NCBI RefSeq assembly: GCF_001194135.2
Contig: NC_068998.1
Span: 685,004-749,003, forward strand
DNA from: Octopus bimaculoides
Lineage: Eukaryota
Length of the DNA stretch: 64,000 bases
Direction: 5' to 3'
Below the pieces are notes generated by a model. It was not told where the DNA came from, searched no databases, and was given only the letters and a program-made list of their open reading frames with translations. Within the stretch, counting starts at the first letter, position 1. Each line of letters opens with the position of its first letter. A program made the translations under genes and the position numbers. Below, piece by piece: positions 1-64,000 of this stretch.

Positions 1-789
1 GGTTCTGACATTCCTTTGAAGTGATTTTACCAAAAGACTGGAATATGGCACACAAGATACAAACTGATCAGGAAATAGGAAGACAAACTACACAAGAACA
101 CAAGAAATTCCTTTTTTTTTTGCTTGTTTTTTTTGGTTTTTCCTTTTATAAACATTTTCTCACCCATAATCCATCGACATGGTTTATATTCTAAGAAAGT
201 TTCAGCTACAATGTAATCTCTATCTTGTTTTTGTTGTGGATGTGTTCCCTACTTTTGATTCTTGTGTGTGTGTGTATAGGAATGCGATATACAATATTTC
301 AAAAATGTTTCCGTGACATGTTTGAAACTGATAGGCTAATGCTGCTGGTCGAAAGTGACATGCCATTAAACAAAGTGTGCAATGTTGCATGTTGCTGTCC
401 TCGTTAGGTGCAGCATTGAACTTAAGCTGCAGGAATGGAAAATGGTAAAATGGAATTTATAAACAAAGTATGTTTAATCCTATAAAAGCAGGTTACATTT
501 AAATACTTAAGAAATCTGACAGCCAGATTAAATTGTTCAATTTGAATGTGTAACAATGCAACCACCACTGACATATGTTATGTGTATAGTACTCGGTTCT
601 AAATCATTTCTCTCTGGTCCACACTCCTCTGTGGGTGGGTGTGGGTGCCATGTAACCAGCATATTGGAATCTTAAGTTTTTCTTGCTGCTGTATTTCAGT
701 GGAATACATACTATCAGAAAAGAACACAGATCTTATACATACTCACACACACATGTATGTAAATCTACAGACACATACACCTAAAGTAC

Positions 790-1222
790 AAGCATAGCTG
801 TATAGTGAAGCAGTCTGCTTCCTAACCATGTGGTTTCGGGTTCAGTCCCATGGTGTGATGCCTTGGGTAAATGTCATGTACTACAGCCCAGGGTTAACCA
901 GAGCCTTGTGAGCTGATTTGATAAGATGGTAACTGGAAGAGGCTTACTGTACACACGTGTGTATGTGTGTGCATGCATCCCTATCTTGACATAATGTGAT
1001 ACTTGCCAACATCACTGTCACAACTGTAATGGTGCTCATTTGCAATCTTCTGCATAGACAGGTCTGGCTCTTTCATAGTTCATGTTCAAAAAACTGGGGG
1101 AAATATCTTGTTTGAAAAAATACAGATGAGGGCAGGTGACAGAAAAGGCATCCAGTCACAGAAAATCTGCCTCAACAAATTTCATGCAAGCATAGAAAAT
1201 GAGATGTTAAAATGATGATGAT
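790..1222 (+). mobile_element. tRNA-head SINE, CpG-decayed, with (ATG)n tail
   Basis: B-box-like GGTTCAGTCCC and CCTTGGGTAAATG body, shared with copies at 42488 and 49278. Ends ...GTTAAAATGATGATGATG. Confidence 0.65.
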
Positions 1223-1483
1223 GCACACACACGATTTATATCCATAGAAACACATTTGGATATGTGTGTGTGTGTGTGCAGAATTGCGTTGATCCTTTGG
1301 TCAATAACTGATGAGGATTTGGTGACCAACTGTGTCTGTTTTCCATTTGTTTGTGCATTTATTATATGTTTATATATATATATAAACATAGGGCAGATAT
1401 ATAGAGAAACCTAAAGTGTATACATTCAGTGTCTTTTTAATATATACTGCTACACTATTTCTGCATATTGTACTCACTTTTAG

Positions 1484-1547
<64 letters not shown>

Positions 1548-1989
1548 TGTCACTTAAACACTTAATGTATACATATAAGAATGTAACATCATCATAATGT
1601 TCAATGTCAGCCAATTGCAAGAGCCACAACAATAGACCCATAATTGTAATTTGATTGGTTTACAATAAAGGGAGTAGGTGGAGCAAGTTCAAGTTACACA
1701 ATGTCTGACTGTCTTTAGACATCTACCATATTCCTTGCCTATTCAATTAACCTTCCTTTAACCTGTCTTCAAAATGGCAAACAATGGAATCCATAAGTAA
1801 TTGCTTATAGAATTACAGACACTGTTGTAGCTATGACATTCTACAGAGTCATAATGCTATCATCATCATCATAAACATCGTTTTTTATGTTTTTTCTATA
1901 CTGGCATGATCACATATATGTGTGTACACAGCGATATGCATATATTTGTGCGTGTGTGCGTGTGTGTACACACATTTGTATATGTTATA

Positions 1990-2352
1990 CTGGGTTGGCC
2001 AAACATTTTTTTTAAGTTAAAATAAGAAACTTTAAACAGAAAGTGATTTATTCAATCAGTGATATAATTACTATTTCTTCATTCCAGTATCTTCTGCCAT
2101 CTTGTGGGTAGAACCTTTATTCCTTGCTCAAAGAATTTCCAGTTTTTACTGGCAAATAACTCTTCTAGGTGAATTTTTACATCCTCTTCAGAATTGATGA
2201 TTTGTCTATTCAATGAGTTTTGAAGAGACTTGAAGTGTCAAGTATCTTACAAGTATCTTGCATGTGCAAGACACAGACTGAAGGTAGCGACTTATCAGAG
2301 TGCTTGAAGTTTAATGTTGACAAAAACTGAACAGACGTTTTGGCCAACCCAA
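1990..2352 (-). mobile_element. Internally deleted mariner (Tc1/mariner) element
   Basis: TIRs CTGGGTTGGCCAAAC and GTTTTGGCCAACCCAA, both flanked by TA. The minus strand reads FKSLQNSLNRQIINSEEDVKIHLEELFASKNWKFFEQGIKVLPTRWQKILE, the mariner transposase C-terminus. Confidence 0.85.
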
Positions 2353-2387
2353 TATACATGCGCACACATACACACACACAAACATAC

Positions 2388-2418
<31 letters not shown>

Positions 2419-3166
2419 GAGTGAGAGAGAGAGAGAGATCTGTATATATGAGAAATCTCAATAAAGGAAGAAACCACTGGACCATGACATACCCAACACA
2501 AACAGATGAGGAGAAACAAGATGCAGACACATGCACAGTTTATGTACCTCAACACTGATCATGCAAAGCACAGAGACATACACATGCAGTCCAAGAAGCA
2601 GACGACAATGGATCCAGTTTGTGACAAACTTGGAACCAATGTGGGTGTCACTGATGAGCTGGTGTATGACAACAAAAGGACTAATTGAATGAGTAAATGA
2701 TTGGTCAAGGAAGGTTGATGTCAAGAAGAACGTCTGGTCGTGGAACGTTGTCGCAATAAGCCTTGTCCAAGACATAAAAATTAAACCCTCTATTAGTGTA
2801 TGAAGCATGTTAAAGCAAAAGTGAGGAATAACAAAAAGTTATACAGGTCAAGAAAGTAGCTTCTATGTGGTCAGTCAACTTTGCTAGAAACACTTGCCAA
2901 AAACTGCACTTCCCTTTGATTAATTTGGGAAATATAATTCTTTCTTAAACTTAACTCTTACTTTGTTTCCAGAAGGCTTGAGAATTATTGCTATTAATTG
3001 AACATTGATTGTTTTAATTAATGGAGCATTTAAAAAAATAAAATTTTGGTGTTTTTGTTTCTTCAGTTTTTCTAATATTTTTTATTTCAAAAATTCTAAT
3101 AATTATCAATATTTGTTGTTTTCTCTTTTTTTTCTTTTTCTTTTTTTTCAACTTTCATTTCCATAG

Positions 3167-3265
3167 ATATTTGTTCGGGCTCTGTTTGATTATGATCCAA
3201 CATCCGATGAACTAAATCCTTGCCCCCAAGCCGGAATACCTTTCAAAATCGGAGATGTATTACAG
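3167..3265 (+). CDS. CASK: CASK/lin-2 exon, SH3 domain N-half ([33 protein letters not shown]); gene is 5'-truncated by the window edge
   Basis: Long T/C tract plus CATAG acceptor at 3165-3166 and CAG|GTAAAT donor. 99 nt, phase 0-0. Matches the CASK SH3 motif IYVRAQFEYDP..DLIPC.EAGI.F..GD. Confidence 0.95.
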
Positions 3266-3871
3266 GTAAATTGATACGTTTTACCTTCTCTTGTAGGATT
3301 TCTTTAGCTGGGATATTTTCCAGTATAAAACATATCTAGCTCTTCCACACTAGGACAGTTGGGGGGGGGGGTCTACAGATAAATATATAGCAGCATTCAA
3401 ACATTGGACAGATTAGTGAGAGACATTAAATCTCTAATCTTAAAGTTAATGCAACAGAGTAAATTTCTCAGATAAATGGAATCCAGACAGTATGAGAAAT
3501 GTTTAAACAGACTTCAAAAATAATTACACATCTGTTTTCTCTGTTGAGTTATTGTGACAATCATTACAGTGGTCATTACAGTGGTCATTACAACAGCCAT
3601 TGTAGTACTATCAATCACAGTGGTCGTTATGGTACAGTTATTACAACAATCATTGCAATAACCATTTACAATAGGCATTACAATAGTTTTTAATTAGAAA
3701 GGATTATTATTATTATTATTAATTAAGCAACTAATTATTAAAGTCTAGTTCACACATTGGTTTATTTCCCTGTTGAACTCAGAAATCTAATGTATAATTA
3801 CTACAATACATGTGATAGTTGAAAGAATTAGATTTTCCTTCGTTCACAGGTTGTGTTTTGATGTGTTTCAG

Positions 3872-4019
3872 GTAATCAACAAAGATGATCCTCATTGGTG
3901 GCAGGCCCGAAAGTGGAATTCGCCCTCCACTGAGCCAGCCGGTCTTATACCGTCTCCAGAGTTGCAAGAATGTCGTGTGGCATCGGCAGCTTCTGAGAGA
4001 GCCAAACAGGAGAGTGCAG
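3872..4019 (+). CDS. CASK: CASK exon, SH3 C-half and start of HOOK ([15 protein letters not shown]...[28 protein letters not shown])
   Basis: TTTCAG acceptor. WWQ and [10 protein letters not shown] motifs. Ends in phase 1 at CAG|GCAAGT (GC donor), which joins the phase-1 exon at 15399 in frame. Confidence 0.92.
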
Positions 4020-7000
4020 GCAAGTATTCGAAGAAAGAAAATATAGACAAGTATTCCAGACGAGAAAATGGAGGCAAGTATATCCGTACAAAGCTACCAA
4101 AGCGATTAGATAGAAAATATATTTAACTCTCGGCTTAATTTTATTCTTTTCTCTGCCAAGCTCCACTAACTTTGCATGTCATGACATTTAGATTATTGAC
4201 AGAAGATTTCTTAACACAAAAACAAACAAATATTACCGCTTGCAATTTTATGACTGATTTTCCATTTCTTTCTTCAAAGCAGGTTTCCTGTCTTAACCTG
4301 AAGCTAGTTTGCTATCAGAAATTTAACAGCAAATATAAACACACACAACCTTTAGTTGTTTATTCAAAATTCACAACTTGCACATCCAACACTTATAGTC
4401 TTTCTTTATTTCCGTTATGTTCTTAGAATGATGCCATATGTTTCTTATTCTTCACACACACACACACACTCTCTCTCTCTCTCCCCACCACCTCTCTTTT
4501 TGGCTAGAGTTTTTTGTGTTTTTATTTCAAAAATTCAACAGTAGTGCCCCAGCATGACCGCAACTTTAAAGCTGACACAATTTAAAGGAAAAATAGAGAG
4601 ATAAATTAATAAAACTAGTGAATCCACTTTTGAATATTTGTTTGCAACATCAACTTTTTGGGGATTTATAGATTGGTTGGTTGTCAATTTTAACAAATAG
4701 CTTTCAAACTGAATGGAATATTACACAAAGTTCAACTAATGCTAGAACTTTAAAATATGAGATTCATTTTATTATTGGTAGCTTCTTTTTTTTTATTGAA
4801 ACTTTAAAAAAATTGAAATGATCCTTTTAACTCTTACAATATAAAAATAGAAGAATTTATAATCCAGCTGTATTTGCTATTTTCCTAAATCCTTTTTTTC
4901 TTCTTTAATCTTCCGATTTACGTTTTTAATTGTTCTCAGTTTCTGCCAGAATTTATGGTTAATATCTTTCCCTGCTTCAAGAGATTTTAATCCTTCATCC
5001 AGAAATATTCTATTTACTTTCGGTTCTGAGAAAACATCTTTACTTAATTCTTGTAAACAATTTTTAAAGTAGTTGTTAAAAGTATTCTATAGAAAAGAGG
5101 TGGAGGGAGTTGATGGAACTTTCTGCTCACAGAGTCTCATGAAGAAGCTGTTGTGGAGTTTCTACATGCATTATATTTATGATTAGACACACATGTAACA
5201 AACAAGGTTTCACTTGCTAAATACTAAGACAACTATAACACAAACACTACACAATGACTGCTGTAAGTACAATGTAGAGTGGACTATTTACTAGAAAGTA
5301 ATCCCTTTGTAGTAAATACTATGTCAACTACAAAGGTGAAGTTAACAATGACCATTGTTTACTATGTTAGTTACTTCACAGCTACAAGGTCTGGGGTTCA
5401 ATCTCAAGGCGTTTTCTACTCAAAACATTGGGTTAACTAATGCTTTATAAGTGAAATTTACTCGATAGATGCTGTGCAGAAGTCCACTGCTTTTCCTGAT
5501 TTATATCAACCAGAAAACTGGAGGTTTTCAAAAGAAGTTCCTTACAACAGTTTTTCTGCACCAAGATACAGACACTCCCTTATGACCCTCACCATCAGAA
5601 ATGCAGTGATTCACTTTTTGATTTGTTGAAATCCTGTAACCTAATGACAATGCTACTGTTCACCAATTCCAGTAGAAAATTATAAGTTAGACGATAAATT
5701 AAGAAGCAAATGAAGAGAAGTTTTTAGTACTTGTTAATCTCAGAAGGATTTAAGGCAAAGTTCACCTTGACAGAATTTGAACTCACAATGTTACAAGCCA
5801 GAACTAGACAAGTCATTTCCTCTTACACTCCAACACTTGTAGGACATTAAATCGTATCCTGGACACACACACACACACACACACATTGAAATGAGTTATG
5901 TAAACATTAGAGTGAAATGATTAATGAGTGAGTAGAGTAACAGGATTTCCTGAATGTTTTCCTTTGTTCGTACATTCATTAAGTGGCAATATTATCTTAT
6001 TATCATTACTAATTAGATACTTAACTAATGAACCACATCTTTAACAAGGCATAAAGCCAAACACCAATGCAAGAGGTTACTGAGTCAGTTATATTTTAGC
6101 TACCTTTGTGCATCTCTGCTTACAATATACTAGGAGACATGTAAGTAAATGCTGTGAGGCATCCAGTGTGGTGCTCTGCTATTTCACCTCCCCTTCCACC
6201 TCCATTAAAATCAAGTTTAGAAAATATAGAAGCATATTCCTTGACTGTTGTATCAATTTGTAATCTATCAACAACAATAGTCTTCATATTTAATGTTCTG
6301 AATAATCAATAATCGAGAATTTAGTAAAATAATTATGTTTTTATATTATTAATTTAGTGTTTATGTGAAAGTGAAATAAATATTTAATTCTTGGAAACTC
6401 ATTTTGTAATATTTTTGTGGACACTGAAGTATGTTGAAGGCCATCTATTAGCCCACAGTCAGTCATCATCAGTGTTCCAGCACTGACCCCTGGTCAGTCC
6501 ACAGATCCCTGATGTTCTGTCTTTTATTCAGTGTATCTACATTATCCAAATGAGTCCTTCCCTTGTTAGAAGATTTTGCAGCTATTTCTGACAAATCAAT
6601 AACTATGTGGAGACTCTTTGGCCAGTGCAGCTGCATAAAGAACAGATATCTTGAGGTTAAAATGCATTGCAGTACTTGTCCTGATTTCTTGCATTACCAG
6701 TTCAAATCCCAGCAAGATCAACTGTTTCCTCCTGGATTGGAGTTAATAAAGCACCAGTTCAGGGCAGAGGGGGCTTAATGGAATTCTTAGAGCATCAGAT
6801 GGGATAATTAGTGACTTTTGTTCTGATTTTATAACTAGATTAAAGAATAAAGGAATTCAAATGAATTCATTAGTTTGTGCTAAATTAAATAAATAATATG
6901 TAATGGACATCTATTTCGGCATCTTTAGATTCTTGTAGTATTTTTTTTTTTCAGACACATGAAAATAGAAAGATAGAATAGAAATAAAAATCAAATATTT

Positions 7001-8638
7001 TTCAGGCTTTTTTTTATAAATTTGAAATAAACAATTTTAGCAAATAATTATAAATATTTCTATTGACCTAATTATCATTTATTTACTGATATTTTTGACA
7101 ACAATGGCAAGTATGAAATAAATATTAACTGATTCAAAACTTGATAGCTAAAATATATTTAATTACTAAATTTGTTATCTAGATCAACACTGCTAACTTC
7201 AATTTGAAAGACTAACTTGGGATTCAATATTTCTTTCTGTTTTGCAAGAGATTCTTATCTGCCTCAACAGCCAACATTGTTATCAGTAATGTTGATTCAC
7301 AGACTTTAAAATTTTAAATTCTACAGTTTAATTTTAATAGTTGCCTCCATCAGCTCGTCTTTCAATGTTGTTGTTGTTGTTGTTGTTATTGTCATTGTTG
7401 ATGGTGGTGTTGTTGATGGTGGGTGTGGCATTGTTGTTTGTAATATTGTTGTTGTCGTCATTGTTTTTGAACATGAATAAATCAAAACACTTCCTCAGGA
7501 ATCACATGAAAAGTTAAAAGCTGATGTGCGTGTGCACACAAACACATATATATACACACAAATGTATATTGTGAGAGGGTGTGTTCATATTATATTTATG
7601 TATGTACACACACTACACACACATGCTTGGATAAGTAAATGAGAGAAAATAGTACTCAATACACAAAGTGGATGTAATTTATTCATTCAGAAGTGAGGCT
7701 TCACTGTTGTTTCTCTGAGTTTCTTGTTATGTTCTTTAATATACATCATGTATATTGTGTGTGTGGTTATGTTTAGCATGTGTCTGTGCACATATACACA
7801 CACACACACCCACACACAGAGTCTTCATCTGCATGAAACACATACAAAGATATTTATGTACCCAGTCCAGTGTGCTTATGTGCATTTGTAATCATTAGCA
7901 ACAGTTGTGTCGTTAGCCATTATTAATATTTTGCTATAAAATCTCTAATTTCTCCATCACAAACGTTTCCTGGTTTTCTGTTTGTTCTAAATTATTTTTA
8001 TTCACAATCCACTTTAAATACCTGCTAATCCTCTAATCCACTGCTAATCCCCTCCAATCATATGTCAGAGTTTCTTCTCTCTAGTTAGTATACACTAATT
8101 TAAACACTTTACTATCAATCATTAAAATCTTTCCTCATATTTGTTATTTATTTAACGATAGCCATTGGTTTTTATTTATATATTTAATTTTTTGTTGCTT
8201 TCATGTAATTATGTCATTTTCCACATAATTTTATAATTTTCCAGGTGAATTTCATTGTTGTTGTTGTTAAGCTGTAGAAATGATAAAAGGTCAGGCTGAA
8301 TGTTCCGTGTTATTCATATCCTTTGGTGTCCCGAGTTCAAATTCCAATAAAGAGACGGTCTTTCATTGCTCTGAGGTTAATAAAAGAAATTTCTTGTTAG
8401 AAGCTGTTATTTTGGACATTCCATAATGGGTGGCATGGTGGAAGACTGTTTGCATACAGTGCCCCATTTTGCTCTCTAACAGAGTGAGTTGCACCACAGT
8501 GTGGTACGTGTTTACAGCTGAGTAGACTGAGACTTAAGAAGCTTTAACACAGATGCAACAGAACATGAAAGAATATAAACTATCAACTGTCCTGTTGCTG
8601 TATTTTCCATAAATTATTGTTTTGTCTCTTTGTCGCAG

Positions 8639-8698
8639 GAAACAAACCTGTGATATCATTCTTTGCAAGATTCCTCTCCAGAACTGTTGGCAGGAATG
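8639..8698 (+). CDS. Candidate alternative 60-nt HOOK cassette exon (G-NKPVISFFARFLSRTVGRN-G)
   Basis: Strong acceptor TTTTGTCTCTTTGTCGCAG. In frame, phase 1-1, no stop. Donor ATG|GTTTAT is weak. Confidence 0.4.
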
Positions 8699-9827
8699 GT
8701 TTATATTGAGTTTGCTAAAATGTCTTTGTTGATTTCACTTCTTTATTGAGCAGCAAACTGTGTTGGATCTATTGATAACCGCTTTGGTGAAAATAAAAAT
8801 TAGAGCATGGCAGAATCTTTTGAATATGAATGATTGATAAAGATTTATGATTGATAATGATAAATGATGAGAAATGTGGTTTCACATCAATTTCTTTTTT
8901 TTTTTTCTTAATTTATTTGATAACTTAACCATTAATAATACATCCTTCACTGGTTACATCTTGTGACTAAGTGATTGGTAGTGGGGTGGATATAACTGAC
9001 AGCTTTTATTCCATTTTTCATGGTTCCTTTTAGAGAAATTAATAAAAGTATTTTGGTTACTTGTTAATATCAACATTTAACTATAAATGCGTATATAAAT
9101 TGCATTCAGAAATTTACTCCACAATCATTTAGTTGTAGATTTCAGTTGCCACTTTGCAGCCCCTTAGGGAAGTATCTTGTACTTCGGCTTTAGGTCACAG
9201 ATGCCAGTCAGGTGCTATGAGAAAAGCACCGAGTACACTCTGTAAAGTGGTTGGCATTAGGAAAGGCAGTTAGCAGTAGAACCACCACCAAGGCAAACAC
9301 TGGAGCCCAGCCCCCTGGCTTGCCAGTTCTTATCAGACCTTCCAGCCCGTTCCAGCATGGAAAAAAGGACAAATGATGATGACATATTATATACAGATCT
9401 ATAAACATAAATTAGTACATATGCAAGTGCATAGTTACCTTCATATATATATATATATATACACAGGTCTGTTGTTACCCGACTGTTTTCCTCTCTCTTC
9501 CCCACCCAGTTCACCAGCACAAACTAGTTTGATGATTTATCTCTTTCATCGTTATTGGAAGTTTTCCAACTTTGAGAAAATTTTGAAAGATAATTTTCAG
9601 AGTAATATTGAGATCCTCCCCCTCCGTCATAATAACAGACACAAACACACATCTATCACCTGGATGCAGCAGCAACCAATAAACAGATATTTAAAGACTC
9701 TTCACTGTGACAACCTGTCCTTCTTGTCTCTCCATAATTNNNNNNNNNNTGTCTGTCCAATGTCATTTGTTTTCAGTTCTTAGTTGCAGTTAATTCATCA
9801 ACTCTAGAAGTTCTCTCTTTGTATGTG

Positions 9828-9881
<54 letters not shown>

Positions 9882-11569
9882 CAGAGAGAGAGAGAGAGAG
9901 AGAGGTGTGTATGTGTGTGTGTATTCTGTTGTGTCCCTTTCTATCACATAACTGAGCACCAAAGCAGTAAATTTGGATAAAATAACAGATTGTGTTTCAT
10001 GAGAAACATATTCAAAACTTTAAAGTGAACAGTTTGCCAATGTTGCTATTTGCCAATCTTATTCATCCAAGTCAACTAACAAGTTGAGTTTGCATTGTTG
10101 TTGCAGCAGTCTATTTGGCTGTATAATAGGCACCATGTGAAAATATCAGCCAATTTTGCAGCCTATAACTGTGTGCCTGTATAGTTGCATGTTAGGTGCC
10201 ATGTAAAAGTATAGGTTAATGTTATAACCAGTGACTCTATGTCTATACAGCTGTATAAAAGGCATTGTGTGAACGGAAAGGCAAGTGCTATAGTCAAAAT
10301 CTATGCCATGTTGAATGTTTTGTTGGTCTTTACTGTTGAGATAAAGATGGAGAGAAAGTAAATTGGTGTCTCAGATATTTAATGACTAACAGAAACTTCG
10401 CTGTTGTTCTATGAAAACCTGCCACTTACGACAGGAATACAAAGAATACAATACATCTTAAGCATAACTAATTATATAGAAATCATTATTAGATACATTT
10501 GACAATGGTAATTCACTTTGCTGGCAAATTCTATCTTAACTTGTGCAGCCAATCAGCTTTCAGCATTGAAAAAGAAAGAATGATTTAAATGCACTTGAAT
10601 TGTCTTTCTTTTTTGATCTTTACTACGTCATGGATGTTATTTGCTGTTTCCATGGTTACATCATTTATTCTTCCATGGAAATCTCTCCTCACCCTTTCTC
10701 TCTGTTACACAGCTAACTATAGTAAATTATATGGTAGAACATGGTTTGGCAGAATGTTAATATCCATCTTGTCTGATTCTGTGAGTAAAGAGTAACAAAA
10801 TATCTTCACCTTTTCCTGATGGCATCAAACCCAACAAGGACAATTTGTGGCTAGCCATGATGGCAGTGCAGCACCATTGCTAATAGATTGTCGAATATTG
10901 GAAAAGCTCACCTAGTTTCTTCTTTCTATTTCAGATATTTTCCCAAGAATTCACTTTCAAAATCTCCATTCCAATATAAATTCCTCTATTTCTTCAAATT
11001 GAAAAACATTACATCGACAATCACTGCCAAACCTAGCTTGGGGTACTTACTAAAGACAAACACATCTCTCTCTCTCTCTCACTCCCTCTGTTGGTGACAC
11101 AAGGTTTTAATCTGCATGCAAAAACCATAACAACATGTCTGACAAGAATTGTGTTAGGTGGTGAGATACATCAATTAAACAGAGAAGACAAATGGATGTT
11201 AAAATGATAAATTTATCTCAGCTTATTAAGATTTTAGTGAACGCTGTTCTAAGCTATTGTGGTTTATGACAGCTCTATCGCTTGGCACTTCACCATTTAT
11301 CTTGTCTGTGAGCAGCCCTATATACATCTAACCTCATCACCTTTTCTGATGGTCATTTGTCACAGAACCTTGTCTCCACCATTTCCTCTAACAGTATGTG
11401 GTACCTTGCCTCGACTGCACTACACCTATTGTTACCATTCTCCAGCTGCAGCAGGTTAGATTATGATATACGACTATAAAGAAATAGCATTATTCATTGT
11501 TACAGCTTATTCTCAATATTATGATGAGGGAGTTAAAACATTGTATAGAATAAATGCTATATATGTGTG

Positions 11570-11619
<50 letters not shown>

Positions 11620-11731
11620 TCACCTGTAGTTTCTACATACATACATACAAATATATACATACATATATACACATATATACATACATACACATGTATATAC
11701 ACTTACATACACACACATAAATTTATACAAA

Positions 11732-11762
<31 letters not shown>

Positions 11763-12446
11763 GCATAATATATATTTATGCATGCAAATATTAAGGTAGT
11801 CTTCATTTTATTTCTAGGCACTGTGAAATGTGTGGGTTGAGAGGTGGTTGAGTGGATATCTGGAAATAGTTTTAACCTCTGAAGGAGAGATCAATAAAAA
11901 AAAATGTATCATCTTTGAGCGGATGAGAAGTTTGCTTTGCAATAAGATGGTTCTGTGCTCCACCTTAGTCAAGCCACTTCTAACATAGCCATGAGGATCA
12001 GCACTTGAATGGTGCTCGGCCACTTTGCCTTCATGAGGCCCAATGCTCGAAAGGAACTCAGCCACAGTAATTTGAAAAAACAAAATACAAAGTCCACTGT
12101 TATTTGCCAACCCTGTCTCATTACTTTCTTTGAGACTTTACCGGAATTTCACTGGAACTTAAAACAAGAGATACTGTTCTTTTCTATTGCATCAAAGATG
12201 TCCCAGGTTCAGCACCAACCACTACAGCTGCTACCAGTTGCCTAGCAATTTTCCATCACATGACCTAAACAGACTAAAATAAGAATGAGCCTTACTGGCA
12301 ATCATGCTTCATCACTCAGATCACCATCATCTGAAGAATCAGATTTGCTGATGTGTTGATGGTGGGACTAAATAATGCAGATTGATGTCACTAATCATTA
12401 ACACAAATATTCAATGTGTTAAATAATCTTTTCTTAGTGTACTTAT

Positions 12447-12487
<41 letters not shown>

Positions 12488-12589
12488 TATACCTTACCAT
12501 ATTAAAAATCCAATGTCAGTGTCCAATATGTTATCTTTAAAATAGCATGTTCAGCATTAGCATCCATGGTGTGTGTGTGTGTGTACATG

Positions 12590-12631
<42 letters not shown>

Positions 12632-13574
12632 CATAAGTAAAATGGCTGTCAGCAAAGATTAAAATGTCATCTATGAAAGACAAAAGAAAATGCTCCAATA
12701 AAAAAAAAAGAAAACAGTAGAAATATGAAGTGGCAAGTTAGGGATTTTAGGAAAGTAGATAATGTTGAGAGAAATGCGTCATTGAATAATGGGAAAGTTT
12801 CGAAGGTGCTGAGAGGCAAATAATGGGAGATAGAGAGATGTTTCAGCTGATATAATAATAAAGCTAGTATTAAGCTGACTTAAGGAACCTATAAACTGAC
12901 ATTATCAGCAGTTGGCAGTAAATTTACTGTCCAATTTCCACATGCCATTGCATCTATTCCTGATATTCTTCTAATGGTTACAGGTTCTAAATTGGTGATT
13001 TTTCTGAAAAGATGCTTCATTTCTATTTTATTTACATATTTTTTTTCTCCTTTCACCCTGTGAAACTAGAGAAATGTTTAATGGACTCCCAGAGTGTGTA
13101 CCATATTGAAACTGTTGCTTTGATATTCCTACACGGTAAAGAAGACATTAAAAAAATAGATTCCATATTCAATTAGATTTGTTGTTTGTTTTTTTCTTCT
13201 TATTTTATTATGTCTTTTTATTTTATTTTATTTTTATGAAGTCTATTTTTGCTGTAAATCTTCTGCTTTGCAGTGATATATGAAGAAGCCTCACAGTGAT
13301 GGAATGAAACAGTCAATAATAGAGGAAATATCGAAGATATCTCTTTCATACTGTTTGATAAAAGTAGTTAAACTGCAGAGTTGCAAAATGATATTTTATG
13401 TAGCAGTAAATACTTGTAAGATTTAATACTATATAGCTGTGAAATAACAGTGTATAAGCAGTAATATGGCAGAAAGGCTTCAGCACAGAGCTGTAATACT
13501 GCATATAGACGTAATAATACCTGTAAGAGTGCTTTTATACTGTATGGCTTTCAATATAGGTAATAATGATTTCT

Positions 13575-13770
13575 AGTTGAGGCACAAGGCCAGCAATTAT
13601 GAGGGGAAGGAGTTAGTCATTTAGAATGACCCCTGTACTAAACACAAGTTCCTTATTTTACAGACCCCAGAGGGGGGAGATGAAAGGTAAAGTTGGCTTT
13701 GGTGGGATTTGAACTTATAAAGTGACCCAAGACATGCTCAAAAGATTCTGCCAGCTTGCTACCTTTTTGT
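13575..13770 (-). mobile_element. SINE family B copy (CpG-decayed)
   Basis: GGCACAAGGC...GATGAAAGGTAAAGTT...GGGATTTGAACT, the reverse complement of the copy at 51500. Confidence 0.6.
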
Positions 13771-14954
13771 ATTGGTAATAACATGGCCTTTCATATGTTG
13801 TCAACTACAAACACTTGGGAAAAAATAGAAGCCAAAGAGGGAACCTTCAAAATCATTTGATCAACTAAAAATAGCAGCAGAATCAACCTTAAATCATATA
13901 CTGCCTTCTTAAAACTGAACGGATAATTTACAGTGTTTGACAAAGTGGCCATGACTGTAATGTTTGATCGTTGGATCAAGGCATACCTGGTACAGTGAGG
14001 GGGTTCAATAACAACAAGAAAGGGTTGTATATAATGAGTGCAACATCTGAGAATTTGGTGAATTAAACCAAATTAAACTTTCATGAGAAACAGTAGCACA
14101 GCATAGAATTGTCATCACCTGTTGAATGTGATAACACAACATGGTGTAGTCACCTGTTGAAGGTGGTTTAAATGATGAAAGACCCTAAAATTAGAGAACA
14201 ATCCTGTCAGCCAATTTCTAGACATTAAATGATATTTGTTAAAGGGTTCTGCTGAAGATGAACACTATTACAATATACTATCCACAGTTGGAATTGAACT
14301 AAAAGCTACAAACTTCACTCTCTGCCTAGTACCCTACCCATTCACCCAACAACAATCTGATAATAATGTAGAATATAAACCACAATTATTTCCATCATAG
14401 ACACAATACCTGATGATTGCTTTAACCTCTAAAGATAGATAAAACTAATTGATATGCTGTCAGATAAGATATTGTAATTATTTTTTTTTAATTCTTCTCT
14501 ATTCTGGCATCAAGTCCAGGAATATAAAGTGAAAATATTCCATTAACTCAGCATATTTACCGAATCTCTTTCACATTCCTGACTTTATTCTATAAACATT
14601 GTTCAGTGTCACTTTAACACATTTTATATTTTGGAATCGACTTTTATGTCTGCTTTATATTCTGGTAGATAAAGAGATTGTTTCTATGCCTCAAGGTGTA
14701 ACTACAGTTAAAGGAACTCTTGAAAAAAAAAAAAAAAAACTGGTAACACTACATGGAATAGAGCACTAGGATAGCCACAGCCCCAGTGCTAGCAATAATA
14801 ATATTTTTTAACAAAAACCAAATGTCATAAATGAAATCATCCAAGCGATTTAGCAGCAAGACTGACCAGTATTTAACTGGTACTTTACTGACCTCAAAGC
14901 ATGAAAGACAAAGTTAATCTCAGTGGGATATGAAATGAATCATGAACACCAGTC

Positions 14955-15130
14955 TCTAATTTAGGCACAAGGACTGAAATTTGGAAGATGGGGTGGGGAA
15001 CAAGTTGATATCACTAACCCCAGTGATTGACCAGTGACTTATTTCACTGACCTTGAAAGAATGAAAGGTAAATTTGACTTCAGTGGAATTTGAACTCAAA
15101 AAGTAAAAAAGTTACAAATACCACAAAACA
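14955..15130 (-). mobile_element. SINE family B copy (CpG-decayed)
   Basis: GGCACAAGG...GAATGAAAGGTAAATTTGACTTCAGTGGAATTTGAACTCA. Confidence 0.6.
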
Positions 15131-15301
15131 ATTCCGTAACTTAATAATGATATAAACAACAATAATAAGAATTTCTTTTATTTGCCACAGGGACACCAGA
15201 TGAGAGGAACATTAATAACACCCTTACAATTATGTACTGACACCCCACTTTATGTGTCAATACATATTCACTATGTGTGTATATAAATGTATACACGTGC
15301 A

Positions 15302-15346
<45 letters not shown>

Positions 15347-15398
15347 ACTAGTTTGTTATAGTGTTTAATGTGAAAGGTCTTTCTTCTCTGTCTTCCAG

Positions 15399-15539
15399 GT
15401 CACTGTTCGTGGTTTGGACGGAAAAAAAAAGACAAATATTTAGCCAAACTCAATGCCATTTTTGACCAATTGGATTTAGTTACTTATGAAGAAGTCGCAC
15501 GTTTACCTGCATTTCTACGGAAGACACTGGTCCTTTTAG
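15399..15539 (+). CDS. CASK: CASK exon, HOOK to GK start ([47 protein letters not shown])
   Basis: TCTTCCAG acceptor, TAG|GTGAGG donor. 141 nt, phase 1-1. CASK-type [22 protein letters not shown] motif. Confidence 0.96.
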
Positions 15540-16992
15540 GTGAGGATAATTTTGTTCCTTATTATCTATAATCATACTCATGACCCCTTTTACTGAGCCT
15601 CAGAGATGGGTAGGAAGGGCAAAGATCTGAGTGGAACACCTGCAACAGAGTGGGCTCTACTAAAAAGGTACTCGACATGGGTTCAGGGAACTTTTGTTTC
15701 CAGGACAAGTATCAGACAAGAATAAGCAGACGTACACCAGGAAACAAACATCAGACGTATCTACAACTGTCGTTACAATAATTAAGATCGTTATTGCGTT
15801 AGATTGCAATTATCTGTGAGAAAATGTTTGTTTTTCTCACAGAAACCATTTTATCATTAGCTTCCTGTGCCATCTCCTACCCCACTCATTCATTTAAAAT
15901 AATCCTTTCTGTTATTTGTACAAAGTCTATAAAATACAATGAGTAGAATAATTTAAAACTCCACCAACAACATGAGCTTCGTGGACAAGGTGTCACCTTG
16001 GTGTGCAAACCACATCACTGCATCTGGTTTGCTTCATACACCAAGTCATGCAAAGATATACATTATGTCTTACAAAAAGAATAGAGGATAAATACCCAGG
16101 ACATCTTTAATCATAGGTCCACCTGACAAAGACAAAAATGGTGTTAAAAAATCCACTCAAGGAAACACTCATCTCTCTCCCCCCTCTCCCCCCCTCTCTC
16201 TCATACACATTTCTCAATTTCTTTAGTTTTATCCATCTTGTTTATTCTTTACTTCCTAAAAAAAAAAAATTCTCCAAGAATAAATTATGTGCATTTACAT
16301 TTGTAAGCCTGAATGCGTGTGTGCATGCATGAATCTATATGTGCGTATGTGTGTATGCATGTGTAAGGCTATATGAATACGTGTGCATGTGTATGTAATT
16401 AACTGATGTGTGAGGTTATACCATATATGCATTTGTGAGTCCATATCTGTTAGTTCCCACATCCACCTTATTTCTTCTGCATTCATCCAAATGTGTCTCA
16501 TATTCCCTCCTCCTCTTCCTCCTCCCACATCATTATTTCATGATTTCCCTCCCTCTTCATTGTGTCTGTTCTTTTAGGCTAACAAATTCTCTCCACCACA
16601 TTTCTCCTTCCTTCTTCCCCCCCCCCGCATCCTTTGTCATTCCATTCCACTCCACTGCAATCCACTTCAACCTATTCCCACTCCCCCTATATTACTCTAT
16701 TTGCTTAATCTTGTTATATTCCATTGCTTTGAATAGCAACTCGCACATGTTTAAGGAATAGGAACTACCCCCCCCCTTTCCCTCCCTGTCANNNNNNNNN
16801 NNNNNNNNNNNNNNNNAACCTATGTACCTCTCTCTAACCACCTTTGCTCCCTACCCTTCCCCAGCCAAAGCACAAAATCTATCAAAAGTATTTCTATAAG
16901 CTAATTTAATTTGACACCAACTTGCCATGTATGCCTAAATCCATGAGAACAGGAGAGGGGGGGCACAAAGGTGGAGAGACAGAGGAAAACAG

Positions 16993-17039
<47 letters not shown>

Positions 17040-18751
17040 GAGAAAAAGAGAGAGAGAGAGAGAGAAAGAGAAAAAGAGAGAGAGAAATATGAGGTAGGAG
17101 GAGATGTCACTTCTATGACATGCATTTAATAGAAATATTGTATCAACATCGAAACTGCACATGATTCCTGCAAACACCTCCACCGCTACAAACATTACTT
17201 CTACTACTACTACTACCACCACCTCCGTGACCACCACCTCCATCTCTGCTACCATCACTACCTTTATGACCACCTGTACCATCACTACTTCTATAAGCAC
17301 CATGAAGACCATCATCACCTCTTCTACCACTGCCATTACCTTTCCAACCAAGACCACCACCACAGAATGGTTGCCTCCTGCATTCCTTACATTACAAATA
17401 TGACAGCAATGTTAAGTAATCAGAAATGGTGGTATTTAAACTCTCTGTGAACTAAGTCAACTTTATGAGATGTAATTACAAGTTGTAACCAGTTTATCTC
17501 CAGCACAGACACCTCTCAGAACTCTAGAAGTATGAACCCTTATCCTGCAGCCATCTCTGGAATTCTCAATGCCAGAAGTTTCCCTATACCACCACCACCC
17601 TCTTCTATCCTTTATGTACATCCAGTTGTCACTTGAATGCAAATAGAATTTGGTTACCTGAACCATGCTTTTATTGTTTTAGGTGTGTGTGTGTGTGTAG
17701 TCGTGAATAGACATAGATACCCTTTCAGCCCTCCCACCTTTGATCTTGAAGAACATCCAAGAGGTAACAACTAGAGAGAGAGAATTATGCCAGCAACTTG
17801 CTGGTTTGTATGTCACATCACTCCTGTAGTGTGACATGAAGTGTCAGACTCAAAAACACTTACTACTCAGTCCAGTTATTGAACCCATGTCCTGATGATT
17901 GAGAGCTGAACACCCAAAACTTAAACTACAAGTCCTTAGACTGCTACTATAATGGGCTCTGAGCTTTTGAACATATCCTCTAAACCCAGCCAGACCTTTT
18001 GATAGTCTCATCATACAAAATTGTGTCTCACTTTTCCCTGGACTGTACAAAACCCAGAAAGGTTCCTTGTGTTAACTACTCCCCTTCAGGTGTTCCCACT
18101 GATCGGTAACCCTATTATGCACCGTTCTAGTGAACGTGAAGAAATAAGTCACAACCTATTTATTGCTCACAACCTAGTAAGGCTTTTTTTTCTTTTCTTT
18201 TGAAACACTACAAAAATAATTATCTCCCTTTGACTGTGACAAACCCAAATTTACATTCAGTAATTCCTGTTCCTCTATTTATAAAGTTTCTCAAACTCAC
18301 AGCTGGACTTCATAATTTGATGAACTGATATTGTGTATTTTGTTTTGTGACGTGAGCTCATGTCACTATCACTCACAAATGAGAACTCCCAGCGAAACTT
18401 CACACCAAGGGGTTCTGTCCATCTCTCATGTCAACAGTTTCTTGTTGGATCCCAGTATCACAATGTGTGTGTGTGTGTGTGTGTGCCAACAGAGAGCTCT
18501 CTATCTCTCTCTGTCTCTCTGATCCACACTATCAACACATTGGTTGGTTTCCCCCTCCACATACACTTCCCTGCTCTGGTCTTATATATCTCAGATGTCA
18601 TTTGAACTTGCAATATAAAGGGATGTAACTAAATACTGAAATTTCTTCCTTTGCTCCACCGATTCTGCCACTTCCCCCACCCTCACCTAACAATTATCAA
18701 AATGTATTTTAACAATTCATTTTTCCAAAATCTGATCTTTTTCGTCACCAG

Positions 18752-18832
18752 GCGCACATGGTGTTGGACGAAGGCACATCAAAAACACATTAATTACAAG
18801 TCATCCAAACAAATTTGCTTATCCCATTCCAC
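18752..18832 (+). CDS. CASK: CASK exon, GK P-loop region ([28 protein letters not shown])
   Basis: CACCAG acceptor, CAC|GTAAGT donor. 81 nt, phase 1-1. [12 protein letters not shown] is characteristic of CASK/MPP1. Confidence 0.96.
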
Positions 18833-20665
18833 GTAAGTATGTTCTACTTAGCCATATTGATCAACAGCACACAACTGGTGGATGAACTAAGTATTTTAGA
18901 ACTCTCAACTAATCTTTCTTTCCTTTTTATTATTCCTGACACTGTTTGACATTTATGTTTAGTGTGGAGTTGTACCAAGGTACGATTAGACCCTGCAGTC
19001 TGAATCAACTACAGGGTACACTATAGGAGGACTCTGTCCAGTGAGTAATTATCTGAGATGTTATTAGCTGGTATACTCTGTATTAATAATAGTACCATAG
19101 TACTACAGTCCATAGTACCAGCCTGTATCAAATATGGTCCTGGAAATTGTTGCAATCTATAGCAAATATCTACTTTATATAATGAAGTGTAACAGATATA
19201 TCTTTAAGGTATAATAAGGTGTTGTATTAGATGTCTAAGGTACTATCTTATACTATGGTGTGTAATAGAGGAATCTATTTAAAACAGTTGATGCTAAAAC
19301 TTGACAAACTATGAGCAAAAACAAATTTATAAACCTAGCAAACAAGATCCAAATATTTTGATGCTAATTTCATTTCTTAAAGCACGATGACTTAGCGTTT
19401 TTGAAAAGGACATTGAAGTGAATCTTGATTTTCAATATCCTGTGTTGATCATGTTGGAATAAAGCTAGAAATAGAGTGGATAGTACAAAGTGGAAAGCAA
19501 TGAAAATTCTCCATCAACTCCAGAAGAAAATCCATGGAGAGAATGAAGAGAGAAAAGAAAGTTGTATGAGACAAATATCTTGGTAAACAAACAGTGATGT
19601 TTTTAATAATGTTACAGTAAGGATAATGCCTTAGCAAAGGAGTTAGGAGGAGAAGGAGGAGAGTTATCAGAAAATAAAGAGTAGGAAGAGCAAGTGGGGG
19701 TGGGGTGGTTTACAAAGGAGTGTTATTCACTGATGCATAAAACAGGAATGTGAATGAAGCCTCTTATATGAAATGTTTAATTTACTGTAAGAACAGAAAA
19801 GAGGAAGGAGATAAAATGCATAATTAGCTTTCAAAGTTTAATCAATAAGGAAACGGCCTGGTATCAAAGAGATGCAGCTTGGCATTGAAATGATTTCTTT
19901 CCAATGGAAACTAGTCGAGGAATTGTCAGTGGATCTATTGATAAGTAGCGACTATTGGCTGCTCTTTTGATCCCTCGATGCTGGCAACAGAGAGAAGAAC
20001 TAATACGGATCCTTCAATAACATGCAATTATTTGAGATACTAGTCTACATCTCCAACAGACATTTATTTAAAGAATTTTTTGACTTTTTGATACAAGCAT
20101 CTCTATTAAAGCAATTCTTGTACACCTTTTGATCAACGGTTTAGAAAAGAACTCTTCTCACTCTCTCAGTTCAGTTATTCTCAATCTTGCAGATCATTTA
20201 CTTTTTTATAATTTATACAACCATTTAATGTACGACTCTTGTTGAGTATTGGTGCTAGAATTTAATTATTGAATTTTGATATATTGACCTTAATTAAGCA
20301 ATTCATTTAATGATGTGAAATTAACTCTTCATTCACACAAAATCAATCAAGAGGATATGCCACCAGACTACAAATCCAGAGGTAGCAAGCTCACTTCATT
20401 CTTTATTTTGGTAACTCAATTTTATCTATGAAGAAGAGGAAGATTATCTGGAAATGTTTAGAGAATAAAAGTTTATGCAGTGGAGTGCATAATCTTATCT
20501 GGCTAATCCCACCTTTAAAGACAACAAGGCTAAGACCATATCATAGAACTGCTTGATCAAGGTTGAGTTAAGCTAACCAAATGCAATAATTATTTCTCAA
20601 ATTGTAGAATTTGTTAATTAAATCTCTTTTGGTATAGAAATAATTTTCTCTCTCTCTCTCTCCAG

Positions 20666-20868
20666 ACACAACACGACCGCCTCGAAAAGATGAAGAAAAT
20701 GGGAAAAATTACTATTTTGTGACACGAAAGAAAATGATGGCTGATATAGAAGCTAACGAATATTTAGAATATGGAACACATGAAGATGCTATGTACGGAA
20801 CGAAATTAGAAACAATACGACATATACATGCTGAAAGTCTTATGGCAATACTTGATGTAGAACCTCAG
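20666..20868 (+). CDS. CASK: CASK exon, GK GMP-binding subdomain ([19 protein letters not shown]...[21 protein letters not shown]...AILDVEPQ)
   Basis: (CT)n-CCAG acceptor, CAG|GTAACG donor. 203 nt, phase 1-0. Overlaps ORF 20719-20997. Confidence 0.97.
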
Positions 20869-21439
20869 GTAACGACATCTTCATTAACACTGTCATCATC
20901 AACATGTATAACACGATCATCATCATCAGCATCACTAACAATAGTCACCATCATCATCCTCATCATTAACAACATCATCATCATCGTATTCTTGTAACTG
21001 ATTTTATTCTGGGTTTAAAAAGCCATGGCTGTTGAATGCCACATCAAATGCTTAAGGAATTTTTTCTTTTCAGTTCTGGGTTCAAATCTTACTGCAACCA
21101 ATTTATAATTAATGAAAAGTTACCTCCATTAGAGTATATACCCCATGATGGTGGGGTGTTGAGATCATTCTGGGGTCATGTTTGAAATAACATCAAGTCA
21201 CTTAGTCAAATCCCCAGAGGAATTACATAAACTCACTAATTTCCAAAAGACTTTTAGCAAAGCCTTACACAATAAACAGCTTAGTTCAGTCAATGGCACA
21301 ACATAGCAACTTGAGTTCAATTCCCAATGGGAACTCAATTTGTCATTTAAATACTTTCAGAAAGAAATCACATAAAGGACACCATGTCTATTTGATGCTA
21401 ATATTTCAGATGTGGCTTTGTCATAAACACCCACATTTC

Positions 21440-21565
21440 TGTGGTTAGTGGTTCAAAAGTTTACTTTACAATCATAAGGTTTGGTGTTCAAAGTGTCTTT
21501 TTATAACGTCAGACTCACTAATGCTTTTTGAGTGGAATTTGGTAGAGGTAGATGGGGGGGGGGGG
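21440..21565 (+). mobile_element. SINE family A 5' fragment
   Basis: CTGTGGTTAG...GGTTTGGTGTTCAAAGTGTCTT...GCTTTTTGAGTGGAATTTGGTAGA, similar to 42488. Confidence 0.5.
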
Positions 21566-22573
21566 AGAAAGACTGTATGGAAATTAACATCTCAAGTAGG
21601 AACCAGCTGTCCCAAGACTTAGAATTGAAACTAAAAATGGTGAATTTGTTGAGAAAGTTAATTCAGTGACCATTTAGAAGCTGTTTCATTGATTCATTTT
21701 CTTAGTCGTAGACTATACACTCACACAAGGGCACACATAAGTCTCCAAACTGCTTAGACTTGTGACATACTTCTATGTTTAATTTCTAGCCCCTGCACCA
21801 TAATTAGAAGTGACCAGAACATTTTAATAGTCACACAAGACTACCAGTATTCCTTACATCATATATATAAATCTTTTCTTGGAGCTGTTATGACTTTTGT
21901 TTATATTTAGTTTTTGACTGAAGAACAGAAAAATGTTTGCAGGCATTTTTAAGTCAATTTCCAATTTTTATTTGTTCTTACAATTTTTCTTTTTCTTGCA
22001 GCCATTTATCAAGGAGTCATTGTTTTGTGCATCGGAATGAGTAACAATTGTTTGATTAAGTGGATTAATTTTGTCTGATTAAGATTGATTTGAAGACCAT
22101 TGAATCAATAATCCAGTGTGTGTGTGTGTGCGTGTGTGCGTGTGATCATGTGTAAGAAACAGCTCACACACACACCTGTCATTTATTCAATCTCCCTCAT
22201 TGGTGAGGGTTGTTCAATTGCCAACAATAAAGAAGATTCATTTGTTAGGCTGTGTGTGTGTGTGTGTGTGTGTGTGTGATTGCACTGGCAAAATTATAGT
22301 AATCTCTAGTTTAACCATATAGATGCTGTACTGACTGAACCAACCCAAATTTCTATGAAGAGTATCCCATCATTGGTTCTTAAATCTGTAGAATTTAGAT
22401 GAGTCTCTGTCAAATAAATGGCTTATCAATGGTCTGTCTTCTTCACTGCCACAGATCCCCCCCCCCCCATAAACTAACATTTATACATATTTTTGTGCTT
22501 GTCATNNNNNNNNNNCCCCCCCCCCCCATAAACTAACATTTATACATATTTTTGTGCTTGTCATTTTTTTCAG

Positions 22574-22654
22574 GCAGTAAAGGTGTTGCGAACAGCAGAA
22601 TTCTCTCCCTTTGTGGTATTCATAGCAGCCCCTACGATACCAGCTGTGACTGAG
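22574..22654 (+). CDS. CASK: CASK GK exon variant A ([27 protein letters not shown])
   Basis: CTAAC branch-like motif, T-tract CAG acceptor, GAG|GTAAAA donor. 81 nt, phase 0-0. Matches CASK [20 protein letters not shown]. Confidence 0.93.
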
Positions 22655-23459
22655 GTAAAATTTGATCCGGTGTCATCGTGTCATGCCTCATATTAACCTT
22701 CTTCAACCCATTGCTTTTTCTGTCTTCAGCTGACCTCAAACCCTTCTGTGTTTACATGTGTGTGTGTGTGCGTGTAAAACCTTAGTTTCTTTTTCTTTTG
22801 TAACCCCTATTGCTCCTTATTTAGTTTTTTGCTGCTTACCGCCAGCTTATTCTTGTGTCTAGAATCTTCTTCATTGGAAATATGCTGTCATTCAATTCTC
22901 TAATGTTTCCGTTTTGTTAAAAAAAAATTTTTTTAATTAATGTTATAATGAAATACATCCAAAATGGGTGTGTGTGTGTGTTATAAATACACACACACAC
23001 ACATGCATCCACCCACACACTTATGTGTGCATACATAAATTACTGAACAGTTTTGGCTTCAAAAAACGAAACCAAACTTTTTCATTCCTTTAAAAAGAAT
23101 TTACGCTATTTTGATGTTAGACAATTTCTTTGAAGTGTTGTTTGAAGATTTGCATGAATATTCTGGTCTGGTATTAGTTTCTTCTGGAGAGAGCGTGACG
23201 GGTGAAGGTAATGGATATGTGTATCATATTCTATCCAGCCTATTTTTCTCAGGTAAGAAAATACAAATATATTTTCTTGTAGGTAAGAAGGCAAACAACA
23301 AAACCAAATACAAAAAAATCACCGAGGAACAAACCATTGCTGACTCTGCATGCACAGCTGTGATTTCTAATTTCTGCTTGATGGCTTCTAGCTAAACCTC
23401 CCCACCTTTTAACTTTAGTATTAAAATGCATGGCATTGTCCTGATTTCATTTTTTCCAG

Positions 23460-23543
23460 GATCTGAAAGCTTTACGTACGGCTGAGTTTGCTCCCTTCAT
23501 TGTCTTTATTGCCCCACCATCTCTCAGTGATGCCCCACTACAT
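23460..23543 (+). CDS. CASK: CASK GK exon variant B ([28 protein letters not shown]), paralogue of variant A
   Basis: TTTTTCCAG acceptor, CAT|GTAAGT donor. 84 nt, phase 0-0, no stops. 14 of the first 20 aa are identical to variant A. Confidence 0.9.
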
Positions 23544-26154
23544 GTAAGTGAATTGATGCTGTTTGCCAATGACATTTAACATGGTTATGTAGTGAAGAGA
23601 CAAGTCACCATCACAGATTTTTATCCTCAAACTGGAATGATTTTTTTCTTCTCTTTCATGACTTTCAAAGCAATATTTTTAAATGTTAAAAGAAAATACA
23701 CAAAAATCTAAAAAAAATATGCAAACTATTCCTCCACTTCTTTTCTATGTTTACCTTAATTCTTTGAAACAGTCCCTACTCAAAATCTTCAAAATAAGCT
23801 TCACGGAAAAATACATTATTTCAACTTTAATGCCAAGCTACAGTAATTAAAGCACAAGTTTCTAAGGCCACAGGCTATGACGAAATTGTTTGACTCAATA
23901 CCAAAATGACAATGGTGGAAATAGGGAGCACATAGATGGGGTGCTCTCCATTTGACTGGAAAGAGGTGATGGGAAGGCATGGAGCCTCTGGCTCACCCTC
24001 CTTCCTGATGTCAGCCACACAGACATTAGTGTACCCTACTTTCTAAATCTCATTCCGTTGTTAATTACTGGTACCTAGTGCTCTACCTAGCACCTTCTAG
24101 ATATATGATGATAATAATAAAGATGGTTTCCTATGTGGAAGGCATATTTAGTGTTCAGTCTGTCTGTGTGTCTTTGTCTTCATTAAAGTGGTAGAAAAGT
24201 GAAGACATGTAACATTTAGAACAGAGAGAAACCTAGCAGAAAACTGGACTTTGGTGGGAGATTTGATTAAGTAGACAGAGGCAGACAGGCGAGGATTCAA
24301 ATTCAGTGCAGGTATTTTATTATACTCCTGGTTAGGAAGACTACATTCTACATTCCTCATTTTATCAGGTTCTTAAAAAGAAGCACTGGATTGTCTGAGG
24401 AAATTATCTCATGTCTGTTATCCACTGAAGAATTTGTCTCATTCTTTAGAAGTACTGGAGTAATTGGACCATAAATAAATGGTATGGTAGATTTCAGGAT
24501 GGACTTTGAATGAGGATACGTTGAGTATTGATACACAGAAGATTGAGGAATGTAATCTTAGGTGAAAAAACCCCAAACGATCTTGAAAGTTACTCATGCT
24601 AGCCTCCAATTCTTTACTGTGTAAAGATGACCTTTGCATGTACAAAAGCTTTCTGTTGCAAATTTATGTTAACAAGTAAAACTGTCATCTTGCATCGTGG
24701 ATGTCAAAGAATCATTGCTATCTTAAAATATGGTCATGCTGGGCAGTTACCCAGGGGCACCACAAGTGCAGGGGCTCAATGCTAATCTAAGCTGGTCGTC
24801 AATAGATAATTATTATAGGGCCTACTGCAATGCTTTGTAAAGCTGTCAAGGCCGCACTGTGTGGGATGTAGATGCAGGAGTTGACTGAATGTTCATCCAA
24901 CACTTTCGACAGCACACATAATCTGTGAACTACTGAAAGCAGTGGGAGGACTATCAATTTGACAAGTGTTTAAATGAGTTTAACTTCTCTGGATATTGGT
25001 TAGTGAGAGAGAGAAAGTGACATACTGACAGACAGGTTCCATCAGGGCTGATTTACCTGAAACTGCACAAAAAGAAAAGGTAATATTCTCACTGGGTCTC
25101 ACTGGCCCCAACAGCTAGTTATGGTACTCACTTCAAACTTCACATCACAATGGCACATCATTATTTCACTGACTGCAGTATACCCGGTTCATATCCTCCT
25201 ACCAACACTGTCCTTACTCAGTTAGGATGGATACAGCTATCCCCGACAGTGTAAAAATGGGAAAACAATATGCAGCATGGTCTAAAAGAAACTGAAAATC
25301 AGTGACAGCAGACACACTGCATGGCACTGCAGAAAAGTGTAATAGAGCCAAAAGATAGTAACCTCCATTTAATACAAGCTGGTATCCCATATATGTATAT
25401 ATAGTTGAAATTTATAGAAAAACAAAAGACTACGTTTCGAGCCTCAGCTCTTCAACAGAAAGGAGCACAAGGAAATAAACAGAGGGAGCATAAAAGCAAC
25501 TTTTGGAGCTAGCAGTCAATCATATATATATATATATGTATNNNNNNNNNNNNNNNNNNNNNNNNNNNNNNNNNNNNNNNNNNNNNNNNNNNNNNNNNNN
25601 NNNNNNNNNNNNNNNNNNNNNNNNNNNNNNNNNNNNNNNNNNNNTATATATATATATATATATATATATACATACATGTATATGTATGTATCCCACAGCT
25701 GTACAAAATCATCACTTGATAGTTTGTGTTTAACGACTTTCTTTGCTTATTTCTTTCATGTGTGTCTGCACCTTTGCATGTTCTCTTGCATGTTGCACCA
25801 TGTTGTGAAATTCTAAACACTATCCCGCTTATATTTGTTTTTTATTCTCATTACGATTGATATTATTAAACTGACAAACATTGTTATTTACTGATATTTG
25901 TTGTTGTTGTTGCTATGGGCACTAAATCGGGATAAGTTGTGGAATATTAGACGAAATAGACTTTTACTTTTTAACCTCCCAGGGTTGATATAATACCAGT
26001 TATGTACTGGAGTCAATTCACTATAGGGAATCAATACCATTTCTTAGGGAAGTGATGTAAGACACGAAATTTTTGGACAACTAACACTGCAATGTAGTCT
26101 CAGTGGCCATTCGAAGTCATTGAACTTCATTTTGATGTCTTTAGAAACAAAAGC

Positions 26155-26365
26155 ATAAACGTCACAGTGACAATTTTGGGAGAGAGGACTTGTCGATCAC
26201 ATCTAAGCCCCGTGCTCTACTTGCACTTATTTTATCAAACCTGAAAGGATGAAAGACAAAGTCAAACTTGGTGGAATTCAAACTCAGAATATGTAAAATA
26301 GCAGAAGAAATTCCACCACTAAGCATTTTATTCAAATTGCTAATGATTCTGTCAGTTCATTGCTA
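26155..26365 (-). mobile_element. SINE family B copy (CpG-decayed)
   Basis: TTTTATCAAACCTGAAAGGATGAAAGACAAAGTCAAACTTGGTGGAATTCAAACTCAGAA aligns to the reverse complement of 51500-51720. Confidence 0.65.
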
Positions 26366-27179
26366 GAATTGAGAAGCAAAAGTTGTCCAAGTTGCAAGTG
26401 TAATTCAGTAGGAAATACTAAAGATTACACACACTCCAATCACTGTATCATGGTCCATACTATTTACGAATGGTGGGGAAATAAATCAAAGAAACCAAAC
26501 AGATTAAGGCAACATGTTGCAAATGGCCAAACGTTCATGATACCCTTCTGTATCATGAATTTTTTACAGTGAGGGATGGATGGGTTGGCTGATTCCCCTA
26601 ACAAGGTACAGGGCTATCACAGGAGCAGACCCACAGGCAACCCGTGAGTTTCAGGCACATAGCTGCACCATGCAGAGTGACAATATCCTGAGGTCTATCA
26701 TTATACTCCATAGTTACATCACTACTATACCTATAATTCTTGAGAGCTAACTTTAAGTTAGGCGTTCGCAATAAATCTAATCCTATCACTTATAACCCTC
26801 CACCTTACTGAAGACAGAATATAGTAATATTGTTAATTGCTGCAGAATCACAGAACCGGTTTCAATTCCTGGTTCTTGCCATTACATTAAACTGAGAAAG
26901 TCATATATGCTTTCATTTTCACTCCTCTTCACACAGAGATCAATAACTGGTCAATAAGATTGGTCACCCATTAATAGATATCTAGTCACGGAGTTTCAAC
27001 TAATGAACTTTAGGCATGAAAGAGCTATCAATCTTCTTCATCACTCAAGCAAATATTAACCAGATTTGATCACATCAGCTTTTTCTCTCATGCCTTTCTT
27101 GAGTCTATCAAAAGTATTTAAATGCATGTGTGTGTGTTTAACTTGCTAACATATGTGTATGTATAAACTATCATGCTGG

Positions 27180-27218
<39 letters not shown>

Positions 27219-27285
27219 CCTTGCTGAACATTTATGATGTATGTTCATGTGTAACTATTTATATGTGATTTATTCCATTTTGCAG

Positions 27286-27462
27286 GATGGAAGTTTAGAA
27301 CGGCTAGCAAGAGAAAGCGAGCTTCTTGAAAAAGCTTATGGACATTACTTTGACATGAAAATAGTAAATAATGACATTGAAGAAACTATTCAAAGTCTTG
27401 AACTAGCCATTAAGGATATATCTGTAACGGCACAGTGGGTCCCAGTTAGTTGGGTCTACTGA
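27286..27462 (+). CDS. CASK: CASK terminal coding exon ([35 protein letters not shown]...QWVPVSWVY*)
   Basis: TTTTGCAG acceptor, phase 0, stop TGA at 27460-27462. The [10 protein letters not shown]-terminus is typical of CASK/MPP1. Confidence 0.97.
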
Positions 27463-27479
27463 GAGATATATAACTGGAC

Positions 27480-27740
27480 AATAAAACAAAACTCTGAACT
27501 TGCTAACTGCCTCCTTCACTCGCAACCAAACATTCTTCAGATTTTTTGCTGCAACGAAACTATCAGCATTTTCTCTGATAACTTTACCTATCAAACCCAC
27601 TTTCCCATCAAACTGTGAACAAAATCTGGTCCTTACAATACGAAACAAAGATCAGAAATCAGTTTTGTTTGTTTTTAATTTTTGGTTTGTTATAATTATT
27701 AAACAAAATTTTTAAAAATCATATAAAAAATAAAAATAAA
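27480..27740 (+). promoter_or_regulatory. Candidate proximal polyadenylation signals of CASK (AATAAA at 27480, 27729, 27735)
   Basis: Hexamers lie downstream of the stop codon, but the region is A-rich so chance occurrence is likely. Confidence 0.3.
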
Positions 27741-29368
27741 ACAACTACACAGAAAAAGAAACTCATGGCAGATAAAAAGAGGGAAAAAAAAAAGTAATAT
27801 TTTATCTGTTTTCTTACCTGATGGCATGGTTTTATCTGAGGTGTAGCGCCTTGATCCTGTTGACAAAGGAATATTACCCTCATCTCCCTGTTTTGTCAAT
27901 TAATAATAAATACAAGGAAAGAAAGGCACAAGAAGAAGAAGAAGAAGAAGAAGAAGAAGAAGAAAGGAAGAAAATGAAACATTAATTACATTTCAACAAA
28001 AATGTGAAATGATAATTCTGGGAATGATTCTGAAAAACGAGACCAAACAAAGAACTAAATTTCATTCTTCATCCATATGGCTCAACCTTTCAACAACCAA
28101 TCAATCAATTTGCTGAGCTTACCTCTATATTTTGCAGCAGAGAGTGCAATTCAAATTTTTTTTTTTTCTTCAGTGTGTGTGTGGTTTTTAACATTTTTTT
28201 TTTATCAAAGGTTTGTGAAGAACAACAACAAGAACAAAAACAATTATCACAACTCAAAAAAACAAAACAAAAATTATTTTTTTCTAACCTTATCTGTGGT
28301 TTGTATTAACAGATTTCTTCTCAACAAGTAGCTTGACACATCTTTAGCATCTGTTTAGTAAATATACAAACATATACACACATATATAAATATAGACATA
28401 TACATACACAGAAGCACAATATGTGTTATGTACATATGTATATAATCTATAAATGCATATAAATATATAGATAAGCGTATAAATTTGTATACATACAGAC
28501 TACATACATTTATATATATATATACATACACACATACACATTATATTTACATATACATATTATATAATAAACAATTTTCTAACTATGTTTTTTTTTATCA
28601 AAAACATTTCATCTGTGTATCAGACTATTTTATTTGGACCAAACTTCCAAAATCCATTTTCATCAGCGTTTCCAGGTTATCTCCAGCACATCTTCAGGAT
28701 GTGGGTTCTGTACAGCCCTTTATAGAGTTGACAGCTTGTTTACATAGATTTTCCCTGCCAGAATTTTACTGTTAGCATATTCAAGCCCTAGATCTCTCGA
28801 TCTGTGTTTATGATGTATGTGTATGCTGTTTGATAATTGCAGCCTTGTGTGGTGGCTATATTAGTATTGCCCCCATGATCAATTGTCTGTTTCTGTGTGG
28901 AGGAAATATTTTCTGTTAATATCTTCCTGTAGAGCTAATATTGCAACACAACACTACAAATAACATTCAACATACATCACAAGTGAAGACCTGATGGTGT
29001 GGAACTTGAACACTCAGTCAAATTCTTGTGGCATAACCATAAGCCGTCTATCAATGAAACAAGCATTACAAAACCCACCATGCTTCCACATCCTGAAGAC
29101 GATGTTCAGATGGCCTAGAAACATTGCTAAAGATAAATTTGGGAGATCTATTACTCCAAATTGTAAAGGTTTGATACACAGATATGAGAAAAAAATGTTA
29201 ATAAAGATTAAATTGCAACATAGTTATGTTCCCAATAAATGTTTAAAAGAAAAGTTGTTTCCCATTCATACAAACATATAGACAGATGCATATGTGTGCA
29301 ATGTGTGAGTGCATGTATGTATATCATACATACATATATGTACAAGTCTTGTAGAATATGTATGTATA

Positions 29369-29414
<46 letters not shown>

Positions 29415-31020
29415 TAAGCACACACACACAATATATATATATACTATATAGATATATAAATAGAATTTTAATATCTCATAGGAAAAATAAATCCATTATC
29501 CATATTCACACTAAAGCAAAAGAAAAACAAAAATTAATTTAAAAAAATAATATAAAATAAAATAATGGGCGATGCCACATCATAAAATTACCAATATCAC
29601 TTGTGAAAGAACAATTGTGATATTGAAGTAATTTTATCTCAAACTGTTAACCCTGCATGATTCTCCAAACTGGGAAATGTGCAGAGATCTCTTTCAACCC
29701 TTCTCACATCTTTCTATAATTCGCTCTTTTTTAAGATTCTTCTTTCAAAAATTCCACTTTTAATTCTCTCAAAATTGCTCTCTTATTTAACTCACAGCAA
29801 TATAACATCCATACATTTTACCAAATCTGCTCTTGTTGGGGTGGCGGGATAAGGTGAGAGGAGAGGGGTGAGATTAATAGTGTAAAAAAAAAAAAGCGAA
29901 AAAAAAACTTGTTCTAAATCTCACTCTTGTAAACTTTCATCTTCTGTCATTTCTCTTTTAAAATTAATTAATGTTTTTCAAATTGAAAAATCTTTATATT
30001 AATAATAATATGACAGGTTTCTGAACAGACAAAAAAACAAAACAAAAAAAGTCATTTCTTTCTTTCTTTCCTTTCTTTCTTTCTCAGGATTATGGAGATT
30101 TTTCTCTCTTTCACTTCCATTGTTTGTTTTTTGTTTGTTTGTTTGTTTTTACACAACTGTAAACAAATTTTGTAGAGAGTTTCATAGAACGAGAAGTTAT
30201 ACCCCTCCCAGGAAATGGAACCCACAGCCTGATCTTGATTCCTGGTTTCAAAAGATTCTTTCCTTACACCACTAATACTCCAAAAAAGTATGAAGACCAC
30301 AACATCCCACTCTCCACTCCCTTAAATGTATCTGGCTCTTGTGCCTAGTAAAAAGAGACTTTTTTTTTTTTTTTAAAGAGAAATAAGTAAATTATACAAA
30401 TACGACTTATTTTTTAATATGATCAATTTAACATTTGTAAAATGAATTAGGCTTTTCAGGTGGTTTGAAAAATTTTCGTAATCTAGATTCTTTATTATAC
30501 AAATACACTGATGCGCTTGTGTGTGCATGAAATTTCAAACAGACAAAAAATATTTCAGTTGGTAAATTACAACTAAAAGAATTTGGAACTAAGATATTTA
30601 GCTTTTGTCAACTTCTACTTTTTAACTGAGAGAAATTCAGTAGAAATTGTATATTTCAGAAAAGTGAATTAAAAGAAGACAAAACCAATTGTTTCTGCGA
30701 GTAAAGATCAGCTAATGGCACTCCTTATCTGACAATTACTCACATGAAACATAAACACTGAAGAACTGAGTGAACTTCAGACGATCTTTAATTAGTGTTA
30801 ATGACTTCGTAAAAGACTTTTCGTTCTTCAATTTATCTGTAGCAAATTATTCTGGCAGACCTCATCTGTCTACCATGTGAGTGGCAGAATTTGAATTCAC
30901 CTCCACAAACTAACAATTCATCAGTTGTCCAGTACTCTCGCTGCTTAAAGGAGTCCATGTTTACAATTGTGTTTAGGGCCTGAATTGCAGTGATAAGGTT
31001 AGATTGAGAACTGTTGAGTG

Positions 31021-31053
31021 GGGTTAGGGTTAGGGTTAGGGTTAGGGTTAGGG
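31021..31053 (+). repeat. Interstitial telomeric repeat GGG(TTAGGG)5
   Basis: Five perfect TTAGGG units at 31024-31053. Confidence 0.9.
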
Positions 31054-31849
31054 TCACTGAGTGTTAAGCAGCATCCTACCTACAAGATTTGTGTAGTGCT
31101 CAATCAACAGACACTGATGACCAAGGCCCTGATGACCAACACAGGCCAGGGCTCGATCAACCGGGATTTTTGAAGTCCTATCAAATAAGACTTGAGAAGA
31201 ATTCTTTCAATAGAGAATCTTGTTCAAGACCCTATCAGTTAGCTCACCTACAACCCTGTATAACCAGATTAGTGGATTATAAATAAATAAGACTACTTGG
31301 TTTCAAAGTTTTGAATTGGTCAGTTCATCTAACATGTATTTTGTATTCTGACTGATAGAAATAAAACAACACATTCTACAAGACCAAACAAGTGGTGGAG
31401 ATGATATACTCTTGCTAAGAATGTTGTGTAAATGACTGTTTACAGCCAGGGTGGTGTGAGCTTCAATACTTGCAGTCAGACATAAAACTCAATATTAATT
31501 ATAGAATGCTTCTCTAGAGCCAGTGACACAAGCGAGATATCAACAATGGGACGTGAACAAATAACTTTTCAGTCAGTACTCTAACATGCTACCAACTTAG
31601 CCAGCAGTAACTCTACACTTTCTGGGAGTGGGGAGGGAGTAATAGACATTTTTTGGCAGCTATCAGACATATACTGTTCACACTCAACACCACAAATCCA
31701 TCCCACCCTCTTTCATTTATTTATATTTTTCAATTTTATTTTTTATCATTTAGTTAAAAAAAAAAAAAGTGGAACAGATTTGCAGTGAAAATATTTTCAA
31801 TGTTTAGGGCACATATTTTCACTGTTATTATTATTTTTATTGCTCAAAT

Positions 31850-32350
31850 CTCAATGAGGTCAACTGCTTTTCGCCTGTTCAGGGGTTGATGAAAGTACCA
31901 GTCAAACACTGGAGTTGATATAATCAACTTAATCCCTCCTCCTAAAATCACTGGACTTATGTCAATATTTGAAATTATTATTATTAAGGTAGTAGATTGA
32001 TAAAACTATTAGCATACTGGGAAAAAATGCCTAGTGGTATTTCTTCCAACTCTTTATGTGCTGAATTCAGATCCCACCAAGGTCAACTTTATCTTTCATT
32101 CTTTCAGGATTGATGAAATAAAATATTAATTAAGTATTGAGGTTGATGAGAATGACTTAACCAACACCTCTTAATTAGGTGAGTCGGTGGAATCATTGGA
32201 GCATTGGAAGAATGCTTTGTGGAATTTTTTTCTGGTTTTTTATGCTGAGTTCACCATTGCTTTTCATCCCTCTAAGGTTGATAAAATAAAGTACCAGCCA
32301 AGTGCTGGGGATCAAGGGTATCAACTCACCCCTCCCCTAAAAATAATAGT
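31850..32350 (+). mobile_element. Three head-to-tail SINE family B copies
   Basis: TTTCATCC/TTTCGCC...GTTGAT(A/G)AAA...AAGTACCAG...GGG body recurs at about 31870, 32095 and 32265. Confidence 0.6.
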
Positions 32351-33739
32351 AGTAATAATTATTATTATTACTATTATTGTGTTAGCCAGGATTAGAGTTT
32401 TCGGGTACCAAGTGGTCAGAAAATATTGTATACATAAAATGAGGGACATGTTTGAGGTTTGGTAATGATTTACTGGTTTCAGGTTTCTTTTTTTTTTTTC
32501 TATATTTTGCTTTCTTTCTAAACTTCCTATTATATTTTGGGGGAATTTGAAAATCTTCGGAATTTGATTAATGGAATTTCAAACTTTATTGGTTCAAACA
32601 AAAAGGAATCCTGTTTCTAAACCATAAAACCATATTTATGATGGGAAGAACTATCACAATCAATCAAACCCACATTTCAAATATTATTATTGTTGTTGCT
32701 CTTAGTTACATTAAATTAATCTATTACTAATAAAAATGATAATGAAGGTGTGTGATAATAGGGAAGAAGGTGACACTTGGTATGGAAGGTTAATCTGCCT
32801 CAGGCTACTGGGCTGGCAGAAGTTTTGTACACACTTCATAGCCAAGTGATCAACAGAGTTAAGAACAGCTTTAGACAAAATTCCAAACCAAATTTCGATT
32901 TCGCTTGTCTTCAGTTGCTAAATCCTTGTACCATCAACATCACAACCTCCCATTTCTCCTCTAGATAAATCTTAGCATCGACCGACGAAATCATCATCCT
33001 CATCAGTTTCATTAACATGGTTACTTCACAGAAATGATGGGATACTTAACTAAGTATCTTGTCAAAGAATATAATTTCATTTCCTGATATTCTCAGTTCA
33101 AATTACACCAAAGTCAACATTTCATCCGATGCTCATAAATTTTAAGTACCAGTGACATACTGAGGGTTAGTTAAACTAACACTCCTTCCCTAAGACGTTG
33201 CTTTGTGCCAATGTTAGAAATCATCATCATCATCATTATGGTAAATGCCAATGAGAAGGCAATAAGCTCTTGCAGGACCAAGTCTGGAGTGAATTCACCT
33301 TTAGAATTAATACTGAGGAGAAAAACCCAGTTTGTTGTCCCAAACTCATCAACTCTACGTATTTGGGCTCGAGTAATTCCTTATTCTCCACAGAATTAAA
33401 GACAAAGTACTTAAAGAACTGCACCAGAGTTCCATCGCTACCAAGTTTCTGATGCTATCAAAATCGTTTCAATGTATCTTCAGGCAGTGCCCTTTGGCTG
33501 CAATCCTTTACGCATTTCGGAATTAAATGTGGAAAAGTATGCACTGTGCTCACTGGGGAAATGCCACCTTTAATGGCTGGACAGATACACTGCATATAAG
33601 ATGCATAAACATTCTTATATTACATACATAAACATTTATACTATATTTACTTCGATGTGAAACAATCCTGAACTTAGTGGGGGTGGGGGTGGAGCCAAAG
33701 GGGATGTTAATTTTCTCTCCAAAACTCCTTGGTCTACAA

Positions 33740-33750
33740 TATACACATAC

Positions 33751-33794
<44 letters not shown>

Positions 33795-34098
33795 GTACAC
33801 ATACATATATACATATATACACACATACATATATACACATACATATATACACATACATATATACACACATACACATACACACATATATACACATACATAT
33901 ATACACATACATATATACACACATACACATACATATATACACACATATATACACATATATACACATACATATATACACACATATATACACACATATATAC
34001 ACATACATATATACACTATGTATACATACAAACACTATATATACATACACACACACATATATATATACATACATATACACATATATACATACATATAT

Positions 34099-34131
<33 letters not shown>

Positions 34132-34249
34132 CATATACACACTACATAAACATCTGGTGGGCAACACGGCATTTGCCGTCACATCCAATACTGTGATGAT
34201 GTGATAGAATAAATACGATTACATATACATTTATGAAATAATGTTTGTC

Positions 34250-34305
<56 letters not shown>

Positions 34306-34310
34306 CATGA
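33740..34310. repeat. Complex (TA/CA)n low-complexity array
   Basis: ATATATACACACAT-type units. These generate the spurious YI/CV ORFs. Confidence 0.9.
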
Positions 34311-34625
34311 GACTGCAGTGTCAATGCCCTGTAGTGTTGTGCTCATGTATATCACTAGCAACGGAGGGAGCAGGGTTCTAGTTTCACTATTTCATTCCTC
34401 TCTATTCCTATTAATTTATCTATGATTGGTTTATCTCCTTTTTGCTTACCTCTGCGCCACTTTTTTTCTCTCTGTCAGTTTCAATATATGTTCTATGAAA
34501 ATCTAGTTCAATTACATATGCATACACACATCTATATATATACATATATAAAATATATACATATACATATATAAAATATAAATTGTCCACGTTAGTGGTC
34601 GACATTTTTTAAAAATATATAAAAT

Positions 34626-34680
<55 letters not shown>

Positions 34681-34721
34681 TTATTAATATTTAGAAGTAA
34701 CAGAATGACTCAATGTCCATA

Positions 34722-34757
<36 letters not shown>

Positions 34758-35179
34758 TATATATGGTAAGAAGGAAAGAAAAATGTTTAAATAAAAAAAA
34801 AAAAAGAGATTCCCTCCTTCTCATTCTATGTATTACTCTATTATTTAACTGGTTCCAGCCAGAGGGCTGTGGCCATGCTGGGGCACCGCCATTAGTTGGT
34901 TTCTTTCACAATTTGGTGCTAATTTTTAATAAAGCATTTTATTGGTTACAATATTAAAAAAAAAATAAAGAAAAAATCAAAATACAAAACATCTGTAATG
35001 ATAATAAAAAAAAAAAAATCCCCTTTCAAGACATTTTAAAGAATTTCAGACCCTTTCCAACATTCCCTGTCTTCCTTGCCATATTGGGTAGTTTTTTCTT
35101 TTTTTGTGTTGTTTTTTTTGTTTTTGTTATTTTACCTTCCTAATTAAGTTGGTTTGCATATATGTGTGTATGTGAAAGG

Positions 35180-35211
<32 letters not shown>

Positions 35212-37030
35212 AAGGGAGAGAGAAAGAGAGAGAGAGGGGAGGTTGTTTGTGTTTCTGAAGTAAGTCTTCAACTGTCAAACAATAGAAACACTTCCAAAAA
35301 AAATAAAATATAAACAGATATTTAAAAAAAAACTCACTTTGGTCTTGTAAATATATAAAAGAATATTTCAACACAAACATGCAAAAAAGATAATTAACTT
35401 TAATGGTTTTTAAAAATTAATAAAATTATATTAACCACCCACCCCCTCATATTGGTATTATGTAAGATTCATGATCTTTAACTAGGAAAATGGAATTGTT
35501 TCTTCTAAGAAGTATTGAATAAATAATCCACCTGAAATTTAACAGAATAATCCCTCTCCATCTTTGAAATAAAAGATGGACTAGTCTAAGTTCGAAACCA
35601 AAAGGACACTGTCTCTCTCTCTAATGGAAATTTAGATGTTTTGAGGTTTCTTTTTAAAAGTTAAAGGAAGTAGTATCAGTGACCTTTGCCGATCCTCTCG
35701 GGCAGGTGAGATTCAGGTGGCAAATGTTAAACTTTGCTAAAATCAGGTGGTGTGTAAGTCCTGCTTGGGAAGTGATTTGTCATCTATGTACAAAAGACAA
35801 GGTATTTAGGGCTATACAACTGAACAAGTGTGCCAGTGAGGGAGTTGAGTTGTTGCTGAACTACTCATTGAACAATAAGGGAGTATCCATCTAGTTGAAC
35901 TACTTAGTGAATAATGAAGGAGTACCTATGTAAGTTGCTTCAACTATTCAAGGAAACATTCTAGGAGTATCTGTTTCATTCCAAAAATAAGAAATCCATA
36001 TGAGAAAACCTTGGAGATTAGATCAATACTGTGGTGGCCCTGACAGGTGTCACATTGAATAACTCAAGGTGATCTCAACAACACAGTCGGATTGATTATG
36101 GCTTAGCCTAATACTGTGGTAGTCCAAAAACCACAACATAGCTTTGCAGTTGACTAAAATAAAGCAAAACACTTGATGGTAAATCAATCTTTGAGCAATG
36201 TTCCACTCAAAGTTTCCTGATCAATCATGGAAACGGCTAGGAGCATGTATTACACTCTTAGTCGAGTATTTACTAACACTGAGTATTGGTGGTGATAGTG
36301 AGTTTTGTAATCATTAGGGCACCTTTGACCATTCCATTGACCCCTCTAGTATGTCTAGAGGGTATCATTCTTGCCTGGCAGAGCCTAGATTTTTTGCAAG
36401 CTCTACCACAAGTTGAACTCTGCAAATTCTATTATACTCCTACTACTTACAAATGATGAGGTGCACCACTTCATATTTACATCCCATTGTACTAAGGTGG
36501 GGTAGCTACTTTATTCTAGGGGTTTAAGTCAATGTGAAATACAGTAATGGTTATAGTATATAAATCAACAGTAGTTGTACATTGTCTAAACCCTGCTGTG
36601 AGTCTTCAAATATAAATAAATAGTCTTATTGTAAAAAAGACAGTTTCATTCCTTAATAATTCTCACCAATTCTAAGAAATCCTTAATATTTCTACAGTTT
36701 TTGTTATTCAAAATTTTTTCCTTTATCAATTTTTGCATAAATTTCTCCTTTTCTCAATTCTAACTACTTCTGTTTTTTCTAATTTTTATTTTCTATACTT
36801 GTTCCTGTTTTTTTTTTTATGCAGAATGGAAGACAAATATTTTTCCCTCTTTTAAAATTGGAATAAAAGTAAGAAAACGAAGATAGGTAGAAATGGTAAA
36901 AGATTGATGGAGGATATATTTAAGTCAAAAATTTAAGCAAAATCAATAAAAATAAACAACAAAATTACATAAATCGAAAACAAAGCAAAAAAAAAAAAAA
37001 AGACAGAAATTGGATTGTGAGAGTGAAAAA

Positions 37031-37272
37031 TCAACTTTGATAGAGGTAATTCATCATTTCAACACTACTCCCCAAACATCAACATTGATACTCCTCCAAA
37101 TATCAGTGTTGTTATTCTCTGAACATCAATGTTGATAGAGGAACTCATCATTTCAATAATGCTCCCCAAACAATGTTGATACTCCCCAAACATCAATGTT
37201 GATAGAGGTACTCGTCATTTCAACAATCCTCCCTAACAACATCAATGTTGATTCACCTCAAACATCAATGTC
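37031..37272 (+). repeat. Composite tandem repeat of two interleaved modules
   Basis: TGATAGAGG.A.TC.TCATTTCAA occurs 3 times, interleaved with TGTTGATACTCCCCAAACATCAA-like units. Confidence 0.75.
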
Positions 37273-37539
37273 TAATAGTCATTCTTTTTTTTTTTTTTTT
37301 TCGGGTTCTGTTATTTGGTCAGCTTTTTTCTGACAATAAAGATTATTAAAAAATATATTTTTGTTGTAACTTATTTATCTTGTTTCTCAAGTAAATGCCT
37401 ATCATCATCATCATCACTATTATTGTTACACTCATCATCATCATTGCTGTTCACCCACCCGCTTATGAACAGTGAACTCAATCACAATGATATAGCTGAT
37501 ATCAGTAGTAGTAGTAGTAGTAGTAGTAGTAAATTCTGA

Positions 37540-38380
37540 TTTTTTTTAGCCACTGTTCTGAAGATTAATCCCTTAACTGTCACAAGGAGATACATTGATA
37601 TAGAAGTCAGGGAAATGAGTGTGTATTGGGTAGGAGCAAACAGAGGTTGCAGGTCAGGTATGGTTGCAGATTTCTTGACCAGAATATCATGTAAGATGGG
37701 AACAGTGGTGGGAGATAAAGATAAATTGTGAAGGGTGATGTAATTGTGAATGGGGGGGGGGAAGAGAATACAACTGATGGGGAGTTGGGTGCTGGGCAGA
37801 AGGGAGATCGTACGTTTAATAGCATGGACTTGCAAAAGGACAGTTTCATTAGTGGTTTAAGGTGTCCCAAGAAAGGGAGAAGTGGTATATTTTGGTGGAA
37901 CATAGTTTCATATTGACAGTCTCTGTTAGAGACGAAATGGAGGGGTGAAGGAAATAGTGGTTTTGGTGGAAAGGGGTAGGGGTAAGATAAAAGTGGAGCT
38001 GGTTGGTTTGTAAAAGGGTGAGCTGGAGAAGTAGATAATATTAAAACTATAACTCAATGGCATTCTTTAACATTGCAAAACCTTGATGAAATATCAATGG
38101 CAAAAGAGTGGAATGAATATAATTAAGGTTTGGTCTTATCAAAGGTGAGTGAAGTTAAGTTTCATTTTCTTTAAATGTAAGAATCGTTAATAATTCTAAG
38201 CAATAAATCAATGGAGGTGGGAGGTGGGAGGAGGAGGAGAGAGCTTCCAGGATTGGTGGGATCAATAGAATTGATGTTTGGTTTGAAATGTTGAAGGTCA
38301 ATGACTGAAGGAATTACAGAGACAAGGAAGGTGTTCTGGGAGGAAACTTTGGATAAAGTGTTTAATGTAGGAAATGGAAA
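37540..38380 (-). mobile_element. Highly degenerate Penelope-like retroelement relic
   Basis: Minus strand has vestiges in the expected order: LNFT, YKPTSS, F-RL.RLS, ILHDILV and CNLC, resembling the Penelope RT thumb, linker and Cys motif. Many stops. Confidence 0.4.
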
Positions 38381-39042
38381 GTGATTGGAAGAACGAGAAA
38401 CATGTCAAAAAAAAAAAAAAAAAGAGAAAGGCAAATGCAATTAACTGCTTTAAAGGAGCAGAGGTTGTTATAAGTAGACTAACACCTCAACCCTGATGGC
38501 CACCGTGTCATCGTATGGCAATAGTAGCTATTATATTCTATAGAATGCAGGTGACAGAAGCCTTCAATTGATCAATAACCACAACTAAAATATATATCAA
38601 ATAGGATTGTAATAATTCTATTAGGGAAGTTCATTTAGTGAGACTATCACAATAAATTTGGTTGTCTATTGATGTCATTAGAGGCAAGCAATCATAAAAG
38701 CAAGAGACACCACTTGGAATCTTTCCTATTTTAGTCTGTAGAATAATTAAATCCAGAATGACTGCAAGAGGCTCCAACAAGTCCACTGAAGTGTTGACTT
38801 TGTTGTTACTGTTGTTGTATATTAAATTATACAAAGCTATACGAACACAATTACTGAATCACTGAAGCTGTAGAAAATTTCCTAAGACTGTTATACTCAG
38901 AAGATGCTTTCAGTTCATTTATTTAATTTCATTTACGAGGTCACCTATTTCTAATTGACTTTTTAATTTGGTTCCTCTTTCCTCTGTGGGTATGATATAC
39001 ATATATACATACATATGTGTGTGTGTGTGTATACATACATGC

Positions 39043-39085
<43 letters not shown>

Positions 39086-39149
39086 TTTATTCAAATATAT
39101 ACATATACGTATATATACACACATATAAATAGACATATATATATATATA

Positions 39150-39843
39150 TATCCAAACATATATATATATATATGCAAACATATATATATATATATGCAA
39201 ACATATATATATATATATATGCAAACATATATATATATATATGCAAACATATATATATATATATGCAAACATATATATATATATATGCAAACATATATAT
39301 ATANNNNNNNNNNNNNNNNNNNNNNNNNNNNNNNNNNNNNNNNNNNNNNNNNNNNNNNNNNNNNNNNNNNNNNNNNNNNNNNNNNNNNNNNNNNNNNNNN
39401 NNNNNNNNNNNNNNNNNNNNNNNNNNNNNNNNNNNNNNNNNNNNNNNNNNNNNNNNNNNNNNNNNNNNNNNNNNNNNNNNNNNNNNNNNNNNNNNNNNNN
39501 NNNNNNNNNNNNNNNNNNNNNNNNNNNNNNNNNNNNNNNNNNNNNNNNNNNNNNNNNNNNNNNNNNNNNNNNNNNNNNNNNNNNNNNNNNNNNNNNNNNN
39601 NNNNNNNNNNNNNNNNNNNNNNNNNNNNNNNNNNNNNNNNNNNNNNNNNNNNNNNNNNNNNNNNNNNNNNNNNNNNNNNNNNNNNNNNNNNNNNNNNNNN
39701 NNNNNNNNNNNNNNNNNNNNNNNNNNNNNNNNNNNNNNNNNNNNNNNNNNNNNNNNNNNNNNNATATATATATATATGCAAACATATATATATATATGCA
39801 AACATATATATATATATGCAAACATATATATATATATGCAAAC

Positions 39844-39870
<27 letters not shown>
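39150..39870. repeat. Minisatellite GCAAAC(AT)7-8 spanning an N gap
   Basis: The same unit is seen on both sides of the gap at 39304-39763. Confidence 0.85.
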
Positions 39871-39876
<6 letters not shown>

Positions 39877-41668
39877 AATGTTTTCCCCCGACTGATGCTT
39901 ATCATATATTCTGTATGTTGTGAGGAGTAGTCTGATTGGCTATATAGCTTCCAATCAGTGGCTCATTGCATTAAAGTATAAACATTCCTGGAAAAATTCT
40001 ACTTCATGCATTGCAACAAGCTTTTTTTTTTTGTTTTTTTTTTAAAGGACATCTATGAATATTGCTATATTTTGCTAGACTAAAGATTATAACTAATTCT
40101 GAGATTAGGAAACAACTGCAAACCCAAACTGTGTTTAGTTACGTTGGCATTATATCAAATATTAAAATCAATAAATTTAGAATCAGTCACAGCCAGAGAT
40201 TCTATATTCAGATCCATTTAGGTATTTTAAACCATTCTTGTAATTACAAAGATATTCCATCCTTGTACATAAAAACACTCATGTCCATGCACGAACAACT
40301 TTGTGTTCAAGGTTTTATTCAGATGGTTCTGAACATCTTACCATGTTCCATGATGACAGTGAGTAAATAGAAGGAATTCAAACTACAAAAATTACTTTCA
40401 GACAGGCACTAGGCACAGAATACCATAGCAAGTTGCTGGTAGGAACGAATACCGAATCCGCACGCCAGGCTCTCTCTCCAAAGTTGATCTTGTTGTTACT
40501 TAAAGAAAAGAGGAAGTTCAATGGGAATACGCTGCTAAATAGGCGATATGTTTCTAATGCCCTCCTGTGTGTCGTTTAGCAGTTATTCCTTGTATGCTAG
40601 GAAAGGGGGAAGTTAACCAATGTTCACTTGGCATGTTCTAGAACATTTGACAGGGGGAGATAGCTGTTGTTGACTCCCAACGAATATTTTGTGGGCTACG
40701 AACCTGCTTCAAATAGCGTTGTCTACAGATTGATACCTGAGGGTCTTATCAAGTGGCTTCTAGTGGCGGAAGCCTGAATTGCCATGGCTTCAGAGAACGT
40801 TTCCGGTTACTTTTGAGTACCTACCCCCTTGTAATTGACCTTTTTACGGACCTAAACCATACTAGAAGATAATTGTCATTTATTCTTTTCTCGGTTCTAA
40901 ACCACAGAAGTATGGCAGATGACTACTGACTTCGTAAATTCACTCGTTTTGTTCCATCATCGGAATTGGAAAATTAAAAAACAATTCGTTATTTACTGAC
41001 AATTTTAAAGGAATATTTAAGCAAAATCTTACGTATTAATCTCTATATTGCTGTATAATTTGGGTTTTATTATCGTAGCATCGATATTCATTTGACGAAG
41101 ATATACGAGACATACTGCATTTCCGTTTTAGTTTCAAACCACTCAAACATTATTTACGTATTTTTTTAATGTTTTAAATAATATTTTTTGAAACTCCACC
41201 ATGTCCCTAGATGTTCTTTGTAGGGCTCTGATAGAGAACTACTGGGATAGAAGGTCCGTCTCTTTGGTTCGAAGAATTTGTAATGGAGACGTTTATTGAG
41301 GAATTATTAGGAAAACGAAAATTGAACTTCTATTTACAAGATTTATTTATGCTGAGAGAACGTAGAAAAATATAAACATATCAATAATATATAGTAATAA
41401 TATAGAGAAATAATACATGGAGATGATATACTGAAAGATAGAAACATAGAATACAAATATTTATAATAATATATACCAAGAGATAATACCAACCTTCATT
41501 GTAGAATAATAAAAGGCGGGGCGCTAGCATGGTTCTCGAACAAAAGTTCAGACAAGTGTTAAACAGGAGTCAGCAACCGTTTACAAAAAGTAAATGGTAA
41601 TTAATAACGACATAAATCTTCAGCTTAACAAAGACGGCTGTCTCTAAAAAGCACTGATACCCATAAAG

Positions 41669-41908
41669 CGACTCAAATATTCCGAGGGTAAAAAGTTATA
41701 TTGTAATCTATTGCTTGCAAGCGGCGCAGACATTTGAGGGTACGTGCTATGTTGTAACCAGTGTGTCAAAACGAGTCTGGTCAATCCGGGATTAATTGTA
41801 ATTAGTGTCTGCAGACGACTCAAATACTCGAGGCAATGTGCTAAAATTGCAACCAGTGTATTTAGACGAGTTGGTTAATCTGGGAACAGTGTTATATTGT
41901 AACCAGTG
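41669..41908 (+). repeat. Degenerate ~50-bp tandem repeat, 5 units
   Basis: TTG(T/C)AA(C/T)..(G/T)TG-like anchors at 41701, 41752, 41796, 41847 and 41897. Confidence 0.65.
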
Positions 41909-42487
41909 CAAGAAAGAGAAAAGTACATTTCAGTGTTAATTTTATCGAATTCTTCGATAGAGAAAGAACTTACCATAAGATTTGAGGCTTAATTCAATTC
42001 ATAAGCAGTGGAATGATGGGTAAAAAAAAAAAATTTTTGGTACTTCTTTGGAATTCACCCCCACCCTATAACTTTTGAACTAGTAATTAAAAAAAGTCTT
42101 TTTGATAAATTTTTATATTAACACACGAACGATTTTCACTCAGAAAAAAAAAATCCGATTTTTTGCGTGGAATCAATATGCTGCAAATCCTTTATTTTGG
42201 TCCGGAATCATTGGACTTTTTTTTTTTACGTTGAATGAATTCCGGTGACCTCCTAATATACTACAAAACTCTTTTTGGGGTCCGAAAAACGGGGTGGAGT
42301 GAGTGGAAGCCTCGGAAATATCACCCCACCCCCATTGTCTTTTCACCCGCACGATTTTCACTAAAAAAAATAAAAACAAAAATCGCGCCCAAGGGAAATT
42401 TTTGTGTGTGGGGGGGGGGGCGTGGGGGGAGGAGAAAGATGAATGATTTAAAATAAATATATCTTAATTGATCCGTAAGAAATGATA

Positions 42488-42623
42488 TCCGGCTGTGGTT
42501 GTGTTGTAAGTAGTTTGCTTACCAGCCACAACATTCCGGGTTCGTAACCACTCCGTGACATCTCGGGTAACTGCATTCTACTGTATGGATTTGGTAGATG
42601 GAAACTGAAAGAAGCCCGTCGTA
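42488..42623 (+). mobile_element. SINE family A, 5' half
   Basis: GGCTGTGGTTGTG...CCGGGTTCG...GGATTTGGTAGATGGAAACTGAAAGAAGCCCGTCGTA. Confidence 0.7.
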
Positions 42624-42639
42624 CTACGTTTTATCATCA

Positions 42640-42880
42640 AAATATTTTATTCTTTTATTTGTTTCAGTCATTTGACTGCGGCCATGCTAGAGCACCGCCT
42701 TTAGTCGAGCAAATCGACTTCAGGACTTATTCTTTGTAAGCCTAGCACTTATTCTATCAGTCTCTTTTGCCAAACTGCTAAGTTACGGGGGCGTAAACAC
42801 ACCAGCATCGGTTGTCAAGCGATACTAGGGTGACAAACACAGACACACAAACATATACATACATATATATATATATACAC
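42640..42880 (-). mobile_element. SINE family A, 3' half, inverted
   Basis: The reverse complement matches the 3' half of the copy at 49278 (CCCCGTAACTTAGC...GATAGAATA...AGGCGGTGCTC.AGCATGG). Confidence 0.75.
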
Positions 42881-43884
42881 AAAGAATAAGTGCCTGAATT
42901 TCAAAGGACCAGAGATATAAGAAGGTTGATCAAATCCATTATACACCGCCCCTGCTCCGCCTACAAAATGAAAGCAGTTGTGCCAAAGTTATCGTGATGG
43001 AGGTGGGCAGTGGAGCAGGAAAAACGACAGATATTGACAAGTCCCTTAACCCTTGCGGTTACTCTGGGCGCTGCAGCTATGCAGCGTAACTTTACAGTTA
43101 CGTTTTATTCTGATGGCCTGAGTTCAAAACTGGTTGTATTCCACTTTTGCCTTTCATTACCGTGGGGTTGACAAAAACAAATACTTGACTCTGTCTTCTA
43201 CAATCCTTCCCTAAAATTCCTGGCCTGGTGCCAATGGAAAATAAAATCATAATTGGCATTTTTCTTGAAGTTGGTCTTTGGATTCGCTTGTGCCACATTC
43301 TTGTTTAGAGCGTCTGTTGTTTATTCCCTGTTCTCATAATAACTGCAGTTTCAGCCTCGACCTGGAATGTGCAGAAAATATTTACAAGTGTGATGCGTCG
43401 TCAACCGTCTCAACTAACCGATTTACACACACACACACGTGCGCACACACACACAAGCATACATGCACTGGTGTCTGGCTTTGAGTGGGGTGAGTATGTG
43501 AGTGTGTGTGGGTGGGGAACTGCCAAAACAGAGAGATTTGACATTCTGGCACTTTATAATAGTAAGAAATAGTTCAGTTTGGCAGGTTGACAACGTCTTT
43601 AAGCATCAACTGAACATTGCTATGAATATCATAAAAATGTGTTTATTAAACACAATTCCAGAATATTTAAATAAGAAATAAAACAAAAAACATTAAATAA
43701 ATTCGGTGAGCAGTGGGAATACTTGGTTCTTGTTTGATAATTGGTCAACTAGAATCAAGGTAAACGTGATGAGCACTTGTGTATGTTTCGACGAAGAAAT
43801 CTTCCAAAGCAATCAGAACTTGCAAGATGAAAGCTGAAAGTTTGTCGTCAAAAAACGACGCAGAACTTGTTTCGAAAGGTAGAG

Positions 43885-44113
43885 CATGTTATGGCGGAGT
43901 AAGTTGTTATGTACGGCGTAAAACATATTTATGACCAAGTAATTAGATAATACGACGGAGTAAGGACATATTGTGGCGGAGAAAATATGCTAGAATAATT
44001 ACATCCTAGGGTGGCGTAAAACCTATTGTGATAGACTGAGATTTGTTATGTCGGAGAAAAACTTGTTATGACGGAGTAATCCATGTTATGGCAGAATGAA
44101 GCATATTATGACG
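43885..44113 (+). repeat. Degenerate ~20-bp tandem repeat (TGTTATG(A/G)CGGAGTAA)
   Basis: Roughly ten diverged copies of the TTATG.CGGAG core. Confidence 0.7.
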
Positions 44114-46119
44114 CTTAGTTTAACAGACATAAAAGTCTTGAAACGAAGAGGACTCTAGGTACTTTTGCGGTTGATGCATTTTTGAGTTGGTGTTGCTAGC
44201 ACTGGGTCATTCTTGATCCAAAATACCTATGATCCAATGCGATTTAGAACAAATTTTGCTGCTGTTTCTAGCAGTTTCATGGCTAAATCAAAACCTGATT
44301 TATTTTGAAGTATATCTTCAAACCAAACTCCATACAATGTAGTTTATATTGTATTAAACTACCAAAAAGATCGGAAGAAGGTTACTTTTTGTTTGGATGT
44401 AGGGAATAAAAAGTAAAAAGGATTAGGAACGAATCATTGCTGTCGTCCTTTGGAACAATCGTTAATTGACAACAATTTATCTTTCAAACAATGCTGTATG
44501 ACTTCCTTAATCAATAAGTGTGTATATGTGTAGGTATGCGCTCGCGCGTATAAATGAACCGAAATGCCCCATGGGAACCGACTCCGAGTGACCTGTAGCA
44601 AGTATTCAAACAACATTGACAAATACAGCTATATCAAATACCGTACAACATAATTTTTTGATTTATTAAAATTATTTCTGCCTATAGAGGATGTGTCACA
44701 ATTATCAAATGGCAATGAAGACCAGCTCCACGTGAGGAGATAATCGCAAGGAAAAGGCCAGGTTTATTGTCTGGAGATACCAAGACAGTCATAGACATTG
44801 TGTCTCTGCCTCAAGAGGCGTCATCAGCACAGCAACTGTTCGACCTTATCTCCAATAGCCATGGGACTCAGATTTATTTATTAAAATAAAACGAAAAATA
44901 ACTTAGAGTGGCCAATCTCATGTGTTTGAACAGCATATTGACGATTCAATTCGATCCCCCCGAAAGTGTTCAGTCGTTTCACGAGTGCGTGCTTGCTGTT
45001 GCTCTTTATAAGTTGGTCGTTTTACATCGCTAGCATTATCAGTTGTTTTAAAATACATACGTGTGCGTGTGCGTGTGTGTGTGTGTGTGTGCGTGTGCGT
45101 GTGTGTGTGCGTGCGTGCGTGCGTGCGTGCGTGCGTGTGTGTCTTGCATATATTTAGAAATCGCACCAGCTGGGCAGAATTACAGAAGAGGGTCGCTAGA
45201 GAAGGATATATTTTGGGGTGTGAGAGTTGGGGGTAGAGTGTGAGCGATATTTGGGGAGGTGAAGAAAGAAAGGGAGAGGAGTGAGAGACAAAAAGAGATT
45301 CACTGTTATATTGGGAAAACTGGGATTTAAAAAATCCTTTTTTTTATATATACAAGAAAATGTTCGGTGTTTTATAACGACATTTTAAAGAAGCAGTGGC
45401 TTTAGTAAGAAAAGAGCTAGAGATATGCCTACACAATGACAGAAAGACACAGAGATCCTTTCAGCAGCCAGGATGGAGTAAGAGAAACTTGACGAAGGTT
45501 TAATGAAGTCGAAACTTATCGATCTTCTTTATCCGAACTGGATTCTGACATGCACCATTAACTTTATTCCTATATTTTCACAGTGAGGTTCAATTATATT
45601 AAACATAGGGTTGTAACGGTTTACAAATCTGAACTTAAACACGCTGTGTTGCAGCTCCATTTAACACACAAACATACACACAAATAAACACACATATAGG
45701 AGTATGCATGCATGATAGCATGTGTGTGTGTGTGTGTAAATACATACACATGTGAGCGCATATGTGCCTATACACGTAAATATATATATATATATATATA
45801 TATATTATACACCCATCCATATAGTAATCTACGTGTGTATGTCTAGAGAAAAAGGTGGGGGGGGGGCTGAGTGAATGAGATAGTCGAGAGTAATCTGGCC
45901 CAGCGCCGAATACGAGTTTGCCCTTCAAATAGAAATAAACACTAAGTACTTATAAATATGTAAAAGTACTGAGGTCAGGTCGATCGGAAATAAGCCCGCT
46001 TCCATGAACATCCCCGACACTCCCTCATTCCCAACCTTTCTTTCTTTCTCTTCTATCCCCCCTGAAATGTGTGTGTATATTATATATACGTGTCCGTGTG
46101 TGCATGTATGTATGTATGT

Positions 46120-46160
<41 letters not shown>

Positions 46161-46216
46161 AGCAATAATGCTACTTCTAAAATCTCTCTCAGAGATCAAC
46201 GCAGTGTTGTACTGAC

Positions 46217-46297
46217 AAGTAATATTCGTAGCCACTTTAAAATCGTAGTAGAGTTCGTTCAAACGGAGTCATGTTAAAGTGGCTACGAATATTACTT
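46217..46297. repeat. 81-bp hairpin with perfect 24-bp inverted arms (MITE-like)
   Basis: AAGTAATATTCGTAGCCACTTTAA (46217-46240) and TTAAAGTGGCTACGAATATTACTT (46274-46297), 33-nt spacer. Confidence 0.85.
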
Positions 46298-46779
46298 TAT
46301 ATATATGTGTATGTATAAATTTAGTTAGAGGACATGTTAACCTCGTGAAGAAATGGTTGCATCCAAGGAAATACTGGTTCAATACCTAGTATTGTTGGGA
46401 AATGAAATTCCCTTAAAATAATAGATGTATATTAAGCATATAGTTTATATCCATTTAAAAGAAGAAAATTAAATGGAGATAAGGAAGTTAGCAATTATTT
46501 ATTATTAACAAATTGGTCATCTTCGTTTCTTACGGCCGTTTCAATTAATACTCAATTGTTTAATTACAAATTTATACATTAAGTTTGCATTTATGTGTCA
46601 TGAGCATAATTTCATCGAGGGGTGGGGGAAACCCCAGATACCTTGAGATGTTATATGCGGACCTATCAATTCATTTCACCAGACTCTGCTGAAAGACTCT
46701 GTCACATGAATGCAAATTTAATGTACAAATTTGTAATAAAACTATTGAATATTGATTGAAAAGCTTGTAAGCGAAGAAT

Positions 46780-47494
46780 ACCAATGCTACAAAAGTGCAC
46801 AATCGTCTGCAAAGATCACGAACTGTTTGCAGCAAAGTCTTAGTTTTTGCTTTGAAGCGCTGTTGATTGAACAAGCCACCGTCAGTCCCGTACTCAAACT
46901 TTACTCCTTCGTTAACACCCTCAAATAAGAGTGGTGTAAGAACACAGCCTTGTTTTGTTCTATTTGAGACTGTGAATGAATTGGACACCTTCCGCTAGAT
47001 CTGATAGAAGCCATCATCCTTTGATGGAAAGAAATGATGACGTTGAGCATCTTTTCGGGAACACTTAGCTTTCTAAGGACAAACCAATGGATACGGTGTC
47101 GAAAGCTTTAGATCTACAAAAGTGATAAATAGGTCTCGGCTGTGCACACGAACCTGTTCCTGCAGCTGACTCAGGCTGAAAATCACACCGACTGCGCCTC
47201 TACCAGCCTGGGATTCAGACAACACTAAGCTGAAAAAGGCATAAATTTAGTCTGTTTAAGATAACCCTTCCAAGGATCTTCTCGGCAACACACAAAAGAC
47301 AGATACCCCTATGGTTGTCACATTCACATTTGTTGCCTTGTGCTAATAAAGATGGACAATGGAAGCTTCTTTAAACTCCCGTGTGACTGATTCCTGATTC
47401 CCAGATTAACGAGAAGAGTTCACAAAATTTTGTTCAACAAGAGATTGCTCCCACGTTTATATATCCGGCTGGTATGCCATCGTTCCCAGACGAC

Positions 47495-47495
<1 letters not shown>
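46780..47495 (-). mobile_element. RTE-clade (BovB-like) LINE reverse-transcriptase fragment, pseudogenised
   Basis: Minus strand motifs in order: DGIPA, EFKEASIVHLY, CDNHRGI, KILGRVILNRL, FVDL-KAFDTV, KQGCVL.PLLF, TDGGLFN..RFKAKTK and a frameshifted ADDCAL. Bounded by (TATC)n. Confidence 0.88.
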
Positions 47496-47564
<69 letters not shown>

Positions 47565-47586
47565 GTTTGTCTATCTATCTATCTAC
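47495..47586. repeat. (TATC)n microsatellite
   Basis: Direct reading. Confidence 0.95.
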
Positions 47587-48421
47587 CTTGATAGATAATG
47601 AAAGAGAGAAAGAGAGGCAAAAGAAAGAGAGACGGGTTGATAGATATAAATAGCTAGGAAGGCAAATAGATAAATATGCAGAGAAAGAGAGACGCGAAAA
47701 AGCTATCGATAAAAAGACACCCAGTATATGATATTCTCTTATTGTTATCATTATTCCACTTTATGTCTGTCTTTGTATTGTCCCCCTCGTCCTTGCCTTG
47801 TGGCAAATAAATGAAATCATCATCATCATCATCATCATCATTATTATCATTATTATTATTATTTTTAGGTTTGGTTTCTTTTCCCTGATATCGTATCTTA
47901 TTACCTCATCCCCCCCTACACATATGCGTTACCTTTCTTTGCATTCTAAGATAGTACTTAGCTGATGATGTTTCACACATGCGCAACTTGAGAAATTGGA
48001 GATCTCCTCCTCCTCGTCCTCCTCTTCCTCCACCACCACCACCACCCAACCCGCATTGTTGTTCTTGTTTTTGTTAAACAGTGAAGTAGCTTTCGTGACA
48101 GTTATAGGCCGACATCTATTAATAAATCTCTCTTTCCCTCTCTCTCCCTCTCTCTTCTTCTCTCTCCCTCTCACTCGCTCTCCCCTCCTCTCCCTCTCCT
48201 TCTCTCTCTTCTCACCGACTCAATATGAATATTATTAAGATATGAGCAGTTTTTAGATAACAATAGAAATATAATAATTACCATTGGCTAATTATAATCA
48301 TTGGTTAATTAGATGATATGTTGGAGTTTTTTAACGTGTGTGTGTGTGCGTGTGGGTGAGAGAGAGTGAGAGAGAGTGTATAAGTGTAAATTAATTTTCG
48401 TTGGTTGATTCGGTTGCAACC

Positions 48422-48422
<1 letters not shown>

Positions 48423-48452
<30 letters not shown>

Positions 48453-48512
48453 CTTCTTCTTCTTCTTCTTCTTCTTCTTCTTCTTCTTCTTCTTCTTCTT
48501 CTTCTTCTTCTT
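48423..48512. repeat. (TTC)n microsatellite
   Basis: Direct reading. Confidence 0.95.
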
Positions 48513-49277
48513 CTCTGTCGACTAATTTATATATATGGCTAATTAGATAATATATGGATCTTTTCTGTTTGGCTGCACCTTTGAAATTTTAAAGTTCAGT
48601 GAAAATTTCTAAATTTGGTGTATTGATGTAATTTTCCATGGTGAACCTCAGGAGATAATTCACTTTATTCCAGGAAAATTTTTTTTTAAAGTTACAGAGG
48701 TTTTACGTTTGATCATTCTCACTTAATCAGAAAACAGAATTTGGAAGCTGTCATTTGCTGTCAACTGCATGTATTTGGCTTAACGCCATATAACCCTTCA
48801 TAACTTTTGTATGTTTTGGAATTTTCAGAAAATTTTTGCAAATTTGTATTCTACACACAGCAATTCATACGATTATGCAAAACAAAAAGAAAACATTTGG
48901 TGTATGATTTAAGGCCTACTTAGCTATTATGTTTAGCACATCTCACGACCACCTCATACCTCATGTGTTTTAAGCATTTAATAAGCGAAAAATGACCACG
49001 CGCGTAAGCAGCTTCATCACAGCTTGGCTTGTCACTGTGGAAACAGGTACCTATGTGTCTGTGGCTTTCGACTGGATAAAATTAACCAAAATTTGCAAAC
49101 TTTTAAAACTATTAACTCTTTATTTATTGTTTTATGGCGAAAATGAATTTCATGTCAATGCTTGTATATAATATATTACAGTCATGTTGAAACAGGTGAT
49201 ATGGGAAAGAGTGTGAGCCCTTCAGAGCTGCGGGCCCTCGGGCAGTGCCCGACTGACCGACGGCTCAGTTAGCCCCT

Positions 49278-49620
49278 GGTCGCAGGCATAGATAAGAAGT
49301 TTGCTTCGCAACTTTGTGGTTTCTGGTTCAGTCCCTTGGGCAGGTAAGCGTCTCCTGCTATGACCCAGGGCTGATCAATTCCTTCTGAAGGAATTTGGAA
49401 AGTGGAAACTGTATGGAAAACCGTTGTGTTTATTTGTGCGCGTATATCTTTGACCCCACTCACTACTTAACGTCCCCGTAACTTAGCTGTCCGATAGAAT
49501 ACGTACCAAACTTATAGACATGTATGCGGTCGATTTGTTTGGCTAAACTATTCAAGGCGGTGCTCCAGCATGGCAGTAGTACAATAGCTGGAACAAGTAA
49601 AATAATGAAAAGAAAAGAAA
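49278..49620 (+). mobile_element. Near-full-length SINE family A copy
   Basis: Head (GATAAGAAGTTTGCTTC...GGTTCAGTCCCTTGGGCA), middle, and an A-rich tail AAAAGAAAAGAAA. Confidence 0.7.
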
Positions 49621-51499
49621 TAGGAGCTACGGGAGAGTCAAGAAGGAAGTTGACTCCGGTTTAACCGGCACCAAGGAATAGAATATTGCCGATATTTTGG
49701 TAAGAAATGTAAAAAAGTTTCTAAATTCTGAAGACGGCTACTTAGGTTCGGTGGTATTGAGGAAGGGTTGAACTATCTTCATCTGGATATGAAAATACTT
49801 TACCACAGTTGGCATATATAGGTTGGTTGGCAGCACTGCCTGCCTGAAGGAGGTGTTCTACCATGAAATATCTGCAGTAGATTTGAATTTATGATCTATA
49901 AAGCAGGTAGTTCGGTATTTTATCGACAATCTCGCCTCTGCAGGAGACAGAGGAAGGGTATTACAAGGATAAGAAGAGAATCTTCTAGAATAATGGCATC
50001 AAGAATTCAACGTCAATGTCAATGGCAAGCTGCAGAAGAAATAAATGGTGAAGCATCTCAGACACGGATTCTCTGAAGAAAATGGGTGGAATATAGTTGT
50101 AATAATCTTGGAACATTTTAAGAAAAAGATTTCTTTGTTTGATCGAACCAAAATTCTCTCGTGGTGTAAGAAACTATCATGCAATGGTTTTAGATTACAA
50201 ATTATTTGTTAAAGGCAAATTGTTTGTACTTGTAATCCGAGTAAAAAAAAAGAAAGTGAAGTTTGGACTATAAAAATGATAGAACTGTCGATTTTGATGA
50301 AGAATATTTGTCAGAAAATGGTGGAATGGTGGGGTGGTCGTCTCGGAAGAATCAGGAAATCTGTGTCTACTTATTGAATCAAAGTAAAGAAATATAAGTT
50401 ATACCGTCACGGGGAAATTGAAGTCTCAATCAATAATATTGAATTATCTTAGGGAATAAATAGATTGTTCCAAAAAGGGATCTATTGATTATTAAGTATC
50501 GATTATAGAAATCTAAGGCAAGTTATTATGTTGCAGTTGAAAAGAATCCTCTAAAATTACCATGAATTCTACAGAGGAAAGAAATGGACTTGTGCTAATT
50601 ATAGCAAATTTATTGCGTCGAGGGATGGTGCGGCTGCTGCTGCTACTCTTAACAACAACAACAACAACGACGACGACGACGATGACGACGTTGATGATGA
50701 TGACTAGCTTTTGCCTTGTGTTGGTACGAGCAGAGTCCAAATCTCACCCAGAGACCTCAAGAGACAAACAAGTTATAACTTCATCTCGGTATTATGACTG
50801 GGATTATTGATAACTGCCATGTTTCGCGGGAAAGAGATTTGTATTTTAATTTTCTAGCTTGGATTCGTAAGAAATATTGTTTCAGAAAATGGGCTTTGCA
50901 TATGCGTGCTGAGTGTCGTTATTGGTTCTGACCGTAAAAAAGGTGGGAATTACGTCTTTGTGTAGCATTTCTCCAAACTGTCAGAATATTATTTTACTGA
51001 ACGACTTCTGCCAGAATGCTGAAATTAACAGTACAATGATTCTCTAGGATTTATCAACATAAATGGGGAGATAAGAGATAACCTGACATTATTGTCGAAA
51101 CCTTGTTTATAAATAGATGTGGTTTGTCCATCAGTTAAGAAAATAATGAATACCCTTTTATATTCTTTAAATTCTGATGTAAGAATAAACGTATTGTTTA
51201 AAAAAAAACGTGACGCTATTAGTTATATTTGTTCCTGCAATAAACAGCAGACATCGGAATATAATACTTTATCTGAGTTGGGGGATGAATTTCAGGTCAT
51301 AGAACACTGAAAATTCTCTATAACAATTATGTAAGACACAAAAGGAGTCGGATGATGACGCCAGTTGTGGCCACAGTGAGTAGAAACATAGGAGATCAAT
51401 GTGTCCGATAATAGATCAGCACACAGCAATATTACATTAGATTATTTTATGCACAATTCGTGGTAAACTGGAACAGAGATTTTAATATTAGAAAACCTT

Positions 51500-51720
51500 A
51501 AAGCGGCGAGGAGGCAAAATCGTTAGTAAAGCGGGGGAAATGCTTAGCGGTATTTCATCCGTTTTTACGTTCTGAGTTCAAAGTCCTTCGTGGTCGACTT
51601 TGCTTATCATCCACCTCGGGATCGATAAAATAAGCACCAGTTGAACAGTGGTGTCGATGTAATCGATTCATCCACTCCCTGAAATTGTTGGCCTAATGCC
51701 AAAACTTGAAATCATTATAA
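51500..51720 (+). mobile_element. SINE family B copy with CpGs retained
   Basis: GCGGCGAG...GAAATGCTTAGCGGTATTTC...GTTCTGAGTTCAAA...GTCGACTTTGC...ATCGATAAAATAAG.ACCAG. Confidence 0.72.
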
Positions 51721-52794
51721 CAAAACTTTAATTAAGAATGTAAACGCATTCTTTCTGTGCTGTAGATGTGTGAAAAATAGACTGAGAAGACTCCTGATGG
51801 AACGTTTCATTGTTTGGTCACTGCTCCTCAGAGATGACGTACTCAGTTTTCTTCCACAATCAATATCATGGATCACTTGCTTGGCATAGCTTAATTTGCA
51901 TATTTGTGCTTTTAATGGTTCTTCATGAATTTAACAATATCTATTTTATGCATAACGTAGCGTAAATCAAGAACTAAAATAAATTTAAGTGATGCAAAAA
52001 TACAGTGAGTCACCAATAAACAATGAAACAGTCCATCGGGATACTCTCCCCATATTTCCCGCACATCAATATCATAGAATGTGTTTACCGTTTTATTTAA
52101 CACACACTAAGCCTTTGTAATGTTTTAATCTATTTCATTACATGCGTGTGTGTGTGTCTCTTTTGTCTCCCATAAATGTTGTCTCCAAAGATTTGGCCAT
52201 TATTAAAGATTCGGTCGAGAATATTGAGACGCAGTGTCCGAAGGCAATACGGGGGACATTATGAGGGCCGGTGACTTCGTGACTTTGTGATTTTTGGAAC
52301 CGTTTTCCCTTCCTGACCTACAAATGTTTGCCACAAGGGTTACCAAGATACAACATTAAAATGCAATCCATGCACAATAAATGTATTAGACAAAAAACTG
52401 AGTTGATGATGATTATGATGAAGATGATGGTGATGATGATGAGGAGGATGATGATGAGAGAGTGGGGCTGTTGGTGGAATTGCGGCTGCAATTTCGATTC
52501 AACACCATCAGCTTCGTGCCAAAACCCCTCCCCCCACCATTAACTGTTCCTTTCGTCGTGGTATAGTTAAGGTATAGAATTATAGTCAAGACATTGTTGG
52601 CAAGTTGCTTGTTAAACCTTATCTTGGAGATATCTTACAGTCAGGTAACTCTATCTAATCGCATATCAACATGCATTGCTTGGCTATAAATACGTTCATA
52701 AGTAATTCACATAACAGCAGCGTTCGTATAGATACACATGCACGCGCGTGCACTCATACACACACACTCACACACACACACATATATATATATG

Positions 52795-52837
<43 letters not shown>

Positions 52838-53818
52838 NNNNNNNNNNNNNNNNNNNNNNNNNNNNNNNNNNNNNNNNNNNNNNNNNNNNNNNNNNNNNNN
52901 NNNNNNNNNNNNNNNNNNNNNNNNNNNNNNNNNNNNNNNNNNNNNNNNNNNNNNNNNNNNNNNNNNNNNNNNNNNNNNNNNNNNNNNNNNNNNNNNNNNN
53001 NNNNNNNNNNNNNNNNNNNNNNNNNNNNNNNNNNNNNNNNNNNNNNNNNNNNNNNNNNNNNNNNNNNNNNNNNNNNNNNNNNNNNNNNNNNNNNNNNNNN
53101 NNNNNNNNNNNNNNNNNNNNNNNNNNNNNNNNNNNNNNNNNNNNNNNNNNNNNNNNNNNNNNNNNNNNNNNNNNNNNNNNNNNNNNNNNNNNNNNNNNNN
53201 NNNNNNNNNNNNNNNNNNNNNNNNNNNNNNNNNNNNNNNNNNNNNNNNNNNNNNNNNNNNNNNNNNNNNNNNNNNNNNNNNNNNNNNNNNNNNNNNNNNN
53301 NNNNNNNNNNNNNNNNNNNNNNNNNNNNNNNNNNNNNNNNNNNNNNNNNNNNNNNNNNNNNNNNNNNNNNNNNNNNNNNNNNNNNNNNNNNNNNNNNNNN
53401 NNNNNNNNNNNNNNNNNNNNNNNNNNNNNNNNNNNNNNNNNNNNNNNNNNNNNNNNNNNNNNNNNNNNNNNNNNNNNNNNNNNNNNNNNNNNNNNNNNNN
53501 NNNNNNNNNNNNNNNNNNNNNNNNNNNNNNNNNNNNNNNNNNNNNNNNNNNNNNNNNNNNNNNNNNNNNNNNNNNNNNNNNNNNNNNNNNNNNNNNNNNN
53601 NNNNNNNNNNNNNNNNNNNNNNNNNNNNNNNNNNNNNNNNNNNNNNNNNNNNNNNNNNNNNNNNNNNNNNNNNNNNNNNNNNNNNNNNNNNNNNNNNNNN
53701 NNNNNNNNNNNNNNNNNNNNNNNNNNNNNNNNNNNNNNNNNNNNNNNNNNNNNNNNNNNNNNNNNNNNNNNNNNNNNNNNNNNNNNNNNNNNNNNNNNNN
53801 NNNNNNNNNNNNNNNNNN

Positions 53819-53855
<37 letters not shown>

Positions 53856-53898
53856 TCATGCATGCGTACATGCATACCATGTATACAAATATGTACGT

Positions 53899-53931
<33 letters not shown>

Positions 53932-56364
53932 TATGTAGGTATACATATATATATACACAGACATATATAAATTCACACGCACACGCACATATACATGTGT
54001 ACACACACGCACACACACATAGTATGCTAATTTCACATGAATTGAAGCTTCCTTCATCCCCTAAAATAGGGATATTCTTAAAGCTTTCATTACTTTCTTT
54101 CTCTTTTCTCTGTGTTATTTTTTGCTTTGCAGTCTTCAGTCTTCACGTAAGCTATAACAGTATATAAAACCCACAGGTGACGTATCCATTACTTCTATTT
54201 TTACACTGTTATTACTGTCGTAAGGTAACTGAACTTAAGATCGGAGCTTATCTCCCTTGAGATGCACAAGTCCTTATAACGAGGCAAAAATGAAACTGAC
54301 TTAAGCTTTCATCCCAGTTGATAAGTATTAACTGCGACTTAACCCCTTCACACATCTTAAACTTTACACCTTCATTCCAAACCATACATTTTTATATCAG
54401 CATTCAGTTCCAAGGTTCTGCTTCCGGCATACATATTTAAGATCCATTATTTTCAGCTTTTCCTTTTGCATGCGTGTATGGATACGTATATCGGTGGGCG
54501 ATCACACGTGCTTTGATGATGTTATGATTTCATATGTCTATGCGTCCACGTTATTATAATTCTATCTGCTTTTAGTTATTGCACTCATTTGGTGCAACAA
54601 TTATTAAATAAACTAAGGAGTTATCCATCATATGATAGTAAATGTTGAAAATCTAGTGATACCTTTGTAGATAATACCGTTGTAGTTAATGTTGCATTTC
54701 TACAATAATTGCAATATTATATTTCTAAAATAATAACATGAATACCAATATTCAAAATCAAAATATTTATTGAAATAGAATAAAATATAATAAATTTCTC
54801 ATATTTCCATTAGATGTATATTATCAATAACAATACTACTGTTTACCGATCAAATCATTACAAATCTAATATTGCGGATCTAATTACAGAGCTAATATGT
54901 ATATGCCGGCATTTATACATTTATACATACACACACACGTACACACGTATGTATGTATGTATGTATGTATGTATGTATGTATGTATGTATGAGCGCGTAC
55001 TACTATACCCCTGCGATTATTTGTGTGCCAGGGTAGCCTCAATAAATTTTACTCTAGCCATCAATTTTCAGCCACCAAAAAATTGACTCTTTTTTCTAGG
55101 GTTTGTTTTCTTGTACGTTTTATCGATTGTATCGGTCTCCAATCAGTTAACCAATAATTTGCCGAAGACAGGAAAAAAACAGTTTGTTTATGAAATATTT
55201 ACTAATGTAAGGATAAATTTTTTGTTTTGTTTTTAAAACGGCTTTCCTTTCTGATGATGTTAACATATTAAAGTATGTTTCCTCGCTCTAGTTATCGTAC
55301 GATGGAAGGAAAACTACATCTGCTGCACAACACTGAAATTCAAGAGAAATACAGTCCTACACATAATTAATAACCGTGCAATTTCTTCTTGATATAATTG
55401 ACAATAATAGCTTGTATTAATATCTTTACTAGTTGCTGATTGCTAAAAAGTTTAATGTGGGTACTGAAAAGTTATTGATGATTATAATAGTTAGCGTTGA
55501 TGACTGCAGCAGATCTCCATGGCTGTATTGGTGACAATAGAAGTTACGTTGCTTTTATCCCTTCTAAAGCATTCTTTTTTTTTTCTTCTCTCTCTCTCTT
55601 TCCGTCTTTCTCGACAAAGGAAAACATTCTGAAACGTCGATATCTTTCTCTCTTTCACAATACAACACTATTAACTTTCTCTCATGTTTATTTTCTCATT
55701 TTGCCACCCTGGTTTTTGCTTCTGAGCCACCCGATCTATATTTACTGCAATGACAAGACGAAAATCAGGTTAATCGATATAGAATTTGTTACATTAGCTT
55801 GTATTAGTTGTTTTGGTAGTTCGTATTAGAAGCAGTTAGTATAGTTCGTTATAATAGTTAGTATTGGTGGTTATAAAAGCAGTTAGTTTTAGGGTTTTGA
55901 TAGGGTTATTGGTTGTACTAGTTGGTATGGGTAATCCATCTTTGTCCATGACGTAAGTAGCAGGAGCATATTGGTACGAACCAAACACCTATACTCCAAG
56001 CTGGTTTTGTGCCAAAGGAAGAAATTAATATCAAGTAAACTGAAGTTGATAGAGTAGGGGGGTGAGGAATTAAAGTTTAACTTTTTTAATTTTGTTTTTC
56101 TATGATCTGAATTCATATCCCAATTTGATGGACATCACCTGTCCTCGGAGGCTAAATACCAGTAATTCACTGAGTTCTGATGATGGATCAATGAAATATC
56201 AAGTGAACTGAAAGGTTTGGATCGGGGGGGGGGAGTAAATGGCGGAATTGGTTGAGGGTCGGAATAAAGGAAAGAAGAAAAGTGAAGAAAATTATAGGCA
56301 GGGAGTGGAAACAGAAGGGAGAATGACTGAGGGGAGTAGGAGACAGATAAATAAAGGGATGAGG

Positions 56365-56440
56365 AGGAGAAGAAGAAGAAGAAGAAGAAGAAGAAGAAGA
56401 AGAAGAAGAAGAAGAAGAAGAAGAAGAAGAAGAAGAAGAA
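56365..56440. repeat. (AGA)n microsatellite
   Basis: Direct reading. Source of the poly-R and poly-F ORFs. Confidence 0.95.
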
Positions 56441-56885
56441 TATTATGTAAGGAAAAGCAATTCTAGAGAAAGAAAAAGAGAGAGAGAGAAAGAGTGGGGA
56501 GCCGAAGGGGGAAGGATAGATAAAAGAGCAAATAGAGAATTTGAGAAAGAGTAAAAAGAATAAGAGAGAGAGGGAGGTAAGAGAAGGAACGAGAGAGGGA
56601 AAGAAAGACAGAGATGGAGAGAGAAAGAGCAAGTGAGTCTATGAGAGTTATGTATGAGAAGAGAAAATAAGTAGAATGGTTGAGAAAAGTAGCTGGATGT
56701 ACGAGGTTCCCATTTACAGGTGACTGGAATAAAATAGCTTGAAATTAGATAATGTAAGTAGATCTTGTTTATGTGATGGAGAAATGGCAGTGAAAGTTGT
56801 AAATCTCTAAATTGTGCAGCAGGCAGTTCGCCATCTTGATTGGGTCGTCTGCTGAATGAGGGAGAGGGGGAAAAAGAGGGACAGT

Positions 56886-56934
<49 letters not shown>

Positions 56935-57630
56935 NNNNNNNNNNNNNNNNNNNNNNNNNNNNNNNNNNNNNNNNNNNNNNNNNNNNNNNNNNNNNNNNNN
57001 NNNNNNNNNNNNNNNNNNNNNNNNNNNNNNNNNNNNNNNNNNNNNNNNNNNNNNNNNNNNNNNNNNNNNNNNNNNNNNNNNNNNNNNNNNNNNNNNNNNN
57101 NNNNNNNNNNNNNNNNNNNNNNNNNNNNNNNNNNNNNNNNNNNNNNNNNNNNNNNNNNNNNNNNNNNNNNNNNNNNNNNNNNNNNNNNNNNNNNNNNNNN
57201 NNNNNNNNNNNNNNNNNNNNNNNNNNNNNNNNNNNNNNNNNNNNNNNNNNNNNNNNNNNNNNNNNNNNNNNNNNNNNNNNNNNNNNNNNNNNNNNNNNNN
57301 NNNNNNNNNNNNNNNNNNNNNNNNNNNNNNNNNNNNNNNNNNNNNNNNNNNNNNNNNNNNNNNNNNNNNNNNNNNNNNNNNNNNNNNNNNNNNNNNNNNN
57401 NNNNNNNNNNNNNNNNNNNNNNNNNNNNNNNNNNNNNNNNNNNNNNNNNNNNNNNNNNNNNNNNNNNNNNNNNNNNNNNNNNNNNNNNNNNNNNNNNNNN
57501 NNNNNNNNNNNNNNNNNNNNNNNNNNNNNNNNNNNNNNNNNNNNNNNNNNNNNNNNNNNNNNNNNNNNNNNNNNNNNNNNNNNNNNNNNNNNNNNNNNNN
57601 NNNATATTTGTATGTATATATATATATTTG

Positions 57631-57682
<52 letters not shown>

Positions 57683-58461
57683 TATATATATATATATGTA
57701 TGTGTGTATGTTGCAACATAAATTGATATATATATATTTATATCCATCTATCTATTCTATCTACCTACCTACCTAACTACCCGCCCACCTCTCCCGCTCT
57801 CCTCTATTTCCACGAAATGTCGACACAAATGACAAGGGAATTTGGTAAATTGCCTATTTGTATATATATTGTTTTTTTTGTTTTTTTTCTATCTGAGCTG
57901 AAACTAAAAATAGAGAACCAACCTATTATTTAAGCAAGCTTAAATTAACACATTTACCGCCAGACTTTTGCTGATAAACGTCTCATCGTCATTTCTTTTT
58001 CATCAAAAAAAGATAAATAATCATTAGAAAATACATTTAAATCGTTTTTGTATATTTTTAATAAAATTCCTTGAAGACAAATATCGATTTCTTGAATAAC
58101 TTCAGCTCTATTTTCTGGTTGCTGTTTTCTTTTTTATTTAGTGTATTAAGCTTAGGAGAAGATAAAAGGGACTTTTTAGAAAACAGTTCCTCACAGAAGT
58201 TAATTAATTCGTTTGTAAAATGTGTTTTGACAATGTTGTGTCAAAACTGGCTGAAACGGTGTCGTAGTGTGAGATCTTCCAAGATAATGGTTCGACAGGA
58301 ATAGCAAAATCAATCAGTGGAAGCTGGTGAAGTACTTGTTGAATATAGCGTGTTAACGCGTCTTCCGACGTTCTGTCTTCCTCATTGCATCTATCTAGAG
58401 TTTGGTAGATTGAGTTATCGAAAGTAAAAGATCTTGTTCATAAGACTTGGTGATGGGATGT

Positions 58462-58464
<3 letters not shown>

Positions 58465-58545
<81 letters not shown>
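58465..58545. repeat. (GA)n microsatellite
   Basis: Direct reading. Confidence 0.95.
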
Positions 58546-58548
<3 letters not shown>

Positions 58549-59456
58549 GCTTAGTACTTGCCATGTCGGCAATAATATTTATGGTGGTAAATCATATCAC
58601 ACTGTGGTACCTGTTTACTACTGAATGAACTGTACCTTACTGGGGAACTTAGAGCTTGATGGATATATCTCATTCTGGTACCTACTCACAGAGAAGTAAA
58701 CCGTACTTCACCTATTTAGCATGTAGATGGATGTACCTCACCAGTGGTACCTACTTAGAGATTGATAAACTCAGAAGTTGAGATCTGAACACATTGGCCT
58801 CGAATACAATCTTCTCCGCCAGCATGACACGAACCACGCTTCTACAGGCTTGTCCATCGCTATGTTATACACAACATGTTCAGTTCTATTAAAAGCTTTC
58901 ATGTTTTATAGTTGACTGTCTGAAAACCTTAAAAAGATAGTTCAGAAAGTTTATTTGAATATAAAATACAAACGACACCATAATACAAGCAAAAGCAACT
59001 GCTAAATAACAAATGCATCAACTCATAAAAAAAAAAACGAATTTTATTGACGTCGTTTAACAAGATTTGCGAGAAACTTTCATTGGAACATTGTGTTGAA
59101 GTAATCACATCTTCCCGGAATCCTTTAACTTCATAGCACCACCGTAACGCTAAATGTTTCAACTCTTATCTCAACGCATAAACTACTGCTGCGCCATAGA
59201 ACCAAGCAGACGTTCGAGACAAAAAGAAGAAAAAAAGACAAGTCAACGTTGTTTGTTGTTTATTGAGCATACTCGACTACTAAGCCATACATACTACTTT
59301 AATACTAAAATACTAACTTATTAACGTATGTAAACCATTTTAAGAGCGAAAAATAAAGCAAATTTTACTAACAGTTCATATAGATTATTGGTGGAGATGG
59401 TGTCGGATTTGACGGGATGAATATATATTTTTTTCTTTCCAGTAAATATATATTGG

Positions 59457-59459
<3 letters not shown>

Positions 59460-59543
<84 letters not shown>
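59460..59543. repeat. (CA)n microsatellite
   Basis: Direct reading. Confidence 0.95.
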
Positions 59544-59546
<3 letters not shown>

Positions 59547-60769
59547 GCTGAAAAGCACGAGGACAGATACATTCCTCTTTGGTAGAGCTCTCATTGGCTT
59601 CTTCACTGCAAACGGTAGAGCACCGACCTGATACCTTTAAGAGGTCTAACTTAGTATCATATTCCTGTCCAGAATTCCTATCGACGGAATTGTCTTCATT
59701 AGTGAGGTGCAGGTGATGAGAATAAGTACCAGTTATACACTGTGGATCCATTCAGTTCGTCTGCATAAATAAATTTGTACAAAATATTCAGACGTTACTA
59801 AACAGAGCAATCAACATCACTACCACTATCATCATCATCGTCGTCATCATCATCATCATCATCATCATCATCGTCGTCGTCATCATCATCATTTCTAGTA
59901 GCCATTTAAATCACCCCGTCACACACACACACACACATTGTTAGTCATTTCCTGCCACTGAATGGAAAAGGAAAAGAAAACCTAAAAAAAGTATATATGG
60001 GAGGGCGAGATGGGGGTTAGGGGAAATAAAGAATAAAAACTAATCCGTGTAATTAATATTTAATTGAATAAAGGAGCCTGGCTGTCCCGGCACGTGATTT
60101 GGTCTTTATGTATTCTTCTTTATCACAATGACGTCAAAGAGGTAGGAGGGATAGGGGAGATAATCACACATTTCCCTCTTATCTGATGCAAACATATCTG
60201 AACTTTAATCGATTCCTTCACCTGTTTCTGTCCGTCCTCCACACAGAACAACATTATAGAAAACTTAGACATCTTCACAGAAATTCTCAACTATTGTCTG
60301 CTGTTGTTGTTGTTATTGTTGTCGTCGTTGTTGTTTGTTTGCTGTTGTTGGTCTTAAATAATGAAGGAACTAGTGTCCTACATATAGTCTTCGTTGTTAT
60401 TTCTCTTGTAGTTGTGAAGTTTCAAGCCACCAAACCAGTTCTATCGATCACATTCTGTGATCAAAGACGCCCCACCACTGTTATCCCTTCTGTCTCTCAG
60501 CCATTGTGTACCTCGGACTACGTTATCTAAAGTGTACCTCCCTCTTCCAGATGGTTAGAAAACTTGACTCTATTTCTAACAGATCATGTAGATCGGAAGT
60601 TCTCAACGTGGGCTGTACCTCCCCCAAGGGAGCACTGAGCATGTTGAAGGGGACGGTGAGGAGGACGGTGTGGTAATATAATTAACATACATGTATAGTA
60701 ATAATGATATTATACATGATGAAACTAGTAACAGTTCAGTTGTATATTTGAGAGTTGAGGAATTGTGTA

Positions 60770-60858
60770 CATTATTTACATTTGACGGATATTTGTCCTC
60801 ATTTTGTTTGTTGTTAACACAACATTTCGGCTGATGTACTCTCCAGCCTTCATCAGGT
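60770..60858 (+). mobile_element. Penelope-type terminal-repeat fragment
   Basis: ACAACATTTCGGCTGATGTACTCTCCAGCCTTCATCAGGTG resembles the ACGTTTCG...CTTC(T/A)TCAG motif of Penelope pseudo-LTRs. Similar motifs at about 25430 and 51800. Confidence 0.45.
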
Positions 60859-61055
60859 GAGCAACGGTTAGCCGACCAGGCAAGAGCAATAAGAGCAACA
60901 GGGTGGTTAACAGACATGGAAATAGAAGAGATAAAAATGAAAGTAGAAGACAGAAATAACACTTCACCAACAGATAACGTCCCCAGTGAGAACACAAAAA
61001 TGAAAGGCAGCAGCGAAGATGGAAGGCAAAGTGTAAATGTAAATGCATTCTGAGC
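60859..61055 (+). mobile_element. R4/Dong-like non-LTR element N-terminal fragment (EQRLADQARAIRATGWLTDMEIEEIK)
   Basis: The EQRLADQ.R.I...WL...EIEEIK motif is typical of the N-terminus of R4-clade ORFs. Confidence 0.7.
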
Positions 61056-61169
61056 AAATGAAGCAGAAGTAATAGGAAGAGATATATCGCAAGAATACGA
61101 TGATGACCAACAAGACATAATGAGGACACTGTGCCGATATATTAGAGAAAACCAGGCTTAAGCACTCCC

Positions 61170-61630
61170 AGTCTGATGGAGTTCTAATTTTCTTTCATTT
61201 CTGTGTGATGTATTTTAGCTGTTTCTTTTATTCCTAGATATTTGCATGGACGATTGCGATCTGATTCTCTGACTTCTGTGTGTATATCGAGAGCAGTATT
61301 TTCAGTGCTGGTTAATCTGCCTCTTCTCACTGTCATTTTGGCACATTTGTCCAACCCCATGCCCATCCCGGAGTCCTTGCTGAAACTATAGACAATTTTT
61401 AGAAAACTTTCTGTTCCATGGTATTTTTAGTAAGCCATTTTTAAGTCATCCATGTTTAAGTGATGGTTTATTGCTTGTCCATAGCATCTGTTAACTATGG
61501 TGGTTTCATTTAACAAGTTTGTTAGCAGGATAAGAGCAAGGCAGAAAAGCAGGAATGATAGCAAGTCTCCTTGCAAAGGAGACTTTTACAGGTTGTTGAT
61601 AGGCAAGTTATTGGCCTATAATTTTGTGGG
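61170..61630 (-). mobile_element. R4/Dong-like reverse-transcriptase fragment, internally deleted
   Basis: Minus strand: NYRPITCLST, then directly QGDLLSFLLFCLAL, NHHLNMDDLK, GLDKCAK and KYLGIKE...H.EMKE. Confidence 0.85.
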
Positions 61631-61732
61631 TGGATGATGTCTTTACTTTTCGGAATTGAGGCGGCTTGTCCTTTCAGCATCAGAATTGGTGTTGATTATC
61701 GTTAAACTAAACGCTGCCACTATGTGAGCATG

Positions 61733-61734
61733 GG

Positions 61735-61765
<31 letters not shown>

Positions 61766-61767
61766 CA

Positions 61768-61855
<88 letters not shown>
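61733..61855. repeat. (TTG)n(TTA)n microsatellite
   Basis: Direct reading. Source of the poly-C/Y/L ORFs. Confidence 0.95.
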
Positions 61856-62951
61856 CGCGTTACCGAAAACTGGCTGTTTGGATTTGCATGTTTCACATTG
61901 CAGGTTATATCATCTATAAATTCCTTCCTTTACCTGCAGGTAGGCCACATTAGGGTAACATCAGAGATTTGTTTTGTATTGCTGGTGAAGGTGGTGGTGG
62001 TAGTGGTGATAGCAGCGCGGTGGGTTGTGGTGGGTTCTACAAGAATATGAAGAGCACAGTACAAGTGAGAGATGTGAAAAGTCTGTTGAAATATCGTAAG
62101 TTATATCAGTCAATGTTGACATAACACTAACACCAGTTTGGTGTCTACTTTCAGTCGTACTTCACACCCCTCCCCCCAGGCAAAAGAAAGAAAAAAAAAC
62201 GATAGAAAACATTTATTCTATTACGTTATAACAATCAGTTAAACCCAACCCAAGCACTTTCGTTACTGCTGTTGATGACGATGATGATGTTGTTGCTGTT
62301 TTTGTTATTTGCACCATTTACTAAATTGGGACGATGTCTCAACAGTAAAANNNNNNNNNNNNNNNNNNNNNNNNNNNNNNNNNNNNNNNNNNNNNNNNNN
62401 NNNNNNNNNNNNNNNNNNNNNNNNNNNNNNNNNNNNNNNNNNNNNNNNNNNNNNNNNNNNNNNNNNNNNNNNNNNNNNNNNNNNNNNNNNNNNNNNNNNN
62501 NNNNNNNNNNNNNNNNNNNNNNNNNNNNNNNNNNNNNNNNNNNNNNNNNNNNNNNNNNNNNNNNNNNNNNNNNNNNNNNNNNNNNNNNNNNNNNNNNNNN
62601 NNNNNNNNNNNNNNNNNNNNNNNNNNNNNNNNNNNNNNNNNNNNNNNNNNNNNNNNNNNNNNNNNNNNNNNNNNNNNNNNNNNNNNNNNNNNNNNNNNNN
62701 NNNNNNNNNNNNNNNNNNNNNNNNNNNNNNNNNNNNNNNNNNNNNNNNNNNNNNNNNNNNNNNNNNNNNNNNNNNNNNNNNNNNNNNNNNNNNNNNNNNN
62801 NNNNNNNNNNNNNNNNNNNNNNNNNNNNNNNNNNNNNNNNATATATATATATATATATATACGTAGAAAATAAGCAGAAAATGGAGAAAACTTTTGAACA
62901 ACAAATAAATTGACCACCATCAGTTAAAAAAGAAAAAGAAAGCCCTTACCC

Positions 62952-63574
62952 ATCAATGGTTAGTGTCTTCTGGCTTAAAATCAGAAACAGGAGGGTTTAT
63001 CATAGCAGCCCAAGATCAATGCCTACCTACCAGGAACTACCAGGCCAACATATTAAAGAACGGTAGTAGCCCAACATGTCGTGTATGTAAACAACACATT
63101 GAAACTATTGATCATGTTGTCTCCATGTGCCTACAGAGTATCTCAACAGGCATGATAGAGCAGCACAATATATTCACGGGATAACTTTCAAAAACCTGGA
63201 CTTGCCCCATGATAAAAACTGGTGGGAAAACAAACCATCTCCAGTGCTTAAAAATGATCACGTCTCACTCCTCTGGAACTTCACCATTCAAACTGACAGA
63301 AAGATAGATGCGAATAGGCCAGGCATTATACTGAAAGACTTCAGACAAAAATCATGCTTCCTCATTGATATTGATATGACTGTCCCAATCGATATAAACT
63401 CATAGTTTTCTTATGTTTTCTAAAACATTCTCTAAAACAACACTATGTGCAAGACCAAATATATGGCACCCTAGGCATAACACCAACATGAACTTCTAAC
63501 TTGTTGTCTCTTGAGGTCTCTGGGTGAGACTTGGAGTCAACTTGTACAAATACTAAGCAAAAGCCAAACAAATA

Positions 63575-63633
<59 letters not shown>
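62952..63633 (+). mobile_element. 5'-truncated R4/Dong-like RLE retroelement 3' end with (TAA)n tail
   Basis: LKSETGGFIIAAQDQ, CCHC knuckle CRVC..HIETIDHVVSMC, RHD, LLWNFTIQTDRKIDANRPGII...CFLID..VP (PD-(D/E)xK nuclease, frameshifted), then 3' UTR and (TAA)n at 63575-63633. Confidence 0.88.
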
Positions 63634-63635
<2 letters not shown>

Positions 63636-64000
63636 TGATGCAGTACTAGGCAGTGGCTCTCATGGCTTCTGATCTGAACTGACTGGAAGTGTTATCATGT
63701 ACATTGTTTTGTCTTGGTATAAAAGATGGACTACAGCAAATATTCTGCTCAATACCATAGACTTCCTTGTCTGTTGTTTGATCTGAACCAGTCGAGCATG
63801 TCCCTTGGTGGCTGACGATGTGTGCATCTCTGATCACGAGCAGAAGTAGCGCTGAGTTGAGAGGAATTCTATTTTTGAATCATTTTGGAATTCATTTTGT
63901 CTTGTTTTTTTTTTTTTTTGTCCAGTTAATTTTAGTTAATTTTTGTTTATTTTCATATCATTAAAATGGAATGCCGAGTTAAGTAAAACGAGCATTTTCC

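Follow-up and report, generated by a model that had tools for sequence, protein, structure and literature searches.

Tandem-duplicated GK-domain exons in Octopus bimaculoides CASK: a probable mutually exclusive pair with a candidate Rbfox-type switch

CASK is a central synaptic and polarity scaffold protein whose catalytically dead guanylate-kinase-like (GK) domain has a role that is only partly understood, and at the 3' end of its gene in Octopus bimaculoides two homologous exons stand side by side within the coding region of this one folded domain. The stretch of octopus DNA analyzed here (the window, 64,000 nt) is AT-rich and repeat-rich animal DNA with many gaps, and tblastn with CASK fragments together with splice-site inspection placed the last seven coding exons of CASK on its plus strand. 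These exons match exactly both an O. bimaculoides UniRef protein (A0A0L8GWP2, P0265 below) and O. bimaculoides RefSeq CASK isoforms, which identifies the window as the 3' end of O. bimaculoides CASK. The top matches are named CASK and carry PF00625, in keeping with CASK orthology, and the region aligns to the human CASK GK structure (PDB 1KGD) with E = 1.8e-87, which places it among GK domains. Our reading, to which we give a probability of roughly 80%, is that the two exons, termed A and B, constitute a tandem-duplicated, mutually exclusive pair in the GK domain, in which each CASK mRNA would take one of the two between the ...DVEPQ exon and the last exon. The features on which the argument rests are as follows.

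3872..4073, plus strand: CASK exon e1, end of SH3/HOOK region (tblastn, splicing check)
15399..15539, plus strand: CASK exon e2, start of the GK domain, ending ...TLVLLG (tblastn, splicing check)
18752..18832, plus strand: CASK exon e3, P-loop remnant (tblastn, splicing check)
20666..20868, plus strand: CASK exon e4, ending ...ILDVEPQ, GMP-binding subdomain (tblastn, splicing check)
22574..22654, plus strand: exon A, short-tail (S) type, 81 nt, 27 aa (translation, splice sites)
22655..23459, plus strand: A-B intron, 805 nt, with the sole UGCAUG cluster near the pair
23151..23156, plus strand: UGCAUG motif at B-309 (Sepia counterpart at B-313)
23347..23352, plus strand: UGCAUG motif at B-113 (Sepia counterpart at B-99)
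23415..23459, plus strand: upstream flank of B conserved with Sepia (part of blastn island 23415-23530, 79% identity)
23460..23543, plus strand: exon B, probable cephalopod form of the long-tail (L) type, 84 nt, 28 aa, alternative to A
27286..27462, plus strand: terminal coding exon, DGSLERL...WVPVSWVY and stop, with an acceptor common to A and B

Inspection of the splice sites confirmed that A and B are intact exons in a coherent coding frame. The first-pass annotation had described two homologous phase 0-0 exons of 81 and 84 nt with intact splice sites and open frames, and each element of that description holds: A lies between a ...tttttttcag/G acceptor and a GAG/gtaaaa donor, and B between a ...ttttttccag/G acceptor and a CAT/gtaagt donor. 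Both would be joined to the same neighbors, namely the donor (gtaacg) that follows ...DVEPQ at 20868 and the terminal exon, which is preceded by ttttgcag and ends in a stop codon at 27460-27462. Exons e2, e3 and e4 joined to the terminal exon through A or through B give open frames of 226 and 227 aa, respectively. Further upstream, e1 has two alternative GC donors (CAG/gcaagt and GAG/gcaagt), the short form (3872-4019) matching RefSeq X5 and the long form, to 4073, matching P0265. A 10-N assembly gap at 22507-22516, with its flank duplicated on either side, occupies the region 8-67 nt upstream of the A acceptor, and the branch-point region of A is therefore unreliable in the current assembly.

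The two exons are adjacent, homologous, similar in length, identical in phase and flanked by AG and GT, as is characteristic of a tandem-duplicated exon pair. We reproduced exactly the earlier counts of 14 identical residues among the first 20 and of 13 third-base differences among those 14 codons; the sole unchanged codon is a proline CCC, synonymous sites are saturated, and 36 of the first 60 nt are identical. Within the window A and B find each other by tblastn at ~3e-7, and searches with each exon recovered the other copy and CASK homologues at E values of ~1e-6 to 1e-9. Chance similarity of A and B is ruled out by these reciprocal values, and no third copy was detected by tblastn in the 64 kb window. 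A separate candidate explanation, in which B is a pseudo-exon, was rejected.

Comparison with a cuttlefish shows how the two copies have been treated since octopods and decapods diverged. The order of e4, A, B and the terminal exon in the Sepia pharaonis genome (L012) is that of octopus, with e4 97% identical. Between the two animals all 27 of 27 residues of A are identical, with 7 synonymous and 0 replacement changes, and the first 24 codons of B retain 19 identical residues, with 6 synonymous and 5 replacement changes. Beyond those codons the B tail changes fast, and the exon measures 28 aa in O. bimaculoides, 29 in O. sinensis and 33 in Sepia. Alignment by blastn of everything between e4 and the terminal exon (6.4 kb in octopus, 11.8 kb in Sepia) returned just two matches that are not simple repeats, one covering A with 29 nt upstream (22545-22658, 88.6%) and the other covering B with 45 nt upstream (23415-23530, 79%). 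The conservation of both exons indicates that both have been kept since the octopod/decapod split, and A is, by these counts, under tighter conservation than B. The proposal of an old duplication with purifying selection on both copies is thus borne out, each exon forming a conserved island in an otherwise unalignable intron.

Whether the octopus makes use of both exons is a question for its transcripts and gene models, and here the relatives of O. bimaculoides are the more informative. The eight O. bimaculoides RefSeq isoforms examined (X4 and X7 not among them) all use A, as do the UniRef model and a GenBank entry, and versions of the eight isoforms in which A was swapped for B had no exact match in the protein collection. 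These observations would fit a B exon that is a relic in this species, used in other cephalopods and here silent or very rarely spliced, leaving a CASK that is in effect single-form. The state of the exon argues otherwise: the frame of B is open, its acceptor is strong, its donor reads gtaagt, its changes relative to Sepia include more synonymous than replacement substitutions, and its upstream flank is conserved. The congener O. sinensis has four predicted RefSeq isoforms (X5, X7, X8 and X10) with a 29-aa B form exactly at the position of A, next to two (X9 and X12) with A, and the absence of B from O. bimaculoides was seen among just 15 of the 38 members of the Octopus CASK 90% cluster. We therefore regard a relic B as unlikely, and the relatives suggest that O. 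bimaculoides probably uses B as well.

Transcript-derived sequences from a decapod cephalopod show the same alternation. In a Logan protein cluster from this source four members carry A and one, P0518, carries a 33-aa exon of B type. The source of P0518 is a cuttlefish contig of 3278 nt (L011, run SRR30931883) that runs from e4 through the B-type exon to the terminal exon without A; its single unbroken 903-aa ORF indicates that it derives from mRNA, and its exon B is identical to the genomic B of Sepia pharaonis at 99 of 99 nt. The reach of the protein searches depended on the query. A 153-aa B-form query recovered targets of less than 265 aa only, all of which had the ALKVLR...FIAAP exon and none of which was B-like, and exon e4 alone as query found no B-type representative protein. 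The search appears to return only targets up to ~1.75 times the query length, and longer queries were hence used for full-length proteins, namely a 277-aa two-form alignment and an 841-aa chimera of foreign N-terminal parts and the octopus C-terminus in its B form, which served only to reach full-length proteins and whose E-values carry no other meaning.

The exclusivity of the choice is enforced neither by frame nor by intron length. A and B share phase 0-0 and have lengths divisible by 3, which keeps any combination in frame, including that with both exons and that with neither, and an intron of 805 nt rules out steric exclusion. A and B might accordingly be viewed as ordinary cassette exons that are at times co-included or both skipped, the choice being quantitative rather than a strict switch, and the RefSeq models X1-X4 of the chiton Liolophura and a single model of Tubulanus indeed contain both exons. 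Such models could reflect either real co-inclusion or predictors joining in-frame tandem exons, the latter being typical output of ab initio prediction. Apart from these chiton and Tubulanus models, orthologues use one exon or the other: 4 O. sinensis isoforms with B and otherwise A among the 15 Octopus cluster members, with neither a double nor an empty form among them, and no such form among the 29 cephalopod proteins examined or among the isoforms of Haliotis, Patella and Littorina. A protein with both exons would moreover have a helix and a buried core strand of the GK fold twice over, and one with neither exon would lack these elements. We consider independent cassette use very unlikely, and the suggestion of probable mutually exclusive splicing is supported by the either/or use in O. 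sinensis isoforms and by the cuttlefish mRNA contig.

Gene models from more distant animals place the same alternation well outside the cephalopods. RefSeq isoforms of three Haliotis species, Patella vulgata and Littorina saxatilis have at the A/B position either a short form S (27 aa, AIKVLR...FIAAPTLPAIHQ) or a long form L (32 aa, ALKVLR...FIAAPRAIDLKEMKNVN), and in Liolophura S alone occurs in X5 and X7 and L alone in X6. Most isoforms of the nemertean Lineus have L, with S in X10, and in the Tubulanus model S is followed by L. The Littorina genome places S (20650-20730) ahead of L (21242-21337). In the brachiopod Lingula a copy of 27 aa is followed, 1.15 kb downstream, by a second one with a good acceptor, of which 15 codons are readable before an N/poly-T stretch. 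The forms differ in their tails, which in S have 7 residues ending in E or Q and in L about 12 ending in N, D or H. The tail of octopus A (TIPAVTE) stands beside TLPAIHQ, TIAAIHE and TLTPTTE, and by its sequence A clearly belongs to the S type. The Sepia B tail retains SEIREKK, comparable to SDLREMR in chiton and IDLKEMK in Haliotis, where the counterparts of this charged motif lie in RPSDLREMRNVPVD and RAIDLKEMKNVN, respectively. Octopus B can be assigned to the L type because it takes the second position, because the Sepia tail is intermediate, and because it has the upstream UGCAUG motif described below. A resemblance of the A tail to vertebrate CASK, noted in the first-pass annotation, was confirmed (FIAAPTITPGLNE). 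The companion idea that tail B resembles Drosophila turned out to be a thin match, and a 'Drosophila-like' B was rejected in favor of the mollusc long-tail type, of which B is better explained as the cephalopod version.

The conserved 45 nt upstream of B contain UGCAUG, the motif of the Rbfox (Fox-1) family, together with a likely branch site (cctgat) and a polypyrimidine tract. This proximal copy, at 23427-23432, lies at -33 relative to B and adjoins the branch site, and with the copies at -113 and -309 it brings the count to 3 in the 805-nt A-B intron, where ~0.16 are expected. Sepia has UGCAUG at -35, -99 and -313, all within its 1280-nt A-B intron, and its likely branch site reads tgtgat. 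In Littorina a UGCAUG at -32 of the second exon is the sole one in a 6.7-kb interval, with three additional GCAUG in the 511-nt S-L intron, and in Lingula one at -29 of the second exon is the sole one in 2.9 kb. No UGCAUG occurs in the 1705-nt intron preceding A in octopus, and all four species lack (U)GCAUG in the intron (658-2191 nt) ahead of their first exon. The joint chance of this placement is ~1e-6 for what is a short motif, computed with a 26-nt window, the density of each species and the two cephalopods counted as one lineage. (U)GCAUG is thus enriched in the flanking intron and conserved in position, as under Rbfox-type control.

These data bear on the age of the pair. Either/or isoforms of S and L in molluscs and a nemertean, together with the second copy in Lingula, indicate that the pair probably predates the mollusc-brachiopod split; from the sequences compared we conclude that it predates the mollusc classes, and the nemertean exons suggest that it probably predates the mollusc-brachiopod-nemertean split as a whole. 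In a neighbor-joining tree of the ~30-residue exons the mollusc S exons cluster together and the mollusc L exons cluster together, rather than by species; the tree is weak otherwise and does not resolve the positions of cephalopod B, the nemertean exons and the insect exon. That weakness, a shared core of just 20 residues, the long branch on which cephalopod B sits and the nemertean and Lingula exons that do not sort cleanly by type would all be compatible with independent duplications in cephalopods, gastropods, chitons, nemerteans and brachiopods. Against separate origins stand the short-then-long order in octopus, Sepia, Littorina, chiton and Tubulanus, the conserved classes of tail length, the long-tail motif in Sepia B and, in four genomes that represent three lineages, the UGCAUG ~30 nt ahead of the second exon, and we judge repeated duplication quite improbable next to one ancient event. 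Searches of the loci of Apostichopus (sea cucumber), Portunus (crab) and Elysia (sea slug) found no second copy, the single crab exon being fused to e4. The proposal of an ancestral pair lost elsewhere therefore stands for lophotrochozoans and does not extend beyond them, where sea cucumber and crab are single-copy. A still older origin can be conceived, in which the S/L pair and its UGCAUG were an Rbfox-controlled GK switch already in the last common bilaterian ancestor, with deuterostomes keeping S only, ecdysozoans one fused exon and spiralians both; we hold this to be fairly unlikely, and if it were true, few regulated exon switches in synaptic scaffold proteins would be as old.

The occurrence of UGCAUG 29-35 nt upstream of the second exon in four species, and its absence before the first, suggests an Rbfox-type switch for the choice between A and B, with role and direction drawn from analogous systems. 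With an Rbfox-family protein bound at the motif ~30 nt before its acceptor, B would escape recognition, and the same binding, being downstream of A, may also favor A, so that the A form would be produced where Rbfox is abundant and the B form where it is scarce. Relevant precedents are established. At calcitonin exon 4, with UGCAUG at -34, Fox-1/2 block SF1 at the branch point; in C. elegans egl-15, a UGCAUG upstream of exon 5B, one of two mutually exclusive exons, mediates its repression by ASD-1/FOX-1; and downstream UGCAUG motifs enhance exons (PMC2777236). The octopus arrangement resembles egl-15 5A/5B, vertebrate FGFR2 IIIb/IIIc and alpha-actinin NM/SM, and the calcitonin exon 4 silencer (PMC2777236) in having UGCAUG upstream of one exon, and it resembles Fox-1/Rbfox systems in the distance of ~30 nt from the 3' splice site, the location beside a likely branch site and the conservation of position across distant species; it differs from them in that direction and tissues are here assigned by analogy alone.

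Exclusivity could in principle be achieved through competing RNA base-pairing, with docking and selector elements as in insect Dscam, instead of through Rbfox. A duplex of -20 kcal/mol (z = -3.4 against shuffles) can form in octopus between the beginning of the A-B intron and sequence just before B, and in Sepia the same two regions share an 8-nt perfect complement, GCCAUGCA/UGCAUGGC. The pairing partner downstream of A is, however, not conserved between octopus and Sepia, where only the acceptor flanks are, and the conserved element is the UGCAUG motif itself; we consider an RNA-pairing mechanism very unlikely. Rbfox-type control of the A/B choice remains the reading that we prefer.

The segment that is exchanged belongs to the interior of the GK fold. 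The A/B region aligns to residues 107-134 of human CASK GK (1KGD), and in an AlphaFold model of P0265, built with 73 sequences and with pLDDT >90 in the GK domain, exon A corresponds to residues 390-416, comprising the end of a helix (388-394), a loop, a buried strand (401-407) and a second loop (408-417) of lower confidence that leads into the LID helix (418-437). This agrees with the earlier description of the pair as covering a core strand and the loop into the LID region. A model of an O. sinensis B isoform, with a mean pLDDT of 50 and used solely for the order of secondary structure, predicts the same helix-strand-loop-helix succession with a disordered B tail. A and B differ in three places (AVKV/DLKA, AAP/APP and the loop TIPAVTE/SLSDAPLH), which in the model map to the exposed start of the helix (three residues), the end of the strand (one residue) and the entire loop. 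Other MAGUK GK domains hold phosphopeptide ligands through the GMP-binding subdomain, which in octopus CASK is encoded by e4 and is thus common to the A and B forms. Since this subdomain lies outside A/B, the data do not bear out the proposal of two alternative target-binding surfaces in its original form; on the predicted structure, the swap appears better described as altering the core and LID hinge. The A and B proteins may differ in function.

The pair combines familiar features in an unfamiliar place. Mutually exclusive exons arising by tandem duplication have been catalogued for human, Drosophila and C. elegans (e.g. PMC9741552, PMC5740500, PMC4165533), and A and B share with these catalogued pairs adjacency, near-equal length, common phase and intact splice sites, as well as an old duplication, purifying selection on both copies and the replacement of a piece of a folded domain. 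They differ in that frame does not enforce exclusivity here, and in that the direct transcript evidence comes from relatives. Our literature search found neither CASK nor any MAGUK GK domain among catalogued mutually exclusive exon pairs. The splice variation described for human CASK falls entirely within interdomain linkers (exons 11, 19 and 20, and exon 23 in its long form; PMC8208546); the octopus e1 alternative-donor insert (4019/4073), in the linker before GK, resembles exon 23L, whereas A/B replaces folded GK core, which has not been reported for vertebrate CASK. A paper on synaptic scaffolds in Aplysia and Octopus analyzed alternative transcripts for unc13 only. The first-pass annotation was aware of no described mutually exclusive pair here, and our literature search found no published description of the CASK A/B pair, but RefSeq isoform models of several molluscs and a nemertean already contain it: this alternation, at this position, is present in CASK models of O. 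sinensis, Haliotis, Patella, Littorina, Liolophura and Lineus, as automated predictions without comment or analysis, and the O. bimaculoides models examined have A only. The pair is thus already present in automated annotation, and its Rbfox-type control is plausible and testable.

In summary, our analysis describes a GK domain that is probably made in two versions and points to a conserved element that may govern the choice between them. A small but real practical consequence is that the O. bimaculoides gene models probably miss one CASK protein form. If the Rbfox-type control is real, it would represent a very old case of such exon control, extending from octopus to brachiopod and lying outside vertebrates, flies and worms. 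As natural variants of one GK segment, A and B offer a means of probing what that segment contributes to partner choice, SH3-GK closure or stability. More broadly, an animal superphylum appears to have retained two interchangeable versions of the GK core, comprising its strand and LID hinge, for several hundred million years.

Two donors can terminate the octopus CASK exon that precedes the GK domain, and both are of the GC type:

Window 3872-4073, + strand: CASK exon preceding the GK domain, with two alternative donors, recognised by splice-site sequence.

The short form of this exon ends at CAG|gcaagt (4019/4020) and the long form at GAG|gcaagt (4073/4074), the latter adding 18 residues that contain an internal repeat, KYSKKEN/KYSRREN. 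The long-form insert is carried by P0265, the O. bimaculoides CASK protein in UniRef (A0A0L8GWP2), and by RefSeq isoforms X1-X3, and is missing from X5 and X8. Sepia also has it. The octopus donors at 4019/4073 parallel the alternative 5′ splice site of human exon 23L.

Alternative donors were likewise found in molluscs at the DVEPQ exon, whose donor serves both exon A and exon B in octopus. At the Littorina locus, a donor downstream of the usual one adds 21 residues (VCDQLKLQWYLFFKTSKNLEK; L010 18459-18521) in isoforms X1 and X2, and in isoforms X1-X5 of the chiton Liolophura such a donor adds 11 (VKFHHGHPILQ). A protein from a JGI metatranscriptome (P0003) carries a 7-residue insert, LLGTEMD, at that junction. 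In octopus, an (ATC)n repeat stands at the start of the intron 3′ of the DVEPQ exon (window 20869-20990); it is in frame with that exon and is probably an ordinary microsatellite.

In two unrelated species, the real DVEPQ exon is followed downstream by partial copies of its 3′ end. Elysia chlorotica has about 10 in tandem (L001 11370-12429), each consisting of exon-end residues, the donor and a THTH-coding microsatellite, and these represent either a minisatellite with a captured exon end or an assembly artefact. The sea cucumber Apostichopus japonicus has two further partial copies (L004 14624-14674 and 14781-14825). At this same sea cucumber locus a single exon occupies the A/B position, and the only UGCAUG (the Rbfox motif) of the interval, at 15596, falls 30 nt downstream of that exon, a position linked to exon enhancement (PMC2777236).

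The sequence immediately upstream of octopus exon A contains a 10-N assembly gap (window 22507-22516) flanked on both sides by the same stretch of ~49 nt (ccccc...ataaactaacatttatacatatttttgtgcttgtcat), the whole spanning 22458-22565. The gap with its duplicated flank is probably a gap-closing artefact and sits 8-67 nt upstream of the exon A acceptor.

Finally, two exons may bear on how long tails arose. The amphioxus Branchiostoma exon (P0405, P0433, P0435) reads ...APSIASMNE+VQKKAMNAN and the Owenia exon (P0268) ...SLSSLTE+VKGIN, each being an exon of short-tail length followed by an extension beginning with V (GTN). As judged from this sequence pattern, some long tails may therefore derive from a downstream alternative donor and not from a second exon.
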